Below, piece after piece: positions 1-64,000 of a stretch of 64,000 nt of DNA (the first letter of the stretch is position 1; every line of letters begins with the position of its first letter). The stretch spans positions 511,521-575,520 of the forward strand of contig JANVYR010000002.1 in NCBI GenBank assembly GCA_030059665.1, in the 5' to 3' direction. The translations under genes and the position numbers were made by a program. The DNA is from Candidatus Calditenuis fumarioli. GTDB lineage: Archaea; Thermoproteota; Nitrososphaeria_A; Caldarchaeales; Calditenuaceae. The notes below the pieces were generated by a model. That model made no database searches. It saw only the letters and a program-made list of their open reading frames with translations, and was not told the DNA's origin.

Positions 1-885
1 GAGGTAGCCGTAGTGCCTCTTGTTGGAGTATCCCAGGACGACCGAGCTATCCACCTCTCCTCCGACCCTGCAGACGGGTCCTATGTAGGAGGATGCGACG
101 TTCGATCCCGGAAAGACAATCGTACCGTCGCCGACGAAGCAGGGCCCCTCGATCCTGGAGTGCGACATGACCCTGACGGATTCGCCGATGAAGATCGGAC
201 CTCTCCTCAGGTCGAGCGTGACGAACGGCTCCAGCACCGATCCGCGACCGATGTGGATCCTCGAACGGTCACCCAGCACCCTGACCTGCTCGTCCACGTC
301 CCCGAGGATCCTGCCGTCGACCAGCCGGTCCAGCTCCGAGGGGAGCAGCATCTCCGTCACCGGTATGAGGTCCCAGACAGACCCGATCCTGAGGAGCCCT
401 CCGACATCGAACTTCTCCTCGAGCTCGTCCGAGAGAGACCTCAGGAGGTCCTTCGCCGTGAAGCCCGAATCGGACCCGGGGTCGCTCAAGGCGTCCAGGA
501 GCGCGACCCTTCTCACCAGCGCAGCCACCAGCCGGCCGTCGGAGACCAAGGCCCTTCCGGGCGAGTCGAGCCGCCTCAGGAGGTCCCTCAGCGCGCCGTC
601 AACGAGGTATGTCGGGTCCAGAATCAGCACACGCTCCGTCTCGATAGAGTCGGCGTCCGCGGCGAAGCCCTCTCCCAACCTCTCACCGAGCAGGTCACGG
701 AGGTACCTCCGGGTGAGGACAACGATCGGTGCCCCGCATTCGACCCCGAGCCCGGCAGCCCGCTCGAGCAGCGTCAGGGCCCCAACCCTCAGCTCCGGGA
801 CAGAGCGGAGGAGTGAGAGCGGCGCGAAGTTCCAGGGATCGGTCTCGAGCAGGACGAGCTGAGCGCCCTCGGGGCCCTTCGCCAC
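1..885 (-). CDS. Putative sugar-phosphate nucleotidyltransferase (GlmU-like, C-terminal hexapeptide beta-helix); runs off the window start
   Basis: Manual minus-strand translation from GTG at 885 (GAGGTG SD upstream): VAKGPEGAQLVLLETDPWNFAPLSLLRSVPELRVGALTLLER...IFIGESVRVMSHSRIEGPCFVGDGTIVFPGSNVASSYIGPVCRVGGEVDSSVVLGYSNKRHYGYL. Absent from the ORF track because it has no stop in the window. Confidence 0.8.
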   Translation of the reverse strand, partial: MAKGPEGAQLVLLETDPWNFAPLSLLRSVPELRVGALTLLERAAGLGVECGAPIVVLTRRYLRDLLGERLGEGFAADADSIETERVLILDPTYLVDGALRDLLRRLDSPGRALVSDGRLVAALVRRVALLDALSDPGSDSGFTAKDLLRSLSDELEEKFDVGGLLRIGSVWDLIPVTEMLLPSELDRLVDGRILGDVDEQVRVLGDRSRIHIGRGSVLEPFVTLDLRRGPIFIGESVRVMSHSRIEGPCFVGDGTIVFPGSNVASSYIGPVCRVGGEVDSSVVLGYSNKRHYGYL

Positions 886-895
886 GCCCCGCACC

Positions 896-1420
896 TCACC
901 GCCTCGCGAGGTGGACGAGATGCGGCAGCTCGCCAGCAACGATCTCGGCCGCCAACCGCGCGCCGTCCGGTGATCCCGGGAACGCGAAGACCACCATCCC
1001 CCTGACCACGCCCGCAGTGGCCCTGCTGAGCATCGCGGCCCCACCGATCCGCCGGTAGCTCTCGGCCCTGAAGACCTCACCGAACCCGGGAAGCTCCTTG
1101 TCGAAGAGGGGCCTTAGCGCCTCGACGGTCACGTCCCTGGAGGTCACGCCGGTCCCACCGATGACGACGAACGCGTCGCAGCCCTCCTCGAGCGCTTTGT
1201 AGAGTGTCCTCCTGATCATCCGGACGTCGTCGTCGACCACCCCGTACCTCCTCACCGCGTGTCCGGCTCTCCTCAGGACCTCCTCCACCGCATCGCCCGA
1301 CTCGTCCGCGACGGCCTCGCCCTGCAGCGATCTGGCGTACCTCGAGCTGCTGGCGGTTACGATCCCGACCGTGACCGATCTCGGAGCGGCCTCCCTGTGC
1401 TCCTTGACGGGCCCGCTCAA
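896..1420 (-). CDS. moaB: Molybdenum cofactor biosynthesis protein B (MoaB/MogA family)
   Basis: GIVTASSSR...DESG, GGTGVTSRDVTVEA, LPGFGEVFR, AMLSRATAG, PGSPDG motifs. Confidence 0.92.
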   Translation of the reverse strand: MSGPVKEHREAAPRSVTVGIVTASSSRYARSLQGEAVADESGDAVEEVLRRAGHAVRRYGVVDDDVRMIRRTLYKALEEGCDAFVVIGGTGVTSRDVTVEALRPLFDKELPGFGEVFRAESYRRIGGAAMLSRATAGVVRGMVVFAFPGSPDGARLAAEIVAGELPHLVHLARR

Positions 1421-1450
1421 CGTCCCACCGCGATTTCAGTCGACGCGCCT

Positions 1451-2404
1451 CTATCTGAGACTTCTGGCGAAGCGGAGGACCTCGGAGGCCAACCTCACCG
1501 CCCTCGTCCTGTCGGTCATCAAAGTGTCCGTGACGAGCACCTTGACGTCCAGCTCCGACTCGATCCTGCGGGCGAGATCCGCATCAACCCTGTCTATCAC
1601 CATCCCGTCGAGCCCGAAGAGCTCGGAGTAGTACTTGGCCACTCCGTACGCGGACGGCTCCATCCCGAAGGCCTTCATCAGTTTGTCCGCGGGGCCTCTC
1701 AGTGCCCTGCCGCCGACGATGGGCGAGACGGCCACCTTGACCGCCCCGCTCGACCTCACAGCGTCGAGAACTCCCCGCGTCTCGAGGATCGGCCTGACGC
1801 TCAGGATCGGGTTGCTCGGAGCGACGATCACCGCCTCGGACCGGCTCAGCGCCTCGATCACCCCCGGCGCGGCCTCCTCATCGGGAGACCTCTCTACGGT
1901 TATCCTGAGGACCTCCGGCTCAGCCCTACGCTTGACGAAGTACTCCTGGAAGCTCATCGGCCCCTCCGAGGTGAAGACGGTGGTTTTGACGCGGCTGTCG
2001 GTCATCGGAATCACCCTGCACCTGATTCCTAGCTTACGGGCGATCAGCTCGGTCACATCCGACAACCTCATCCCCGAGGAGAGGAGCTCGGTCCTGAGCA
2101 GATTCGTGGCCAGGTCGGCGTCGCCTATCCTGAACCAGTTCTCCCTCCCGAGCCTACCGAGGGCCTCGTTGCACCTGAACGTGTCCCCGGCTATCCCCCA
2201 TCCCCTCTCCCAGTCGCCGATCCCGGAGAGGGCGTAGAGGACCGTGTCCACGTCTGGCGAGATGTGCAGCCCGTAGACCACCTCGTCGTCGGCGGTGTTC
2301 ACGATCACCACCAGCTCCTCCCCGAGCAGCTCGTAGAGGCCTGCGGCGAGCCTGGATCCCCCGACGCCACCCGAGAGCAGCGCTATCAGAGCTGCCTCCC
2401 CCAC
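1451..2404 (-). CDS. cofD: 2-phospho-L-lactate/phosphoenolpyruvate transferase CofD (F420 biosynthesis)
   Basis: LSGGVGGSRL, VNTADD, GLHISPDVDTVLY, GDADLATN, FQEYFV, APSNPILSV, VSPIVGG. The ORF-track N-terminal extension overlaps the upstream gene; the start is probably GTG 2404. Confidence 0.93.
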   Translation of the reverse strand: MGEAALIALLSGGVGGSRLAAGLYELLGEELVVIVNTADDEVVYGLHISPDVDTVLYALSGIGDWERGWGIAGDTFRCNEALGRLGRENWFRIGDADLATNLLRTELLSSGMRLSDVTELIARKLGIRCRVIPMTDSRVKTTVFTSEGPMSFQEYFVKRRAEPEVLRITVERSPDEEAAPGVIEALSRSEAVIVAPSNPILSVRPILETRGVLDAVRSSGAVKVAVSPIVGGRALRGPADKLMKAFGMEPSAYGVAKYYSELFGLDGMVIDRVDADLARRIESELDVKVLVTDTLMTDRTRAVRLASEVLRFARSLR

Positions 2405-3033
2405 CTGTCGAGCGCGGCTATCTCGGAGAGCGGCTTCCTCTCCGCATCCCTCGTCCCTCCCGGAAGGCCGATCTCGATCAGGGCCTGGGGCTCGAAGTCC
2501 TCCGGAAGCCCGAGCACACGTTTGACCGCGTCGGGGGCGAAGAGGGGCCCGCACCTCCAGCATGCTCCCAGACCCATGGCGTGCAGTGCCAGCAGCAGGT
2601 TCTGGATGAAGGCCGCCACCGACTGGATCGCCATCACGTGCTCGAACCGGTTCCTCCTCTCGTCAGGGTAGCGGTCCATGTCCCTCATCGTCATGCAGAC
2701 CACGACGACCACCGAGGCCCTCAACGTCCTCCTCATCGACTCCCTCACGATCGCCTCCACCTTCCACTCCGGGAAACCGTCAGAACTGAGGTCCCTCCGC
2801 CACTCCTCAGCCATCGCCTCGAGCAGCTCGGTCAGAACCCGCCTGTCCCTGATCACCACCACCCGCCACGGCTGGGCGTTGTGCGCGCTCGGCGCAGTGC
2901 AGGCCACCTCCAGCGCCCTCAGGACCTTCTCCAACGGGACCTCCCCCTCTCCCAGCAGCTTCGACGACCTCCTGCTCGAGATGAAACGTAGCAGATCCTC
3001 CTCCGTGCAGTTATCGCGCGACGTTCCCGACAT
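2386..3033 (-). CDS. Nitroreductase-family protein resembling the FbiB C-terminal (dehydro-F420 reductase-like) domain
   Basis: RRSSK, APSAHNAQPWR, LLEAMAEEWRRDLSSDG, QNLLLALHAMGLGACW; stop overlaps the cofD start. Confidence 0.8.
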   Translation of the reverse strand: MSGTSRDNCTEEDLLRFISSRRSSKLLGEGEVPLEKVLRALEVACTAPSAHNAQPWRVVVIRDRRVLTELLEAMAEEWRRDLSSDGFPEWKVEAIVRESMRRTLRASVVVVVCMTMRDMDRYPDERRNRFEHVMAIQSVAAFIQNLLLALHAMGLGACWRCGPLFAPDAVKRVLGLPEDFEPQALIEIGLPGGTRDAERKPLSEIAALDRWGRQL

Positions 3034-3044
3034 TCCGGACCACC

Positions 3045-3680
3045 TCAGAGCGCGAACCTCCTCGCCAACCTTCTGGCCGCCTCCAGGTCCTCGGGCGTGT
3101 TCACGTTGACCGCGAAGCTCTCCTCCTCAACCGTGAGGACGTGCATCCCGGAGAGAAGCAGGTCCAGCGGCGTACCTGCCTCGTGGTGGATCAGCTTGAT
3201 TCCCGAGTGCTGCAGATCTTTGCCGATCATACCGTGGGGCGCAGAGGGCCTCACCCCCAGCGAGACCGCGAGCCTCACCGGAACGGTCACCACGACCATC
3301 CGCATTCCCTTCAGGTCGCCCACGTGGTGCCTCACCAGCAGCTCCTCGACCTTTGCCGGGTCGATGAACGGGACGTCCGCGGAGAAGGCTGCGTAGCTGC
3401 CCGAACCCATGGACTCCATGGCCTCGTGAAGGTCGTCGTAATGGCCCCTGCCAGAGGCCACGAAGACCTCGATGCCCCTTCGCCTCAAGTGTGAGGTGGT
3501 GGTCGGGGTATAAGGGCTGGTGACGCAGATTACCCTCCGAAGAGACCTGACCAGCGCCAGCCTCTCGAGGACGTGCTCCACCATCGGCCTGCCGTCGATC
3601 TCCAGCAGCGCCTTCTCCACACCACCCATCCTCGTTCCCCTTCCTCCGGCCATCACGAGGCCAACGTGGGTCCCACCCAT
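3045..3680 (-). CDS. CobY-like NTP transferase (GTP-dependent guanylyltransferase, MobA/CobY fold)
   Basis: MAGGRGTRMGGVEK, TSPYTPTT, SGRGHYDDLHEA, SADVP, NVNTPEDL closely follow archaeal CobY; ATG at 3680. Confidence 0.75.
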   Translation of the reverse strand: MGGTHVGLVMAGGRGTRMGGVEKALLEIDGRPMVEHVLERLALVRSLRRVICVTSPYTPTTTSHLRRRGIEVFVASGRGHYDDLHEAMESMGSGSYAAFSADVPFIDPAKVEELLVRHHVGDLKGMRMVVVTVPVRLAVSLGVRPSAPHGMIGKDLQHSGIKLIHHEAGTPLDLLLSGMHVLTVEEESFAVNVNTPEDLEAARRLARRFAL

Positions 3681-3776
3681 CCCGTCGCATCCCACCCCGC
3701 CGCGGTAAAGGGCCTTCGCCCATTTCCCCTTCCACCTCGTCGAGCCCGAGGGCTGCACCCACCCACGAGCTACCAG

Positions 3777-3790
3777 AAAATCTTATAACG
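3777..3790 (+). promoter_or_regulatory. BRE/TATA promoter of tbp
   Basis: AAAATCTTATAAC about 30 nt upstream of the tbp ATG. Confidence 0.55.
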
Positions 3791-3817
3791 TGGTACTCAT
3801 CCCTTTTTAAGGAAAGG

Positions 3818-4405
3818 ATGAGCGGCCAGCAGTACCCTGAACCCAAGATCGAGATACAGAACGTGGTCGCGTCGGTCACCCTGAACCAGAAGCTCGACCT
3901 CCAGGCGATACAGAACGCCTTCCCGCAGGTGGACTACAAGCCGGCCCAGTTCCCGGGGCTGGTCTTCAGGCTCGAGAAGCCGAGGACGGCCACGCTGATC
4001 TTCAGCAGCGGCAAGATGGTCTGCACCGGAGCGAAGAGCGAGGAGGAGGCGAGGAGGGCCGTGATGCGCGTGGTCCGCCTCCTGAAGGAGAAGGGCTTCC
4101 TGATCAAGGAGGAGCCGATCATCGAGATACAGAACATCGTGGCCTCGATAGACCTCTTCGGCAGGATCGACCTAGAGCTCGCCGCCAACACGCTCGAGAA
4201 CGTGATGTACGAGCCGGAGCAGTTCCCCGGGCTGATCTACCGGATGTCGTCGCCGAAGGTGGTGATCCTGATGTTCGCGAGCGGCAAGCTCGTCTGCACC
4301 GGCGCCAAGACCGAGAGGGAGGTGCACGAGGCCATCAGGAAGCTCTCGGAGGAGCTGAGGGAGAAGGGCCTGATCACCTACGTCAGCCAGGTCGCCGGCA
4401 GCTGA
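3818..4405 (+). CDS. tbp: TATA-box-binding protein
   Basis: Two repeats: IQNVVAS..YKPAQFPGLVFR..LIFSSGKMVCTGAK and IQNIVAS..YEPEQFPGLIYR..MFASGKLVCTGAK. Confidence 0.99.
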   Translation: MSGQQYPEPKIEIQNVVASVTLNQKLDLQAIQNAFPQVDYKPAQFPGLVFRLEKPRTATLIFSSGKMVCTGAKSEEEARRAVMRVVRLLKEKGFLIKEEPIIEIQNIVASIDLFGRIDLELAANTLENVMYEPEQFPGLIYRMSSPKVVILMFASGKLVCTGAKTEREVHEAIRKLSEELREKGLITYVSQVAGS

Positions 4406-4459
4406 ACCGGTTGCTCCACAGCTTATAGCGTACTCAGCATACTCTTCAAATGAGGAGGG

Positions 4460-5092
4460 TTGATGCTGGTCCAGCTCCTCCTGCCCTTCCACTGCCCCTG
4501 GTCCCAGTTCCTCAGGTCGAAGGGCCTGAAGTCTGGGATCGTGAGGTGCGTGCCCAACCAGGAGACGGGAGGTGTCACCGCACTGGTGAAGGTCAGGTCG
4601 GAGGGAGCGCAGCCCAGCGAGGTGGAGGGATTGGTGGGGTCCGCGAGCGGCGTGGTCGGTGCCAAGTTCCTCCGGTCCCACGACGGCTCCTCCCTGGTAG
4701 GTCTGGTCCGGACCAGCAGGTGCATGTGCGCGATGTCTGGGATACCCCTCAGGAAGGTGATAGGCGTCTCCGAGGACGAGCGTGGGATCAGGATCAGGGT
4801 GCTGCTCGACGAGCCCTCGGAGCTCAACGACCTGATACGGGAGGTCACGGCGCGCGGCTTCAGGCCGTCGATAGAGGAGGTGGTGCAGCTGAGGGAGGTC
4901 GAGCGGAGGCCGAGGCTGAAGCCCAGGCAGGAGCAGCTCCTCCTCGCTGCCCTCGAGCTCGGGTACTACGAGGTGCCGAAGCGGGTCGGTACCAGGGAGC
5001 TGGCAGATCTGTTCGGCGTCTCACCCAGGGCGGTCTCGGAGGTCCTGAGGAGGGCCCACAAGCGGCTCGTCGAGAGCGCGCTGCTCGGCTGA
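4460..5092 (+). CDS. Transcriptional regulator with C-terminal HTH_10 (bacterio-opsin activator type) domain
   Basis: LKPRQEQLLLAALELGYYEVPKRVGTRELADLFGVSPRAVSEVLRRA. Confidence 0.85.
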   Translation: MMLVQLLLPFHCPWSQFLRSKGLKSGIVRCVPNQETGGVTALVKVRSEGAQPSEVEGLVGSASGVVGAKFLRSHDGSSLVGLVRTSRCMCAMSGIPLRKVIGVSEDERGIRIRVLLDEPSELNDLIREVTARGFRPSIEEVVQLREVERRPRLKPRQEQLLLAALELGYYEVPKRVGTRELADLFGVSPRAVSEVLRRAHKRLVESALLG

Positions 5093-5217
5093 CGTAGGTT
5101 GCTTCTCGGTGACCGGAAGCCGGCGTCGAATCATCGAGCGCTACGCTTTGTCATCAGATCGGCATTCGGTGCGCAGGGAAGGGCCGGGGTTCAGAGTTCG
5201 TAAGGGTTGCGGAAAGC

Positions 5218-5264
5218 TCAGCGGTATTCCCCCTCATCACCGATCAGAAGGCGGTGTTCATCAT
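5218..5264 (-). ncRNA. Box C/D methylation-guide sRNA (16S rRNA target)
   Basis: Minus strand: ATGATGA (C) ACACCGCCTT CTGA (D') TCG GTGATGA (C') GGGGGAATACCG CTGA (D). The D guide is complementary to 16S 63707-63716. TTTAAA box at 5292-5297. Confidence 0.92.
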
Positions 5265-5514
5265 CGTCTCCATCACTGCTCTGAGTTCCGATTTAAACGT
5301 TCCAGGAGCTGGGGGCTCACGGGGCGAACGGTACCTTCGGGCCCTCACGAGGCCCCTCGAACCGGAGCACGGCAGCCGGGTTGCGGCGCGGTTCAACGCG
5401 TCCCACGAACGGGTGCAGCGCACCTCTCCTCCTCATTTAGTTAGGTCCGAAGCTGCGCCCTAACGTGGCTTGAGTTTATGAGTTGGCTTCGGAATCGAGA
5501 TGTCTGGCTGGGTT

Positions 5515-5588
5515 GCCTGGGTAGTATAGCCAGGTTAGTATACCGGCCTGTCGAGCCGGTGACCCGGGTTCAAATCCCGGCCCAGGCG
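5515..5588 (+). tRNA. tRNA-Asp(GTC), no intron, CCA not encoded
   Basis: Acceptor GCCTGGG/CCCAGGC plus G discriminator, anticodon arm CCGGC-CT-GTC-GA-GCCGG, T loop GGTTCAAATCC; TTTATGA box at about 5474. Confidence 0.98.
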
Positions 5589-5802
5589 CTAAAACTCGCT
5601 GTTTTGAGAAATCGGTAGTTTGATTGTGAGCAGGAAAACAGAACAAAGGCCGAGCGACCGGATTTTCCATCAGCAGAGGAATTTCGTGGATCGACCCCTC
5701 TCGCTCACCAGGCCAGGGAGGCCGGGAAAGTCTCACCCTCCTCGGCTCCAGAACTCCCCGGAGACGGGGACTCCCCTGCTTCCAAAAGATATTTGAGGCG
5801 AC

Positions 5803-7422
5803 GTGCTTGCGGAGTCGGCGCGGGGTGGTCGAATCGATTACGTCGAGCTTCTGGACACGACCCTCAGGGACGGCTCACAGACGAGAGGCGTAACCTTCAC
5901 CCTCCGCGACAAAATCAGGGTGGCGCAGCTTCTCGACGAGCTGGGAGTGGACCTGATAGAGGCAGGCTGGCCCGGTTCCAACCCGAAGGACTCCCTGGTG
6001 TTCAAGGCGCTGAGGGAGGCGGGGCTATCCAGGAGCAGGGTCGCGGCGTTCGGCAGCACCCGCAGGAAGGACCTCAGGCCCGAGCAGGACCAGTCGCTCA
6101 ACGCGATACTCGAGGCCGACGTCCCGGTCGCTGTGATCTTCGGGAAGTCCTGGACGCTTCACGTGACCGAGGTTCTGAGGTGCTCGCTGGAGGAGAACCT
6201 GAGGATGGTGACCGAGTCGGTGGAGTACCTGGTCGATCACGGGCTCGAGGTGGTCTTCGACGCGGAGCACTTCTTCGACGGTTACAAGGACTCGCCGGGT
6301 TACGCGGTCTCCGTGCTGAGGGCCGCGCTGGAGGGCGGTGCGAGGGCCGTGGTCCTCTGCGACACCAACGGCGGCTCCCTACCCCACGAGGTTGAGTCGA
6401 TCGTCAGGGAGGTGCGGGAACTGCTGAAGTCGGGGGTGACGCTGGGCGTACACACCCACAACGACGCCGGCTGCGCGGTCGCCAACACGATCGTTGCAGT
6501 GAAAGAGGGGGTGAGGCACGTACAGGGGACGATGATCGGACTGGGGGAGAGGTGCGGCAACGCTGACCTTACGCAGGTAATTCCGGCGCTGGTGCTGAAG
6601 ATGGGCCTAGACTGCCTCGGTGGCGGTGCGAGGGAGAAGCTGCGCAGGCTGAGGGAGGTGGCGCTGACGGTCTCCGAGCTCACGGGGTTCCCGGTCATGC
6701 CCAACCACCCGTACATCGGAAGGAACGCCTTCGCTCACAAGGCCGGAGTCCACATCGACGCGGTGCTGAAGAACCCGAGGGCCTACGAGCACGTCGATCC
6801 CTCCTCGGTCGGTAACGAGAGGTCCTTCTCGGTCTCGGAGCTCGCTGGGAGGGCGACGATCGTCGAGGCCGCGAGGCGCCTCGGGATAGAGCTGAGCAGG
6901 GAGGAGGCAGGGCGGGTGCTGGAGGAGGTGAAGAGGATGGAGGCGGACGGTCACCACCTCGAGGGAGCCGAGGCGACGGTCACGCTGCTCCTGCTGAGGT
7001 CTCTCGGTAGGCTCGTCGAACCCTTCAGGCTCGTCTCCTGGCACGTCGAGACCGGGTACGAGGGCAGTCGAGGGCTGAACTCGAGGGCGACCGTAACCGT
7101 GGCCGTCGGCGACTCGATCGTCTCCTCCTCAGGGGAGGGCGTGGGCCCAGTGCACGCGCTGGACGTGGCCCTCAGGAGGGCCCTTGTGATCAGGTTCAGG
7201 CAGCTCGAGGACGTCAGGCTGACCAATTACAAGGTCTCCGTGATAGGCTCCGACGACGGAACGTCGGCCTCGGTCAGGGTCTACACGGAGTTCAGCATCG
7301 GGCACAGGACGTGGTCCACCACCTCGGTCTCGAGGAACGTCGTCGACGCCAGCGTAAAGGCCCTGGTCGACGGATACGTCTACGCGCTCGCCTTCGGGCT
7401 TCAGGGGGACCGCAGCACCTGA
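5803..7422 (+). CDS. cimA: Citramalate synthase (LeuA/CimA family)
   Basis: DTTLRDGSQ, IEAGWPGSNPKD, CDTNGG, HTHND, GERCGNA, AFAHKAGVH, C-terminal regulatory domain (GVGPVHALD). Confidence 0.85.
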   Translation: MLAESARGGRIDYVELLDTTLRDGSQTRGVTFTLRDKIRVAQLLDELGVDLIEAGWPGSNPKDSLVFKALREAGLSRSRVAAFGSTRRKDLRPEQDQSLNAILEADVPVAVIFGKSWTLHVTEVLRCSLEENLRMVTESVEYLVDHGLEVVFDAEHFFDGYKDSPGYAVSVLRAALEGGARAVVLCDTNGGSLPHEVESIVREVRELLKSGVTLGVHTHNDAGCAVANTIVAVKEGVRHVQGTMIGLGERCGNADLTQVIPALVLKMGLDCLGGGAREKLRRLREVALTVSELTGFPVMPNHPYIGRNAFAHKAGVHIDAVLKNPRAYEHVDPSSVGNERSFSVSELAGRATIVEAARRLGIELSREEAGRVLEEVKRMEADGHHLEGAEATVTLLLLRSLGRLVEPFRLVSWHVETGYEGSRGLNSRATVTVAVGDSIVSSSGEGVGPVHALDVALRRALVIRFRQLEDVRLTNYKVSVIGSDDGTSASVRVYTEFSIGHRTWSTTSVSRNVVDASVKALVDGYVYALAFGLQGDRST

Positions 7423-7488
7423 GCTGACGCACCGGTTCCTTCAGGGGCAGCAAATACGTGATTAATGAGGACGACGCGGTGAGTTGGG

Positions 7489-9279
<1,791 letters not shown>

Positions 9280-9296
9280 GGGCCGGTGATGGCCCT

Positions 9297-10694
9297 GTGA
9301 AGAGTGGAGCGGGAGAACTGGAGGGCGTGCTCGAGGCCGCCAGGCGGATCGCTGTGCCCACGGAGTACGAGGAGAGGAGGCTCAGGACTGTAGCGGAGAG
9401 GGTTCTGAGGGCCGTTGAGGAGGCCTTCAGGGGCGTTGAGGGCCACGTCAGGACGACCCTCGAGGGATCGGCGGCCAAGGGGACCTGGATAAGGTCGAGG
9501 CCCGAGGTGGACGTCTTCGTCCACTTCTCACCGGGCGTGGGCAGGGAGCTGCTGGAGAAGATGGTGGTCGAGCGGGGTTCGAGGGCGCTCGAGGACATCG
9601 GTGCGAGCTGGAGGCTCAGGTACGCAGACCATCCATACGTGGAGGGCTTCCTCGGCGACGTGACCGTGAACGTCGTCGGATGCTACGCAACGGAGCCCGG
9701 AAAATGGCTGAGCCCCGTCGACAGGACTCCCTACCACACGAGGTACGTCCTCTCGAGGCTCGACGACCGCCTCAGGACAGAGATCAGGCTGGCGAAGGCG
9801 TTCATGCGCGGGATCGGCGTCTACGGCGCTGAGCTCAGGATCAGCGGGTTCAGCGGCTACCTCACGGAGCTGCTGGTCCTGAGGTTCAACGGTTTCCTAG
9901 AGCTCCTCAGGGACGGATCGGGATGGAGGCCCGGGAAGGCGATAGACATGACCGGTACCTTCACGGAGGAGGAGCTGAGGGCTCTCTTCCCCAACAGCCC
10001 TCTGATCGTCACGGACCCCGTGGACAGGAACAGGAACGTCGCATCGGCCGTTAGCCTGACCCGCTTCTCTGAGTTCGTGCTGGCATCGAGGCTCTTCCTC
10101 TCCTCTCCGTCACTGAGCTTCTTCGATCCGAGGCCACCGTTCCGCGGTGACGTGAGACCCCTCCTCGGGTGCTTGATGGCGGTGAGGCTGAGAGATTTGC
10201 CGTCGCTGCCGGCCGACACGCTCTGGGGAGAGGTCCTAAAGTTCTGCAGGAGCGTCGAGCGTCGCCTTCAGAGGGAGGGCTTCGTCGTCAGGAGGTGGGC
10301 CGCGGAGTCGAACGGCGACGAGGTGCTGCTGCTCTTCGACATCGAATCCCTGGAGCTGCCACCGCTGGAGCTGAGGGTCGGACCACCGGTCTGGTTGAGG
10401 AACGCGGAGGACTTCGTGGGGGAGCACCTGAGGGACCAGCTCACCGTCGCGGGCCCCTGGGTCTCGGGCGAGCGTCTCTACGTCCTCAAGAGGAGGGCCC
10501 TGAGGTCGGCGAGGGACCTTCTGCTCCGCTGGATCGAGCGCGGTGAGGTCTCGGTGCCCAAGGACGTGGCACCCTCCATAAGGAGCGCAGAGGTCTTCGA
10601 GGTAACGGAGGAGAGGCTCCGGGAGCTCAGGGAATCGGGTTATTCGGCGTTCCTGGACGCCTTCATCGACGGCAGGCCTCCGTTCCTCCGGTGA
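9297..10694 (+). CDS. cca: Archaeal CCA-adding enzyme (class I)
   Basis: GSAAKGTWI..EVDVF, YADHPY, SPVDRTPYHT, GVYGAELRISGFSGYLTELL, TDPVDRNRNVASA; start probably GTG 9297 after GGTGAT. Confidence 0.95.
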   Translation: MKSGAGELEGVLEAARRIAVPTEYEERRLRTVAERVLRAVEEAFRGVEGHVRTTLEGSAAKGTWIRSRPEVDVFVHFSPGVGRELLEKMVVERGSRALEDIGASWRLRYADHPYVEGFLGDVTVNVVGCYATEPGKWLSPVDRTPYHTRYVLSRLDDRLRTEIRLAKAFMRGIGVYGAELRISGFSGYLTELLVLRFNGFLELLRDGSGWRPGKAIDMTGTFTEEELRALFPNSPLIVTDPVDRNRNVASAVSLTRFSEFVLASRLFLSSPSLSFFDPRPPFRGDVRPLLGCLMAVRLRDLPSLPADTLWGEVLKFCRSVERRLQREGFVVRRWAAESNGDEVLLLFDIESLELPPLELRVGPPVWLRNAEDFVGEHLRDQLTVAGPWVSGERLYVLKRRALRSARDLLLRWIERGEVSVPKDVAPSIRSAEVFEVTEERLRELRESGYSAFLDAFIDGRPPFLR

Positions 10695-10770
10695 TTCAGC
10701 ATCTCCAGCACACCATAACGACGCAACGCGGAAGTACCGGAAGTCTTGACACGATAATCCTAGCTTTAAC

Positions 10771-10785
10771 GCATAAATATTATGC
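10771..10785. promoter_or_regulatory. Palindromic operator candidate overlapping the promoter of the nuclease-like gene
   Basis: GCATAA-ATA-TTATGC perfect 6-3-6 inverted repeat ending about 18 nt before ATG 10804. Confidence 0.4.
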
Positions 10786-10803
10786 AACGGAGCCAAGAAC
10801 TGG

Positions 10804-11703
10804 ATGTTAGAGGAAGCCATAAGGAAGATCGAGGAGCTCCGTCAACGTGCGGAGAAGTTCAGGGCGGAGCTGAGCAAGAACGAGATGCTGACGAGGTACG
10901 CGCTGATCGATCCATTTCTCCGGCTTCTGGGCTGGAACACCGAGGACCCGACACAGGTGAAGCCTGAGTACTCGACGGGTGCGGGCAGGCCGGACTACGC
11001 GCTGATGAAAGACGACGGGACCATTCTGGCGTTCATAGGCGCGAAGAGCTTGGGCAAGACCGAGGACCTGACCCAGTACATAGCCTACTGCGTCCAGGTG
11101 GGCGTCAGGTACTTCGTCGCCACCGACGGCGTGAGGTGGGAGGTCTATGACGCTCTCAAGGAGAGGCCCCTGTCGGAGAAGAGGATCACCAGCTGGGACA
11201 TCTTGAACGAAAAACCCGGTGAGGTCCTGAGGAAGGCGTTCGTCCTCTTCAGGTTCGCGCCCTTCAGCGGAGAGGCTCCGGCTCCGATCGGGCAGGCGCA
11301 GCCACAGGTCAACGTGAAGGTCGATGAGACCGAAGGCGTCCCGCTCTCCGACCTCAGAGTGAAACCGGGTTCAGCGCTTCCCTACAGGATCATCAGGTTC
11401 CCCGACGGACGGGAGTATGAGGTGCGATGGTGGAATGACCTTCTGGAGCAATCTGCCAAGTGGCTGGTCGAGACCGGGCGGTTGACCCGCGACAAACTGC
11501 CGATTCCGTTAGGTGGGACACGCTACCTCGTCCATCACGAACCTGTGCATCCTAATGGAAAGAGGTTTCGCAACCCTAAACACATAGGCGATTTCTGGGT
11601 CGAAACACATGACTCCGCTGAACGGTTAGTCGAGCAGGCGACGCGCCTCCTGCAGCAGTACGGCAATGTGGACCCGAGGCAGGTCATACTTCTGAAACGG
11701 TGA
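10804..11703 (+). CDS. HsdR-N/PD-(D/E)xK-like restriction-endonuclease domain (Glu replaced by Gly) fused to an unknown, possibly SeqA-like, C-terminal domain
   Basis: EMLTRYALIDPFLRLLGW..VKPEY..RPDYAL..FIGAK..ATDGVRW; the C-terminal half has atypical codon usage. Confidence 0.75.
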   Translation: MLEEAIRKIEELRQRAEKFRAELSKNEMLTRYALIDPFLRLLGWNTEDPTQVKPEYSTGAGRPDYALMKDDGTILAFIGAKSLGKTEDLTQYIAYCVQVGVRYFVATDGVRWEVYDALKERPLSEKRITSWDILNEKPGEVLRKAFVLFRFAPFSGEAPAPIGQAQPQVNVKVDETEGVPLSDLRVKPGSALPYRIIRFPDGREYEVRWWNDLLEQSAKWLVETGRLTRDKLPIPLGGTRYLVHHEPVHPNGKRFRNPKHIGDFWVETHDSAERLVEQATRLLQQYGNVDPRQVILLKR

Positions 11704-11709
11704 GGGCGC

Positions 11710-11770
11710 GGGGTCAGGGTGAGCTGGGCTCCTCATCCGTCGTCGGATACTGCGACCCTCTTCATCCCCC
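11710..11770 (-). ncRNA. Box C/D methylation-guide sRNA (probable 23S rRNA target)
   Basis: Minus strand: GGGGG ATGAAGA (C) GGGTCGCAGTAT CCGA (D') CGACGG ATGAGGA (C') GCCCAGCTCACC CTGA (D) CCCC. Two 12-nt guides, a terminal G/C stem, and an upstream CTAAATTT TATA-like element. Confidence 0.85.
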
Positions 11771-11822
11771 ATCTGCCGGTCGACGCGGTGAAATTTAGCC
11801 ACGAGGCAGGACATATTAGGGC

Positions 11823-12548
11823 TTGGACTGGGTGGAGCTGCGCGCCCTGCCGGCCGAGCTGAGGCTCCAGCTCTCCTACCCGAGGAGGGTGCCGGGGTAC
11901 GCCGAGCGGGTCCTGCGGGACATGGAGGCGCTCGGGGTGGAGAGGGTGGCGGTCGAGGGCGGGTCGCTGGTCCTTCTCGGGAAGGGCTTCAGGAACGCGG
12001 TCTTCCTCGTCGCGACGGAGAGGGGCGAGGCGGCCCTCAAGGTCAGGCGAGACGACGCTCCCTCCACCAGCGTAGGTCGGGAAGCCTTGGTTCACGCGGC
12101 CGCCAACAGGGCGGGCGTCGGGCCCATCCTCTTCGGAAGCGGCGAGCACTCGCTCCTGATGGAGGTCGTCGTGGGCAGGCCGCTAAGGCTCTGGTTGGAA
12201 GAGGCCTCGGGCGAGGAGGTGAGGCGCGTGGTGGGCGAGGTGCTGAGACAGTGCAGGGCACTCGACCTCGCGGGGATAGACCACGGAGAGCTCTCGAGGG
12301 CCAGAAAGCACGTGATCGTCACAGCCGATGCATCGGTCAAGCTTATCGACTTCGGCGCGGCCAGGTTCAGCTCAAGGCCCAGGAACGTCACCTCGATCGT
12401 GCGCTACCTAACGTCGAGAGAGGTCATGCAGTTGCTGGAGGAGAAGCTGGGATCTCCGGAGCTGGATCTCGAGCTGGTGAGGGAGTACGCGAGAACGCTC
12501 TCCGAGGAGTCCTACAGGAGGGTCCTCTCCTCGCTCAGGGTGATCTGA
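11823..12548 (+). CDS. Atypical Ser/Thr protein kinase (RIO/Bud32-like)
   Basis: LGKGFRNAVFL, ALKVRRDD, DHGELSR..KHVIV, IDFG. Confidence 0.85.
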   Translation: MDWVELRALPAELRLQLSYPRRVPGYAERVLRDMEALGVERVAVEGGSLVLLGKGFRNAVFLVATERGEAALKVRRDDAPSTSVGREALVHAAANRAGVGPILFGSGEHSLLMEVVVGRPLRLWLEEASGEEVRRVVGEVLRQCRALDLAGIDHGELSRARKHVIVTADASVKLIDFGAARFSSRPRNVTSIVRYLTSREVMQLLEEKLGSPELDLELVREYARTLSEESYRRVLSSLRVI

Positions 12549-12575
12549 GGTACCGTTTTTCACAGACCGTTAGCG

Positions 12576-13343
12576 GTGTGTCCCGTGGTCAGGCTCGAGG
12601 AGGTCGCGGAGGGATGCCCGGAGACGACCAGGCTCTACCTCGAGGACGCGTACCTCAGGGAGGTGGAGGCAGAGGTGATCCGGTACGTACCCGAGACCAA
12701 GAAGTCGGGGTACCTGGTGCTCGACGCGACGATCTTCCACCCGAAGGGAGGCGGGCAGCCTAGCGATACGGGTGAGGTGGTAGCGTCCGACGGATCGCGC
12801 TTCAGGGTGAGGAAGGTCCTCGAGGCAGGGCCGGTCGTTGTGCACTACGGCCAGGTCGTTCAGGGCGATCCGCCTACCGGCAGGGTCAGGCTCCTCCTGG
12901 ACTGGGAACCACGGTATCAGGTGATGAGGTATCACACTGCGGGACACGTGCTCGACCACGCGGTCCTCAGCGTCGTGGGAGGCGATTTGAGATCGGCTTC
13001 GGCCTTCCACGGCCCTCCCGAGGGGTACATCGAGTTCGAGGGGGAGCTGGGCGCTGTGGACCCGAGGGCGCTCGAGGCCGAGGCCAACCGCGTCGTGGGT
13101 GAGGACAGGAGGGTCTACGCGATCTGGGTCGGGAAGGAGGAGCTCCCGGGGAAAGTGAAAGGGGCTTTCAACCTCTCGCGGCTGCCGGACCTGCCGAGGT
13201 ACCGGGTGGTCGTGATCGAGGGGATCAACGCGATACCGTGTGGAGGGACCCACGTCTCGCGCACAGGAGAGGTCGGAAAAGTTCGGGTTACGGGGATCGA
13301 CGTCTCCGGAGGTCTGAGCAGGGTCAGGTACAGGGTGGAGTGA
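12576..13343 (+). CDS. alaX: Alanyl-tRNA editing protein AlaX (AlaXp-M)
   Basis: LYLEDAY, TIFHPKGGGQPSDTG, MRYHTAGHVL, PCGGTHV Zn-binding motifs. Confidence 0.93.
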   Translation: MCPVVRLEEVAEGCPETTRLYLEDAYLREVEAEVIRYVPETKKSGYLVLDATIFHPKGGGQPSDTGEVVASDGSRFRVRKVLEAGPVVVHYGQVVQGDPPTGRVRLLLDWEPRYQVMRYHTAGHVLDHAVLSVVGGDLRSASAFHGPPEGYIEFEGELGAVDPRALEAEANRVVGEDRRVYAIWVGKEELPGKVKGAFNLSRLPDLPRYRVVVIEGINAIPCGGTHVSRTGEVGKVRVTGIDVSGGLSRVRYRVE

Positions 13344-13348
13344 GTGGG

Positions 13349-13633
13349 TCAGATGAACTCGGTCGGCTTCCGCTCCTCCCTCGCACGCACCTTCAGCACG
13401 CCGTAGTGGATGGCGCACGAGATGCAGAGGTTCTGGGTGATCACGTTCTCAGCAATGTACGCGCCCATCGACTTCAGCTCCCTCGCGAGATCGCCCCTGA
13501 CCAGCGACACCCTCCTGGTGACCCTCTGCGCTTTGCTGCGGGGAACGAAGGCTCCGCAGTTGTCGCACTGGACCATCGGCTCTGAGCCCTTCTGGCCCTT
13601 CGCCCTCCCACGGTTCTTCCGCTTGACCGGCAT
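13349..13633 (-). CDS. rps26e: 30S ribosomal protein S26e
   Basis: MPVKRKNRGRAKG..VQCDNCG..VPRSKA..CISCAIH. Confidence 0.97.
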   Translation of the reverse strand: MPVKRKNRGRAKGQKGSEPMVQCDNCGAFVPRSKAQRVTRRVSLVRGDLARELKSMGAYIAENVITQNLCISCAIHYGVLKVRAREERKPTEFI

Positions 13634-13765
13634 GACCGGACCTCCTTCACCTCACCAGCTATAAAGCGTTCCGGGCCAACCAGAGGGTACGGCCCTCTGC
13701 GTCACCCGTGGAGGGGAGATGCGTCGGCGATGCGGTCTCGAAGGTCGACGTTCAGAAAGACGTGA

Positions 13766-15127
13766 TCAGCGTCTGCGGTAGTAGAACGCCTTGTAGTGCG
13801 TACCGAAGATGTCCTCTGGCCTCCTGCCCACCTCCTCGGGCTCGATGTAGGTCTCCATCACCTGCGCGGGATCCAGGTCCTCGCCGGCGGGTCCGAGCCA
13901 CTTCCTCTCGAGCAGGTACCTAATGCCCCACCTGACCTCGGGCACGTCGATCTCCCTGATCACCGGCTCGAAGAACCCGAAGGCGATGAGCTTGACCGCC
14001 TCTTCCCTCGGTATGCCCCTGCACATCAGGTAGAAGAGGTGCTCTGGGTCGATCTGCGCGACGCTGGCCGAGTGCGTCGCCTTGACGTTGTCCGTCTCTA
14101 TCTCGAGCCCCGGTATGGCGTCGGCCCTCGCCTCGGGACTCAGAAGCATCGCGTGCTCCGCGAGGTACGCACCGGTGTTCTTCGCCTCCCTCTCGATCCT
14201 GATGATCCCCTTGAAGAGCGTCCTGGACCTTCCTCCGCCGATGCCCTTCGCGTGGACCCTCCCCACCGTGTCTGGCGCGACGTGCTTCAGGTTCAGCGTG
14301 ACGTCGAACATCTGGGTTCCACCGGTCATCGTCACCTCCAGAGCGTCGGCCCTCGCCCCTCTGCCCGCGAGGACGTTGTCGACCCTGTACTTCGCCTTGC
14401 CTCCACCGATGAGCGCTCCGGACCAGAACTGGTGAGCGTCGTTTCCTGTGACGGACCTGCTGAACGAGACGAAGACCGATTCCTCCGATAGGTTCTCGAG
14501 CACCGCGTACCTGACCCTCGACCCGTTCCCTCCCAGCACGTGCACGATGTTGCCGATCAGAACAGGTCCGTCCAGCGAGTGGTACTCGTCCACCACCCGA
14601 ACGTCGGTGTTGTCGCCGGCGATCACCAGGGTGTAGGCCGACGTGGCGCTGTTCCTTCCGGAACCCGCCCAGACGAACCTGACCCTGACCGGCTCATCGA
14701 CCCCGCTCGGGACCTTGACCAGCGCCCCCGAGTTCAGCCTCGATACGAGGTAAGTCAGGGGCCTGCTCTCGTCGAGCCTCACGCCTTCCTCAATTCCCCT
14801 CCTGACCTCGGCCTCGGCCCTCCTCAGCGCCTCCTCCAGCGACAGGGCCACCACGCCCCTCCTCGAGTAGGCCTCTGGTACCCTGATCAGCGCGGGCCAG
14901 CCGTCGACGTGGAGCACCACCACCTCCTCCACCTCCTCGAGACCCCTGAACCGCTCTGGCAACGATTCGGACTCGTGCGTCTCGAAGTCCCAATCCCTGC
15001 CCTCTAGGTCCTGCGAGACCGGGATGTGGTGCTTAACGTACAGCGGGCTAGCCTCCTCCCCTATCGACTGGTACGCGGCCCTCGCCCTCTCCCTCAGCTG
15101 CGCCAGCCACCCCGGAACCCCTTTCAT
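13766..15127 (-). CDS. sufD: Fe-S cluster assembly protein SufD
   Basis: Beta-helix core, FKGIIRI, LLSPEARADAIPGLEIETDNVKATHSASVAQIDPEHLFYLMCRGI; ATG 15127. Confidence 0.9.
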   Translation of the reverse strand: MKGVPGWLAQLRERARAAYQSIGEEASPLYVKHHIPVSQDLEGRDWDFETHESESLPERFRGLEEVEEVVVLHVDGWPALIRVPEAYSRRGVVALSLEEALRRAEAEVRRGIEEGVRLDESRPLTYLVSRLNSGALVKVPSGVDEPVRVRFVWAGSGRNSATSAYTLVIAGDNTDVRVVDEYHSLDGPVLIGNIVHVLGGNGSRVRYAVLENLSEESVFVSFSRSVTGNDAHQFWSGALIGGGKAKYRVDNVLAGRGARADALEVTMTGGTQMFDVTLNLKHVAPDTVGRVHAKGIGGGRSRTLFKGIIRIEREAKNTGAYLAEHAMLLSPEARADAIPGLEIETDNVKATHSASVAQIDPEHLFYLMCRGIPREEAVKLIAFGFFEPVIREIDVPEVRWGIRYLLERKWLGPAGEDLDPAQVMETYIEPEEVGRRPEDIFGTHYKAFYYRRR

Positions 15128-15389
15128 ACCGGCTCCCAATCGCACCTCACCTTATTTCCGTATCACGCCCTACGTCTGCGTTGTAGTTCCTCCACCGATC
15201 GGTTGGGACCTTGAACGATGGAATCGGTCATCACCGTCCCTCCGCAGTCCGGCGAGCGACCTCTTCCGTTAACCATGAAGATCGAGGGCCTCGGGGACCG
15301 CTGACCTCGATCAGGAGCGCAACCATATCGACTAAGGCGGAGAGACCTCACACAGCAAGCGCGGTGAAACCGCAGACTACCTGCTCTTC

Positions 15390-15821
15390 TCAGTCCAGAA
15401 TCCATTCGCTAACCTCGTTCAGCAGATGCTCTAACGACTCCTGAAGCTTGCTCTGCTGGAGGTTCACGGAGTACCCCCTCGACGTCCTAACGATCAACCT
15501 CTCGCTTGGATGTCGGTATCTATCCAAAATTTTCTTGAGCTTTTCTTTGTCGAAATCCGGCAAGTCCTGCAGCTCCTCCGGAGTTAAAGCCGGTGACCCC
15601 GAGTGTCCCAGCGCGAAGGAGTATGCGCGACCGAGGAGTAGGGCCATCAGCGAGAGGTCTTCACGGCCCGGAATCTCGAGCAGCAGCACGACCTCGCCGT
15701 TGTCCAGCACCTTAACGACCTTGGTTAACTTCGCCTCATACCTCCTGAAGACCCTCAAGATTTCACGTCGACTGATCAGTAGCGCGCTTCTGACGACGTG
15801 CTTTTGGGCGCGCTGCGGCAT
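15390..15821 (-). CDS. Hypothetical winged-helix protein (paralogue B)
   Basis: ATG 15821: MPQRAQKHVVRS..VKVLDNGEVVL..ALLLGRAYSFALGH..ALTPEELQ..LIVRTSRGYSVN; low-GC segment. Confidence 0.7.
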   Translation of the reverse strand: MPQRAQKHVVRSALLISRREILRVFRRYEAKLTKVVKVLDNGEVVLLLEIPGREDLSLMALLLGRAYSFALGHSGSPALTPEELQDLPDFDKEKLKKILDRYRHPSERLIVRTSRGYSVNLQQSKLQESLEHLLNEVSEWILD

Positions 15822-15823
15822 GG

Positions 15824-16243
15824 CTAGACCGAGACGCCTCCCCCATGGGGCTGTTCGACCAGCCTTTGGAGCCTCTGCTTCAGTGATAATATCCCTCCGA
15901 TCGCGATCTCGTAACCCGCAGCTCCTCTTTTGATCTCGCCGTACCTCACACAATTCGCCAATCTTGGAGAGACCGTGGTTGCGGGCAGTGAGAGGGCCTC
16001 TGCTATATCTCTGAGGCGCGCGGCCGGTGAGTCCACGAGACCTGCTATATGCGCCAACTTCCTCCCAACAAGGTACAACAGGATCAGCTCCGTTTGCGTC
16101 ACCAGCGACCTGTCGACGGTCAGTATGACGGTTCCGTCCTCGGTCAATTGTATGAAGCGCTTGAAGAACTTGATGTCGTCTTCCGTGAGCGTCTCGGATC
16201 TGACCATCTCCCTCCTGATCAGCTCCCTCAGGTCCTCTCCCAA
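15824..16243 (-). CDS. Hypothetical winged-helix protein (paralogue A)
   Basis: IQLTEDGTVIL..LILLYLVGRKLAHIAGL..LRDIAEAL..TVSPRL..IKRGAAGYEI. Confidence 0.75.
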   Translation of the reverse strand: MGEDLRELIRREMVRSETLTEDDIKFFKRFIQLTEDGTVILTVDRSLVTQTELILLYLVGRKLAHIAGLVDSPAARLRDIAEALSLPATTVSPRLANCVRYGEIKRGAAGYEIAIGGILSLKQRLQRLVEQPHGGGVSV

Positions 16244-16506
16244 CTCTGCGCATCGAAATCTGGGTCCGGAATCTAAAGGTTTGTCACCTCATTATCCGCG
16301 CTGCATTCCGGCGCTCGAACAACTGCGGTCCTTTACGTGGTCCTGACGGCCGACGCGTTGGCTCCTCGACGCACGAAATCGACCCCAAACAGGCCCAACA
16401 TGCGGCAGCGAGTCCGACCTGAACCTCCTAGGGCGGCGTACTGTAGCCGCGGATTCGCCGATCTCCGCAACGCCCTCCTCAGACCGATAGCTATCGCTTC
16501 AGAGGC

Positions 16507-16899
16507 TCAGGCAGCCTTCCAGGCCTTCAGCCCCTCCCGGCCCTTCTCGAGGAGCGTCTTCCGGTATTCGTCGCTGAGATCGAGCTGAACGATCATCACG
16601 TTCGAGACGTGTATCGGCACCCGGACCTCGGTCCCGTCGACCTTCTTACGCGTCACGTTCTCGAGGTAGACGAACTGCCTCTCCCTGTCGACCTCCACGA
16701 CCTTCGCTGTAACGCCCTTGTACTCTCCTCTGAGGACCTTGACCGTGTCTCCCGTCCTGACCGGCAGCGACCTCCTTCCGTACTTCTCCCTCAGCTCAGG
16801 CGAGAGGTGGGCGGACATCAGCTTGTGCGGCCAAACCCGGGTCAGGATCCTCCTGAGAACCCGCTGCTTCCTCGGCTTCGACGACGTCACCGTCACCAC
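16507..16899 (-). CDS. rpl24: 50S ribosomal protein L24 (uL24)
   Basis: SSKPRKQR, MSAHLSPELREKYGRRSLPVRTGDTVKVLRG, IHVSNVMI. Confidence 0.97.
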   Translation of the reverse strand: MVTVTSSKPRKQRVLRRILTRVWPHKLMSAHLSPELREKYGRRSLPVRTGDTVKVLRGEYKGVTAKVVEVDRERQFVYLENVTRKKVDGTEVRVPIHVSNVMIVQLDLSDEYRKTLLEKGREGLKAWKAA

Positions 16900-16993
16900 G
16901 CCGCCTCACCTGGGCGTCCATGCCCCATCGCTTTGTAATAACCCCAATCCCGAGAGGTTCGGAGGTGAGAGGTGAACGCGCGACGGAGCCCTG

Positions 16994-18382
16994 CTAACCG
17001 CTGACCTCCCTGACGATCTCCATCTCCCTACGGGCGCCGGCCTCGACCGTGCACTGCTCCGCGGTCTCGTAGCCGTTCGATCCCATACGCTCCGCGAGCT
17101 CTTCGTCCGACAGCAACTTCGCGAGCAGCTCCGCAAGCGCATCAACGTCGTCCGGGTCGTACGTGAAGCCGTTCCATCCCTCACGGACGAGCTCGGCGAC
17201 ACCGGCGCTTCTGCTGACGACCACCGGCTTCCGGTAGAACCAGCCCTCGATCACAGCGAGTCCAAACCCCTCGACCAGAGAGGGCAGCAACACCACATCG
17301 GCCCTGCTGTACATGGCCCTCAGCTCGGACGACGAGAGGTACCCGGCCAGGATCACCCTGCCCTCGAGGCCGAGCTCCTGCGTAAGCTGCATCAAGCTGG
17401 CCCTCCACCTCTCGCCTTTGGGAAGTGCCAGGCCGGACCTGGAGCTGCTGAAGCTGCCATCGCCTACGAGGACGAGCTTGGCCGAATCGACCGACCTGAT
17501 CACGCCGCGCATCGCCTTCACCGCCCTGTCCTGCCCCTTGATCGGGTCCATCCGAGCCACGACCAGCACCACCCTGTCCTCGTCCCCCAGCCCCAACCGC
17601 TCGCTGACCTGCTTGACATCAAGCGGATCTGGCTCACGGTACTGGGACCTGTCGAGGTACGGGTAAAGGACGTGCGTCGGGACCGAGACGCCAGCCCTCC
17701 TCATGTTCTCCGAGTACCTCCGGGTGCTGACCACCACCGCGTCGTACTGGTTGATCAGCTCCACCAGGGGGTTGCAGACCCTCTCGTACCTCAATGAGGT
17801 CTCGGTGAATGGTATGTGCCACCTGAAGAGCTTGGGCTTGAGAACCCTCAGCTTCGAGGCCAGCGGTGTCAGCTGGAAGTCGTGAACGTAGTAGACGTCA
17901 GGATCCACCTCGCGCTCCACCTCCTCGACCGCCTCCGCAAGCGCCCTGTTGACGCCGTGGTAGTCTCCGAGGCACTCCTCCCATATCCTCTCCATCTCCT
18001 CGTCGGGATGGGGGACGTCGTGGAAGAGGAGCCAGAGGCTCTCCTTCAGCTCGCCGTATCCCGGGGCCAGCGAGCTCTCCACCGCGACGAATTTCAGCCT
18101 TATGCTGCCTAGCCTCGCGTTCCTCGGCGCGTCCCTGTTCAGCGACACCCAGACGGACTCCTCCAGCTCTTGCCGATCGAAGGCCCACCTCAGGAAGGGG
18201 AGGACGGTCCTGGTGAGCCCGCTCGGAGGGAAATAGTAGTCCACGTCCTCCTTCATCTCACCCAGATCGACCTCGCCTGCTGTTCCCTTGGCCTCTCTCT
18301 CAGGCGACCACGACCTGAAGATCACCGCGGGCGTCTGGGTCACCACGCTGAGCGTGAGCGCTGACCGGGACCCATGCGTCAT
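16994..18382 (-). CDS. GT-B glycosyltransferase (GT4), trehalose-synthase (TreT)-like
   Basis: HDFQL..WHIPF, VARMDPIKGQ, EGFGLAVIEGW..KPVV. Confidence 0.8.
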   Translation of the reverse strand: MTHGSRSALTLSVVTQTPAVIFRSWSPEREAKGTAGEVDLGEMKEDVDYYFPPSGLTRTVLPFLRWAFDRQELEESVWVSLNRDAPRNARLGSIRLKFVAVESSLAPGYGELKESLWLLFHDVPHPDEEMERIWEECLGDYHGVNRALAEAVEEVEREVDPDVYYVHDFQLTPLASKLRVLKPKLFRWHIPFTETSLRYERVCNPLVELINQYDAVVVSTRRYSENMRRAGVSVPTHVLYPYLDRSQYREPDPLDVKQVSERLGLGDEDRVVLVVARMDPIKGQDRAVKAMRGVIRSVDSAKLVLVGDGSFSSSRSGLALPKGERWRASLMQLTQELGLEGRVILAGYLSSSELRAMYSRADVVLLPSLVEGFGLAVIEGWFYRKPVVVSRSAGVAELVREGWNGFTYDPDDVDALAELLAKLLSDEELAERMGSNGYETAEQCTVEAGARREMEIVREVSG

Positions 18383-18529
18383 GCCCCTCTCACACCCACA
18401 CCGTTCTCATAAAAACGACTCGGGAAATCGATCCGGAATCGGCTAGACGGAGAGCTGAGCGGCCTGATGTGCTCCGGAGATGCTTTGCACCAGCCTCAAC
18501 CGGGGATCCGTTACCGGTGATGCGGTGAG

Positions 18530-18964
18530 CTAAACGATGATGGAGGCGAGGTTAGCGATCTTCGGCCAGCGTTCCGCTGCCTCCTTAGCCACCGGACCCC
18601 TGATCTCGGTCGCCTTCACGTCTCCCTCCGGCGTGACCAGGACCCCAGCCGTGTCCTCGAACATGATCCAGGTCCCGTCGGGCCTTCGGTACGGCTTCCT
18701 CTGCCTCACGATCACCGCATACATCACCTTCTTCCTCAGCTCTATATCGCCCTTCTTCACGGTCACCGCCACCAGGTCGCCGACGCACGCAGCCGGCTGC
18801 CTCCTCAGCCTCGTCTTGAGCCCCATCACCTGAATTATCTTGAGGACCTGGGCGCCGGAGTTGTCGGTGCAGGTGATGTAGGATCCGACGTTGATGGTCC
18901 TCGGTATGTTGGGCTTCGTCAGCAGAAGACCTACCTCTGCGACCGCCCTCGACCTACGCGCCAC
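18530..18964 (-). CDS. rpl14: 50S ribosomal protein L14 (uL14)
   Basis: CTDNSGA, VGDLVAVTVKKG, AVIVRQRKPYRRPDG..FEDTAGV, GPVAKEAAERWPKIA. Confidence 0.98.
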   Translation of the reverse strand: MARRSRAVAEVGLLLTKPNIPRTINVGSYITCTDNSGAQVLKIIQVMGLKTRLRRQPAACVGDLVAVTVKKGDIELRKKVMYAVIVRQRKPYRRPDGTWIMFEDTAGVLVTPEGDVKATEIRGPVAKEAAERWPKIANLASIIV

Positions 18965-19310
18965 CGCCCATCCCCCTCGCCTTGGAGAGGTTCTCTATGA
19001 CCACGAAGCTCACGGTCTTGGAGATCGGCCTGCACTCCGCGAACCTGACCAGGTCACCGACCTCGACGTCGATGCACGGCGGTAGGTGGACCGACATCCT
19101 CTTCCGCTTCCGCATGTACCGCTTGTACTTCCTGACGTACAGGACGACGTCCCGCTCAACCACCACCGTGTTCCTCATGTACTTCTTGAACACCCTTCCC
19201 TCGAGGATGATGCCCCTCACCTTGAGGTGACCGTGGAAGGGGCAGGCCTTGTCCTCGCACACCTTCTCCGGCGGCACCACGTCTATACCGATGTTCCTGG
19301 CCTCCTTCAT
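18954..19310 (-). CDS. rps17: 30S ribosomal protein S17 (uS17)
   Basis: CEDKACPFHG, KYKRYMRK, VHLPPC, ECRPISKTVSFVV. Confidence 0.98.
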   Translation of the reverse strand: MKEARNIGIDVVPPEKVCEDKACPFHGHLKVRGIILEGRVFKKYMRNTVVVERDVVLYVRKYKRYMRKRKRMSVHLPPCIDVEVGDLVRFAECRPISKTVSFVVIENLSKARGMGGGA

Positions 19311-19396
19311 CTCCCCGCCGGATCAGCGGGTCTCGCGGAGATCTAATAAAGTTACGGGATCTCGGGAGCCAACGCACCTGAACCAACGCGCCAAGG

Positions 19397-19714
19397 CTAA
19401 CCGGGTCTAGTCCACCCGTACCTCATCGAGCGCTTCAGCCTCTCCGCGGGCATGCCGAGGAGCTTCCTCCCCTCGGTCCTGAGCCAGACGCCCTCTTTGA
19501 CCTGTAACGAGAGCGAGACGATCTGGTCCTTCGGCAGACGACGGAGCTCGCCCCCGTCGGTCCTGACGGTCAAAGTCCTCGCGGTCTCGTCGACCAGCGT
19601 CCCCCTGATTACGGATTTCCCGATCAGGATCTCCGCCCGGTACCCGAGAAGCGTTACGGGGAAGAGATCGCCTCGCCTCTCCCTGTGCCCCTCGGATCTA
19701 CCTCGACGCGGCAC
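19397..19714 (-). CDS. rnp1: RNase P protein subunit Rpp29 (Pop4)
   Basis: LLG..GTLVDETARTL..G..LLGMPAERLK; canonical position between L29 and S17. Confidence 0.85.
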   Translation of the reverse strand: MPRRGRSEGHRERRGDLFPVTLLGYRAEILIGKSVIRGTLVDETARTLTVRTDGGELRRLPKDQIVSLSLQVKEGVWLRTEGRKLLGMPAERLKRSMRYGWTRPG

Positions 19715-19919
19715 GCCTCCTCTCGTTCAGTATCGTCAAGACCCTCGCGAGCCTCCTGCGCAGGTTCCTCAGGCGCATCGGGTTCTCGACCCGGCCGCCG
19801 GCCCTCACCTCAGTCCGGAGCTTCCTGATCTCAGTCCTGATCTCGGAGACCTCCTTCAGCAGCTCCTGGTCGGACTTCCTCCTCAGCTCCGCGACCTCAC
19901 GGACCAACTCCCTCACCAC
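19698..19919 (-). CDS. rpl29: 50S ribosomal protein L29 (uL29)
   Basis: ELRRKSDQEL..GGRVENPMRLRNLRRRLARVLTILNE. Confidence 0.95.
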   Translation of the reverse strand: MVRELVREVAELRRKSDQELLKEVSEIRTEIRKLRTEVRAGGRVENPMRLRNLRRRLARVLTILNERRRAASR

Positions 19920-20511
19920 CTCCCTTGACCTGGAGCTCCTCCGGCAGGGGCTCCTCCGGCGGGTATATGATCACCTTCACGCCGTAGATCCCGGCAGGGA
20001 GCTGGACGTGTGCGACGCCCTTCCTCGCTCTGGTGGCGTAATAACCTGACTTGGGAACGATCCCCGCCGTGTACTTCTCAGATCTGGCCCTGGCCGAAGT
20101 GAGCTTCCCCGAGATGACGATCTCGGCGCCCCTCGCACCGGCCTCCATGATGCGCCTGAGGGCCCAGAAGGCGATCCGCCTCCACCTTACACCGGAGACC
20201 ATGGCCTGCGCTATCCTCCGCGCCATGACCTGCGGGTTGAGCTCGGGCCTCTCGACCTCGGAGACGACGATCTGGAGGTTCTCGAACTTGAACCTCTGCT
20301 CGAGCATCGACTGGAGCTCCTTGATCCTCTTTCCCCTCGGGCCTATCACGAGACCTGGCCTCATCGAGTAGATCGTCACGGTGGTGCCGATCGGTGTGGT
20401 GGTCACGTCGATGCGGCCGATGAAGGCGTCCCTGAGCTGGTTCCTGATGAACTCCTCTACCTCAGCCTTGAGCCGAGCCTTGTTCAGCAACCGCTTCGTT
20501 GTGGAGTCCAA
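19897..20511 (-). CDS. rps3: 30S ribosomal protein S3 (uS3)
   Basis: KH domain RPGLVIGPRGKRI, PELNPQVMA, GARGAEIVISGKL, GIYGVKV. Confidence 0.97.
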   Translation of the reverse strand: MDSTTKRLLNKARLKAEVEEFIRNQLRDAFIGRIDVTTTPIGTTVTIYSMRPGLVIGPRGKRIKELQSMLEQRFKFENLQIVVSEVERPELNPQVMARRIAQAMVSGVRWRRIAFWALRRIMEAGARGAEIVISGKLTSARARSEKYTAGIVPKSGYYATRARKGVAHVQLPAGIYGVKVIIYPPEEPLPEELQVKGGGEGVGP

Positions 20512-20596
20512 CCGTCGGATGCCAACCCTCAGGACCTTTTAAAGTTCAGCGGGCTCCCGCGTTCGCTGACGCCGATGGACCGATACGACCTGCTGC

Positions 20597-20751
20597 CAAC
20601 CTGCCGATCACCGGGTGGTCCGAGATCGACGACGTGACCAGCTAAGACCTCCATCATCTTACCGTCCGGGACTTCGGCAGTCACGAGGCGGGCCTTCGTG
20701 ATCGACGGTGACCGGACCATCTCCGAGGCCAGGAACTACGTGGACTTCTGA
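20597..20751 (+). pseudogene. Possible degraded peroxiredoxin (AhpC/Bcp) C-terminal fragment
   Basis: Two frames give ANLPITGWSEIDDVT and AKTSII..TRRAFVIDGDRTI, resembling Prx NLPFxLLSD..VAK..RAVFVIDxDGxI; no intact start or catalytic Cys. Confidence 0.25.
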
Positions 20752-20788
20752 GCGCTCGATCCCGAAGGGCGGGTTCGTCATCGGACCG

Positions 20789-22009
20789 CTAGCCGGCCGG
20801 CTGTACCGCACCGGTCTGCTGTCCAGCGCGATCGGGGCTCGATCCCGTGAGCCACGCCAGGAACCCGCCCACCAAAGCAACCACACCAACGACGTAGTAC
20901 GCTGGGACGAAGCTGCCCGTGACGTCCCTCACCCATCCGATCAACCACGGCGAGAGCCCACCCATCTGGCCGATGAAGTTGTTCAGGCCATAGGCGGTCC
21001 CGAGCACAGAGGGTTGCACGAGCTTGGCTATCGTGGAGTAGAGCGGAGACCAGAGGCCCCACTGCCAGAAGCCAGCACCGAAGACCAGGACCGCTAACGT
21101 CCAGGGATCGGCACCAGCGCTGAGCGCGTAACCGAAGAGCGCCCAGAATAGGCCCTGAAGCGCAATCGAGGCGCCCAACCACAGCTTGAGGCTCATCCCC
21201 CGCTTAGTGAGGGCATCTGAGACGAGGCCGCTGACCACGAGACCGACTGGACTCGCGAAGCCGAAGAGAGACGTTAAGGTGGAGGCCCAGCCGATCTCAA
21301 TGCCGCGCTCAGTCAGAACTGTGGGAAGCCATAGGACCGACCAGAGGGAGAAGAGCGCACAGAAGGCGGCCCCGTTCAGCAGCCACAGGTCCCTGATCCC
21401 GAAGACCTTGATGACCTCAGCCCTGCTGATCCGTCCGGACGTATGGGTTTCTGGCTCCCTGAGAACCCTCGATATGAGCAGGCTGGCGACGAACGAGGGG
21501 ATTGCGGCCATGGCGACCGCCAGGCGCCAACCCAGCCAGCTGACCAGCGCGCCACCGACGATCATTCCCAACCCGAGACCGATTCCCAGGCCGGAGAAGG
21601 AGATGCCTTGACCGAGGCCCATCTTCTCCCGTGGAGTGTAATGCGCGATCACAGGCCTGTCGTTCCCGAAGTAGGTGCCCATCGCTAGGCCCTTGAGGAA
21701 CCTGGTCGCTGAGGCTACGGCGAACGTCGGCGAGAGGGCGGTTCCGATGGTGGCGGTCCCCCAAAGCACAGGTCCTAGTACGAGGATCCTCTTCCGTCCG
21801 TACCGGTCGCCTATATATCCCGCGGGGAGCTGCATCGAGAAGTAACCCACCAGCATTAGCGTCATCAGCCCAAGCCCCGCCAGCTCGTGGGAAACCCCGA
21901 ACTCGTCGCGAATGTATGGCAACGCCGGTGAGACGATGGTCCTGCAGACGTAGTTCGTGATCCATCCGAAGAGCATGACGGTCCACAGGACGATGTAATA
22001 ACGCACCAC
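20789..22009 (-). CDS. Major facilitator superfamily transporter
   Basis: About 12 hydrophobic segments, motif A GYIGDRYGRKRIL. Confidence 0.92.
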   Translation of the reverse strand: MVRYYIVLWTVMLFGWITNYVCRTIVSPALPYIRDEFGVSHELAGLGLMTLMLVGYFSMQLPAGYIGDRYGRKRILVLGPVLWGTATIGTALSPTFAVASATRFLKGLAMGTYFGNDRPVIAHYTPREKMGLGQGISFSGLGIGLGLGMIVGGALVSWLGWRLAVAMAAIPSFVASLLISRVLREPETHTSGRISRAEVIKVFGIRDLWLLNGAAFCALFSLWSVLWLPTVLTERGIEIGWASTLTSLFGFASPVGLVVSGLVSDALTKRGMSLKLWLGASIALQGLFWALFGYALSAGADPWTLAVLVFGAGFWQWGLWSPLYSTIAKLVQPSVLGTAYGLNNFIGQMGGLSPWLIGWVRDVTGSFVPAYYVVGVVALVGGFLAWLTGSSPDRAGQQTGAVQPAG

Positions 22010-22117
22010 GCGACCTAGGAAATACGGCCACTATAAAATTCTGCGATCTCGCCGCATGCTGGAAGACGGGATACCAGGTTCCCTGACATAAGAGAAGGTT
22101 CACAATACGCTCTGGTG

Positions 22118-22468
<351 letters not shown>

Positions 22469-23695
22469 CTACGTCACGTACTCCGCATGCTGCGATATAT
22501 CGAGCCCTACCATCTCCTCCTGGACAGTTACTCTCATCCCGACGACGGCATCGAGAGCCTTGACCAGCAGGAGAGTCACCACGCCAGCGTAAGCCCAAGT
22601 CGCGACCACGCCGGAGAGCTGGACGATCAGGAGGGAGGGGTTCCCGGCCAGCAGTCCATTGGCACCGAGCGGGTTGACAGAGGACTCCGCGAAGAGGCCG
22701 GTGGCTATGGAGCCCCACGTACCTCCCACGCCGTGGACCCCCCATACGTCCAGCGAGTCGTCAACACCCATCCTCTGTCTCGCGTTGACCGCGAGGAAGC
22801 ACAGCGCGCCCGCCACCAATCCGATCAGCGCAGCCGAGATCGGCCTGACGAAGCCAGCTGCAGGGGTGACCGCTACGAGGCCAGCCACTGCACCACTGGC
22901 TGCTGCTATGCTGCTGAACTTGCCCCTGACGTAGTAACTGACCAGCATCCACGATAGGGCACCGGCGGAGGCGGCGACGTGCGTGTTCAGAAAAGCCGTG
23001 GATGCGAGACCGTCGGCTGCGAGGGCGCTGCCCGCGTTGAACCCGAACCACCCGAACCAGAGGATGGCAGCCCCCAACATAACGAAGGCTGGATTGCTGG
23101 GCTCGAAGGAGGAGTTGCCGTAGCCTATGCGTCTACCCAGAACGTATGCGGCGGCGAGGGCCGAGACGCCGGAGCTGATGTGGACCACTGTCCCGCCAGC
23201 GAAGTCCAGGGCTCCCATCGACCTGAGCCAGCCGCCATCACCCCAGACCCAGTGCGCTATAGGCGAGTACACTAGAGTCGACCAGAGAGCTATGAAGAGC
23301 AGGAACGGACCGAACCTGACCCTCTCGGCGAAGGCACCGGCGATCAGTGCTGGGGTTATCACGGCGAACATCATCTGGAAGACCGCGAAGGTCGAGTGCG
23401 CCACCGCCCCAGAGTAAGCGGGATTAGGGTCTGGGCCGACGCCTTTGAGGGCTAGCCATTCAGGGCCGCCCACCCATCCGAACCTGTCCGGACCGAAGGC
23501 TAACGTGTAGCCCCACAGCACCCAGACCAGCGAGACCACGGCGACCGTTGCGAAGCACTGGAACACCGTCGAGACCACGTTCTTCTTCCTGGCGAGACCC
23601 GCATAGAAGAAGCCGAGTCCGGGCGTCATGATCATCACGAGTGCCGACGAGGTCAGAAGCCACGCCATGTCTCCCGGGTTCGGAGACGCCGTCAT
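22469..23695 (-). CDS. amt: Ammonium transporter (Amt)
   Basis: MTPGLGFFYAG, FQMMFAVITPAL, DFAGGTVVHISSG, WFGWFGFNAGS, DDSLDVWGVHG. Confidence 0.97.
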   Translation of the reverse strand: MTASPNPGDMAWLLTSSALVMIMTPGLGFFYAGLARKKNVVSTVFQCFATVAVVSLVWVLWGYTLAFGPDRFGWVGGPEWLALKGVGPDPNPAYSGAVAHSTFAVFQMMFAVITPALIAGAFAERVRFGPFLLFIALWSTLVYSPIAHWVWGDGGWLRSMGALDFAGGTVVHISSGVSALAAAYVLGRRIGYGNSSFEPSNPAFVMLGAAILWFGWFGFNAGSALAADGLASTAFLNTHVAASAGALSWMLVSYYVRGKFSSIAAASGAVAGLVAVTPAAGFVRPISAALIGLVAGALCFLAVNARQRMGVDDSLDVWGVHGVGGTWGSIATGLFAESSVNPLGANGLLAGNPSLLIVQLSGVVATWAYAGVVTLLLVKALDAVVGMRVTVQEEMVGLDISQHAEYVT

Positions 23696-23743
23696 CGGGC
23701 ATCCCGCACCTAACTGCCGTTAATGAGAATTTCGTGGGGCATT

Positions 23744-23816
23744 GACAGTTGTTCAGCAATAGTCCTCTTCGATGGTCTAAAAATGCTAATCTCAACCTAT
23801 TTTCTGAACAATTGTA
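23744..23816. promoter_or_regulatory. Inverted pair of 13-mers upstream of amt-glnK (candidate operators)
   Basis: GACAGTTGTTCAG (23744-23756) and CTGAACAATTGTA (23804-23816; reverse complement TACAATTGTTCAG), 11/13 identical. Confidence 0.45.
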
Positions 23817-23938
23817 GGAGCTGGCTAGGAGCTGATGAACGGGGACTCTGAAGCGGACCCACCGAGAAGTCCGAGAAAGCCGACGGGCGTCGGATCCGGA
23901 GAATGGCGAGATCTGAAGACGTTCGAGCAAACGGGGAG

Positions 23939-25069
23939 TCACCTCCTCGACCTGAGAAGAAGCGCGATGGAGGCGGCCTGTACGGCGACGGAGTACGCGA
24001 AGAGGTGCTCCCGTCCCAGGTTGAGGTCCATCATCCACCCGAACGCAAGCCCGGCCGCAGCGCTGCCGAGACCGATTCCGAGGCCGAAGAGGCCGTAGGC
24101 GCTGCCGATCCTCCGAAGGCCGGCGAGCTCGGCGACCGCAGCCCTGAAGATCGACTCCTGTGCGCCGATCACGACGCCCACCAACGCGGAGGCGAGCAGC
24201 AGGTCTCCTATCGAGAAGGTCACCAGCAGCGGCGGGACAACGGAGAGGGCCATCGCCAGCCCAACCGTCGAGGGGCCGTACCGGTCGTAGAGGCGGCCCA
24301 GCAGCGGTGCGGCGGCGGCATCGGTGACCATCGCCAGCGTGTACGCAGCCGGTATCAGCCACGAGCCCTCTCCAGCCACCTGGGATATCCTGTACAGCAC
24401 CAGCTGGACAGGGATCAGGCCAGCGACGTTGAGGGAGGCCGCGAGGACGTACAGGTGAATTCCCCTGTCACCACCCGCACCGGCACCTTCGACGCTCTCC
24501 ACGCGGTAGCTCGGCAACCTCGTCAAAGCTAGGAGCAGAGCGGCGTAGGGGAGGAGGGAGTAGAGCAGGGCAGTCCTAACGTCTCCGGGGTGAAGCGTCA
24601 GCCCCAGGGCTATGATGAGCGGGCCGCCCGCAGCGCCGATCTGGTCGAGGAGCTCGTGGACGCCGAACGCGGTGCCCGATCCGACCTGACCCCTGAGCCT
24701 CGCCAGCATCACGTCCCTCGGAGGTATCCGCAGTCCCCTAGCGATCCTCTCCGCGAAGACGAGGACCGCCAGGACCTCCCATCCCGGGGCTAGCGCCATC
24801 AGCGGGACCACCAGGAGCGCCGCGTAACCCGCCCTCACGATCAGGTCCGCTCTGCGCACCCTCTCTGTGAGGAGGCCTCCCAGGGGCCTCGAAAGCCAGC
24901 CTCCGAGCTCTGCCAGGCCCACGATCGCTCCGACGCCGGCCGCCGTGACGCCCATGGACCTGAAGAGGTCCGGGACCACCGACCGGCCGCCCTCGTAGAC
25001 CGCGTCGCCCAGCAGGCTCACCAGCCCTATGAGCAGAACCGCCCTCAGACCCGAGTCGCCTCTGCGCAT
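23939..25069 (-). CDS. Major facilitator superfamily transporter
   Basis: GLVSLLGDAVYEGGRS, ERIARGLRIPPRD, G.AFGVHELLDQIGA, GRLYDRYG. Confidence 0.88.
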   Translation of the reverse strand: MRRGDSGLRAVLLIGLVSLLGDAVYEGGRSVVPDLFRSMGVTAAGVGAIVGLAELGGWLSRPLGGLLTERVRRADLIVRAGYAALLVVPLMALAPGWEVLAVLVFAERIARGLRIPPRDVMLARLRGQVGSGTAFGVHELLDQIGAAGGPLIIALGLTLHPGDVRTALLYSLLPYAALLLALTRLPSYRVESVEGAGAGGDRGIHLYVLAASLNVAGLIPVQLVLYRISQVAGEGSWLIPAAYTLAMVTDAAAAPLLGRLYDRYGPSTVGLAMALSVVPPLLVTFSIGDLLLASALVGVVIGAQESIFRAAVAELAGLRRIGSAYGLFGLGIGLGSAAAGLAFGWMMDLNLGREHLFAYSVAVQAASIALLLRSRR

Positions 25070-25101
25070 CCAACGGGGCTTCCCATCACCATCTTTTATT
25101 C

Positions 25102-25920
25102 GTGGTTGAACGGTGGACCTCCGTGGACGTCCTGCTGGTCTACTCCAAAGCCAAGCCGGAGTCGTTCGACCTGATAGGTCGGATCGAGTCTCACGTTCGG
25201 GATTCCGGTCATCACGTGACGAAGGTCGCGATGGAGGAGTTCGGTACAGAGAGGTACGCGGCGGACATGGCGGTCGCTGTGGGCGGAGACGGCACCATCC
25301 TCAGGACGTTTCACCACCTCGAGGACCCAGAGGTCCCCGTGCTGCCGATATCGTTCGGGAGGGGAGGTTACCTGGCGGAGGTGGGACCCACTGAGGCGAT
25401 GAGGGCCCTCGAGATGACCCTCTCCGGCTCCTACTACCTCGAGCGGCTCATGAGGCTCAGGGTGGAGGTCGACGGAGCCCACCTCACCGACGGGGTCAAC
25501 GACGCCTACGTCTCCTCAAAGGAGCCGGGGAAGGTGATCGAGTGCTCCCTCTCGATCGACGGCCTGGTTCTGCAGGGGATCGTCTGCGACGGCCTGGTCT
25601 TCTCGACGCCCGCTGGCTCGACGGCGTACAACTTCTCCTGCGGAGGGCCCGCGGTGGACGACGCGCTGGAGTCGATCTCGATAGCACCGGTCGCTCCCAT
25701 CACGTACTTCAGGCCCCTGGTGGTCTCGGCGCAGAGGACGCTCGAGGTCGAGCTCACGAGCGGCAGCGGATCCGTGCTCGTGGACGGGTACGTCAGGGGC
25801 GACGTGAAGGGACAGGTTAGGGTCGCCAAGTCGCCGGTGGGAGCGTACCTGGTCAGGATAGGCCGCGCCCCACTCTTCCAGATGCGCCTCAGGAAGAGGC
25901 TGGGCATGATAGTGAGATGA
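25102..25920 (+). CDS. nadK: NAD kinase
   Basis: GGDGTILR, GRGGYL, GVND, CDGLVFSTPAGSTAYNFSCGGP. Confidence 0.93.
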   Translation: MVERWTSVDVLLVYSKAKPESFDLIGRIESHVRDSGHHVTKVAMEEFGTERYAADMAVAVGGDGTILRTFHHLEDPEVPVLPISFGRGGYLAEVGPTEAMRALEMTLSGSYYLERLMRLRVEVDGAHLTDGVNDAYVSSKEPGKVIECSLSIDGLVLQGIVCDGLVFSTPAGSTAYNFSCGGPAVDDALESISIAPVAPITYFRPLVVSAQRTLEVELTSGSGSVLVDGYVRGDVKGQVRVAKSPVGAYLVRIGRAPLFQMRLRKRLGMIVR

Positions 25921-26321
25921 CGGCGAAGAGGGTGGTGCTGGACTCCACGCCGATCATCGTCGGCTCCGTCTCGGGAGGGACCGGGTTGGCGCTGTACGCT
26001 CCGCCAGGTGTCGTCTCGGAGGTCCTCAACACCACGTCCGAGCTCCAGCGATCACGGGTCGAGGCGCTGCTGGGCTCCGGCGCCATCACAGTCAGGGCGC
26101 CGAAGACGTCCAGCCTGGAAAGGGTCCGGGCGGTCATGAACAGGGACGAGCGGGAGAAGGCCTCGGAGGCCGACGTGGAGGTCCTTGCCCTGGCCCTTGA
26201 GCTGAAGGAGGAGGGCAACGACGTCTTGCTCCTATCGGACGACTCCCTGGTCCAGAGGGTGGCCGAGAAGCTCGGGATCGCGTGCAGGGGCGTGAAGTAC
26301 CCGCAGAGGCCCGGAGCCTGA
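25917..26321 (+). CDS. PIN-domain nuclease, Nob1-like (no Zn ribbon)
   Basis: VVLDST, VVSEV, SEADVEVLALALE, LLSDD..VQRVAEKLGI. Confidence 0.8.
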   Translation: MTAKRVVLDSTPIIVGSVSGGTGLALYAPPGVVSEVLNTTSELQRSRVEALLGSGAITVRAPKTSSLERVRAVMNRDEREKASEADVEVLALALELKEEGNDVLLLSDDSLVQRVAEKLGIACRGVKYPQRPGA

Positions 26322-26418
26322 GGGACGGCAGAACGCAACAGTACGTCCAGGAGGTCTACTGCGCCGCCGATCCGTTCCGTCGTTACGCTAATATCGGGGC
26401 TTTTTGTTCTGGGTAACG

Positions 26419-26676
26419 ATGTCCGACAAGACGCTGGGCCTGCTCCTGCTGATCGGGTCCGTCGTGGGCATACTGCTGTACGGCTGGCTCGTCTTCCTCA
26501 GCCCCTGGTCGTTCCTCGTGATCCAGATAACCGCGTTCGCCGGGATAGCGCTGCTGCTGGGGATACTGGCCTGGATAGGGTACACGCTGGCGTCGACGCC
26601 TCCGCCTGAGCCAATTCCGGGACTGGAGCAGCTGGAGAGCCAGCAGACCGGAACGCAGGAGGAGAAGAAGCAGTAG
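26419..26676 (+). CDS. Conserved small archaeal membrane protein (2 TM, TPPP motif)
   Basis: MSDKTLGLLLLIGSVVGILLYGWLVF..LAWIGYTLASTPPP. Confidence 0.75.
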   Translation: MSDKTLGLLLLIGSVVGILLYGWLVFLSPWSFLVIQITAFAGIALLLGILAWIGYTLASTPPPEPIPGLEQLESQQTGTQEEKKQ

Positions 26677-26686
26677 CGGGCATCCA

Positions 26687-27403
26687 TCAGAGCTTGGAGC
26701 CGCAGTAAGGGCAGTAAGCCGCCTTAGCGGGCACCTCTTTCCTGCAGTTGAGGCAGACCGTCAGGACCTCCTCCTCTTCCTCCTGCACTTCCTCGGAAAC
26801 CGCAGTTACCTCCTTCTCGGTCGGGGTCTTCACCTCCACCTCAGCAGGTGCGGCACCCACTTGCTCCTGCACCTGAGGAGACTCCCCGGGTTCGGGCTGG
26901 GGCGATTCCGGCTTCGTCGGCTCCTTGACCTCCTCCACCATCTCCGCCCGTTCGGTCACGGGACCGGCTTCCTCGACTGGTTGCTCCTCGGGGCCCGCGA
27001 CCTCCTCCGGTAGGGCTACGGCCCTAGGTCCCAAGGCATGGGAGACGAGGCCTGCGAGCGCAGCCGAAGCGAGGAGCAGCGCCAGGGACGAGATCGGAAC
27101 CGAGACCCCCGCGGACCCGAGCAGTCCCACCAGAAGCCCTTCGTCAGGAGCGAAGGACCCGAAAGCGAGGGCGCTGACGATGTAGCCTGCGGTCACGCCC
27201 AGCAACGCGGCAGAGGACCCCGCACCGAAGGACCGCATCAGAAGACCCGGGATCAGCAGCGTCGCAGCCACCAGCACCACGTCCCAAAAGGGCCTCAGCG
27301 GAGCCATCAGATCTCCGCGGCCGGCCCAACCCAACAGGGGCATCAGCAGCACGAGCAGGGCCACTGCGGACGCGGAAGCGATCAGCCTCGACGCCGTGCC
27401 CAT
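26687..27403 (-). CDS. Membrane protein with acidic Pro/Glu linker and C-terminal zinc ribbon
   Basis: About 4 TM helices, E/P-rich linker, CLNC..YCPYCG. Confidence 0.75.
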   Translation of the reverse strand: MGTASRLIASASAVALLVLLMPLLGWAGRGDLMAPLRPFWDVVLVAATLLIPGLLMRSFGAGSSAALLGVTAGYIVSALAFGSFAPDEGLLVGLLGSAGVSVPISSLALLLASAALAGLVSHALGPRAVALPEEVAGPEEQPVEEAGPVTERAEMVEEVKEPTKPESPQPEPGESPQVQEQVGAAPAEVEVKTPTEKEVTAVSEEVQEEEEEVLTVCLNCRKEVPAKAAYCPYCGSKL

Positions 27404-27464
27404 CCCGAGCTCAGCTCTTGACCGGAGACTTAAAAAAGGATCTGATGCCGGGCTTCCTCAGGAC

Positions 27465-28667
27465 TCAGACCTCGAACCCGAAGACCTTCTTCACCAGGTG
27501 CCGGATTATCACCAGGCGCTGGATCTCGGACGTTCCCTCGTAGATCTTCATGATCTGGGTGTCCCTCAGGAACCTCTCCACCATCCCGTCGACCATCACG
27601 CCCACGCCTCCGTGGACCTCTATCCCCTTCAGCGCAGCCCTCTCCGCTGCCTCGGTAGCGAAGAGCTTAGCGAGCGATGCCGCAATCACGGCCTCCGTCG
27701 TCAACCCCCTGTTCAGCATCGTGGCGGCCCAGTAGGTGAGCGTCCTGGCGGCGGCGAGGTCCCTCAGCATGTCGGCGAGGTAGAACTGGATCGCTTGGAA
27801 GGCCAGAATCGGACGCTCGAACGCGATCCTCTGGGCGGCGTAGTTGAGGCTCCTCTCGAAGACCCCCTGGATGACGCCCACCGCCTGCGCGGCGATCCCG
27901 ACCCTTCCGTAGTCGTACGTGACCATCGCTGCCCTGAAGCCGTCGCCGACCTCACCGACCACCGCATCGTCCGGGACCCAGACGTTGTCCAGCACCACCT
28001 CGGAGGGCATCGAACCCCTCAGGCCGGTCACCTGGATCCTCTCGCCGACCCTTAAGCCGGGGGTGCCTTTCTCCACGATGAACATGGTGAGGCCCTTGTG
28101 CCGCTCGTGTCTGCTCGGCGGGTCGCTGGTCCTCGCCAGGACCACGAAGTAGTCCGCCTTGTCGGCACCGGTGATGAAGTACTTCTGGCCTGTGATCACC
28201 CAGCCGCCGTCCTTCCGGACGGCCCTGGTCTTGATGCCGGCGACGTCGCTCCCAGCTCCCGGCTCGGTGGTGGCGTGGGCAGCGAACTTCTCGCCCCTCG
28301 CCAGCGGTGGAATGTACTTCCTCTTCTGCTCCTCGGTGCCGAAGAAGAGCACGGGCGTCGTGAAGAGGCCCCTGACAAGGACCGATGTGACGAAGGCCGG
28401 GCAGACCCTGCTCACCTCCTCGGTGAAGATCACGACGTTCAGGTAGTCCGAGCCCTGACCTCCGTACTCCTCGGGGATCCCGAGGCCCATGAACCCTGCC
28501 TCCGCGGCCCTCGCGTAGAGCTCCCTGGGTATCTCGTTGGTCTGCTCGATCTCCTTGACCCTCGGCTCGAGGTAACGCTCGACGAACTGCCGAACGGTCT
28601 TCCGGAAGAGCTCGTGGTCCTCCGTCAGCTCTATCCTGAAGTCCAGCACCGAATCGAAGGGCAGCAT
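27465..28667 (-). CDS. Acyl-CoA dehydrogenase
   Basis: [67 protein letters not shown]. Confidence 0.95.
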
Positions 28668-28732
28668 CCCGCACCCTATCGGTCAACCGCTTGGGACTTA
28701 GCTGTTTTGCTCGCGGACTGACCGGAGGGAAC

Positions 28733-31612
28733 TCAGGAGACGATCACGCCAGGCTTGAGCGGGACGGCCTGGAGCGCCTTCCTCAGCGGATCCGGACGTG
28801 CGTAGTCGGCCTCCACCACCTCGATCTCCATGCCCAGCTCCCGCCTCAGGTAATCGGCCTCCTCCGCGTAGAGCGAAAGCTCGTTCAGTACGGCTGAGCG
28901 CAGGGCCTCCAGCGGATGCTTCTGGAGCATGGCCCTGGTCAGCTCCGCGAAGCGTCTCACGAGGTTCGCGGCCGCAGCCCTGTCCACCTCCTGCGGGAAG
29001 GACCTGACCCACCTGCCGACGTCGGCAGACCCTCTTTCCGCGACCTCCTCGAGTATCCCTGTGAAGGACTCGACAGAGCTCCGGGGCGCCACGAGTATCC
29101 TGACCCTCTCTGACCGGTCGCTCCTGACCTTCAGGATGCTCTTGACGTCCTCCACCAGCGAGTCCAGCAGCTCCTCCTCCACTAGGACCTGCTCGGATCC
29201 CGCGACCTCGACGGCGGGCCATGAAGCTCGGGCCACGAAGTCCCTCCCTCCCAAGATCCTGTTCATCTCCTCGGCGGTGAAGGGCGCGAAGGGCGAGAGG
29301 ACCACAGCCCAGGCCCTCAGGAAGGTGCGCGCCGCTGGGCCGATCGACCCTCCCCTCCTCCTCAGGTACCTCCTCCAGGCGTTCAGCATGAGGTAGACCG
29401 CGGCGTTGGCAGCGGTCCTGGTCTTGGTGACCTCCATGGAATCCTCGATAACCCTGAGGATCCTACCGAGCTCGGCCAGGAGCCACCTGTCAGCCCTCTT
29501 CACGTCGCCGTCGGGCTCAGCGGAAGAGACCTCGTGGGCGATCCTCAAAAGGTGGTCGAGCGTCCTCCGGTACTCGATCGCGTTCCTCTCCCTCCAGTCC
29601 GGATCGTCCATGTCCTCGGCCGCCAGAAGCAGAGCCAGCCTCGACGCGTCGGCACCGTACTTCGAGATCGCCACCTTGATCGGTATGAAGTTCCCCCTGG
29701 TCTTGTGCATCTCCTCGCCCTCGACGCGGACGAGCCCGTTGACCGAGACGCCTCGGGGCCACTTGCTCCGCTCGAAGAGCGCGACGTGCTGGAAGATGAA
29801 GAAGGTCAGGTGGTTTGGTACCAGCTCCTTCGCTGAGAACCTGAAGTCGACCGGGTACCAGTACTCGAACTCCCTGCGCATGCTCTGTAGGACCTCCGGA
29901 TCGATTCCGACCGACCTGGCGATCTGAACGTAATCGCCGTTGCCCCTGAAGACGTAGTCGAGCACCTCGTACGTCAGCTGCTCGGGCCTCACCCTCCCCG
30001 AGTTCACGTAGTGGCTGATGGTGTATAGGGCCATGTAAACGGTCGAGTCGCTGAGGGTCTCGACTATCCACTCCTCGTCGAAGGGTAGCCTCGTCCCGAG
30101 GCCGGTCTTCCTCGCGCAGGGCCAGTCCTTCAGCCAGTCGACGACGTTCAGGAACCACTGCCGGACGCCCTCAGGATGGACGTTCATGCTCCACACGCAC
30201 TCCCTCACCATCTCCTTCCAGTCTTCGTCGGAGTATGTGAGGAACCACTGGTCCCTGACCACCTTGACGATGCACTCGTCACCGGACCTGCAGACCACCT
30301 TCTCCGTCAGGTCGTAGAAGGGGAAGGCGAGGCCCATCGAACCGAGGCGTTCCTTGATGAGGTCCCGAGCCTCCCGAACCGGTAAACCCGAAAGCTCACC
30401 GCAGTTCTCGTTCATCCTCCCTTTGTAGAACTCCTCGGAGTAGACGAAGGACGTCAGCTCCTCCAAGGCCGGGTCGTTCTGGTCCTTGATACCTTTGCTC
30501 TCCACGAGCTCGACCGCGGGCATCGAACCCAAACCCTCCGTGGTGGCAATCGATATCGGCTCGAGACGCTCGACGAGCTCCCTGCTGACGCCCAACTTCT
30601 CGAGTTTGGACGGGTCGCGCTTCAGGTCCCTCAGCGCAGCGTAATCGTAGGGTGCATGTGCCGGAACGCTGTAGACGATCCCGGTGCCGAGGTCGGTCCG
30701 GACGAACTCCGCGGGGAGGACTGGCACCGCAGCCCCGGTCAGTGGAACCCTGACCGTCTTACCGATCAGGTCGCTCCCTCTGATCTTCCCGACCTCGCGG
30801 ACGCCCTCGATTTGCTCGGAGAGCTTAAAGGCCGCCTCCCGGCTCAGGACGACCCTCTTCCCGTTCACCTCGACGACCGAGTACTCCACGTCCGGTCTGA
30901 CCCAGACGTTGGTGGTCCCGTAAACGGTCTCAGGCCTTAGCGTGGCAGCTGCGAGGTAGAGGCCGTCGAGCTCGAAAAGGACCGACGTGAACTCGGTGGG
31001 GCCAACGCCTTCACCGGCCATCCTGTCGTGGTCGCCGGTCGGGCTCTGGCACTTGGGACACCAGACCACAGGATGCGAACCCCTCCTGACTCTTCCGAGG
31101 CGCTCCAGCGTGAGGTACTGCCACCGGACGAACCTGCTGTAGTACGGGTGTAGGTCGGTGGTGTGGAACTCCCTCCTCCAGTCGACCGAGAAGCCGATCG
31201 CCTTCACCACCTCCCTGTTCTCGGACGTGTAGTGCCTGCAGACCTCGACCGGATCGACGAACCGGCCTATGACCTCCTCGGGAACTCCGTCGACCTCCCG
31301 CAGTATCCTGATCAGGTTCTGGTCGCCCTTCCTCAGCCTGTCGCTTAATCCGGCGACCGCCTCACCGGTCCAGTGCCAGGCCCAGGGGAAGAGCACGTTG
31401 TACCCCTTCAGCCTCTTGTAACGGGCGTATGCGTCGGCCCTCGAGGCGGTGTAGAGGTGGCCCACGTGGAGAGGCCCGTTCTGGTACGAGTACGGGAAGG
31501 TGACGAAGACCTTCGGCCTGCCGGGATCCGGATCTGCCTCGAAGACCCTCTCGGAGACGTAGGCCTGCGCCCAGTACCTCTCGTAGTCGTAGGGCGACCT
31601 CAATCCCTCCAC
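28733..31612 (-). CDS. leuS: Leucyl-tRNA synthetase (archaeal type)
   Basis: PYSYQNGPLHVGH, TLRPET, GTGIVYSVPAHAPYD, WIVETLSDSTVY, AKELVPNHL, KMSKS variant EMHKT. Confidence 0.97.
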   Translation of the reverse strand: MEGLRSPYDYERYWAQAYVSERVFEADPDPGRPKVFVTFPYSYQNGPLHVGHLYTASRADAYARYKRLKGYNVLFPWAWHWTGEAVAGLSDRLRKGDQNLIRILREVDGVPEEVIGRFVDPVEVCRHYTSENREVVKAIGFSVDWRREFHTTDLHPYYSRFVRWQYLTLERLGRVRRGSHPVVWCPKCQSPTGDHDRMAGEGVGPTEFTSVLFELDGLYLAAATLRPETVYGTTNVWVRPDVEYSVVEVNGKRVVLSREAAFKLSEQIEGVREVGKIRGSDLIGKTVRVPLTGAAVPVLPAEFVRTDLGTGIVYSVPAHAPYDYAALRDLKRDPSKLEKLGVSRELVERLEPISIATTEGLGSMPAVELVESKGIKDQNDPALEELTSFVYSEEFYKGRMNENCGELSGLPVREARDLIKERLGSMGLAFPFYDLTEKVVCRSGDECIVKVVRDQWFLTYSDEDWKEMVRECVWSMNVHPEGVRQWFLNVVDWLKDWPCARKTGLGTRLPFDEEWIVETLSDSTVYMALYTISHYVNSGRVRPEQLTYEVLDYVFRGNGDYVQIARSVGIDPEVLQSMRREFEYWYPVDFRFSAKELVPNHLTFFIFQHVALFERSKWPRGVSVNGLVRVEGEEMHKTRGNFIPIKVAISKYGADASRLALLLAAEDMDDPDWRERNAIEYRRTLDHLLRIAHEVSSAEPDGDVKRADRWLLAELGRILRVIEDSMEVTKTRTAANAAVYLMLNAWRRYLRRRGGSIGPAARTFLRAWAVVLSPFAPFTAEEMNRILGGRDFVARASWPAVEVAGSEQVLVEEELLDSLVEDVKSILKVRSDRSERVRILVAPRSSVESFTGILEEVAERGSADVGRWVRSFPQEVDRAAAANLVRRFAELTRAMLQKHPLEALRSAVLNELSLYAEEADYLRRELGMEIEVVEADYARPDPLRKALQAVPLKPGVIVS

Positions 31613-31708
31613 GCACCGACTCCGCCAGTTTAAAACCGCTTTCGCGGCCGAGAACCGGACCGGTCTTCCGGATCAGGTAGAATAGCTCCCGAGGAAGGAG
31701 CTTGCGGG

Positions 31709-32050
31709 ATGACGCTCTCGGAGGAGAGGCTGAGGGAGTGCTGGGCGACGCTGAGGGAGGTGATAGCGGACCTGAGGAGCTTCGTGGAGACCGACGATTA
31801 CGCCTTCATCGAGCGGGCGAAGGAGAGGGTGGCCTCCCTTGAGGACGGCGCGCTGATGGGGGAGCTCTCTGGCATCAGGGACCTGATCAACAACGTGAGG
31901 GATATGCACCGGAAGGTCCTCGAGGCTAACGGGAGGCTCGACGACATAGACCACGGTTTGCTCGTCCAGCAGGCGGTCTACTCGATAACGAGGGCGAACA
32001 TCCTCGCGGTCGGGATAGAGTTCAGGATCAAGCGCATGAGGGGAGGTTAG
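31709..32050 (+). CDS. Hypothetical helical protein ending in RMRGG
   Basis: 113-aa ORF with host-like codon usage, filling the gap between leuS and nuoH. Confidence 0.75.
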   Translation: MTLSEERLRECWATLREVIADLRSFVETDDYAFIERAKERVASLEDGALMGELSGIRDLINNVRDMHRKVLEANGRLDDIDHGLLVQQAVYSITRANILAVGIEFRIKRMRGG

Positions 32051-33105
32051 GCGGCAAGCACCCTCGTGGCGTAGAGCAGGGACCCCGTGATCAGGAGGTT
32101 GAGGAGCGCCATCGGTATCAGGTAGCGCCATCCGAGGTCCAGCACCCTGTCGATCGTGAACCTCGGGTATGCCCCTCGGATCAGCACCATCACCGTGAAC
32201 AGGATCAGCGCCTTCACGATGACCCAGAAGGGAGCCGAGACGGTCTCCGGCAGGAACGGTATCGGTGGGCCGTGCCAGCCGCCGAGGTAGAGAAGGGCCC
32301 CGAGGAAGCACAGGGCCAGCGTCTTCTCGTATGCCGCCAGCTGTATGATGACGAAGTGGGCACCGGAGTACTCGGTCTGCCAGCCGAAGACGATCTCGGA
32401 CTCGGCCGTGGGTATGTCGAACGGCACCCGCTCAGACTCGGCGAGGGCCGCGATGAAGAAGACCAGGAAGCCCAGGACCTGGGGGACGACGAAGGGGACG
32501 ACGGACTGGGCCTGGACGATCCTCTCTATGTTGAAGCTTCCCGCCATCATCACGACGCCCGCGAGCGCCAGGAAGAGCGGCACCTCGTAGCCGAAGAGCT
32601 GGAGGGCCAGCCTGACGAGCCCTATGAACGGATATTTGCTACCGGAGGCGTAGGCCGCGAGGAGTATCGGCACGGGCGAGAGCGCCAGGACCGCGAAGAA
32701 GAGCAGCAATCCGATCTCGCTGGGGTAGATGATCCAGCCGGCACCGAAGGGGAGGAAGGCGTAGAGCAGGAGGGACAGGATCAGCGCAGCCGAGGGCATG
32801 GTCCAGAAGAGGGGCCTGATGGCTCCGCTGGGGGTGATCCGCTCCTTCGCCAGGAACTTCACCGCGTCCGCCACCAGCTGCAGCACGCCAGAGACCTTCC
32901 CCACGTGCAGCGGCCCGACCCTGAGCATCACCCTGGCCAGCAGCTTCCGCTCGTACCAGACCGCGAACATCCCAAGGACCGTGCTGAAGAGGGCTCCGGG
33001 GAAGACGGCGGCCTTGATGAAGGCCTCCGAGAAGACCCAGGTCATCAGCGTCCTCAGGGGTTCCGGCATCGAGGATATGGTCTGGGCGATCTGCTCCGCG
33101 ATCAT
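32047..33105 (-). CDS. nuoH: NADH:quinone oxidoreductase-like subunit H
   Basis: ERKLLARVMLRVGP, LQLVADAVKFLAKE, SKYPFIG, AESERVPFDIPTAESEIVFGWQTEYSG, GAYPRF; ATG 33105. Confidence 0.95.
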   Translation of the reverse strand: MIAEQIAQTISSMPEPLRTLMTWVFSEAFIKAAVFPGALFSTVLGMFAVWYERKLLARVMLRVGPLHVGKVSGVLQLVADAVKFLAKERITPSGAIRPLFWTMPSAALILSLLLYAFLPFGAGWIIYPSEIGLLLFFAVLALSPVPILLAAYASGSKYPFIGLVRLALQLFGYEVPLFLALAGVVMMAGSFNIERIVQAQSVVPFVVPQVLGFLVFFIAALAESERVPFDIPTAESEIVFGWQTEYSGAHFVIIQLAAYEKTLALCFLGALLYLGGWHGPPIPFLPETVSAPFWVIVKALILFTVMVLIRGAYPRFTIDRVLDLGWRYLIPMALLNLLITGSLLYATRVLAA

Positions 33106-33107
33106 CC

Positions 33108-33488
33108 TCAACCCCTCCTTCCCGATGCCACCCTGAGCCTCGATCCGGCGTAGACCGAGATCACCGCGGCGACCGCGAGCAGCGTCAGCGTCAAGGGCGT
33201 CACGCCGGCCTCCAGAACCGAGAGGAGCGAGAAGAAGACGAGCACCGCAACCACCGCGTATGCGATGTAGATTACCACGTACGGGAAGTACTCGAGCGGG
33301 AAGCTCGAGAGGGCCGACCTGATCGGGGCCTGACCCGACTCGAAGGCCATCCGCTTGACCCTGGAGGGCCTGGAGGGAGCGATCAGCCACGAGACGATGT
33401 AGAACACGTCGGGCGCCAGGAGCACCAGTATCACGTACAGGATGAACGGGTCCCAGAGGAACCACAGCGGCCCCGCTTGGTCTGCCAT
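33108..33488 (-). CDS. nuoA: NADH:quinone oxidoreductase-like subunit A
   Basis: 3 TM, KRMAFESG loop, EYFPYVVIYI; ATG 33488, directly upstream of nuoH. Confidence 0.8.
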   Translation of the reverse strand: MADQAGPLWFLWDPFILYVILVLLAPDVFYIVSWLIAPSRPSRVKRMAFESGQAPIRSALSSFPLEYFPYVVIYIAYAVVAVLVFFSLLSVLEAGVTPLTLTLLAVAAVISVYAGSRLRVASGRRG

Positions 33489-33640
33489 CGCCGATCCGTG
33501 CTCGGGGCTTAATTTATCCCCGTCGTCGGCGTCCGTGGCCGAGGGAGCTGGGGCGACGCGCAACCGGAGGGCCGGTCGGGACTCCAGTGGCATGGGTGCC
33601 TAGAAAGACTTTAACGGGATAAGCAACGCTACGGCCTGGA

Positions 33641-34039
33641 ATGGCGGCCGAGGAGGAGGTCATAAGGGGAACCGTGAGGACGGGGTACGTCTCCGCGGGC
33701 GGTTACGCCTACAAGGTGAGGCGGGTGCTGTTCGCGCAGCTGAAGCACTTGGTCCAGGCGGGCAAGGTGGACCAGAAGGAGGTCGCGAGGGCCGCCGGTT
33801 ACCTCAACACGCTCCTTTACCACCTCGTGGTGGAGCAGATGGGCTTCACGAAGTCCGACGCGCTGAGGATAACCGTCAACTACGCCGTGCGCAACGGGAC
33901 GATCGAGTGGGACCTGGACTCGCTAAAGGTGGAGATGTATCGCAGGGTCGATGACGAGCAGGTGAGCAAAGCGCTCGGGCTGGCCAAGAAGGCGATCGAG
34001 GGCCAGTACACCGGTGAGGAGGGGCCAGCTACCGACTGA
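33641..34039 (+). CDS. Conserved archaeal protein (DUF2258-like)
   Basis: RTGYVSAGGYAYKVRRVLFA..LN..K.D..RI..I.WD..SL..E. Confidence 0.7.
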   Translation: MAAEEEVIRGTVRTGYVSAGGYAYKVRRVLFAQLKHLVQAGKVDQKEVARAAGYLNTLLYHLVVEQMGFTKSDALRITVNYAVRNGTIEWDLDSLKVEMYRRVDDEQVSKALGLAKKAIEGQYTGEEGPATD

Positions 34040-34081
34040 CCCGAGCAACCTCAATATCCCGTTCTCCCTCGTGTAACGACG

Positions 34082-35026
34082 GTGAGACCTCCGGAGGAGA
34101 TGCTCTACGAGGTGCTGCTCCCGAACCTCAGGGGGGTGCTCGCGCACCGCCTGCGGTCCCTGGGTTACTCCCAGTCGAGGATCGCGCGGATCCTGAACGT
34201 CACCCAGCCCTCCGTCAGCGGCTACCTTTCCGAGCGGGAGTCCAAGTTCTCCGAGGCCCTCCTCCGGCTCGGCGTTCCGAAGGAAGATCTGGACGCCCTG
34301 ATCGACTCGCTGGTGAGGGACGCGGAGCTCGGACCCGCGAGGATGACGGAGACGCTGGTGACCGCGTGGAGGCAGCTGCTCTCTTCCGGCAAGCTCTGCT
34401 CCTACCACAGGTCCCTTTACCCCGAGCTCGCGGAGTGCGACGTCTGCGTGAGGCTGGGCTCATTGGTGGACGCGGAGAAGGCCTCGGTCCTGCAGCGGCT
34501 CGAGAGGGCCGTTCAGATGCTCGAGTCGAGCCCCGTGGTCCACCACCTGGTTCCGGAGGTCTCGATGAACGTCGCGGAGGCGTTGAGGGATCCGGCGGAC
34601 ACGAACGACGTCGCAGCGGTTCCCGGAAGGATCGTCAGGGTAGGTATGACGGTGAGGGCCGTGGGGAGGCCTGCCTTCGGGACCTCGAGGCACCTGGCAT
34701 CCGTGCTGATAGGTGCCAGAAGGGTCGGCGTCAGGTGGTCTGCGGTGGTCAACGTGAGGAACGACGAGTCGCTGGTCAGGGCTTTGAGGGAGCTGGGCAT
34801 GCGTCACGGAGCGACGAGCTACGCATCCGGAGGACCGGGGAGCGAGGACGACGTCGTGGCAGCGGTCGTGGAGGTTCTCCGCAGGGACCCCGAGGTGGAG
34901 GTGGTGCTCGACGGTGGAGGGCCGGGGCTTGAACCAGCGGCCTACGTCTTCGGAACGGACTCGATCGACGCTGCCTCGAAGGTCATCAGGATCGCGAGGG
35001 CCTACGTCGCGCTGAAGGGCACCTGA
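34082..35026 (+). CDS. HTH-ThiN fusion, ThiR-like thiamine-responsive regulator
   Basis: N-terminal YSQSRIARILNVTQPSVSGYL HTH; C-terminal LVPEVSMNVA..DVAAVPGRI..FGTSRHLA. Confidence 0.85.
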   Translation: MRPPEEMLYEVLLPNLRGVLAHRLRSLGYSQSRIARILNVTQPSVSGYLSERESKFSEALLRLGVPKEDLDALIDSLVRDAELGPARMTETLVTAWRQLLSSGKLCSYHRSLYPELAECDVCVRLGSLVDAEKASVLQRLERAVQMLESSPVVHHLVPEVSMNVAEALRDPADTNDVAAVPGRIVRVGMTVRAVGRPAFGTSRHLASVLIGARRVGVRWSAVVNVRNDESLVRALRELGMRHGATSYASGGPGSEDDVVAAVVEVLRRDPEVEVVLDGGGPGLEPAAYVFGTDSIDAASKVIRIARAYVALKGT

Positions 35027-35072
35027 GGGAGAAGGAAGGCATTTCTGGGCGTCGAGTTGAATCGTTGACGGG

Positions 35073-36263
35073 TTGCCGAAGCTGATCAAGGACCCGATCC
35101 ACGGGTACGTCACCGTCGACGACGAGCTGCTCGGAGTTCTCGACTCGTACGCTCTCCAGAGGCTCCGGCGGATCCAGCAGCTACCTTTGTCGCACTACGT
35201 CTACCCCACGGCGAGGCACTCGAGGTTCGACCACTCGCTTGGCTGCATGTCGCTCGCGGAGGAGTACTCAAGGCACCTGGGTCTGGACGAGGAGGAGGGG
35301 AGGCTGCTAAAGGCGGGTGCGCTGCTGCACGACGTGGGCCACACGCCGTACTCCCACCTTCTCGAGGTCGCGCTGATCGAGAGGGGCCTGAACCACGAGG
35401 AGATGGGGCTGAGGATAATCCGAGAGGACCAGGAGCTGGCATCCTCGCTGGAGGGTTCGGGGATAAGGATCCGAGAGCTGGTGGACCTCCTCTCCGGCAG
35501 GCACAGGCTCAGCAGCATAGTCTCCGGCCCGCTCGACGTAGACCGGCTCGACTTCCTCCTCAGGGACTCCTACTTCACCGGAGCGACCTACGGCGTCGTC
35601 GACGCGAGGAGGATAATACGGCTGACCCGGTTCGACTCGCGGGGGCTCTACTTCGAGTCGAGGGCCCTCGGCGCGGTCGAGGAGCTCGCGATAGCAAGGC
35701 ATCACTCCTTCCTGAACATCTACTTCCACCACGCCGTCAGGGCGGCCCAGCTGCTCTTCCTCAGGGCCTACACCGTGCTGAAGGACGAGGGGCTGGACTT
35801 CGCCGAGATGGACGTCCAGGAGTACCTCTCGCACGACGACATCACGGTCTGGGCCAGGCTCAAGTCGGACCGGAGGACGAAACCCGTGATGGAGGAGCTC
35901 GAGAGGAGGAGGCTCCCGAAGATGGTGATGGAGGTTCAGCTCCCGGGAGAGGTCGAGATACCGACGAGGATGGACGAGTGCAGGGAGCTGGAGAGCGAGA
36001 TCGCATCGAGGCTCCGCGTCCCTGAGGAATGGGTCTACTTCGACTCGACGAGCCTCCCTCCGCTGATGGGGTACGCGTCGCAGCCCATCAGGATAGAGAC
36101 CGCCGAGTCGGAGCTGAGGCCGAGCTCGTGGATCCTCGAGATGACCTCGAGGCCCCTGAGGATCGTCAGGGTCTACGTGAGGAGGGGATCGGTGGACGTC
36201 GAGGCCGCGAGGAAGATCGTCATGGACCTCTTCGCCGAACGAGGCTGGACCTCCACTCGATGA
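35073..36263 (+). CDS. HD-domain phosphohydrolase (dNTP triphosphohydrolase/SAMHD1-like)
   Basis: IKDPIHG, QRLRRIQQL, HSRFDHSLG, LLHDVGHTPYSH, DVDRLDFLLRDSYFTG, YFHHAVR. Confidence 0.9.
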   Translation: MPKLIKDPIHGYVTVDDELLGVLDSYALQRLRRIQQLPLSHYVYPTARHSRFDHSLGCMSLAEEYSRHLGLDEEEGRLLKAGALLHDVGHTPYSHLLEVALIERGLNHEEMGLRIIREDQELASSLEGSGIRIRELVDLLSGRHRLSSIVSGPLDVDRLDFLLRDSYFTGATYGVVDARRIIRLTRFDSRGLYFESRALGAVEELAIARHHSFLNIYFHHAVRAAQLLFLRAYTVLKDEGLDFAEMDVQEYLSHDDITVWARLKSDRRTKPVMEELERRRLPKMVMEVQLPGEVEIPTRMDECRELESEIASRLRVPEEWVYFDSTSLPPLMGYASQPIRIETAESELRPSSWILEMTSRPLRIVRVYVRRGSVDVEAARKIVMDLFAERGWTSTR

Positions 36264-37128
36264 GCCTCCGCAGCCCGTCCTCGAGCCCCAGGACTGGCTC
36301 GTAGCCCAGAACCCTCCTGGCCTTCTCGATGGAGGGGTAGCTGATCATGGGTTCCCTCTCCTGATCTGTCCTCGGTGGCAGATCGACGAGCTCCGAGCTG
36401 GAACCCGTGAGGCGCCTGATGAGGTCCGCGAGCTCCCTGATCGAGATCCTGTTCCCCGTTCCGAGGTTGAAGACCTCGCCTGAGATCCCATCTGCGTTTA
36501 GGGCCAGTTCAACGGCCCTGCAGTAGTTCAGCACGTGGTAAGGATCCGTAACGTCGCGACCGCCGTTGTACAGCGGTATGGGGTCGCCTCTGAGGCACGC
36601 GTCGATGAACCTCGTCGTGACGCTGGTCTCTGGTTCTCCCTCGCCGAAGATCTTCCACGACCTGAAGACGACGGCGTCGAGGCCCTTCGACGAGACGTAG
36701 GACATCACCACGCTCTCGGCTGCCACCTTAGTGTGGTCGTAGGGGGACCTGGGCCTGAGGGGCTCGTCCTCCGTGACGGGGGTTCTCGGTCTGGCACCGT
36801 AGACGTTCGCGGAGGAGGCGTAGATCAACCTGGAGACTCCGTGCCGGACGGAGGCCTCGACCACGTTCAGCGTTCCCAGCACGTTAACCTCGAAGCACCT
36901 CTTCGGGTCCCTGATGCACTCGGGGATGCTCGCGATGGCGGCGAGGTGTATGACCGATTCGGGCCTGTTTTCTGCGAAGAACCGGTTTACCTGCTCGAAG
37001 GACGCGACGTCCACCGGCCGGTCGACGCCCCTCACGTCTATTCGCAATACCTCGTGGCCCCTCTCGGAGAGGTACCGTGTCAGGTGGGAACCTATGAACC
37101 CGGAGGCCCCAGTAACCGCTACCCTCAC
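36220..37128 (-). CDS. NAD-dependent epimerase/dehydratase (UDP-glucose 4-epimerase-like SDR)
   Basis: TGASGFIG, HLAA, ASSANVYG, YDHTK, FNLGTG. Confidence 0.92.
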   Translation of the reverse strand: MRVAVTGASGFIGSHLTRYLSERGHEVLRIDVRGVDRPVDVASFEQVNRFFAENRPESVIHLAAIASIPECIRDPKRCFEVNVLGTLNVVEASVRHGVSRLIYASSANVYGARPRTPVTEDEPLRPRSPYDHTKVAAESVVMSYVSSKGLDAVVFRSWKIFGEGEPETSVTTRFIDACLRGDPIPLYNGGRDVTDPYHVLNYCRAVELALNADGISGEVFNLGTGNRISIRELADLIRRLTGSSSELVDLPPRTDQEREPMISYPSIEKARRVLGYEPVLGLEDGLRRLIEWRSSLVRRRGP

Positions 37129-37156
37129 GGGCGATGCACCGGAGGGCTGCCGTAGC

Positions 37157-37708
37157 TCAGGCCGTCCTGGCCCTAGGAACCTTCACCAGCTCCTCGATCA
37201 GCGAGATCATCACCGGCATCATCTTCGGCAGGTCCGGCGGAACCCGCGAGGTCACGAGGTTCCTGTCCCTCACCACGGGCTCGTCGACGTAGATCGCGCC
37301 GGCGTACTCAAGGTCGTCCTTGATCGCTGAGACGGCGGTCAGCCTGTAGCCCGAGAGCACGCGTGCCGAGATCAGGAGCTGAGGACCGTGGCATATCGCG
37401 CCGACGGGCCTGCCCGAGAGGAAGAACTCCCTGATCCACTCCACCGCCTTGCGGTCCCTCCTCACCCTGTCCGGCATCCAGCCGCCAGGGATGAAGAGCG
37501 CGTCGAAGTCCTGCGGTCTCACCTCGTCGAAGGTCGCGTCAACGCTGATCTGCAGCCCGTGCTTGCCAGCGTAGCTCCTCTTCTCCGGTCCTATCACTTT
37601 CACATCCGCGCCCTCCTCGAGGAACCTGTAGTACGGGTAGAGCAGCTCTAGGTCCTCGAACTCCGGGCCAGCGACAATTGCTATCCTGACGCCCTTCAGC
37701 CTCGTCAC
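37157..37708 (-). CDS. pfpI: PfpI/DJ-1 family intracellular protease/deglycase
   Basis: FEDLELLYP, IPGGWMPD, AICHGPQLL, NLVTSRVPPDL; start probably GTG 37708. Confidence 0.92.
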   Translation of the reverse strand: MTRLKGVRIAIVAGPEFEDLELLYPYYRFLEEGADVKVIGPEKRSYAGKHGLQISVDATFDEVRPQDFDALFIPGGWMPDRVRRDRKAVEWIREFFLSGRPVGAICHGPQLLISARVLSGYRLTAVSAIKDDLEYAGAIYVDEPVVRDRNLVTSRVPPDLPKMMPVMISLIEELVKVPRARTA

Positions 37709-37825
37709 GTCCCGACCTCTTCGAGGCACCTAATAGCCCCTCCAGCGCGGGGCAGCCCTGAGGACCACCGGAGCAGCCGTTTCAGTCCGATCGAGACGGA
37801 GCCGTAGCTCGCGATCGGTTTACGC

Positions 37826-39013
37826 TCAGGAAGCGATGCGCCCCACCAGCTTCCCCTCGTGCGAGATCTCGGTGACGGAGGACAGCGCCTCACGGACAGC
37901 CTCGTCGAGCCCGAGCCTCTCCCACTCCTTCTCCACCTCAGAAGGCCTCGGTCTGGTCTTGGGACGCCTCGAGACGATCGAGCAGCAGTCGGCGTACTCC
38001 GATACAGAGTCATGGAAGGTCCCTATCCGCATGGCGAGGTTCACGATCTCCTCCTTGTCCATTCCTATCAGAGGTCTGTAGACGGGCAGCTCGAGGCCGC
38101 GCGTCACTGCGTACATCGACTCGAGCGTCTGGGAGGCCACCTGCCCGAGGGAGTCGCCGGTCACGACGCCGAGGGCTCCCAACCTTGGCGCGAGGCGGTC
38201 GGCGACCACGTGCATGAACCGCTTGAAGAGGGCGAGCTCGAGCCTCGGGTCTGCGTCTAGGGCCCTCTTCAGGAAGTGGACGTAGGAGACCGTGAAGAGC
38301 CTGATGCCCCTGTGGTACTGCCTCAGCGTCGAGAAGATCCTGAAGACCTTCGAGCCTATCACGTCCTCATCCGATGGGAGGGCGTGGAAGTGGAGCAGGT
38401 GGACCGGGCATCCGCGTCTGAGCATGAGCCAAGCAGCGACCGGAGAGTCGATCCCACCCGAGAACAGGACGAGCACCGGAGGTGAGGTGCCGACCGGAAG
38501 TCCCCCAACGCCCTCATACCTTTCCCAGAGCAGCAGGATCTCGCCGGACATCACGACGACGTAGAACCTCCTCGACGGCTCGCTCAGGTCGACGCTCGCA
38601 CCGGTTGCCTCGGCTATCGCCCTGCCCACCTCGACCTGGATCTCGTGGGAGTTGAGTGGGAAGGTCTTGTCGGCCCTGAAGGCCTTGACCGCGAACGTCT
38701 CGCCCTCCCTGAGCTCCCTCGGCGCGACCTCCCTGACCGCCTCAAGAAGGGCCCCCATGTCACGCTGGACGCTGATGCCCACGCCAACCCACCTCACGCC
38801 AGGGATCCTGGCCGCGACCCTCGCGACCTCCCGAGCAACACCCAGGTCTTCGACGTACGTCACCACCCTGCTGTGCTTGACGGCGAAGTTGAACCTGCCC
38901 TCCAGCGCCTCCCTCAGGTTCCTGATCAGGACCCGCTCGTACCTCGACCTCTTCCTGCCCTTCACGGCCAACTCCGCGTACTGCGCCGAGACCACGTACC
39001 CGGCCATGGCCAT
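37826..39013 (-). CDS. thiI: tRNA 4-thiouridine synthase ThiI
   Basis: THUMP domain, LFSGGIDSPVA, TGDSLGQVASQT, RPLIGMDKEEI, DCC. Confidence 0.95.
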   Translation of the reverse strand: MAMAGYVVSAQYAELAVKGRKRSRYERVLIRNLREALEGRFNFAVKHSRVVTYVEDLGVAREVARVAARIPGVRWVGVGISVQRDMGALLEAVREVAPRELREGETFAVKAFRADKTFPLNSHEIQVEVGRAIAEATGASVDLSEPSRRFYVVVMSGEILLLWERYEGVGGLPVGTSPPVLVLFSGGIDSPVAAWLMLRRGCPVHLLHFHALPSDEDVIGSKVFRIFSTLRQYHRGIRLFTVSYVHFLKRALDADPRLELALFKRFMHVVADRLAPRLGALGVVTGDSLGQVASQTLESMYAVTRGLELPVYRPLIGMDKEEIVNLAMRIGTFHDSVSEYADCCSIVSRRPKTRPRPSEVEKEWERLGLDEAVREALSSVTEISHEGKLVGRIAS

Positions 39014-39067
39014 CTCCGGTCGATCGGTGAGCATCCCCCTATATTGGTGAGAGTGGTGGATTGCACG

Positions 39068-40306
39068 GTGGCCCTGACTCCTGAGACGCTGGGGGCAGCA
39101 ACGTCGGCCTCCGAGGTCAGGGGGGAGCGGGTGGTCTGCGAGGTCTGCAGGAACGTGGCGAGGTTCTGCAAGCTCTCCAGGTGCCCGTTCTACAGGGACC
39201 TGCTCAGAGAGCTGGAGGTCGAGCGTCAGCTCAGTAGAGAGACGGTCTACGGGCCGACGCCGCCCTTCGTCCTCGTGGGGGAGAGGGGTTACCCGAACGT
39301 CTACTCAGGGCCGCTGGTCTCCCTGCACCCGGAGGTCTCCCTCACGGAGGATCCGAGGGCATGGCTCACCAGGAGCGTTGAGGAGCTGCTGAGGGCCAGG
39401 CTGACGCTGGCCTTCTTCAGGGTTAGGGTCGACGTTCGGAAAGCAGAGAGGCCCGGCAGGTTGGAGGAGGTGAGGGAGGCCGCAGCATCGGTGAAGCCAG
39501 TTGAGGTCGAGGTCCGGCACTCCGGTGCGGTCACGTACAGGCCCGGGTTCGGGCTTCGGGCGATGCCTCACGGCCCTTCGCTGAGGATGGTCGACGCGAA
39601 GACGGTCGGCAACCCCTCGATTCCCAAGAGTGTCGACGAGCTGATCGAGGAGAGGGTGAGGGCCGAGGCGGCCGTGAGGGAGCTCTCGCGGCGAGGCTTC
39701 GACGTCTACTACATCACGAGGCTCCTCTCGTCAGGTCTCCTCGGGTCAGCGTCCCGCAGGATGGTACCGACTGAGTGGAGCATAACCGCGGTCGACGACA
39801 TGCTCGGAAGAGACGCGATACGGAGGGTCAGGAGGCTACCGCCGATCGATGAGTTCAGAGTCTACCGTCACGAGGCGCTCCACAACAGGGCCATAGTGCT
39901 GCTCACGCCGACGGTGTGGATGTTCGAGCTCCTCGAGGGATGGCTGAGGTACCCGGAGGAATCCCCTTACGTCGACCACGAGCTCCACTTCGGCCGGACG
40001 GAATACGCCGAGAACACGGGAGGGGCCTACTACGCGGTGAGGCTCTCGGTCGCGAGGCACCTCGAGAGGATCGGCAGGCAGGCGGGCTCCATCGTCTTCT
40101 TCGAAGTGGGGAGGGGCTGGATACCGCTCGGCGTCTGGAGGTTCAGGGAGATTACAGCGGCAGCGCTGGAGGGCAGGTACGAGAGGTTCGGCGACCTGAG
40201 GGAGGCTTTGGATCACATCGCTCCTTTCCTGGAGATACCGATGGGCAGGTACCTCTCCAAGAGCGCGCTGATCCGGCATCTGACCCGTCAGGGCAGCCTC
40301 CTCTAA
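39068..40306 (+). CDS. nreA: PCNA-interacting DNA repair protein Nre (DUF650/651)
   Basis: CEVC..C..SRCP, VGERGYPNV..GP, VPTEWSITAVDD, GGAYYAVRL, LGVWRFRE, terminal QGSLL PIP-like motif; start GTG 39068. Confidence 0.9.
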   Translation: MALTPETLGAATSASEVRGERVVCEVCRNVARFCKLSRCPFYRDLLRELEVERQLSRETVYGPTPPFVLVGERGYPNVYSGPLVSLHPEVSLTEDPRAWLTRSVEELLRARLTLAFFRVRVDVRKAERPGRLEEVREAAASVKPVEVEVRHSGAVTYRPGFGLRAMPHGPSLRMVDAKTVGNPSIPKSVDELIEERVRAEAAVRELSRRGFDVYYITRLLSSGLLGSASRRMVPTEWSITAVDDMLGRDAIRRVRRLPPIDEFRVYRHEALHNRAIVLLTPTVWMFELLEGWLRYPEESPYVDHELHFGRTEYAENTGGAYYAVRLSVARHLERIGRQAGSIVFFEVGRGWIPLGVWRFREITAAALEGRYERFGDLREALDHIAPFLEIPMGRYLSKSALIRHLTRQGSLL

Positions 40307-40369
40307 CGGCACCGGTCGCTCGGAAAACCTTATACGTGCATGGATAGTACTGGACATCGCTGATGGTAC

Positions 40370-43090
40370 ATGAGCGGATATCGTGGTAGGTCAATCGGTT
40401 TGCTGGTGGTCGTCGCAGCCGCGCTGGCGATCGGTCTCCTGATGGCTGCCGTGCCAGCTCATGCTCAACAGGTTCCGAAGGGCCCGTGGGTCGACGAGGT
40501 CAGCTTCTTCGTTGAGCAGGACCAGGCCAAGGCGATCGACATGCTCCTGAAGGGAGATATGCACGTCTACTTCAGGGATCTGAGGGACCGAGAGCTCTTC
40601 AGGCGCGTCAAGGAATCGCCAGACCTCTGGTACGTCTACTCCTACGGGCTCTACTACGAGCTGACCTTCAACCCCGTGGGCCCGGAGTTCCCAGCGACCG
40701 GAAAGCTGAATCCCTTCTCAGTTCCCAGGATCAGGGAGGCCATGAACTACCTCATCGACAGGAACTACATCGCCAGCGAGATAATGGGCGGAATGGCGGT
40801 ACCGAGGTTCACGGCGCTGACGCCCGCGTTCCCCGACTACGCCAGATACGCTGACACCATCAAGCAGATCGAGAAGGAGTATGCGTACAACTTCGAGAAG
40901 GCGAGGCAGATAATCGCCGAGGAGATGAGGAAGCTCGGGGCTGAGCTCCGCGACGGCAAGTGGTACTACAAGGGTGAGCCGGTGACGCTGATCTTCCTGA
41001 TCAGGACCGAGGACCAGAGGAAGCAGATCGGCGACTACGTGGCCTCGCAGCTGGAGAAGCTCGGGTTCACGGTCGACAGGCAGTACAAGACCAGCAGGGA
41101 GGCCTCTCCGATATGGCTCATGGGCAATCCGGCCGACGGCAAGTGGCATCTCTACACCGGAGGCTGGATAGCGACCGCAATCGACAGGAACGAGGGCGGG
41201 ACCAACTTCGGTTACTTCTACACTCCGAGAGGTGCACCTGTTCCGCTCTGGCAGGCCTACAAGCCTGACCCCGAGTTCGACAAAGTTGCTGGTAAGCTCT
41301 GGAACAACGAGTTCTCGACGATCCAGGAGCGCGACGAGCTGGTCAGGAAGGCGCTCTGGCTCTCGATGAAGGACTCGGTCAGGGTCTGGCTCGTCCACCA
41401 GATAGCCCCGTGGCCCGCGAGGAAGGACGTCTCCCTGACATATGACCTGGCAGGAGGCTTCTCTGGCGCGAGGCTCTGGCCCTACACCATAAGGTTCGTC
41501 GACAAGGTCGGCGGATCCATCAAGATAGCTTCCTCGGACCTGCTGGTGGACCCAGTGAATCCGGTTGCCGGGAGCAACTGGATCTACGACCTGTTCTTCG
41601 TCAGGGCGACCTCAGATCCGGCCCTCATGCCCGACCCATACACGGGCCTCTACTGGCCCAACAGGATCAAGAGCGCCGAGGTCTACGTGACCTTCGGGAA
41701 CCCAGTGGGTGCGACCCTCGACTGGGTGACCCTCAGGTTCGTCCCTGAGATCAGGGTTCCTGAGGACGCCTGGTACGGGTGGGACGCCGAGAAGCAGGAG
41801 ATCGTCACCGCACCTCCGGGAACCACGGCGAAGGCCAAGACGGTCGTTTACTTCGAGGACGACCTCTTCAAGCGGAAGTTCCACGACGGCAGCACCTTCT
41901 CCCTCGCAGACATCGTCTACTCGTTCATCCTGAACTTCGACAGGGCTGACCCGAAGAGCCCGCTCTACGACGAGTCCTACGTCCCGGTCTTCGAAGCGTT
42001 CAGGGCCGTCTTCAAGGGCCTCAGGATAGTCAGCAAGGACCCATTGGTGATAGAGGTCTACTCCGACAGGATATACTTGGACGCGGAGTGGATCGCCTAC
42101 GAGGCCGCCTCTTGGTTCTTCACGGACTACACTTATGGTCCTGGACCGTGGCACGTGGTCGCGGTGGGTGCGCTAGCCGAGGAGGCCGGTGAGCTTACCT
42201 TCTCCGCCGACAAGGCCCAGCAGATCAAGGGCGCCGAGTGGATGAACCTCCTCGCAGGTCCCTCGCTGCCCATACTCGCGAAGCACCTCGACCGGGCGAT
42301 ACAGCAGCAGTACATCCCGTACGAGAAGGTCATGAGCAAGTACGTGACAAAGGAGGAGGCCGTCAGGAGGTACCAGAACCTGAAGAACTGGTACCAGAGC
42401 AAGGGCCACTTCCTCGTCGGGAACGGTCCGTTCTACGTCGAGAGGGTAGATCCGACCGCGAAGGTGGTGGTGCTGAAGGCCTTCAGGGAGTTCCCCGACC
42501 CGGCTGACAAGTGGGCAAGGTTCTCGAAGCCCAACATCCCGGAGGTGAAGTTCGCCCAGGTGCCGTCTGCAGTCGAGCAGGGGTTCCCGGCGGAGCTCAG
42601 GCTTTCCGTGACGTTCGAGGGCAAACCCTACAGGACCGCTGACATCGCTTACATCAAGTACATCCTCTCGAGCCCCGCTGGCACATCGGTGGGATTCGCT
42701 GAGCCCGTGACGGACGGCGTCTGGAGGATCGTCCTGAAGCCGGAGGAGACCTACACGATGTCCGTCGGAACCGCGACGATAGAGGCGATAGTGGTCTCCA
42801 AGCTCGTTGGCGTCCCGGTCTCCACCACCGCATCCCTCAACGTCCTGAGCTTCAAGGACGCGGTGCTCAGCGAGATCGCCAAGGCGAAGGCCGACGCCGA
42901 CTCCAAGATCGCCGGCCTCAGGTCCTCCGTCGACAACCTGAACACGCAGCTGAGGGAGATCAACTCAGCCATCCAGGGGGTGCAGGGGAGCGTCTCCCTT
43001 GCGACAGGGCTCGGTGCCGTGGCAATAGTGTTGGCGCTGGTCAGCATAGGGCTGGCTCTGGCCCGGGGAAGGAGAGCGCCCGCGAAGTGA
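40370..43090 (+). CDS. Peptide ABC transporter substrate-binding protein (family 5) with C-terminal coiled coil and TM anchor
   Basis: Signal peptide, NPFSVPRIREAMNYLIDR, FHDGSTFSLADI, NGPFYV, C-terminal TM helix. Confidence 0.92.
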   Translation: MSGYRGRSIGLLVVVAAALAIGLLMAAVPAHAQQVPKGPWVDEVSFFVEQDQAKAIDMLLKGDMHVYFRDLRDRELFRRVKESPDLWYVYSYGLYYELTFNPVGPEFPATGKLNPFSVPRIREAMNYLIDRNYIASEIMGGMAVPRFTALTPAFPDYARYADTIKQIEKEYAYNFEKARQIIAEEMRKLGAELRDGKWYYKGEPVTLIFLIRTEDQRKQIGDYVASQLEKLGFTVDRQYKTSREASPIWLMGNPADGKWHLYTGGWIATAIDRNEGGTNFGYFYTPRGAPVPLWQAYKPDPEFDKVAGKLWNNEFSTIQERDELVRKALWLSMKDSVRVWLVHQIAPWPARKDVSLTYDLAGGFSGARLWPYTIRFVDKVGGSIKIASSDLLVDPVNPVAGSNWIYDLFFVRATSDPALMPDPYTGLYWPNRIKSAEVYVTFGNPVGATLDWVTLRFVPEIRVPEDAWYGWDAEKQEIVTAPPGTTAKAKTVVYFEDDLFKRKFHDGSTFSLADIVYSFILNFDRADPKSPLYDESYVPVFEAFRAVFKGLRIVSKDPLVIEVYSDRIYLDAEWIAYEAASWFFTDYTYGPGPWHVVAVGALAEEAGELTFSADKAQQIKGAEWMNLLAGPSLPILAKHLDRAIQQQYIPYEKVMSKYVTKEEAVRRYQNLKNWYQSKGHFLVGNGPFYVERVDPTAKVVVLKAFREFPDPADKWARFSKPNIPEVKFAQVPSAVEQGFPAELRLSVTFEGKPYRTADIAYIKYILSSPAGTSVGFAEPVTDGVWRIVLKPEETYTMSVGTATIEAIVVSKLVGVPVSTTASLNVLSFKDAVLSEIAKAKADADSKIAGLRSSVDNLNTQLREINSAIQGVQGSVSLATGLGAVAIVLALVSIGLALARGRRAPAK

Positions 43091-43138
43091 GCAACCCAAA
43101 TTCTTTTTAGCAACGTTCCTTTTTTGGTTCTTCAGAGG

Positions 43139-44203
43139 ATGCAACTCCGAGGCGTAGCGCTGTACCTTCTCAAGCGGGGGGTCATCCTCTTCCTCACGGT
43201 GGTCGTAGCGGTCTACGTCACGATACTGATCGCGAACATGGGAGGGTACGTCGACGAGATCGTCAAGAGCGAGGTCCTCTTCAGGGTCTCCACATCGGTC
43301 TACCAGAACCCGGCCTACAGGACGCTGAACGAGACGGCCCTGAAGAGGCTCGTGAACGAGCTGTACGAGAACGAGATCAGGCGGCTCGGCTTCGACCAGC
43401 CCTTCTTCGTCCGCAGCTTCAACTACCTGAAGGACGCGCTGACGCTCGACCTGGGGAGGTCCCTCTTCATCAGCAGCGACAGCGGATCGCGGAGCGTAAG
43501 AATAATACTGCTCGAGAGGTTGCCCAACACGGTCCTGCTCTTCACCACCACCCAGCTCCTGCTCTTCTTCATAGGACTCTTCGGAGGCCTCTACCTGAGC
43601 AGGCGTTACGGCTCCCGGGTTGACAGGACCATCTCGCTGCTGGCACCCCTCTCCTCCCTTCCCGGGTGGTTCTACGGGCTCTTCCTGATCCTGATCTTCG
43701 CCTCGGTCCTGAGGCTGCTCCCCTACGGCGGCATGGTGGACATACCTCCTCCGACCGACAGGTTCGCCTACGCCCTCAGCGTCCTGAAGCACATGATACT
43801 CCCGGTGATGTCGTGGCTACTGGCCTACAGCTTCCTCGGCATCTACACCCGCCGAACCTTCTTCCTGATCTTCTCGAGCGAGGACTACGTAGAGGTGGCC
43901 AAGGCCAAGGGCCTTCCTGAGGACCTGGTGCGGAGGAGGTACATCCTCAGGCCGACGCTGCCTCCGATAGTCACGGACTTCTCCCTGACGCTGATCTCCT
44001 CCTGGCTCGGAGCGATCGTCACCGAGACGGTCTTCAACTGGCCGGGAATAGGCAGGCTCTTCTACGAGGCGGCTGTGCTCTTCGACACTCCGGTGATCGT
44101 GGGGCTCGTTGTGATCTACTCGTACCTCCTGGCCGTGACCGTCTTCGTTCTCGAGATCGTTTACGCGATCCTCGATCCCAGGATCAGGACGGGTGTTGCG
44201 TGA
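43139..44203 (+). CDS. oppB: Peptide ABC transporter permease (OppB/DppB)
   Basis: DLGRS, RLPNTVLL, EDYVEVAKAKGL, TETVFNWPGIG, LDPRIR. Confidence 0.92.
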   Translation: MQLRGVALYLLKRGVILFLTVVVAVYVTILIANMGGYVDEIVKSEVLFRVSTSVYQNPAYRTLNETALKRLVNELYENEIRRLGFDQPFFVRSFNYLKDALTLDLGRSLFISSDSGSRSVRIILLERLPNTVLLFTTTQLLLFFIGLFGGLYLSRRYGSRVDRTISLLAPLSSLPGWFYGLFLILIFASVLRLLPYGGMVDIPPPTDRFAYALSVLKHMILPVMSWLLAYSFLGIYTRRTFFLIFSSEDYVEVAKAKGLPEDLVRRRYILRPTLPPIVTDFSLTLISSWLGAIVTETVFNWPGIGRLFYEAAVLFDTPVIVGLVVIYSYLLAVTVFVLEIVYAILDPRIRTGVA

Positions 44204-45609
44204 TGTCGTCCGGACTTCGGGAGAACCTCAGGACCATTCTCTCCTACAGGTCAGCGCTGATCGGCATAGCCGTTATACTCGCCCTGGTGGCGGTCTCCGT
44301 TTACACTGTGATCGCGATACCATACGAGGAGGCGGTCAGGCTCTGGAGGGGCGGAGAGCAGCACTGGCTGGACACTCCGAGGTACGCGTACCCGACCTGG
44401 TACTCCTTCCTGCTCCAGAAGAGGTTGCCCGAGACGATAATCAGGGACACAACCAAACCGGGACCGGGTGTGTACAAGGTCGTCGTCCCGGCCGGCGAGA
44501 CGATCAGGATCCTCAGGATAGACGCGGAGTTCACCTTCGATTACGACGACTTCCCCTCGGAGATCAACGTCTTCTACACCGTGAGGTTCAACAGGTCCGC
44601 ACCGCAGATAACGTTGACCTGGATAAAGCCCGACGGGACCAGGATCGAGCTGAGGAAGTTCACACCAAGCTCGGATGGTGCATACTACGTCAGCTCCGAT
44701 GCGGCCTTGACCTCGAGGGAGGTGGAGAGGTTGGTGGCTGAAATCGGAGGGAAGCCCAACTACGAGCTCTCGCCGACGATAACGCTCTTCGCGGTGGAGG
44801 ACCAGACGCTTCTCGACAGGAACACGGCCCGGGTGATGAAGGGGGTGTACAGGCTCTCGGTGGAGGGGCTGATGTTCGACCCGCAGAGCGACTTCGACCT
44901 GAAGCTGGTGGTCTACGGGAAGGTGTACGGTTGGGCTGGTACGGACTACCTACGCCGTGACATCGGGATAGCGCTGCTCTGGGGGACGCCCATAGCCCTC
45001 GCGTTCGGGATGATAGCGGCCGTATCGGTAGCTCTGATACAGATGTCGATCGGCGCGGTAAGCGCCTGGTTCGGAGGTGCGGTCGACAACGCCATCCAGC
45101 GCGTCACAGAGGTCTTCATAGTGCTCCCGTTCCTGCCCACGCTGATCATGGTCTCGACGCTCTACAAGATCGACATCTGGACCCTTCTCTTGGTGATCGT
45201 CCTGCTCCTCTCTTTCGGGCCGGGCGTGAAGAACTACAGGGCCCTCTTCCTTCAGCTGAAGGAGTCGCAGTACATCGAGGCCGCGAGGGCCTACGGAGCC
45301 AGCTCCCCCAGGATAGTCCTCCTTCACCTAGTTCCGAGGGTCATACCTACCATGATACCGTCCATAGTCTTCTCGGTTGCGGACTTCGTCTTCCTCGAGG
45401 CAGCGCTGGCGATACTCGGGATAGGCGATCCTAGGACGCCCACGTGGGGGAAGGTGATACAGGACTCGTTCTACGGCGGTGCGCTCTTCAAGGGACTTTA
45501 CTACTGGACGCTCCAGCCGGCGTTTCTGCTGCTGATCACCTCTTTGAGCTTCGCGCTCGTGGGGCTCGCGCTGGACAAGGTGTTCAATCCGAGGCTGAGG
45601 GAGGTGTGA
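44200..45609 (+). CDS. oppC: Peptide ABC transporter permease (OppC/DppC) with large extracytoplasmic loop
   Basis: GTDYLRRD, EAA motif YIEAARAYGAS, EAALAILGIGDP..TWG. Confidence 0.92.
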   Translation: MMSSGLRENLRTILSYRSALIGIAVILALVAVSVYTVIAIPYEEAVRLWRGGEQHWLDTPRYAYPTWYSFLLQKRLPETIIRDTTKPGPGVYKVVVPAGETIRILRIDAEFTFDYDDFPSEINVFYTVRFNRSAPQITLTWIKPDGTRIELRKFTPSSDGAYYVSSDAALTSREVERLVAEIGGKPNYELSPTITLFAVEDQTLLDRNTARVMKGVYRLSVEGLMFDPQSDFDLKLVVYGKVYGWAGTDYLRRDIGIALLWGTPIALAFGMIAAVSVALIQMSIGAVSAWFGGAVDNAIQRVTEVFIVLPFLPTLIMVSTLYKIDIWTLLLVIVLLLSFGPGVKNYRALFLQLKESQYIEAARAYGASSPRIVLLHLVPRVIPTMIPSIVFSVADFVFLEAALAILGIGDPRTPTWGKVIQDSFYGGALFKGLYYWTLQPAFLLLITSLSFALVGLALDKVFNPRLREV

Positions 45610-45815
45610 GCGCGTTGAGCAAGATCAGAACCGATGCGAAGGAGGTGATAACGGGCGGTTCGATGATGGCCGCGGCGTTCGTATTGGCCTTCCTCATGGT
45701 GGTCGGGGTCATCGAGAAGGACCTGCTCCTGAGCTTCCTCGCCTACGCCGTCTCCCTCGCGGGCTTCGCGGTCGGCGTCCACGGCGTCTTCGGGCTTCAG
45801 AGGTCAAGGGGGTGA
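45606..45815 (+). CDS. Small 2-TM membrane protein inside the opp operon
   Basis: GTG overlaps the oppC TGA (GTGA); MSALSKIRTDAKEVITGGSMMAAAFVLAFLMVVG..LLSFLAYAVSLAGF. Confidence 0.7.
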   Translation: MSALSKIRTDAKEVITGGSMMAAAFVLAFLMVVGVIEKDLLLSFLAYAVSLAGFAVGVHGVFGLQRSRG

Positions 45816-45821
45816 GGGGTC

Positions 45822-46814
45822 TTGCCGGCCAGCTCCTCGGACGACTACCTCCTGCACGTCAGGGACCTGATCCTGCACTTCTCCACGAGGAGGGGCATCG
45901 TCAGAGCCGTCGATGGGGTCTCCTTCTCGGTCAGGAGGGGTGAGACGCTCGCGATAGTGGGGGAGAGCGGCTCGGGCAAGTCGTCCACCGCGCTCGGGAT
46001 CGTCAGGATCCTTCCGAGGAACGTGGCGCGCTACACCGGATCGATCGTCTTCGACGGCATGGAGCTGATGCGGATGGACGAGGAGGAGTTCAGGAGGAAG
46101 GTCAGGATCGGAGGGATCTCGATGGTCTTCCAGGGAGCGATGAACTCCTTGAACCCGGTGCTGAGAGTCGGTTTCCAGGTGGCCGAGTCGCTGATCGTGA
46201 ACCTGCGGGTCCCGAAGCAGGAGGCGCTGAGGAGGGCGGAGGAGGCCCTGGAGCTGGTCGGACTGAACAGATCTGTTGCGCAGAGGTACCCCCACGAGCT
46301 GAGCGGGGGAATGAAGCAGAGGGCCCTGATAGCGATGGCCCTGATAACGAACCCGAAGCTCGTGATCCTGGACGAGCCGACGTCAGCCCTCGACGTCATG
46401 ACGCAGGCCAACATCATGAACCTCCTCAAGCGGCTCAAGCGTGATCTGGGCCTCACCTACATCTTCATCACGCACGACCTGGCCCTCGCGAGCGAGCTGG
46501 CCGACAGGGTGGCGGTGATGTACGGCGGCAGGATAGCAGAGCTGGGACCGGCAGACGAGGTATATCCGAGGCCGAGGCACCCGTACACGAAGCTGCTGAT
46601 AGAGAGCGTCCCGTTCCTCCGATATGACAGGCCTCCTACCTTCATACCCGGATCGCCTCCGGACCTGATCGAGCCTCCATCTGGGTGCAGGTTCCACCCG
46701 AGGTGCCCGTACTTCATGAAAGGGAAGTGTGACGTTCAGGAGCCTCCGCTCTTCAGGGCCGACGGGGAGCACTGGGCTTCGTGCTGGCTGCTGGAGGAGG
46801 GAAGGGATGCCTGA
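45822..46814 (+). CDS. oppD: Peptide ABC transporter ATPase (OppD)
   Basis: GESGSGKS, YPHELSGGMKQR, ILDEPT, ITHD, CRFHPRCP. Confidence 0.95.
   Translation: MPASSSDDYLLHVRDLILHFSTRRGIVRAVDGVSFSVRRGETLAIVGESGSGKSSTALGIVRILPRNVARYTGSIVFDGMELMRMDEEEFRRKVRIGGISMVFQGAMNSLNPVLRVGFQVAESLIVNLRVPKQEALRRAEEALELVGLNRSVAQRYPHELSGGMKQRALIAMALITNPKLVILDEPTSALDVMTQANIMNLLKRLKRDLGLTYIFITHDLALASELADRVAVMYGGRIAELGPADEVYPRPRHPYTKLLIESVPFLRYDRPPTFIPGSPPDLIEPPSGCRFHPRCPYFMKGKCDVQEPPLFRADGEHWASCWLLEEGRDA
46677..46750 (+). repeat. 74-bp direct repeat, copy 1 (oppD 3' end)
   Basis: 71/74 identical to 47662-47735. Confidence 0.9.
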
Positions 46815-47802
46815 GGGGCCCCTCGTCAGGACGGAGGACCTGAGGGTCTACTTCCCGGTGAGGAAGCTCTTCAGGACCGTCGGTTACGTCAGGGCTGTTG
46901 ACGGTGTCAGCCTGAGCATCGGCCGGAACGAGACGGTCGCGCTCGTAGGCGAGAGCGGCTCCGGGAAGACCACCTTCGGGAGGGCGCTGCTGGGGCTCGT
47001 CAGACCGACCTCGGGCAGGATCCTCTTCGACGGAACGGACATCGCATCGATGTCGGAGAAGGAGCTGAAGCGGGTGAGGAGGAGGATGGGCATCGTCTTC
47101 CAGGACCCGTACGCCAGCCTCAACCCGACCTTCACCGTCTACCGGATCGTGGAGGAGCCCCTGGTGGTCAACAGGATAGGGACCAAGGAGGAGAGGAGGG
47201 AGATGGTGATGAGGGCACTGGAGGAGGTGAAGCTGAACCCTCCGGAGTTCTTCGCGTCGAAGTACCCGCACATGCTCAGCGGCGGTCAGCGGCAGCGCGT
47301 CGCCATAGCGAGGGCGATCATCACGAGGCCAGAGTTCGTGGTGGCCGACGAACCGGTCTCGATGCTGGACGCCTCCATCAGGGTGGAGATATTGCTGCTG
47401 TTCAGGGAGATCCAGCGGAGGCACGGCGTCTCCTTCCTCTACATCACCCATGACCTGGCGACGGCCAAGTACTTCTCCGACAGGATCGCGATCATGTACG
47501 CTGGGAAGGTCGTGGAGGAGGGCCCGACGAGGGCGGTGCTCTCGGAACCCCTCCATCCCTACACGCAGGCGCTGATCGAGGCGATACCCGACCCGGACCC
47601 GATGAACAGGTTCAAGATGAGGGAGGTGGTTCCAGGTCAGCCGCCGAGCCTGCTGAACCCGCCATCTGGGTGCAGGTTCCACCCGAGATGCCCGTACTTC
47701 ATGAAAGGGAAGTGCGACGTTCAGGAGCCGCCGCTTTACGACCTCGGGGGTGGCAGGAAGGTGGCGTGCTACCTGCTCGAGGACAGGGCAGCGGGAAGCT
47801 GA
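46807..47802 (+). CDS. oppF: Peptide ABC transporter ATPase (OppF)
   Basis: GESGSGKT, YPHMLSGGQRQR, VADEP, ITHD, CRFHPRCP; ATG 46807. Confidence 0.95.
   Translation: MPEGPLVRTEDLRVYFPVRKLFRTVGYVRAVDGVSLSIGRNETVALVGESGSGKTTFGRALLGLVRPTSGRILFDGTDIASMSEKELKRVRRRMGIVFQDPYASLNPTFTVYRIVEEPLVVNRIGTKEERREMVMRALEEVKLNPPEFFASKYPHMLSGGQRQRVAIARAIITRPEFVVADEPVSMLDASIRVEILLLFREIQRRHGVSFLYITHDLATAKYFSDRIAIMYAGKVVEEGPTRAVLSEPLHPYTQALIEAIPDPDPMNRFKMREVVPGQPPSLLNPPSGCRFHPRCPYFMKGKCDVQEPPLYDLGGGRKVACYLLEDRAAGS
47662..47735 (+). repeat. 74-bp direct repeat, copy 2 (oppF 3' end)
   Basis: 71/74 identical to 46677-46750. Confidence 0.9.
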
Positions 47803-47880
47803 GTCCCTTGTCTGATCCCAACGCTGCAACGCTACCTTTTCGGCCCCTCAGGTCTCTGCCCCCGGAGCGTTGATAAGGGG

Positions 47881-48657
47881 GTGCGCGAGACGGAAGGCGA
47901 GTTGTCCTTCAGGCTCACGCGAAACGTCACGGGCGGGAGACCGACGATCGTGGCGCTGCCCGACGTGGGGTTGGTGGGCGTCATAGCGGCCTCCTTCATG
48001 ATCTCCAACTCGAGGAGCGAGGTGATAGGGAGCATCGAGCTCGAGGACCAGCCGCCGGTGGCGGTGGTGCAGGAAGGGAGGGTGCTGGACCCGATAAGGA
48101 TCTACGAGCTGAGCACCGAAGGCGGCGCGGCCTTCAACGCCGTCTACTCCGACATACCGGTTCCTCCGGCCCTCTCGTGGCAGATCTCGGAGGCCATCAT
48201 GGGCTTCGCGGGGAGCGCTGACTCGAGGGAGCTCGTGGTTCTCGGAGGGCTGCCCGAGCCCAACAGGATCAACATCGAGCGGCCCAGGGTCTTCGTGATC
48301 TCGAGCGATCCCGAGTACACCAACAGCGTGGCGCAGAAGGGCGAGGTCGAGGTCTTCGAGATGGGGTACATCACCGGACCGAACGCGGCCCTGCTGAAGA
48401 TGGGGAGGGAGAGGGGGATAAGGGTGCTGCTCGTTCTGGCCCAGGCGCACCTGAACTACCCCGACCCTGGGGCATCCGCAGAGGTGATCACGTTCCTCAA
48501 CCGCGTCTATGGCACATCCTACAACATCCAGCCCCTCATGGAGCAGGCCGAGTCGATCAGGTTGCAGCTCCGGGACCTGATGCGGAGGACGGCCGCCTCC
48601 CTCACGAGGGGCCCGAAGGGCCTCGAGCTTGAGGCCCCTCCAGGATACATCAGGTGA
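47881..48657 (+). CDS. PAC2-family proteasome assembly chaperone homologue
   Basis: ALPDVGLVGVIAA, P..RIY, VLGGL, GYITGPNAALL, YPDPGASAEVI. Confidence 0.85.
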   Translation: MRETEGELSFRLTRNVTGGRPTIVALPDVGLVGVIAASFMISNSRSEVIGSIELEDQPPVAVVQEGRVLDPIRIYELSTEGGAAFNAVYSDIPVPPALSWQISEAIMGFAGSADSRELVVLGGLPEPNRINIERPRVFVISSDPEYTNSVAQKGEVEVFEMGYITGPNAALLKMGRERGIRVLLVLAQAHLNYPDPGASAEVITFLNRVYGTSYNIQPLMEQAESIRLQLRDLMRRTAASLTRGPKGLELEAPPGYIR

Positions 48658-49228
48658 ACTCTGCGACTATTTTCTTGTATATGGAGCGGTAATAGAGCAG
48701 CGATGCAGAGATCAACGCCGCGACCAGTACCGAAATCGAGGCCATCATGAATGTGCCATCGAAGGTCATGGACTTTGCGGCTTCGAGGATCGATGCAACG
48801 ACAACGCCCAGCATGGCAGCTACGAACAAAGGGACGAGCGCAAGCATCACGAAGATCCTGTCGATGTACTCCCGTTTCCGCTTCCCGTCGGTGATTCTGC
48901 CCAGGATGAGGGTCAGCGCCGGGAGGTTGATCAGGTACGGGTACCGCTCGACGATCTTGTGCCGGTGGATCGCCATAACCGAGATGAGTGCCACCACGCC
49001 GAGCCCGATGCCGTTCACGATCGCCAACGGCGTGAGGAGCTCCTCCTTGGGTCCGATCTCAGGTCTTCCTCCTGGACCGAAGTCCACCGCGACCAAGTCG
49101 GGGAGCATCGAGTACTCGACCGCGGAGTAGGCGACGACCGCGAACATCAGCAGGAATCCAAGCGCAATTGAAGCGAGGATGAACCTCCCCGGATCTGCCA
49201 ATCTCAACACCCATGTAAGAAGGGGCAC
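48650..49228 (-). CDS. Membrane protein (DUF1648-like)
   Basis: 4 TM; LPDLVAVDFGPGGRP resembles the DUF1648 motif. Confidence 0.65.
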   Translation of the reverse strand: MPLLTWVLRLADPGRFILASIALGFLLMFAVVAYSAVEYSMLPDLVAVDFGPGGRPEIGPKEELLTPLAIVNGIGLGVVALISVMAIHRHKIVERYPYLINLPALTLILGRITDGKRKREYIDRIFVMLALVPLFVAAMLGVVVASILEAAKSMTFDGTFMMASISVLVAALISASLLYYRSIYKKIVAEFT

Positions 49229-49331
49229 ACCTCGCTCATGAATTTCGCTGTCACCTGGGGGAGGAGCAGGGCCGGATCAGAGGGCGACGAGCCACGACCC
49301 GAAGATTGAAACCATCGGCGATGGGTTCACG

Positions 49332-49823
49332 TCACGCAGAGGACTGCGACGTCAAGATCTCCCTCACCCTGTCCTCCCCGAACCTGCTGATGCGGTACGT
49401 CCCTGTCTCCTCCCTGATCAGGAACCCGTCCTTCGCTAGCTCGTTTATGCGGGCCACGACGCTGCCGTAGTTCGCGGGGAAGCCGTCGTTCCTGAGGAAC
49501 TCGTACACCTCGACGGGCTTCATCTCCCTCTTGCCCTTGAGGGACATCACGTAGTACGTCAGCAGTATCTGGTCCTTCAGCGGCAGCCTCCTGACGGGCG
49601 CGCCCATGTGGGGCACCTCTCCGGACATGTCCACCCAGCCCTCCAGGCTCACCAGCTCTTCATGCGCCGTTGCGGCCACCGAGGCGATGGACCTCGATAG
49701 CTCCGTGACCTTCTCGTGGATGGACCTGAGCTTATCGGGATCCAGCGTGTCCAGCTCCTCAGGCGTCGTCTCGAGCTCATATTGCGCTCCGTCCCTCAGC
49801 TGAAACCTGATCCTGAGGATCAT
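49332..49823 (-). CDS. Hypothetical protein with C-terminal winged helix
   Basis: DQILL..MKPVEVYEFL..GSVVARINELAKDGFLIREETGTYRI. Confidence 0.75.
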   Translation of the reverse strand: MILRIRFQLRDGAQYELETTPEELDTLDPDKLRSIHEKVTELSRSIASVAATAHEELVSLEGWVDMSGEVPHMGAPVRRLPLKDQILLTYYVMSLKGKREMKPVEVYEFLRNDGFPANYGSVVARINELAKDGFLIREETGTYRISRFGEDRVREILTSQSSA

Positions 49824-49932
49824 ACCACATGACACCTACGATACTACAACAAAGGGCTGCTTATAGCTGTTTCCCTGAGGGGAACGGTCCGCGTCGCCCT
49901 AATACTTAGGCGGTTTCGGATAGGGATCGGCC

Positions 49933-50223
49933 ATGGACGTGTCCGAGGTCATGATCGATTCGGTGGAGACGGAGGAGAAGGTCAGCCTGTTCAAAGGAAG
50001 GGCGATCGTGGAAGGGAGCGAGGTGAGGTTCTCCGGGATCGCGGTCTACACCATTGGAGGACCGACGGTCGGCGTGACCATCGAGCAGGAGGACGAGGCC
50101 CAACTGATGGCGAAGCTGGGGAAGGAGGGATTCGAGGCGCTGATCGCGGAGCTCCAGAGGAGGATCGTGGAGGGCGACTTCACCGTTAAAGGGCCTGTCA
50201 GGGTGAGAAGGCAGCCGCTATGA
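49933..50223 (+). CDS. Hypothetical protein
   Basis: 96-aa ORF with host codon usage, coupled to the next ORF (stop/start overlap). Confidence 0.7.
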   Translation: MDVSEVMIDSVETEEKVSLFKGRAIVEGSEVRFSGIAVYTIGGPTVGVTIEQEDEAQLMAKLGKEGFEALIAELQRRIVEGDFTVKGPVRVRRQPL

Positions 50224-50645
50224 CCGCGGAGCTTGAGGTCGCCGGTGTCATACTGGACTGCTGGGACGCCGTCGAGAAGGGGGACTTCGAGAGGCTCGCA
50301 TCGCACTACGACGTCGGGCGCTTCACGCTCTTCAGCGAGCATCCTCCCCACGGTCCGGAGGAGGGGGAGAGGGCGCTGCTGCTGAAGCGCGGCCTGATCA
50401 CGCAGGTCTCAGGGATCGAGGTAGAGGTCAGGGACGTGAGGGTGAGCGTCTTCGGGGACGTCGCTCTGGCCACCTACCTCGTCAAGTACAAGGGCATGCT
50501 GGTCTACCAGTACAGGTTCGAGGGGCAGCTGATATCGGTGACCGCCTTCTGCAGCTCCGTTCTGGTGCGCGGGAGCGAGGGCTGGAAGATCGTCCACGAG
50601 CACTTCACGCGCATCCCAGAGCAGGACGAGGTCACCGCTCGGTGA
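50220..50645 (+). CDS. SnoaL/NTF2-like protein
   Basis: WDAVEKGDFERL..VEVRDVRVSVFGDVALATY..WKIVHEHFT. Confidence 0.85.
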   Translation: MTAELEVAGVILDCWDAVEKGDFERLASHYDVGRFTLFSEHPPHGPEEGERALLLKRGLITQVSGIEVEVRDVRVSVFGDVALATYLVKYKGMLVYQYRFEGQLISVTAFCSSVLVRGSEGWKIVHEHFTRIPEQDEVTAR

Positions 50646-51030
50646 GCCACCTGATCACCTCCTCGGCGTCCTCGGCCTCGACGAAGACGTCGATCCAGCC
50701 GATCTCGGGCAGCTCGTCCAGCTCGAGGAGCGACGCGGTGCCGACGTAGGCAGCCTGCTTGCTCAGCATGAAGTGGACGAGGTTACCGCCGGAGAAGGAG
50801 CGCATGATCCGCTCGGCCGCAGCCCTCACTTTTCTCCTCCTCAGGTTCTCCTTCAGGTAGCTGAGCGCGCCTATCTGGTCCGACTCGCCCTCGATCACCT
50901 GCCGCTGCCCGAAGCTCTTGAGCTCGAAGCGCAGGCTCGGGAACAGCTTGGAGAGGGCCCTCGTCACCTTCTCCGGGTCCTCGGTCGACCTGAGCTCCGC
51001 GACCACCCTGACCCGCACCTTCATCGCCAA
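50632..51030 (-). CDS. UPF0201 (DUF54) RNA-binding-like protein
   Basis: STEDPEKVTRALSKLFP, LSKQAAYVG. Confidence 0.85.
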   Translation of the reverse strand: MAMKVRVRVVAELRSTEDPEKVTRALSKLFPSLRFELKSFGQRQVIEGESDQIGALSYLKENLRRRKVRAAAERIMRSFSGGNLVHFMLSKQAAYVGTASLLELDELPEIGWIDVFVEAEDAEEVIRWLTER

Positions 51031-51122
51031 ACAGAACGCGATGGCCTTCTATCAACCCATGCCGCCGGATTAGGGACATGCGATCGGTTCCTGGGCTGAG
51101 GCATCGCATTGAAATAGCGGTA

Positions 51123-51135
51123 ATAACACTGTTAT
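51123..51135. promoter_or_regulatory. Palindromic operator candidate immediately upstream of sufB
   Basis: ATAACA-C-TGTTAT perfect 6-1-6 inverted repeat ending 6 nt before the ATG. Confidence 0.45.
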
Positions 51136-51141
51136 GACGAA

Positions 51142-52539
51142 ATGGCTGCGCAGGCGATAAGCTTCGACTACAGCAAGTACAACTTCAGGGACGAGGTACA
51201 GCCGGTCTACGTGACGAGGCCCGGCCTCTCGGAGGAGGTGGTGGACGAGATCTCCAGGCTGAAGGACGAGCCGGAGTGGATGCGCAGGAGGAGGCTCCAG
51301 GCCTACAGGATATTCCTTCAGAAGCCCATGCCCAGCTGGGGGCCAGACCTGAGCTCGCTCGACTTCCAGAAGATGAGGTACTACGTGAGGCCGACGGAGG
51401 GAAAGTACCGGAGCTGGGACGAGGTGCCTGAGTACATCAAGAGGACCTTCGAGAGGCTGGGGATACCTGAGGCGGAGAGGAAATTCCTCGCGGGCGTGGG
51501 GGCCCAGTACGACTCTGAGGTGGTCTACCACAACGTCCGGAGGGAGCTGGAGAAGCTCGGCGTGATATTCTGCGACATGGACACGGCCGTCAGGGAGTAC
51601 CCAGAGATCGTCAGGAGGTACTTCGGGACCGTTGTGCCCGCTGACGACAACAAGTTCGCGGCGCTGAACACGGCCGTCTGGAGCGGAGGCTCCTTCGTCT
51701 ACGTGCCCGAGGGCGTCGAGGTCGAGTTCCCGCTACAGGCCTACTTCAGGATCAACGCGGCGAACATGGGCCAGTTCGAGCGGACGCTGATAATCGCCGA
51801 GCCCTACAGCAAGGTCCATTATATAGAGGGGTGCACCGCGCCCATCTACAGCACCGAGAGCCTCCACGCAGCGGTGGTCGAGGTCATAGCGATGAAGGGT
51901 GCCCACGTGAGGTACACGACCCTCCAGAACTGGAGCACCGACGTCTACAACCTGGTCACCAAGAGGTCCTTCGCCTACGAGGGCGCGACGGTGGAGTGGG
52001 TTGACGCCAACATCGGAAGCAAGGTCACCATGAAGTACCCGAGCGTCTACCTCCTGGGGAGGGGAGCGAGGGCCGAGATCCTCTCGGTCGCCTTCGCGGG
52101 CAGGGGCCAGCACCAGGACACCGGTGCGAAGGCGGTGCACCTGGCACCCGACACGACCAGCAGGATCACGTCCAAGTCGGTCTGCAAGGACGGCGGCCGC
52201 GTCACCTACAGGGGCCTCCTCCACGTGGCGAAGGGGGCGAAGAGGGTCAAGTCCAGCGTGAGGTGCGACTCGCTGATACTCGACGACCGCTCCAGGACCG
52301 ACACGTACCCCTACAACGAGATACAGGAGGACGACGCCACGGTGACGCACGAGGCCACGGTCGGCAGGATCGGAGAGGACCAGCTGTTCTACCTGATGAG
52401 CAGGGGGATACCGGAGCAGGAGGCGCTGAACATGATCGTGCTCGGTTTCTTCGAGGGCTTCACGAAGACGCTCCCGATGGAGTACGCGATCGAGTTCAAC
52501 CGGCTGATCGAGCTCGAGATGAGCGGCAGCGTCGGCTGA
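51142..52539 (+). CDS. sufB: Fe-S cluster assembly protein SufB
   Basis: [65 protein letters not shown]. Confidence 0.97.
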
Positions 52540-52746
52540 GAACCCCTTCTCCGCGTTCCGGGGGCTTATCCCGGCAGACGATTCCGTTCCGAACCCCCTT
52601 TCGGATTTCCGGGCTAACGGGGACTCAGCGGCATTGGGGTCTCAATTGCCGATGTATATGCGGACATATGCTCGCAATTGCGGGATTATTCCCTACGGTA
52701 ACGCTATACGGAGACGATAAATCGCCTGAAAGCCAACACACGTCGG

Positions 52747-53250
52747 GTGGTTGGATTGGAGGCAGCCACGTTCCAGAGGGGTGGAAGGCTAGAGGCGAGG
52801 CAGCTGGAGGTGGTTCTGGTCCCGGTCTTCGAGGGGGTCAACTCGGAGCGGGCGGTGATGACGGCCGCGGAGCAGGCGAGGACGATGGGAAAGGAGCTGC
52901 TGCTGATGGTCGTTGTGGAGGTTCCGAAATCGCTGCCTGAGGGCTTCACTGAGTACGCCAAGATCGAGTGGAGGGGTGAGGAGCCGAGGTGGCTCTACGC
53001 CAGGCTGAAGGGCGAGGAGATCGTCCGGTCGCTGGAGGACCTTCTCCGCGAGAGCGGGGTCAGGTACGACTACGTGATCGAGACCTACGATTCCTTCAGG
53101 TACGCGATCGGGGACGGAGGGATCTGCAGGACCTGCAGGGCGGTGCTTCAGATTCCGACGAAGGCCGCTCCGAAGAGGGCGAGGAAGGCCTTCAGCGAGG
53201 CCCTCAAGGCGCTCGAGGAGCTGAGGGTCCCGATAACGCTCGTCCCCTGA
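52747..53250 (+). CDS. Universal-stress-protein-like domain protein (start uncertain)
   Basis: VLVPV..SERAV..A..A..ELLLMVVVE N-terminal USP pattern; atypical C-terminus containing CRTC. Confidence 0.6.
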   Translation: MVGLEAATFQRGGRLEARQLEVVLVPVFEGVNSERAVMTAAEQARTMGKELLLMVVVEVPKSLPEGFTEYAKIEWRGEEPRWLYARLKGEEIVRSLEDLLRESGVRYDYVIETYDSFRYAIGDGGICRTCRAVLQIPTKAAPKRARKAFSEALKALEELRVPITLVP

Positions 53251-53302
53251 AGCCGTCTTCACCGTCGACGTTTTTAGCAACTCCTGACGCTGGGTTTCAG
53301 GA

Positions 53303-53953
53303 GTGACCAAGGCGCGCTGGCTCGCGGAGCGGAGGAGCGACCCCTGGCACAGGAAGGCCAAGGCAGAGGGGTACCCTTCCAGGGCAGCGTACAAGCTGAT
53401 CCACATCCAGCAGAGGTACCGCGTCCTCGGATGGGGGGATCTGGTGGTGGACCTGGGCTCCTGGCCCGGCGGGATGCTCTCGGTCGAGTCGCAGACCGTG
53501 GGACCGAAGGGGCTCGTTGTGGCCGTTGACCTGAGGGAACCGGTCTTCAGGGCCGGTAACGTGGTCTTCCTGCAGATGGACGTGAACGACGAGGAGGCGC
53601 CGTTCGAGATCCTCTCGGCGCTGGGCAACAGGAGGTGCGACGTCCTGGTTTCCGACGCCTCGCCGAGGTTCACGGGCGTGAGGGACGTCGACGTGTTCAA
53701 TCAGCTTCTGCTGGGCGTGAGGGCCCTGGAGATAGCGGATGTCGTCCTCAAGAGGGGAGGTAACGTGGTGATCAAGTTCCTCGAATGCGAGGAGCTCGCG
53801 AGGGTTGAGCGGAGGCTCAGGAGGTGGTTCAGGTTCGTCAAGCGCGTCGTCACACCGCCGACCCTCAGGAAACGCTCCTCTGAGGTCTTCTTGGTGGGAC
53901 TGGGGAAGCTCGCCGACGGGATGTCGGAGGGGCTCAGGGACCTGATCAGGTGA
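53303..53953 (+). CDS. rlmE: 23S rRNA (U2552-2'-O)-methyltransferase RlmE/FtsJ
   Basis: YPSRAAYKL, DLGSWPGG, VDL, DVLVSDASP, K..SSEVF. Confidence 0.93.
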   Translation: MTKARWLAERRSDPWHRKAKAEGYPSRAAYKLIHIQQRYRVLGWGDLVVDLGSWPGGMLSVESQTVGPKGLVVAVDLREPVFRAGNVVFLQMDVNDEEAPFEILSALGNRRCDVLVSDASPRFTGVRDVDVFNQLLLGVRALEIADVVLKRGGNVVIKFLECEELARVERRLRRWFRFVKRVVTPPTLRKRSSEVFLVGLGKLADGMSEGLRDLIR

Positions 53954-54976
53954 TCATGAAGTTCTCCTGACGAACCTCGGCCTCGGGAAGGAGAGGTTCA
54001 GACCGACCTCAGCGATATCGGTCGAGTATTCAACGACCCTCTTGACGTTGTCGTACAGGACCCTTAGGGCCACCTGCGATCCCACCGGCACCCTCCGCTC
54101 GAGTGCGTGCACGAAGCTCCTCTCAAGATCGCGAAGGTACTCCGAGGTCTCCTCGAGAAGCGCCTGTGCGCGATCCACGTCGGGCTCCAGGACGAGCTCA
54201 ACAGACCTGCGGAAGTGCGTCGTCGAGCCGAACGAGTGACGGTAGAACTCCTCGAAGGAGGACACGTCCAGCTCCCTCTCGAGGGCGAGCATCGCGATGT
54301 TGGTGGCGTGGTCCGCAACCCGCTCGATGCTCCTGGCGACCAGAGTGTAGCTCATCAGGAGCTGAGGCCACTCCACCTCCAACGGCTCCAGGATCCTCGG
54401 GTCCACCACGGAGAGGTTCGTCAGCCTGACCATATAGTGGTAGAACCGGTCGACCTCGTCGTCCCTGTAGATCAGGTCGTGGACCTCTTCCCTGTTGGGT
54501 TCCGCGAGGAGGGAGAGCGAGTCCTGCACCATTCCCGATGTGAGCGTGCCCATCCTGGAGATGACCTGTTTTGGCGGGAGGTCCCTGTGGAGCTGGACCA
54601 CGTTCAGCACCATGCCGTCCAGACGCTCGTCGACGACCTCGACCCCCGCGAGCCACCTCCTCGCAACCTCCTTGATTCCGCGGAGGATACCCGGAGCGGC
54701 ACCGTCGAGCCGAATCGAGATCGAGCTGTAGCCTGCGAGGTAGAGCGAGATCAGGGACCTGACGGCCTGGTCGAGCGTCACGTTTTCCCTCAGCACGAGC
54801 ACCCCCTCCTCGAGCGCCGCGTCGGCGGGGATCACCGAGAGCGGCCCCGAGACCGGCGCCATCAGAAGTACCTCGTCGCCCTTTTCCAACCCGAACTGCT
54901 CGGCCCACTCCTTCGGCAGCGAGACGATGAGCGTCGAGCCGCCCGTAAGCTGGAGCCTTCTGCCGTACGCCCTCAT
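53954..54976 (-). CDS. Phosphate uptake regulator (AbrB-like N-terminal domain plus PhoU domains)
   Basis: RRLQLTGGSTLIVSLPKEW, DDEVDRFY, IERVADHATNIA; divergent from pstS; ATG 54976. Confidence 0.9.
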   Translation of the reverse strand: MRAYGRRLQLTGGSTLIVSLPKEWAEQFGLEKGDEVLLMAPVSGPLSVIPADAALEEGVLVLRENVTLDQAVRSLISLYLAGYSSISIRLDGAAPGILRGIKEVARRWLAGVEVVDERLDGMVLNVVQLHRDLPPKQVISRMGTLTSGMVQDSLSLLAEPNREEVHDLIYRDDEVDRFYHYMVRLTNLSVVDPRILEPLEVEWPQLLMSYTLVARSIERVADHATNIAMLALERELDVSSFEEFYRHSFGSTTHFRRSVELVLEPDVDRAQALLEETSEYLRDLERSFVHALERRVPVGSQVALRVLYDNVKRVVEYSTDIAEVGLNLSFPRPRFVRRTS

Positions 54977-54984
54977 CGCCACAT

Positions 54985-55085
54985 TATAGATGAGAGCCTG
55001 AGTATATAGCCTGAAACCCCTCTGCGAAGGGAAAGATTCCACTATAGACTATAAGTAACTCTATATATTCAGCGCATCACCTATA
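54985..55085. promoter_or_regulatory. CTATA/TATAG repeat array in the divergent regulator/pstS promoter
   Basis: CTATA at 55042, 55049, 55061, 55081; TATAG at 54985, 55005. Confidence 0.5.
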
Positions 55086-55100
55086 AATTCTCCACGGCCG

Positions 55101-56228
55101 ATGGCCGGTTGCGGAGGCATGATGGTGTCCGGTTCGAGGAATTACCGCAGGACGAAGCTCGGGGCTGCGCTGAACGCGCTCTCGGTCGCCCTGCTGGTGG
55201 TTGGGCTGCTGGCGGGTTTGGCTACGGGCTTCGTGATGGGTGGAATGGGAGGCGAAAGGGTCGTGACGGTCGAGCGTACGGTGACCGCCACCACTGTGGG
55301 AGGCGAGCAGACGCCAGCTCAGCTCAAGGGCAAGATCGTTATAGACGGTTCGAGCACGGTCTACCCGCTAACGGAGGCGGCGGCTGAGGAGTTCATGAAG
55401 CTCCACCCTGGAGTTCAGATATCAGTCAGCATATCCGGCACCGGTGGAGGTTTCAAACGGTTCGTCATAGGCGAGACCGACATCAACGACGCCTCCAGGC
55501 CGATCCTCAAGTCGGAGGCCGAGACGGCGGCCAAGAACGGCATCGAGTGGATAGAGATCCCGGTGGCGATCGACGGAATAACAATCGCGGTCAATCCGTC
55601 CAACAATTGGGTCGATTGCATCACCATATCCGAGCTGAGGAGGATATGGAGCCCCAACAGCACCATCACCAGGTGGAACCAGATCAGGCCTGATTGGCCA
55701 GATGCGCCGATTAAGCTTTACGGAATGGGGCCGGACTCAGGCACATTCGACTACTTCACCGAGCACGTGGTCGGCAAGCTTAAGGCTATCAGGACCGACT
55801 ACGTAGCCTCTGCGGATCCGAACGTCCAGGTGGCGGGAATAGAGGCCGAGAAGTACGCGCTTGGGTTCTTCGGTTACGCCTACTATTATGCGGCTAAAGA
55901 CAAAATCAAGGCCTTGAAGGTCAGAGACGACGCCTTGCAGAATTCAAGTTGCGTTGAGCCCAACGACCAGACAGTCAGCAGCTTCGTCTACCCGCTCTCG
56001 AGGCCCCTCTTCATCTACGTCAACAAGAAGGCGTGGTCTGAGAAGCCGGAGCTCAGGGAGTTCGTGCTTTTCTACGTTGAGAACGGCGAGCAAATCGCCA
56101 AGAAGGTCGGTTACACCCCGATGCCGATGGACTACTACAGGATCGCGGCTGCGCTGCTGAGGGCCGGGATGACCGACGGCTTGTACGGCCTGACCCGAGT
56201 GGTCCTGAGCAACGCGGGACCACACTGA
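55101..56228 (+). CDS. pstS: Phosphate ABC transporter substrate-binding protein
   Basis: IDGSSTVYP, SGTGGG, DINDASR, SGTFDYFTE, YPLSRPLFIY. Confidence 0.95.
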   Translation: MAGCGGMMVSGSRNYRRTKLGAALNALSVALLVVGLLAGLATGFVMGGMGGERVVTVERTVTATTVGGEQTPAQLKGKIVIDGSSTVYPLTEAAAEEFMKLHPGVQISVSISGTGGGFKRFVIGETDINDASRPILKSEAETAAKNGIEWIEIPVAIDGITIAVNPSNNWVDCITISELRRIWSPNSTITRWNQIRPDWPDAPIKLYGMGPDSGTFDYFTEHVVGKLKAIRTDYVASADPNVQVAGIEAEKYALGFFGYAYYYAAKDKIKALKVRDDALQNSSCVEPNDQTVSSFVYPLSRPLFIYVNKKAWSEKPELREFVLFYVENGEQIAKKVGYTPMPMDYYRIAAALLRAGMTDGLYGLTRVVLSNAGPH

Positions 56229-56246
56229 CGTCCCGGGTCGAGGGCG

Positions 56247-57173
56247 ATGGGTGCGCTTGGAACCCGAACCCTCCTGCGATCGAACTCGATATCGCGCAGG
56301 AGGGCCGTTAACCGGGTTGCCCAGGCACTTTTCCTGATGGCGTCGCTCGTCTCCACGGTGGCTCTCGTGGTCATATTCGTCACCCTCTTCTCCGAGTCCA
56401 CAGCCTTCTTCACCCACGTCAGCCTCATCGAGTTCCTGACGGGGACAAAGTGGACGGCGCTCTTCGCCGAGAAACACTTCGGGATCCTGCCGCTCCTGAA
56501 CGCCACCCTGATCACCTCCGCGATCGCCGTGGCCTTCGCCACGCCAGCTGGCCTCGCGGCCGGGATCTACCTCAGCGAGTACGCCGGGAAGAGGACGAGG
56601 AGCCTGCTGAAGCCGGTAGTGGAGACGCTCTCGGGGATACCGACGGTCGTTTACGGCTACTTCGCGTTGTACTTCCTGACGCCGCAGCTGCTGAGGAACT
56701 TTCTGCCGGGCATAGGGGTGCACAACGCGCTCGCCGTGGGCCTCATGATCGGGGTTCTGGTGCTTCCGATCGTGGCGTCCTTGAGCGACGACGCGATGAG
56801 GGCTGTACCGGAGGATTTGCGGCTCGCGGCCTATTCGCTCGGCGCGAGGAAGTACCAGGTGGTCCTCAGGGTGGTCGTCCCTGCGGCGCTATCGGGCATC
56901 GTGGCATCGGTGATACTCGCCTTCGCGAGGGCAATGGGGGAGACGATGATCGCCGCCATAGCTGGCGGCTTCAGGCCGGTGCTCACGTTCGACGTCACGG
57001 AGTCGATGCAGACGATGCCCGCGTACATAGCCCAGGTTGCGACGGGCGACGCGCCGCACGGCACGATCGAGTACCAGTCGCTCTTCGCGGTGGGCCTCTT
57101 CCTGCTCCTGATAACTGCGGCTCTGAACTTCATCGGCATAAGGGTGGTGAGGAGATGGGAGATCAGGTACTGA
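56247..57173 (+). CDS. pstC: Phosphate ABC transporter permease PstC
   Basis: FGILPLLNATL, IYLSEYA, LSGIPTVVYG, ARAMGETM. Confidence 0.95.
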   Translation: MGALGTRTLLRSNSISRRRAVNRVAQALFLMASLVSTVALVVIFVTLFSESTAFFTHVSLIEFLTGTKWTALFAEKHFGILPLLNATLITSAIAVAFATPAGLAAGIYLSEYAGKRTRSLLKPVVETLSGIPTVVYGYFALYFLTPQLLRNFLPGIGVHNALAVGLMIGVLVLPIVASLSDDAMRAVPEDLRLAAYSLGARKYQVVLRVVVPAALSGIVASVILAFARAMGETMIAAIAGGFRPVLTFDVTESMQTMPAYIAQVATGDAPHGTIEYQSLFAVGLFLLLITAALNFIGIRVVRRWEIRY

Positions 57174-58057
57174 GCGCGGAGAGCCTGTCGGTTAGGGGCC
57201 GATCGGCAACCGTCAGGAAGCTTTTCGACGGGCTGATGCCGGTTCTGGTTGGTGTTGGCGTGTTCGTCGCGGTAGCGTTTCTGGTCTCGCTGCTCCTCTA
57301 CGTCTTCTCCGTCGGCATCGGAAGGCTGTCCCCCACGCTCATCACGAACTATCCGTCGGCGAACCCGCAGGAGGCGGGGATGAGGAGCGCGATACTCGGG
57401 TCCTTCTTCACGGTAGGCCTCTCAGCCCTGATCTGCATCCCCCTCAGCATCGCGACCGCGATCTACCTCACTGAGTACGCCGGCGGGAAGTGGTGGTCGC
57501 AGGTCCTCCGGTACAACATCGCGAACCTGGCTGGCGTGCCGTCGATCGTCTTCGGTGTCGTCGGTCTCGGCTTCCTCGTCTACGGTTTAGGCCTCGGGAG
57601 GTCGGTGATAGCGGGTGCCTTCACGTTGGCCATACTGACGCTCCCCTACGTCACGGTCACTTGCGTCGAGGCCATCAGGACGGTCCCCGACGACCAGAGG
57701 TTCGGAGCCTACGCGCTTGGGGCTACGACCTTCGAGGTGGTGAGGTACGTGGTTCTGCCGAGGGCGCTCCCCATGATGCTCACGGGTGGAATACTGGGGA
57801 TCTCGAGGGCCCTGGGCGAGGCAGCACCGATTTTAGTGATCAGCGGTCTGCTCTTCATCCGGGAGGACCCGACCTCGCCTTTGAGCGAGTTCACGGTCAT
57901 GCCGCTCCAGCTTTACAACTGGATCAGCAGGCCCCAGCTGGCCTTCCAGCAGCTCGCCGCCGCAGGCATCATAGTGCTCCTCGCGATGCTGTTGGCCCTG
58001 AACGCCCTGGCGATCTACCTCAGGCAGCGCTATTACAGGAGGCTGGAGGCGGGGTGA
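57155..58057 (+). CDS. pstA: Phosphate ABC transporter permease PstA
   Basis: [28 protein letters not shown]; true start ATG 57155, not 56450. Confidence 0.95.
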
Positions 58058-58064
58058 GAGAGTC

Positions 58065-58904
58065 ATGGCTATGAGCGATCTCGTACGTGCAGTCTCCGGG
58101 AGGGAGGAGGTGGACTCCGGCATCACATTCGACGACGCGGTGATCCGGGTCAGGGACCTGGCGGTCAGGTACCGGGGGAGGTACGCGATAAAAGGAATAA
58201 ACATCGACTTTCGGAGGAACCACATCACGGCCATCATAGGGCCCTCGGGATGCGGGAAGTCGACGCTCCTCAGGTCTCTGAACAGGATGAACGACCTGAT
58301 ACCCGGTGCGGAGGTGGAGGGGAAAGTGCTTTACCACGACGTCGACGTCTACTCGAAGGAGGTCGACCCCGTGGCGCTGAGGTCCAAGATCGGAATGGTC
58401 TTCCAGCGCCCGAACCCGTTCCCTATGAGCATCTTCGACAACGTCGCCTTCGGTCTCAGGGTGAACGGCCTCAAGCTCACGAAATCCGAGATGTACCAGA
58501 GGGTGAAGGAGGCCCTCGTGAAGGCGGCCCTCTGGGACGAGGTCAAGGACAGGCTCGACGCACACGCCTACTCGCTCTCGGGAGGACAGCAGCAGAGGCT
58601 CTGCATAGCCAGGGCGCTCGCGGTGGAGCCGGAGGTGTTGCTGCTCGACGAGCCGACCGTCTCCCTCGATCCCATATCGACCGCCAAGATAGAGGAGCTC
58701 CTGATATCCATCAAGAAGGACTACACGATCGTCATCGTCACCCACAACATGCTGCAGGCCGCAAGGGTCTCGGATTACACCGCCGTGATGATGCCCGACG
58801 AGGAGATGGTCGGGAGGCTGATCGAGTTCGGTCCGACGAAGGAGGTGTTCACTAGGCCCCGGGACAGGAGGACCGAGGCCTACATAGCGGGGAGGATCGG
58901 TTGA
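58065..58904 (+). CDS. pstB: Phosphate ABC transporter ATPase PstB
   Basis: [54 protein letters not shown]. Confidence 0.97.
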
Positions 58905-58905
58905 G

Positions 58906-59523
58906 TTGGTACGGCTGATCGAGCCTAAGCTCAAGGACATAAGCGCCCTCCTGAGCGAGATGGGGGTCCTCTCCCAGAGGGCCCTTGGGCTGGCGGTGGA
59001 GTCGTTCGTCAACAACAGGCCGCTCGAGCACGAGACATTCACGCTCGCGGAGCAGCTCAGGACGCTTCACTACAGGGTGATGGACCTCTCGACGGAGGCG
59101 ATAGCGCGCTACCAGCCGGTGGCCACCGACCTCAGGTTCATCAGGGCATGCGGTGAGGTCTCTTACGGCCTCTACAGGACCGGAAGGTACGCCTACGACA
59201 TCGTGGGGACCGTCAGCGTCTTCGGCGACCTGAGGGGGTGCTCGTGGGAAGACGTGATCCGGACCAGCGGGGTGGTGAAGGAGATGCTGACGCAGGCCAT
59301 TGAGGCCTTCAGCAACCTCGACGAGAAACTGGCGCTGGAGGTGATCGGCCTGGACGACGTGGTGGACGGCGAGTACCGGCGATACCTGAGGAAGGTGATC
59401 GAGGGCGGCGGGGAGAGGAGGTGCGAGATCGCCGGGCTGCTTATCATGCGGTACCTCGAGAGGATGGCGGACCACGCCAACGCGATCGCGGAGGCCACGC
59501 TGTACGTCATCAGGGGATCCTAA
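58906..59523 (+). CDS. phoU: Phosphate transport regulator PhoU
   Basis: ARYQPVATDLR, DDVVD, RYLERMADHANAIAE. Confidence 0.92.
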   Translation: MVRLIEPKLKDISALLSEMGVLSQRALGLAVESFVNNRPLEHETFTLAEQLRTLHYRVMDLSTEAIARYQPVATDLRFIRACGEVSYGLYRTGRYAYDIVGTVSVFGDLRGCSWEDVIRTSGVVKEMLTQAIEAFSNLDEKLALEVIGLDDVVDGEYRRYLRKVIEGGGERRCEIAGLLIMRYLERMADHANAIAEATLYVIRGS

Positions 59524-59582
59524 AACCCCCAGCAAATCCGTTCGAATAAAGCTCAAATTTTGACCATATGGACTGACCCCGA

Positions 59583-60200
59583 ATGTCCAGCGCGTTCGAC
59601 AGGGCCGTGGAGTGGGTGAGGCAGCAGGCCTCCGCGGGGAAGGGGCTGCCCTCGATCGCGAAGGAGATGCCCGAGTTCAGGGACGAGCACTTCACGGTGA
59701 ACAGGGTGGTCCTGCTGGAGCCGATCATGGTGGGGTACGCGGACCCGAAGGCATCGATCCAGCTCACGGACGGGCTGTTCAGAGCGGTGACACGGGTGGC
59801 GAAGATGCACGGGTTCGAGGCGGTCCAGACGAGCAACGGGATCGCGGTCAGGTCCGGGGATAGAAACGTGGCCTTCGTCACCCAGGAGGGAGTCTTCTCC
59901 TCGGACCGCAAGCTCTTCGAGGACCTCGTGGAGGCGGTAAGGACTCAGCCGGTGGACGCACCGGTGAAGGACAGCTGGCTCGACTCGATCGTACAGCTAA
60001 CAAGCAAGTACGGCGTGGACCTGATCTTCATGGCGTTGCTCTTCTTCCTCCTGCCGACCACGCTGGCAGCGATATCGCTTGCCGCAACCCCGTCCCTCTG
60101 GTTCCCGTACCCGGTGAACGTCGGCGTCGCTGCGGCTTTGCTGCTGATATCGGTCTACGTCTTCAGGAAGTATCTCGCGGAGAACCGTCCGAAGCGGTGA
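59583..60200 (+). CDS. Hypothetical protein with two C-terminal TM helices
   Basis: 205-aa ORF with host codon usage and a hydrophobic C-terminus. Confidence 0.7.
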   Translation: MSSAFDRAVEWVRQQASAGKGLPSIAKEMPEFRDEHFTVNRVVLLEPIMVGYADPKASIQLTDGLFRAVTRVAKMHGFEAVQTSNGIAVRSGDRNVAFVTQEGVFSSDRKLFEDLVEAVRTQPVDAPVKDSWLDSIVQLTSKYGVDLIFMALLFFLLPTTLAAISLAATPSLWFPYPVNVGVAAALLLISVYVFRKYLAENRPKR

Positions 60201-60305
60201 GGTTTCGGTAAGCGGTTCCCCTAGTTCTCTTCCGGGTTCAGCACCAAAAAGTATCGTTTCTCGGACCCCCACTCTATATGTTGTTGCAGGAAACGTGACT
60301 AAGAA

Positions 60306-60315
60306 TTTTGCAAAA
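60306..60315. promoter_or_regulatory. Palindrome upstream of aceA (candidate operator)
   Basis: TTTTGCAAAA in the AT-rich promoter region. Confidence 0.3.
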
Positions 60316-60368
60316 CATCGCGGCACAATAAGATTAAATTCGGCAGGGATGCGAAGAATGGACCAAGG

Positions 60369-61613
60369 ATGAGCGGCTGGAAGGACGAGAGGTGGAGGGG
60401 CATAGTGAGGGAGTACACCTACGAAGACGTTCTGAGGCTGAGGGGAACGTGGCCTTCACAGGCGGTTTACTCGAGGTTGCTGTCCGAGAAGTTCTGGAAC
60501 GCGCTCAAGACGAGACCATTTGTCTTCGCGGTCGGAGCGATGACGGGGACGCAGGCGATCCAGATGGTCGACGCCGGTTTCGAGGCGATCTACGTTAGCG
60601 GGTGGCAGGTGGCAGCGGACGCCAACGAGGTCGGGATGATGTACCCGGACCTCGGGCTGTACCCCTCCAACAGCGGACCTGAGCTGGTGAGGAGGATCCT
60701 GAGGGCGCTGAGGAGGGCAGACCAGATCAGGCACCTCGAGGGGAGGAGGGGACCGGATTACTTCGTGCCGCTGGTGGCGGACTGCGAGGCGGGATTCGGC
60801 GGGCCGCTGCACGCGTTCGAGGTGGTGCGGGAGATGATCGAGGCCGGTGCGGCATCGGTTCACCTGGAGGACCAGCACCACAGCGAGCGGAGGTGCGGAC
60901 ACTTGGGAGGAAAGGTCCTCGTGCCACTGGACGCCTTCAAGAGGACGCTGACCGCGGCGAGGCTCGCGGCGGACGTGATGGACGTGCCCCTGGTGATAAT
61001 AGCCAGGACCGACTCCCTCGACGCCTCTTTCATAACGAGCGACCACGACCCGATAGACAGCCAGTTCGTCACAGGAGGCAGGACGCCCGAAGGTTACTAC
61101 AGGTTCACGGGAGGAATCGACGCGGCCGTGGCCAGGGCCCTTGAGGTGGCTCCGTACGCGGAGCTGATCTGGTTCGAGACGAAGAGGCCGAGCCTGGAGG
61201 AGGCGAAGGAGTTCGCGAGGAAGGTGCTCTCGAGGTTCCCGGAGAAGATGCTGGCGTACAACCTGTCGCCGTCCTTCAACTGGACGAAGCTGGACAGGGA
61301 GCAGGTGGCCCAGTTCCAGCGCGAGCTGGCGAGGCTCGGGTACAAGTTCCAGTTCATCACGCTGGCGGGGTTCCACGCGCTGAACGCATCCATGTTCGAG
61401 CTGGCCAAGGGTCTGATCGAGGAGGGGATGCCGGCGTACGTGAGGCTCCAGGAAAGGGAGTTCGAGCTGGAGAAGGTAGGCTACAGGGCTGCACGGCACC
61501 AGTCCTTCGTCGGCGTCCAGTACTACGACCTGGTCTACGACCTCATCACCGGCGGGAGGGCCTCCGCGAAGGCGCTGGAGGGTTCGACCGAGAAGGAGCA
61601 GTTCGGGCACTGA
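60369..61613 (+). CDS. aceA: Isocitrate lyase
   Basis: IYVSGWQVAADAN, LYPSNS, ADCEAGFGG, HLEDQ..RRCGHLGGK, ARTD, WFET, YNLSPSFNW, FITLAGFH. Confidence 0.95.
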   Translation: MSGWKDERWRGIVREYTYEDVLRLRGTWPSQAVYSRLLSEKFWNALKTRPFVFAVGAMTGTQAIQMVDAGFEAIYVSGWQVAADANEVGMMYPDLGLYPSNSGPELVRRILRALRRADQIRHLEGRRGPDYFVPLVADCEAGFGGPLHAFEVVREMIEAGAASVHLEDQHHSERRCGHLGGKVLVPLDAFKRTLTAARLAADVMDVPLVIIARTDSLDASFITSDHDPIDSQFVTGGRTPEGYYRFTGGIDAAVARALEVAPYAELIWFETKRPSLEEAKEFARKVLSRFPEKMLAYNLSPSFNWTKLDREQVAQFQRELARLGYKFQFITLAGFHALNASMFELAKGLIEEGMPAYVRLQEREFELEKVGYRAARHQSFVGVQYYDLVYDLITGGRASAKALEGSTEKEQFGH

Positions 61614-61749
61614 CCTGAAACCGGTGCGTTCGCGTCACGGCCCGGAGGTCGCTCTACGTTTTTTAGCGGGGCAGGACGGAGAGGTCCGGATGTACTGCTC
61701 CCTGCACGCCGGCGGGGTCTGGGGTAGGCCGAAGACCGGTGCGTTCAAC

Positions 61750-62346
61750 GTGACGCTCGGGTCCTCGAGGGTCGTCCTGGACTCCATAACCGCGGTTACG
61801 GTCCCGAAGGCGGAGGAGCGGGAGGCGATCAGGAGGTACGGGCTCGGGAGGGCGGTGAAGGTGGAGAGGCGAGGGGAGGTCAACTTCGTCGTCCAGTGGA
61901 TCAGGAACAGGTCCCTGATCAGGTACATCGTCAACTGGGGGAAGCTGTCGTCGCTCTTCCCAGTGCACCTTACCACCGCATGCTGCTCGGTCGAGTACGC
62001 GGCCACCGTCGGATCCAGGTACGACCCGGAGAGGTTCGGGATACTGAACGCCGTCGGATCCCTGCGCCAGTCTGACCTGCTGCTGGTGGAGGGCACCGTC
62101 ACCGCGAAGATGGCCCAGCGACTTCGGGTGATCTACGACCAGATGCCTGACCCGAAGTGGGTGATCGCGATGGGAGCGTGCGCGATATCCGGCGGGCTCT
62201 ACGCGAAGGACTCGTACAACGTCATCCAGGGCATCGACGACATAGTTCCGGTGGACGTTTACGTGCCCGGGTGCCCGCCGAGGCCCGAGACGCTCATCCA
62301 GGGCTTCGTTTTGCTGAGGGACAAGATACTGAACGAGCGGCTGTGA
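61750..62346 (+). CDS. nuoB: NADH:quinone oxidoreductase-like subunit B (start uncertain, between 61624 and 61750)
   Basis: TACCSVE, RFG, RQSDLL..GT, QMPDPKWVIAMGAC..GG, VPGCPPRPE. Confidence 0.95.
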   Translation: MTLGSSRVVLDSITAVTVPKAEEREAIRRYGLGRAVKVERRGEVNFVVQWIRNRSLIRYIVNWGKLSSLFPVHLTTACCSVEYAATVGSRYDPERFGILNAVGSLRQSDLLLVEGTVTAKMAQRLRVIYDQMPDPKWVIAMGACAISGGLYAKDSYNVIQGIDDIVPVDVYVPGCPPRPETLIQGFVLLRDKILNERL

Positions 62347-62347
62347 G

Positions 62348-62836
62348 GTGACGGGTTTGTCGAAGCTCCAGTCCGTGGTAGACGAGATGAGGGAGAGGTT
62401 CGGTGACCGGATCAGAAACGTGATCGTCGACCGGAAGATCGTCAAGGTCGAGGTGGACAGCTCGGTGGTCGTCGAGGCGGCGAGGTTCCTGAGGGAGAGG
62501 GGATTCGACCACGTGAAGGGCGTCACAGGCGTCGACCTGATAGCCCTCACGAAGCCGGAGAACGCGATCGAGGTGCTCTACCACGCCGGATCCTACACGG
62601 ACGAGGAGCTGAAGGGCGTGGTCCTCACGCTCTCGGTGAAGCTGCCCCGTGACGAGCCGGAGATGCCCTCGCTCACGCAGGTCTGGAGGAGCGCCGAGTA
62701 CCACGAGCGCGAGACCTTCGAGATGCTGGGCGTCAGGTTCGTTGGCCATCCTGACCTCAGGAGGCTCCTTCTGCCGGAGTGGTACTCGGACATACCTCCC
62801 CTTAGGAAGGACTTCAAGCCCGCCGGCAGGCCGTGA
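62348..62836 (+). CDS. nuoC: NADH:quinone oxidoreductase-like subunit C (stand-alone)
   Basis: GVTGVD, PSLTQVWRSAEYHERETFEMLGVRFVGHPDLRRLLL..PLRKDF. Confidence 0.93.
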   Translation: MTGLSKLQSVVDEMRERFGDRIRNVIVDRKIVKVEVDSSVVVEAARFLRERGFDHVKGVTGVDLIALTKPENAIEVLYHAGSYTDEELKGVVLTLSVKLPRDEPEMPSLTQVWRSAEYHERETFEMLGVRFVGHPDLRRLLLPEWYSDIPPLRKDFKPAGRP

Positions 62837-62886
62837 TCGCCGCGTGTAATCCAGTCTTTCGGGGAGAAAACGTCCCAATGCCACGC

Positions 62887-62897
62887 AAAGTTTATAG
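62887..62897 (+). promoter_or_regulatory. rRNA promoter BRE/TATA
   Basis: AAAGTTTATAG about 185 nt upstream of mature 16S, followed by a GC-rich leader. Confidence 0.55.
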
Positions 62898-63076
62898 CTG
62901 AACGTTTGGCTTTAACAGGGTTGGAGCCAGGACCCGAGGCGGCGCCGCCCCAGAGGGAGGCGGTGACGCTCGCTGTGAAGGGGCGGTCTCCGGTCTTGGC
63001 AACAGGATGAGGACCCGAGGTAGCGGTTCGGGTCTAATGCGGGCCGGGTCGTGGAGAGACCCCCGCCACTGGGCAG

Positions 63077-64000
<924 letters not shown>

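Follow-up and report, generated by a model that had tools for sequence, protein, structure and literature searches.

The window analysed here, a stretch of 64,000 nucleotides from the hot-spring archaeon Candidatus Calditenuis fumarioli (order Caldarchaeales, formerly 'Aigarchaeota'), carries near its beginning a compact cluster of short motifs on the minus strand (5264-5218) and at its far end the 5' portion of a 16S rRNA gene. This arrangement raises the question of whether the cluster is a genuine box C/D sRNA gene and, if so, which nucleotides of the 16S rRNA its two guides would select for 2'-O-methylation. The explanation that best accounts for the observations, to which we assign a probability of about 0.87, is a box C/D sRNA whose D guide is directed to A635 of the 16S rRNA, and whose D' guide pairs with a second 16S site to uncertain functional effect.

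Layout of the element

Read 5' to 3' on the minus strand, the element and its upstream region comprise the following features (coordinates are those of the window unless a contig is named).

5297-5292, minus strand: TATA-like box TTTAAA, with 27 nt between it and box C
5268-5265, minus strand: predicted start of transcription, with GACG as a short 5' leader; BLAST similarity begins at 5268-5266, and Rfam C/D alignments start from 5268
5264-5258, minus strand: box C, ATGATGA (consensus RUGAUGA), of which UGAUG is invariant in an eight-sequence alignment
5257-5248, minus strand: D' guide (spacer) ACACCGCCTT, 10 nt, as read from the sequence
5247-5244, minus strand: box D', CTGA, invariant in the eight-sequence alignment
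5243-5240, minus strand: D'-C' linker TCGG, 4 nt, variable in sequence and 4-11 nt long in homologues
5239-5234, minus strand: box C', TGATGA, invariant in the eight-sequence alignment
5233-5222, minus strand: D guide (spacer) GGGGGAATACCG, 12 nt, with GGGAATACC or GGGAGTACC kept in all homologues
5221-5218, minus strand: box D, CTGA, invariant in the eight-sequence alignment

An earlier note on this DNA, made from the sequence alone, had read C, D', C' and D boxes on the minus strand with a TTTAAA upstream of box C. These boxes proved correct base for base across 5264-5218, and the TTTAAA is present at the measured gap given above. Both terminal boxes that define the class, C (RUGAUGA) and D (CUGA), are thus found in the candidate sRNA, together with the internal D' and C' boxes and the short (4-nt) linker that the class demands. 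Against a class-wide spacer length of about 12 nt, the D spacer measures 12 nt, and the D' spacer measures 10 nt here and 10-11 nt family-wide. Beside boxes C and D, where a terminal stem would be placed, the three Calditenuis copies display no complementary pairing; to our knowledge, the terminal stem that closes the C/D K-turn is not strictly required in archaea. The start site of the sRNA was placed by the usual archaeal distance between TATA box and transcription start, and we infer that the TTTAAA box is the promoter of the sRNA.

Probable box C/D identity and protein partners

A strict search for the C-D'-C'-D arrangement returned this single site in the whole 1.57-Mb, 62% G+C genome, and no second canonical C/D gene was recovered from that genome by either strict or one-mismatch box searches. 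At Rfam gathering thresholds, the whole window yielded the 16S rRNA and a tRNA-Asp only, and no C/D family. When thresholds were relaxed, positions 5268-5215 gave full-length alignments to about 25 archaeal C/D families; snoPyro_CD (RF00095) ranked first at 31.7 bits (E 3e-5; gathering threshold 45 bits), with other sub-threshold scores for sR3 (29.8 vs 41 bits) and sR1 (29.4 vs 45 bits). That all of these scores fall below gathering is expected, because the Rfam models also encode family-specific guides. Within the genome, the element is the top snoPyro_CD-like match.

The proteins that act with box C/D sRNAs were identified on the contig that holds the window (C2) and on a second contig (C1).

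C2:21132-21806: fibrillarin, PF01269, 323.9 bits
C2:21917-22591: Nop5, PF01798, 230.5 bits, in a gene adjacent to that for fibrillarin
C1:210817-211086: L7Ae, PF01248, 109.1 bits

The element resembles known archaeal box C/D sRNAs (snoPyro_CD RF00095; Sulfolobus, Pyrococcus sR1, sR3) in its C-spacer-D'-linker-C'-spacer-D layout of about 50-55 nt, its canonical boxes, its 12-nt D spacer with a 10-bp duplex and N+5 geometry, the placement of both guides on nearby sites of one rRNA, and the presence of fibrillarin, Nop5 and L7Ae in the genome. It differs from them in having a D' spacer of 10 nt rather than about 12 nt and no terminal stem, and from the curated Rfam families in scoring under every gathering threshold.

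Conservation across Caldarchaeales and Thermoproteota

A BLAST search of 40 relatives with a query of 131 nt around the element gave seven matches, all of them limited to query positions 53-103, which correspond to window 5268-5218 (51 nt). In a same-genus comparison, the 16S segment was 100% identical and the flanks of the sRNA were unalignable except for GTTTAAATCG. Both this block and its 27-nt spacing are shared without change by the two same-genus copies, although the intervening sequence has diverged. Most copies, those from other families included, have a TATA-like box 26-28 nt upstream of box C.

We built a sequence-only homologue model (R1) from eight copies, and its search of 76 Caldarchaeales genomes identified 28 strong copies, distributed over families f1 (in genus g1 only), f3 and f4; the class-level genome set consists of the same 76 genomes as the order-level one. 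A 151-genome sample of the phylum added three copies outside the order (in genomes G148, G155 and G153), with the same guide pair. Most homologues carry a terminal stem of 3-5 bp (GGGC/GCCC or GGGGC/GCCCC), which is absent from the three Calditenuis copies. The three homologues from outside the order share with the Calditenuis element its layout, the predicted adenosine, a D' guide ending in CGCCTT and a D guide that reads GGAGTACC, and the compensatory changes in their guides fit each genome's own 16S. They differ from it in their degenerate C' and D' boxes (TGAAGA, CAGA, CCGA), in a D' spacer of 11 nt whose 5' half is A-rich and non-pairing, and in a D' site that pairs over just 6 bp with the 16S.

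The distribution of the element is patchy, as is usual among C/D sRNA genes (PMC7994747). Model and pattern searches failed to recover it from four of the seven Calditenuis genomes (66-90% complete), from genera g2, g3 and g4 of the host family, and from genus g7, and a pattern search for the D guide beside box D found no extra copies in genera without a model match.

The D guide and its predicted target in the 16S rRNA

The proposed targets of both guides lie within the portion of the 16S rRNA gene included in the window.

63077-64000, plus strand: 16S rRNA gene, 5' two-thirds, cut by the contig end (Rfam RF01959, 895.6 bits)
63707-63716, plus strand: 16S target of the D guide, CGGTATTCCC; predicted 2'-O-methyl site A63711 (16S nt 635)
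63763-63769, plus strand: candidate 16S target of the D' guide, AAGGCGG; predicted site C63767 (16S nt 691)

The D guide forms 10 contiguous Watson-Crick pairs with the 16S, from position 1 and abutting box D, which confirms the perfect 10-nt pairing at 63707-63716 described in the earlier note. Its application of the N+5 rule holds as well, both for A63711 and C63767 and for the corresponding 16S positions 635 and 691 counted from 63077. Within the genome's own rRNA and tRNA (8.2 kb), the anchored 10-bp match of the D guide is unique, and a match of this kind was reached by 1.5% of composition-matched shuffles of the guide (a frequency of about 0.015). Biochemically, archaeal C/D RNPs work best with a 10-bp duplex formed from a 12-nt spacer; natural spacers are about 12 nt long, at most 10 nt of the substrate are read, and duplexes of 9-10 bp are efficient (PMC7229835).

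Fifteen genomes allowed sRNA and 16S to be read together, and in all 15 sRNA-16S pairs the D guide selects the identical adenosine through a duplex of 8-11 bp. Three combinations of target and guide were distinguished.

Calditenuis and most of the order: 16S target GGUAUUCCC, guide GGGAAUACC
Genus g6 (Terraquivivens): 16S target GGUACUCCC, guide GGGAGUACC
G148 and G155: 16S target GGUACUCCU, guide AGGAGUACC

The resulting compensatory pairs (UAUUCCC/GGGAAUA, UACUCCC/GGGAGUA and UACUCCU/AGGAGUA) reveal co-variation of guide and target at duplex positions 6 and 10, which reflects few evolutionary events and runs in the direction that the model predicts. Taken together with the conservation of the guide, these compensatory changes make the assignment of the D-guide target firm, and A63711, already proposed in the earlier note, now has comparative support that includes co-variation at two positions. 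It is accordingly highly likely that the D guide targets A635 of the 16S (window 63711), with methylation at this nucleotide predicted by the N+5 rule.

To place these sites in E. coli numbering, we take m7G527 and G693 as anchors; the equivalent of A676 is placed at the base of helix 23, on its 5' strand, and that of C732 in the h23a/h22 region immediately 3' of that helix. Counted on the 16S alignment, A63711 then corresponds to about E. coli A676 and C63767 to about C732 (PMC4644070 supplement). In Pyrobaculum calidifontis, the guide GCCGGAGTACCT of sRNA PCAsR136 pairs with 16S GGUACUCCGG, and the N+5 rule selects the same adenosine, the equivalent of E. coli A676 (PMC4644070). PCAsR136 is unlike the Calditenuis element in that its A676 guide occupies the D' slot, it has degenerate boxes (GTGAGGA), and its partner guide is unrelated to CCGCCTT. 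From the sequences compared, the two RNAs would share a target site, and their membership in one gene family is not demonstrable. With its guide to the same adenosine, PCAsR136 provides a precedent for the A676 equivalent as a predicted archaeal methylation site.

Possible roles of the D' guide

The D' duplex of the Calditenuis element consists of seven contiguous pairs, an A·G mismatch and one further pair, formed by a 10-nt spacer at a site 56 nt downstream of the D site. The seven contiguous pairs with AAGGCGG at 63763-63769 are those listed in the earlier note, which had been more cautious about this guide and had considered that its imperfect pairing might reflect a decayed guide or a different target. 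Such caution was justified by the 7-bp duplex, the 10-nt spacer and the drift in register described below, but a decayed guide is the less likely reading: the D' core beside box D' is conserved phylum-wide, reading CCGCC(TT) within the order and CGCCTT in the distant Thermoproteota copies, with free variation confined to the 5' half of the spacer, and this makes a short but maintained guide likelier than a decayed one. The D' duplex is thus sub-optimal yet clearly maintained. We consider that the D' guide probably contacts 16S nt 687-693, and give roughly even odds to the prediction that it methylates C691 (window 63767).

The main alternative, to which we give odds a little short of even, accepts the C/D sRNA as real but holds that only its D guide methylates, the D' guide, at 10 nt and 7 bp, being of insufficient length to position fibrillarin. 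The D' guide would then act as a tether or chaperone that joins both flanks of helix 23 during folding, or would be a relic. This is consistent with the 7-mer match of the D' guide not being significant by itself, as it was reached in 65% of shuffles when allowed anywhere (frequency 0.65) and in 5.6% when required to lie no more than 100 nt from the D target (0.056). A D' register that is off by 1 nt in three of the 15 genomes (G029, G034 and G050) and ambiguous in two (G062 and G063) also ill fits one fixed site, and the D' guide pairs over 6 bp in G148 and G155, where efficient substrates form 9-10 bp (PMC7229835). Dual guides with targets less than 100 nt apart, a pattern that the 56-nt distance fits, are typical of the class, and a chaperone role has already been proposed for them (PMC7994747). 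However, the CGCC(TT) core is kept from Calditenuis to distant Thermoproteota, which argues for selection on pairing in a fixed register, and the same C is chosen in 10 of the 15 pairs.

A more elaborate proposal, which we regard as speculative and rather unlikely, is that of an ancient dual-guide sRNA family of Caldarchaeales and other Thermoproteota in which the short D' guide (6-8 bp, from a spacer of 10-11 nt) would have been selected for a role other than methylation. With the D guide on the 5' flank of 16S helix 23 and the D' guide clamping the 3' flank, the sRNA would serve as a dedicated folding chaperone of the platform domain, and methylation of A635 would be a by-product or a checkpoint.

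It is very improbable that the D' guide aims elsewhere, for instance at tRNA-Arg(CCT), which carries AAGGCGG at tRNA positions 23-29. In the scan of the genome's own RNAs this tRNA ties with the 16S site (8 of 10 Watson-Crick pairs, 7 contiguous), but the N+5 rule would there point to the anticodon stem, at about position 27, where no guided methylation is known to us, and the 16S site shows no variation among the genomes examined and is 56 nt away from the D target.

For the preferred reading, i.e. a C/D sRNA with its D guide on A635, the known mechanism of the class suggests the following course. Boxes C and D would form a K-turn and boxes C' and D' a K-loop, both bound by L7Ae, and a Nop5 dimer would bridge the two motifs, carrying two fibrillarin molecules. 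The 12-nt D spacer, whose 10-bp pairing with 16S nt 631-640 is established above, would then position A635 for 2'-O-methylation by fibrillarin at the nucleotide given by the N+5 rule. The 10-nt D' spacer forms 7-8 bp with nt 687-693 of the 16S, a pairing of uncertain function that may direct formation of Cm691 or serve chiefly to tether the nascent rRNA in the manner of a chaperone.

Genomic setting and transcription

The element sits in a 420-nt gap that extends from an HTH_10 protein gene to a tRNA-Asp gene, with a TBP gene further upstream and a LeuA-like gene downstream. No ORF crossing the element has a Pfam match.

4460-5092, plus strand: HTH_10 protein gene, flanking the sRNA gap
5515-5589, plus strand: tRNA-Asp (Rfam, at gathering thresholds), flanking the sRNA gap on the other side

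An index of RNA runs listed none that matches this DNA. Three raw hot-spring metatranscriptomes were mapped to window positions 4300-6300, which received zero reads in two runs and 105 reads in the third (X6). Run X6 contains the organism, as 74 of these 105 reads are at least 99% alike. Over 4300-5370, all X6 reads have their first mate on the minus strand, and since reads of the plus-strand LeuA-like gene have the same orientation, those at the locus represent plus-strand RNA. Minus-strand reads were absent from the locus in X6, a 150-nt paired library of which about 5% was read and which cannot capture a 50-nt RNA, so that this run is no valid test for a minus-strand RNA of that size.

The X6 reads indicate that the HTH_10 mRNA extends about 280 nt beyond its stop codon, over window 5104-5370 on the plus strand. 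This read-through crosses the sRNA gene in antisense, with a depth that declines from about 14 to about 2 and fades by about 5370, and the convergent overlap of the two transcripts could permit transcript interference.

The idea that the boxes are a chance cluster in an intergenic region or 3' UTR, with no functional minus-strand RNA, might draw on the exclusively plus-strand reads at the locus and on Rfam scores under gathering thresholds, but the library used cannot capture 50-nt RNAs, conservation is confined to exactly 51 nt with flanks that diverge even within the genus, the order contains 28 homologues and the wider phylum others, guide and target co-vary, and the TATA box is held at a conserved fixed distance, such that we reject a chance arrangement, on conservation and co-variation, as exceedingly improbable.

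The box C/D sRNA reading put forward in the earlier note is thus supported by conservation of the element as a unit, promoter spacing, encoded protein partners and guide-target co-variation. We are strongly confident that the element encodes a box C/D sRNA under a promoter of its own; positions 5268-5214 on the minus strand probably constitute an independently transcribed gene of about 52-55 nt.

Other candidate guides, and rRNA and tRNA genes

A second C/D-like candidate is found in the window at 11711-11769 on the minus strand (G000:C2:523231-523289). It has a GGGG/CCCC terminal stem, degenerate ATGAAGA, CCGA and ATGAGGA motifs and a CTGA box D, and scores 14 bits against snoPyro_CD. More plausible C/D sRNA genes, with terminal stems and degenerate C' and D' boxes, were noted at C2:388449-388505 (minus strand), C3:79865-79922 (minus), C1:378436-378491 (plus) and C1:73707-73768 (minus). 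From these candidates, it follows that the genome has a set of guides, of which 5264-5218 is the only fully canonical one.

Beyond the order, two MAGs assigned to Thermoprotei/Thermoproteales contain C/D sRNAs (L034 3564-3601, minus strand; L039 4712-4749, plus strand) with the D' guide ACTACCGCCTT. The core of this guide next to box D' is again CCGCCTT, but it is coupled to an unrelated D guide, ACTGGACCTAAG, and the pair exemplifies how guides re-assort among sRNA genes. The L034 and L039 assemblies yielded no 16S.

The remaining part of the 16S rRNA gene is located at the end of contig C1 (856414-857045, minus strand); the 16S ends of C2 and C1 overlap at model positions 830-906, and the contigs could therefore be joined there. 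The 23S rRNA gene (G000:C2:363427-367108, minus strand) is 3682 nt long against a 2987-position model, which suggests that it carries about 700 nt of insertions or introns. Some 210 kb separate it from the 16S gene, so the two rRNA genes are not linked. In G036, G040 and G038 (genera g7 and g11), the 16S has an insertion of about 124-226 nt at the equivalent of window 63757/63758, between the two predicted sRNA target sites; the insertion probably represents an rRNA intron. Both it and the sRNA are missing from other g7 genomes, so there is no evident link between them. ARAGORN predicted only 36 tRNAs in the Calditenuis genome, several with ambiguous anticodons and a length of about 90 nt (C1 163011-163104 and 78585-78674), which are probably intron-containing tRNA genes.

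Significance

The Calditenuis element is very probably a real, uncatalogued guide RNA that directs fibrillarin to one adenosine of the 16S rRNA, where methylation is predicted. The known C/D mechanism is unchanged by this finding, and a well-known class of RNA gains an uncatalogued member. Our literature search found no published sRNA catalogue for Caldarchaeales, and the element represents a first well-supported C/D guide RNA, along with a predicted 16S Am site, for this uncultured order. One guide pairing and its A676-equivalent site have been maintained, with co-variation, across distant Thermoproteota. The family should thus be useful both for the annotation of Caldarchaeales and other Thermoproteota genomes and for studies of how methylation guides evolve.
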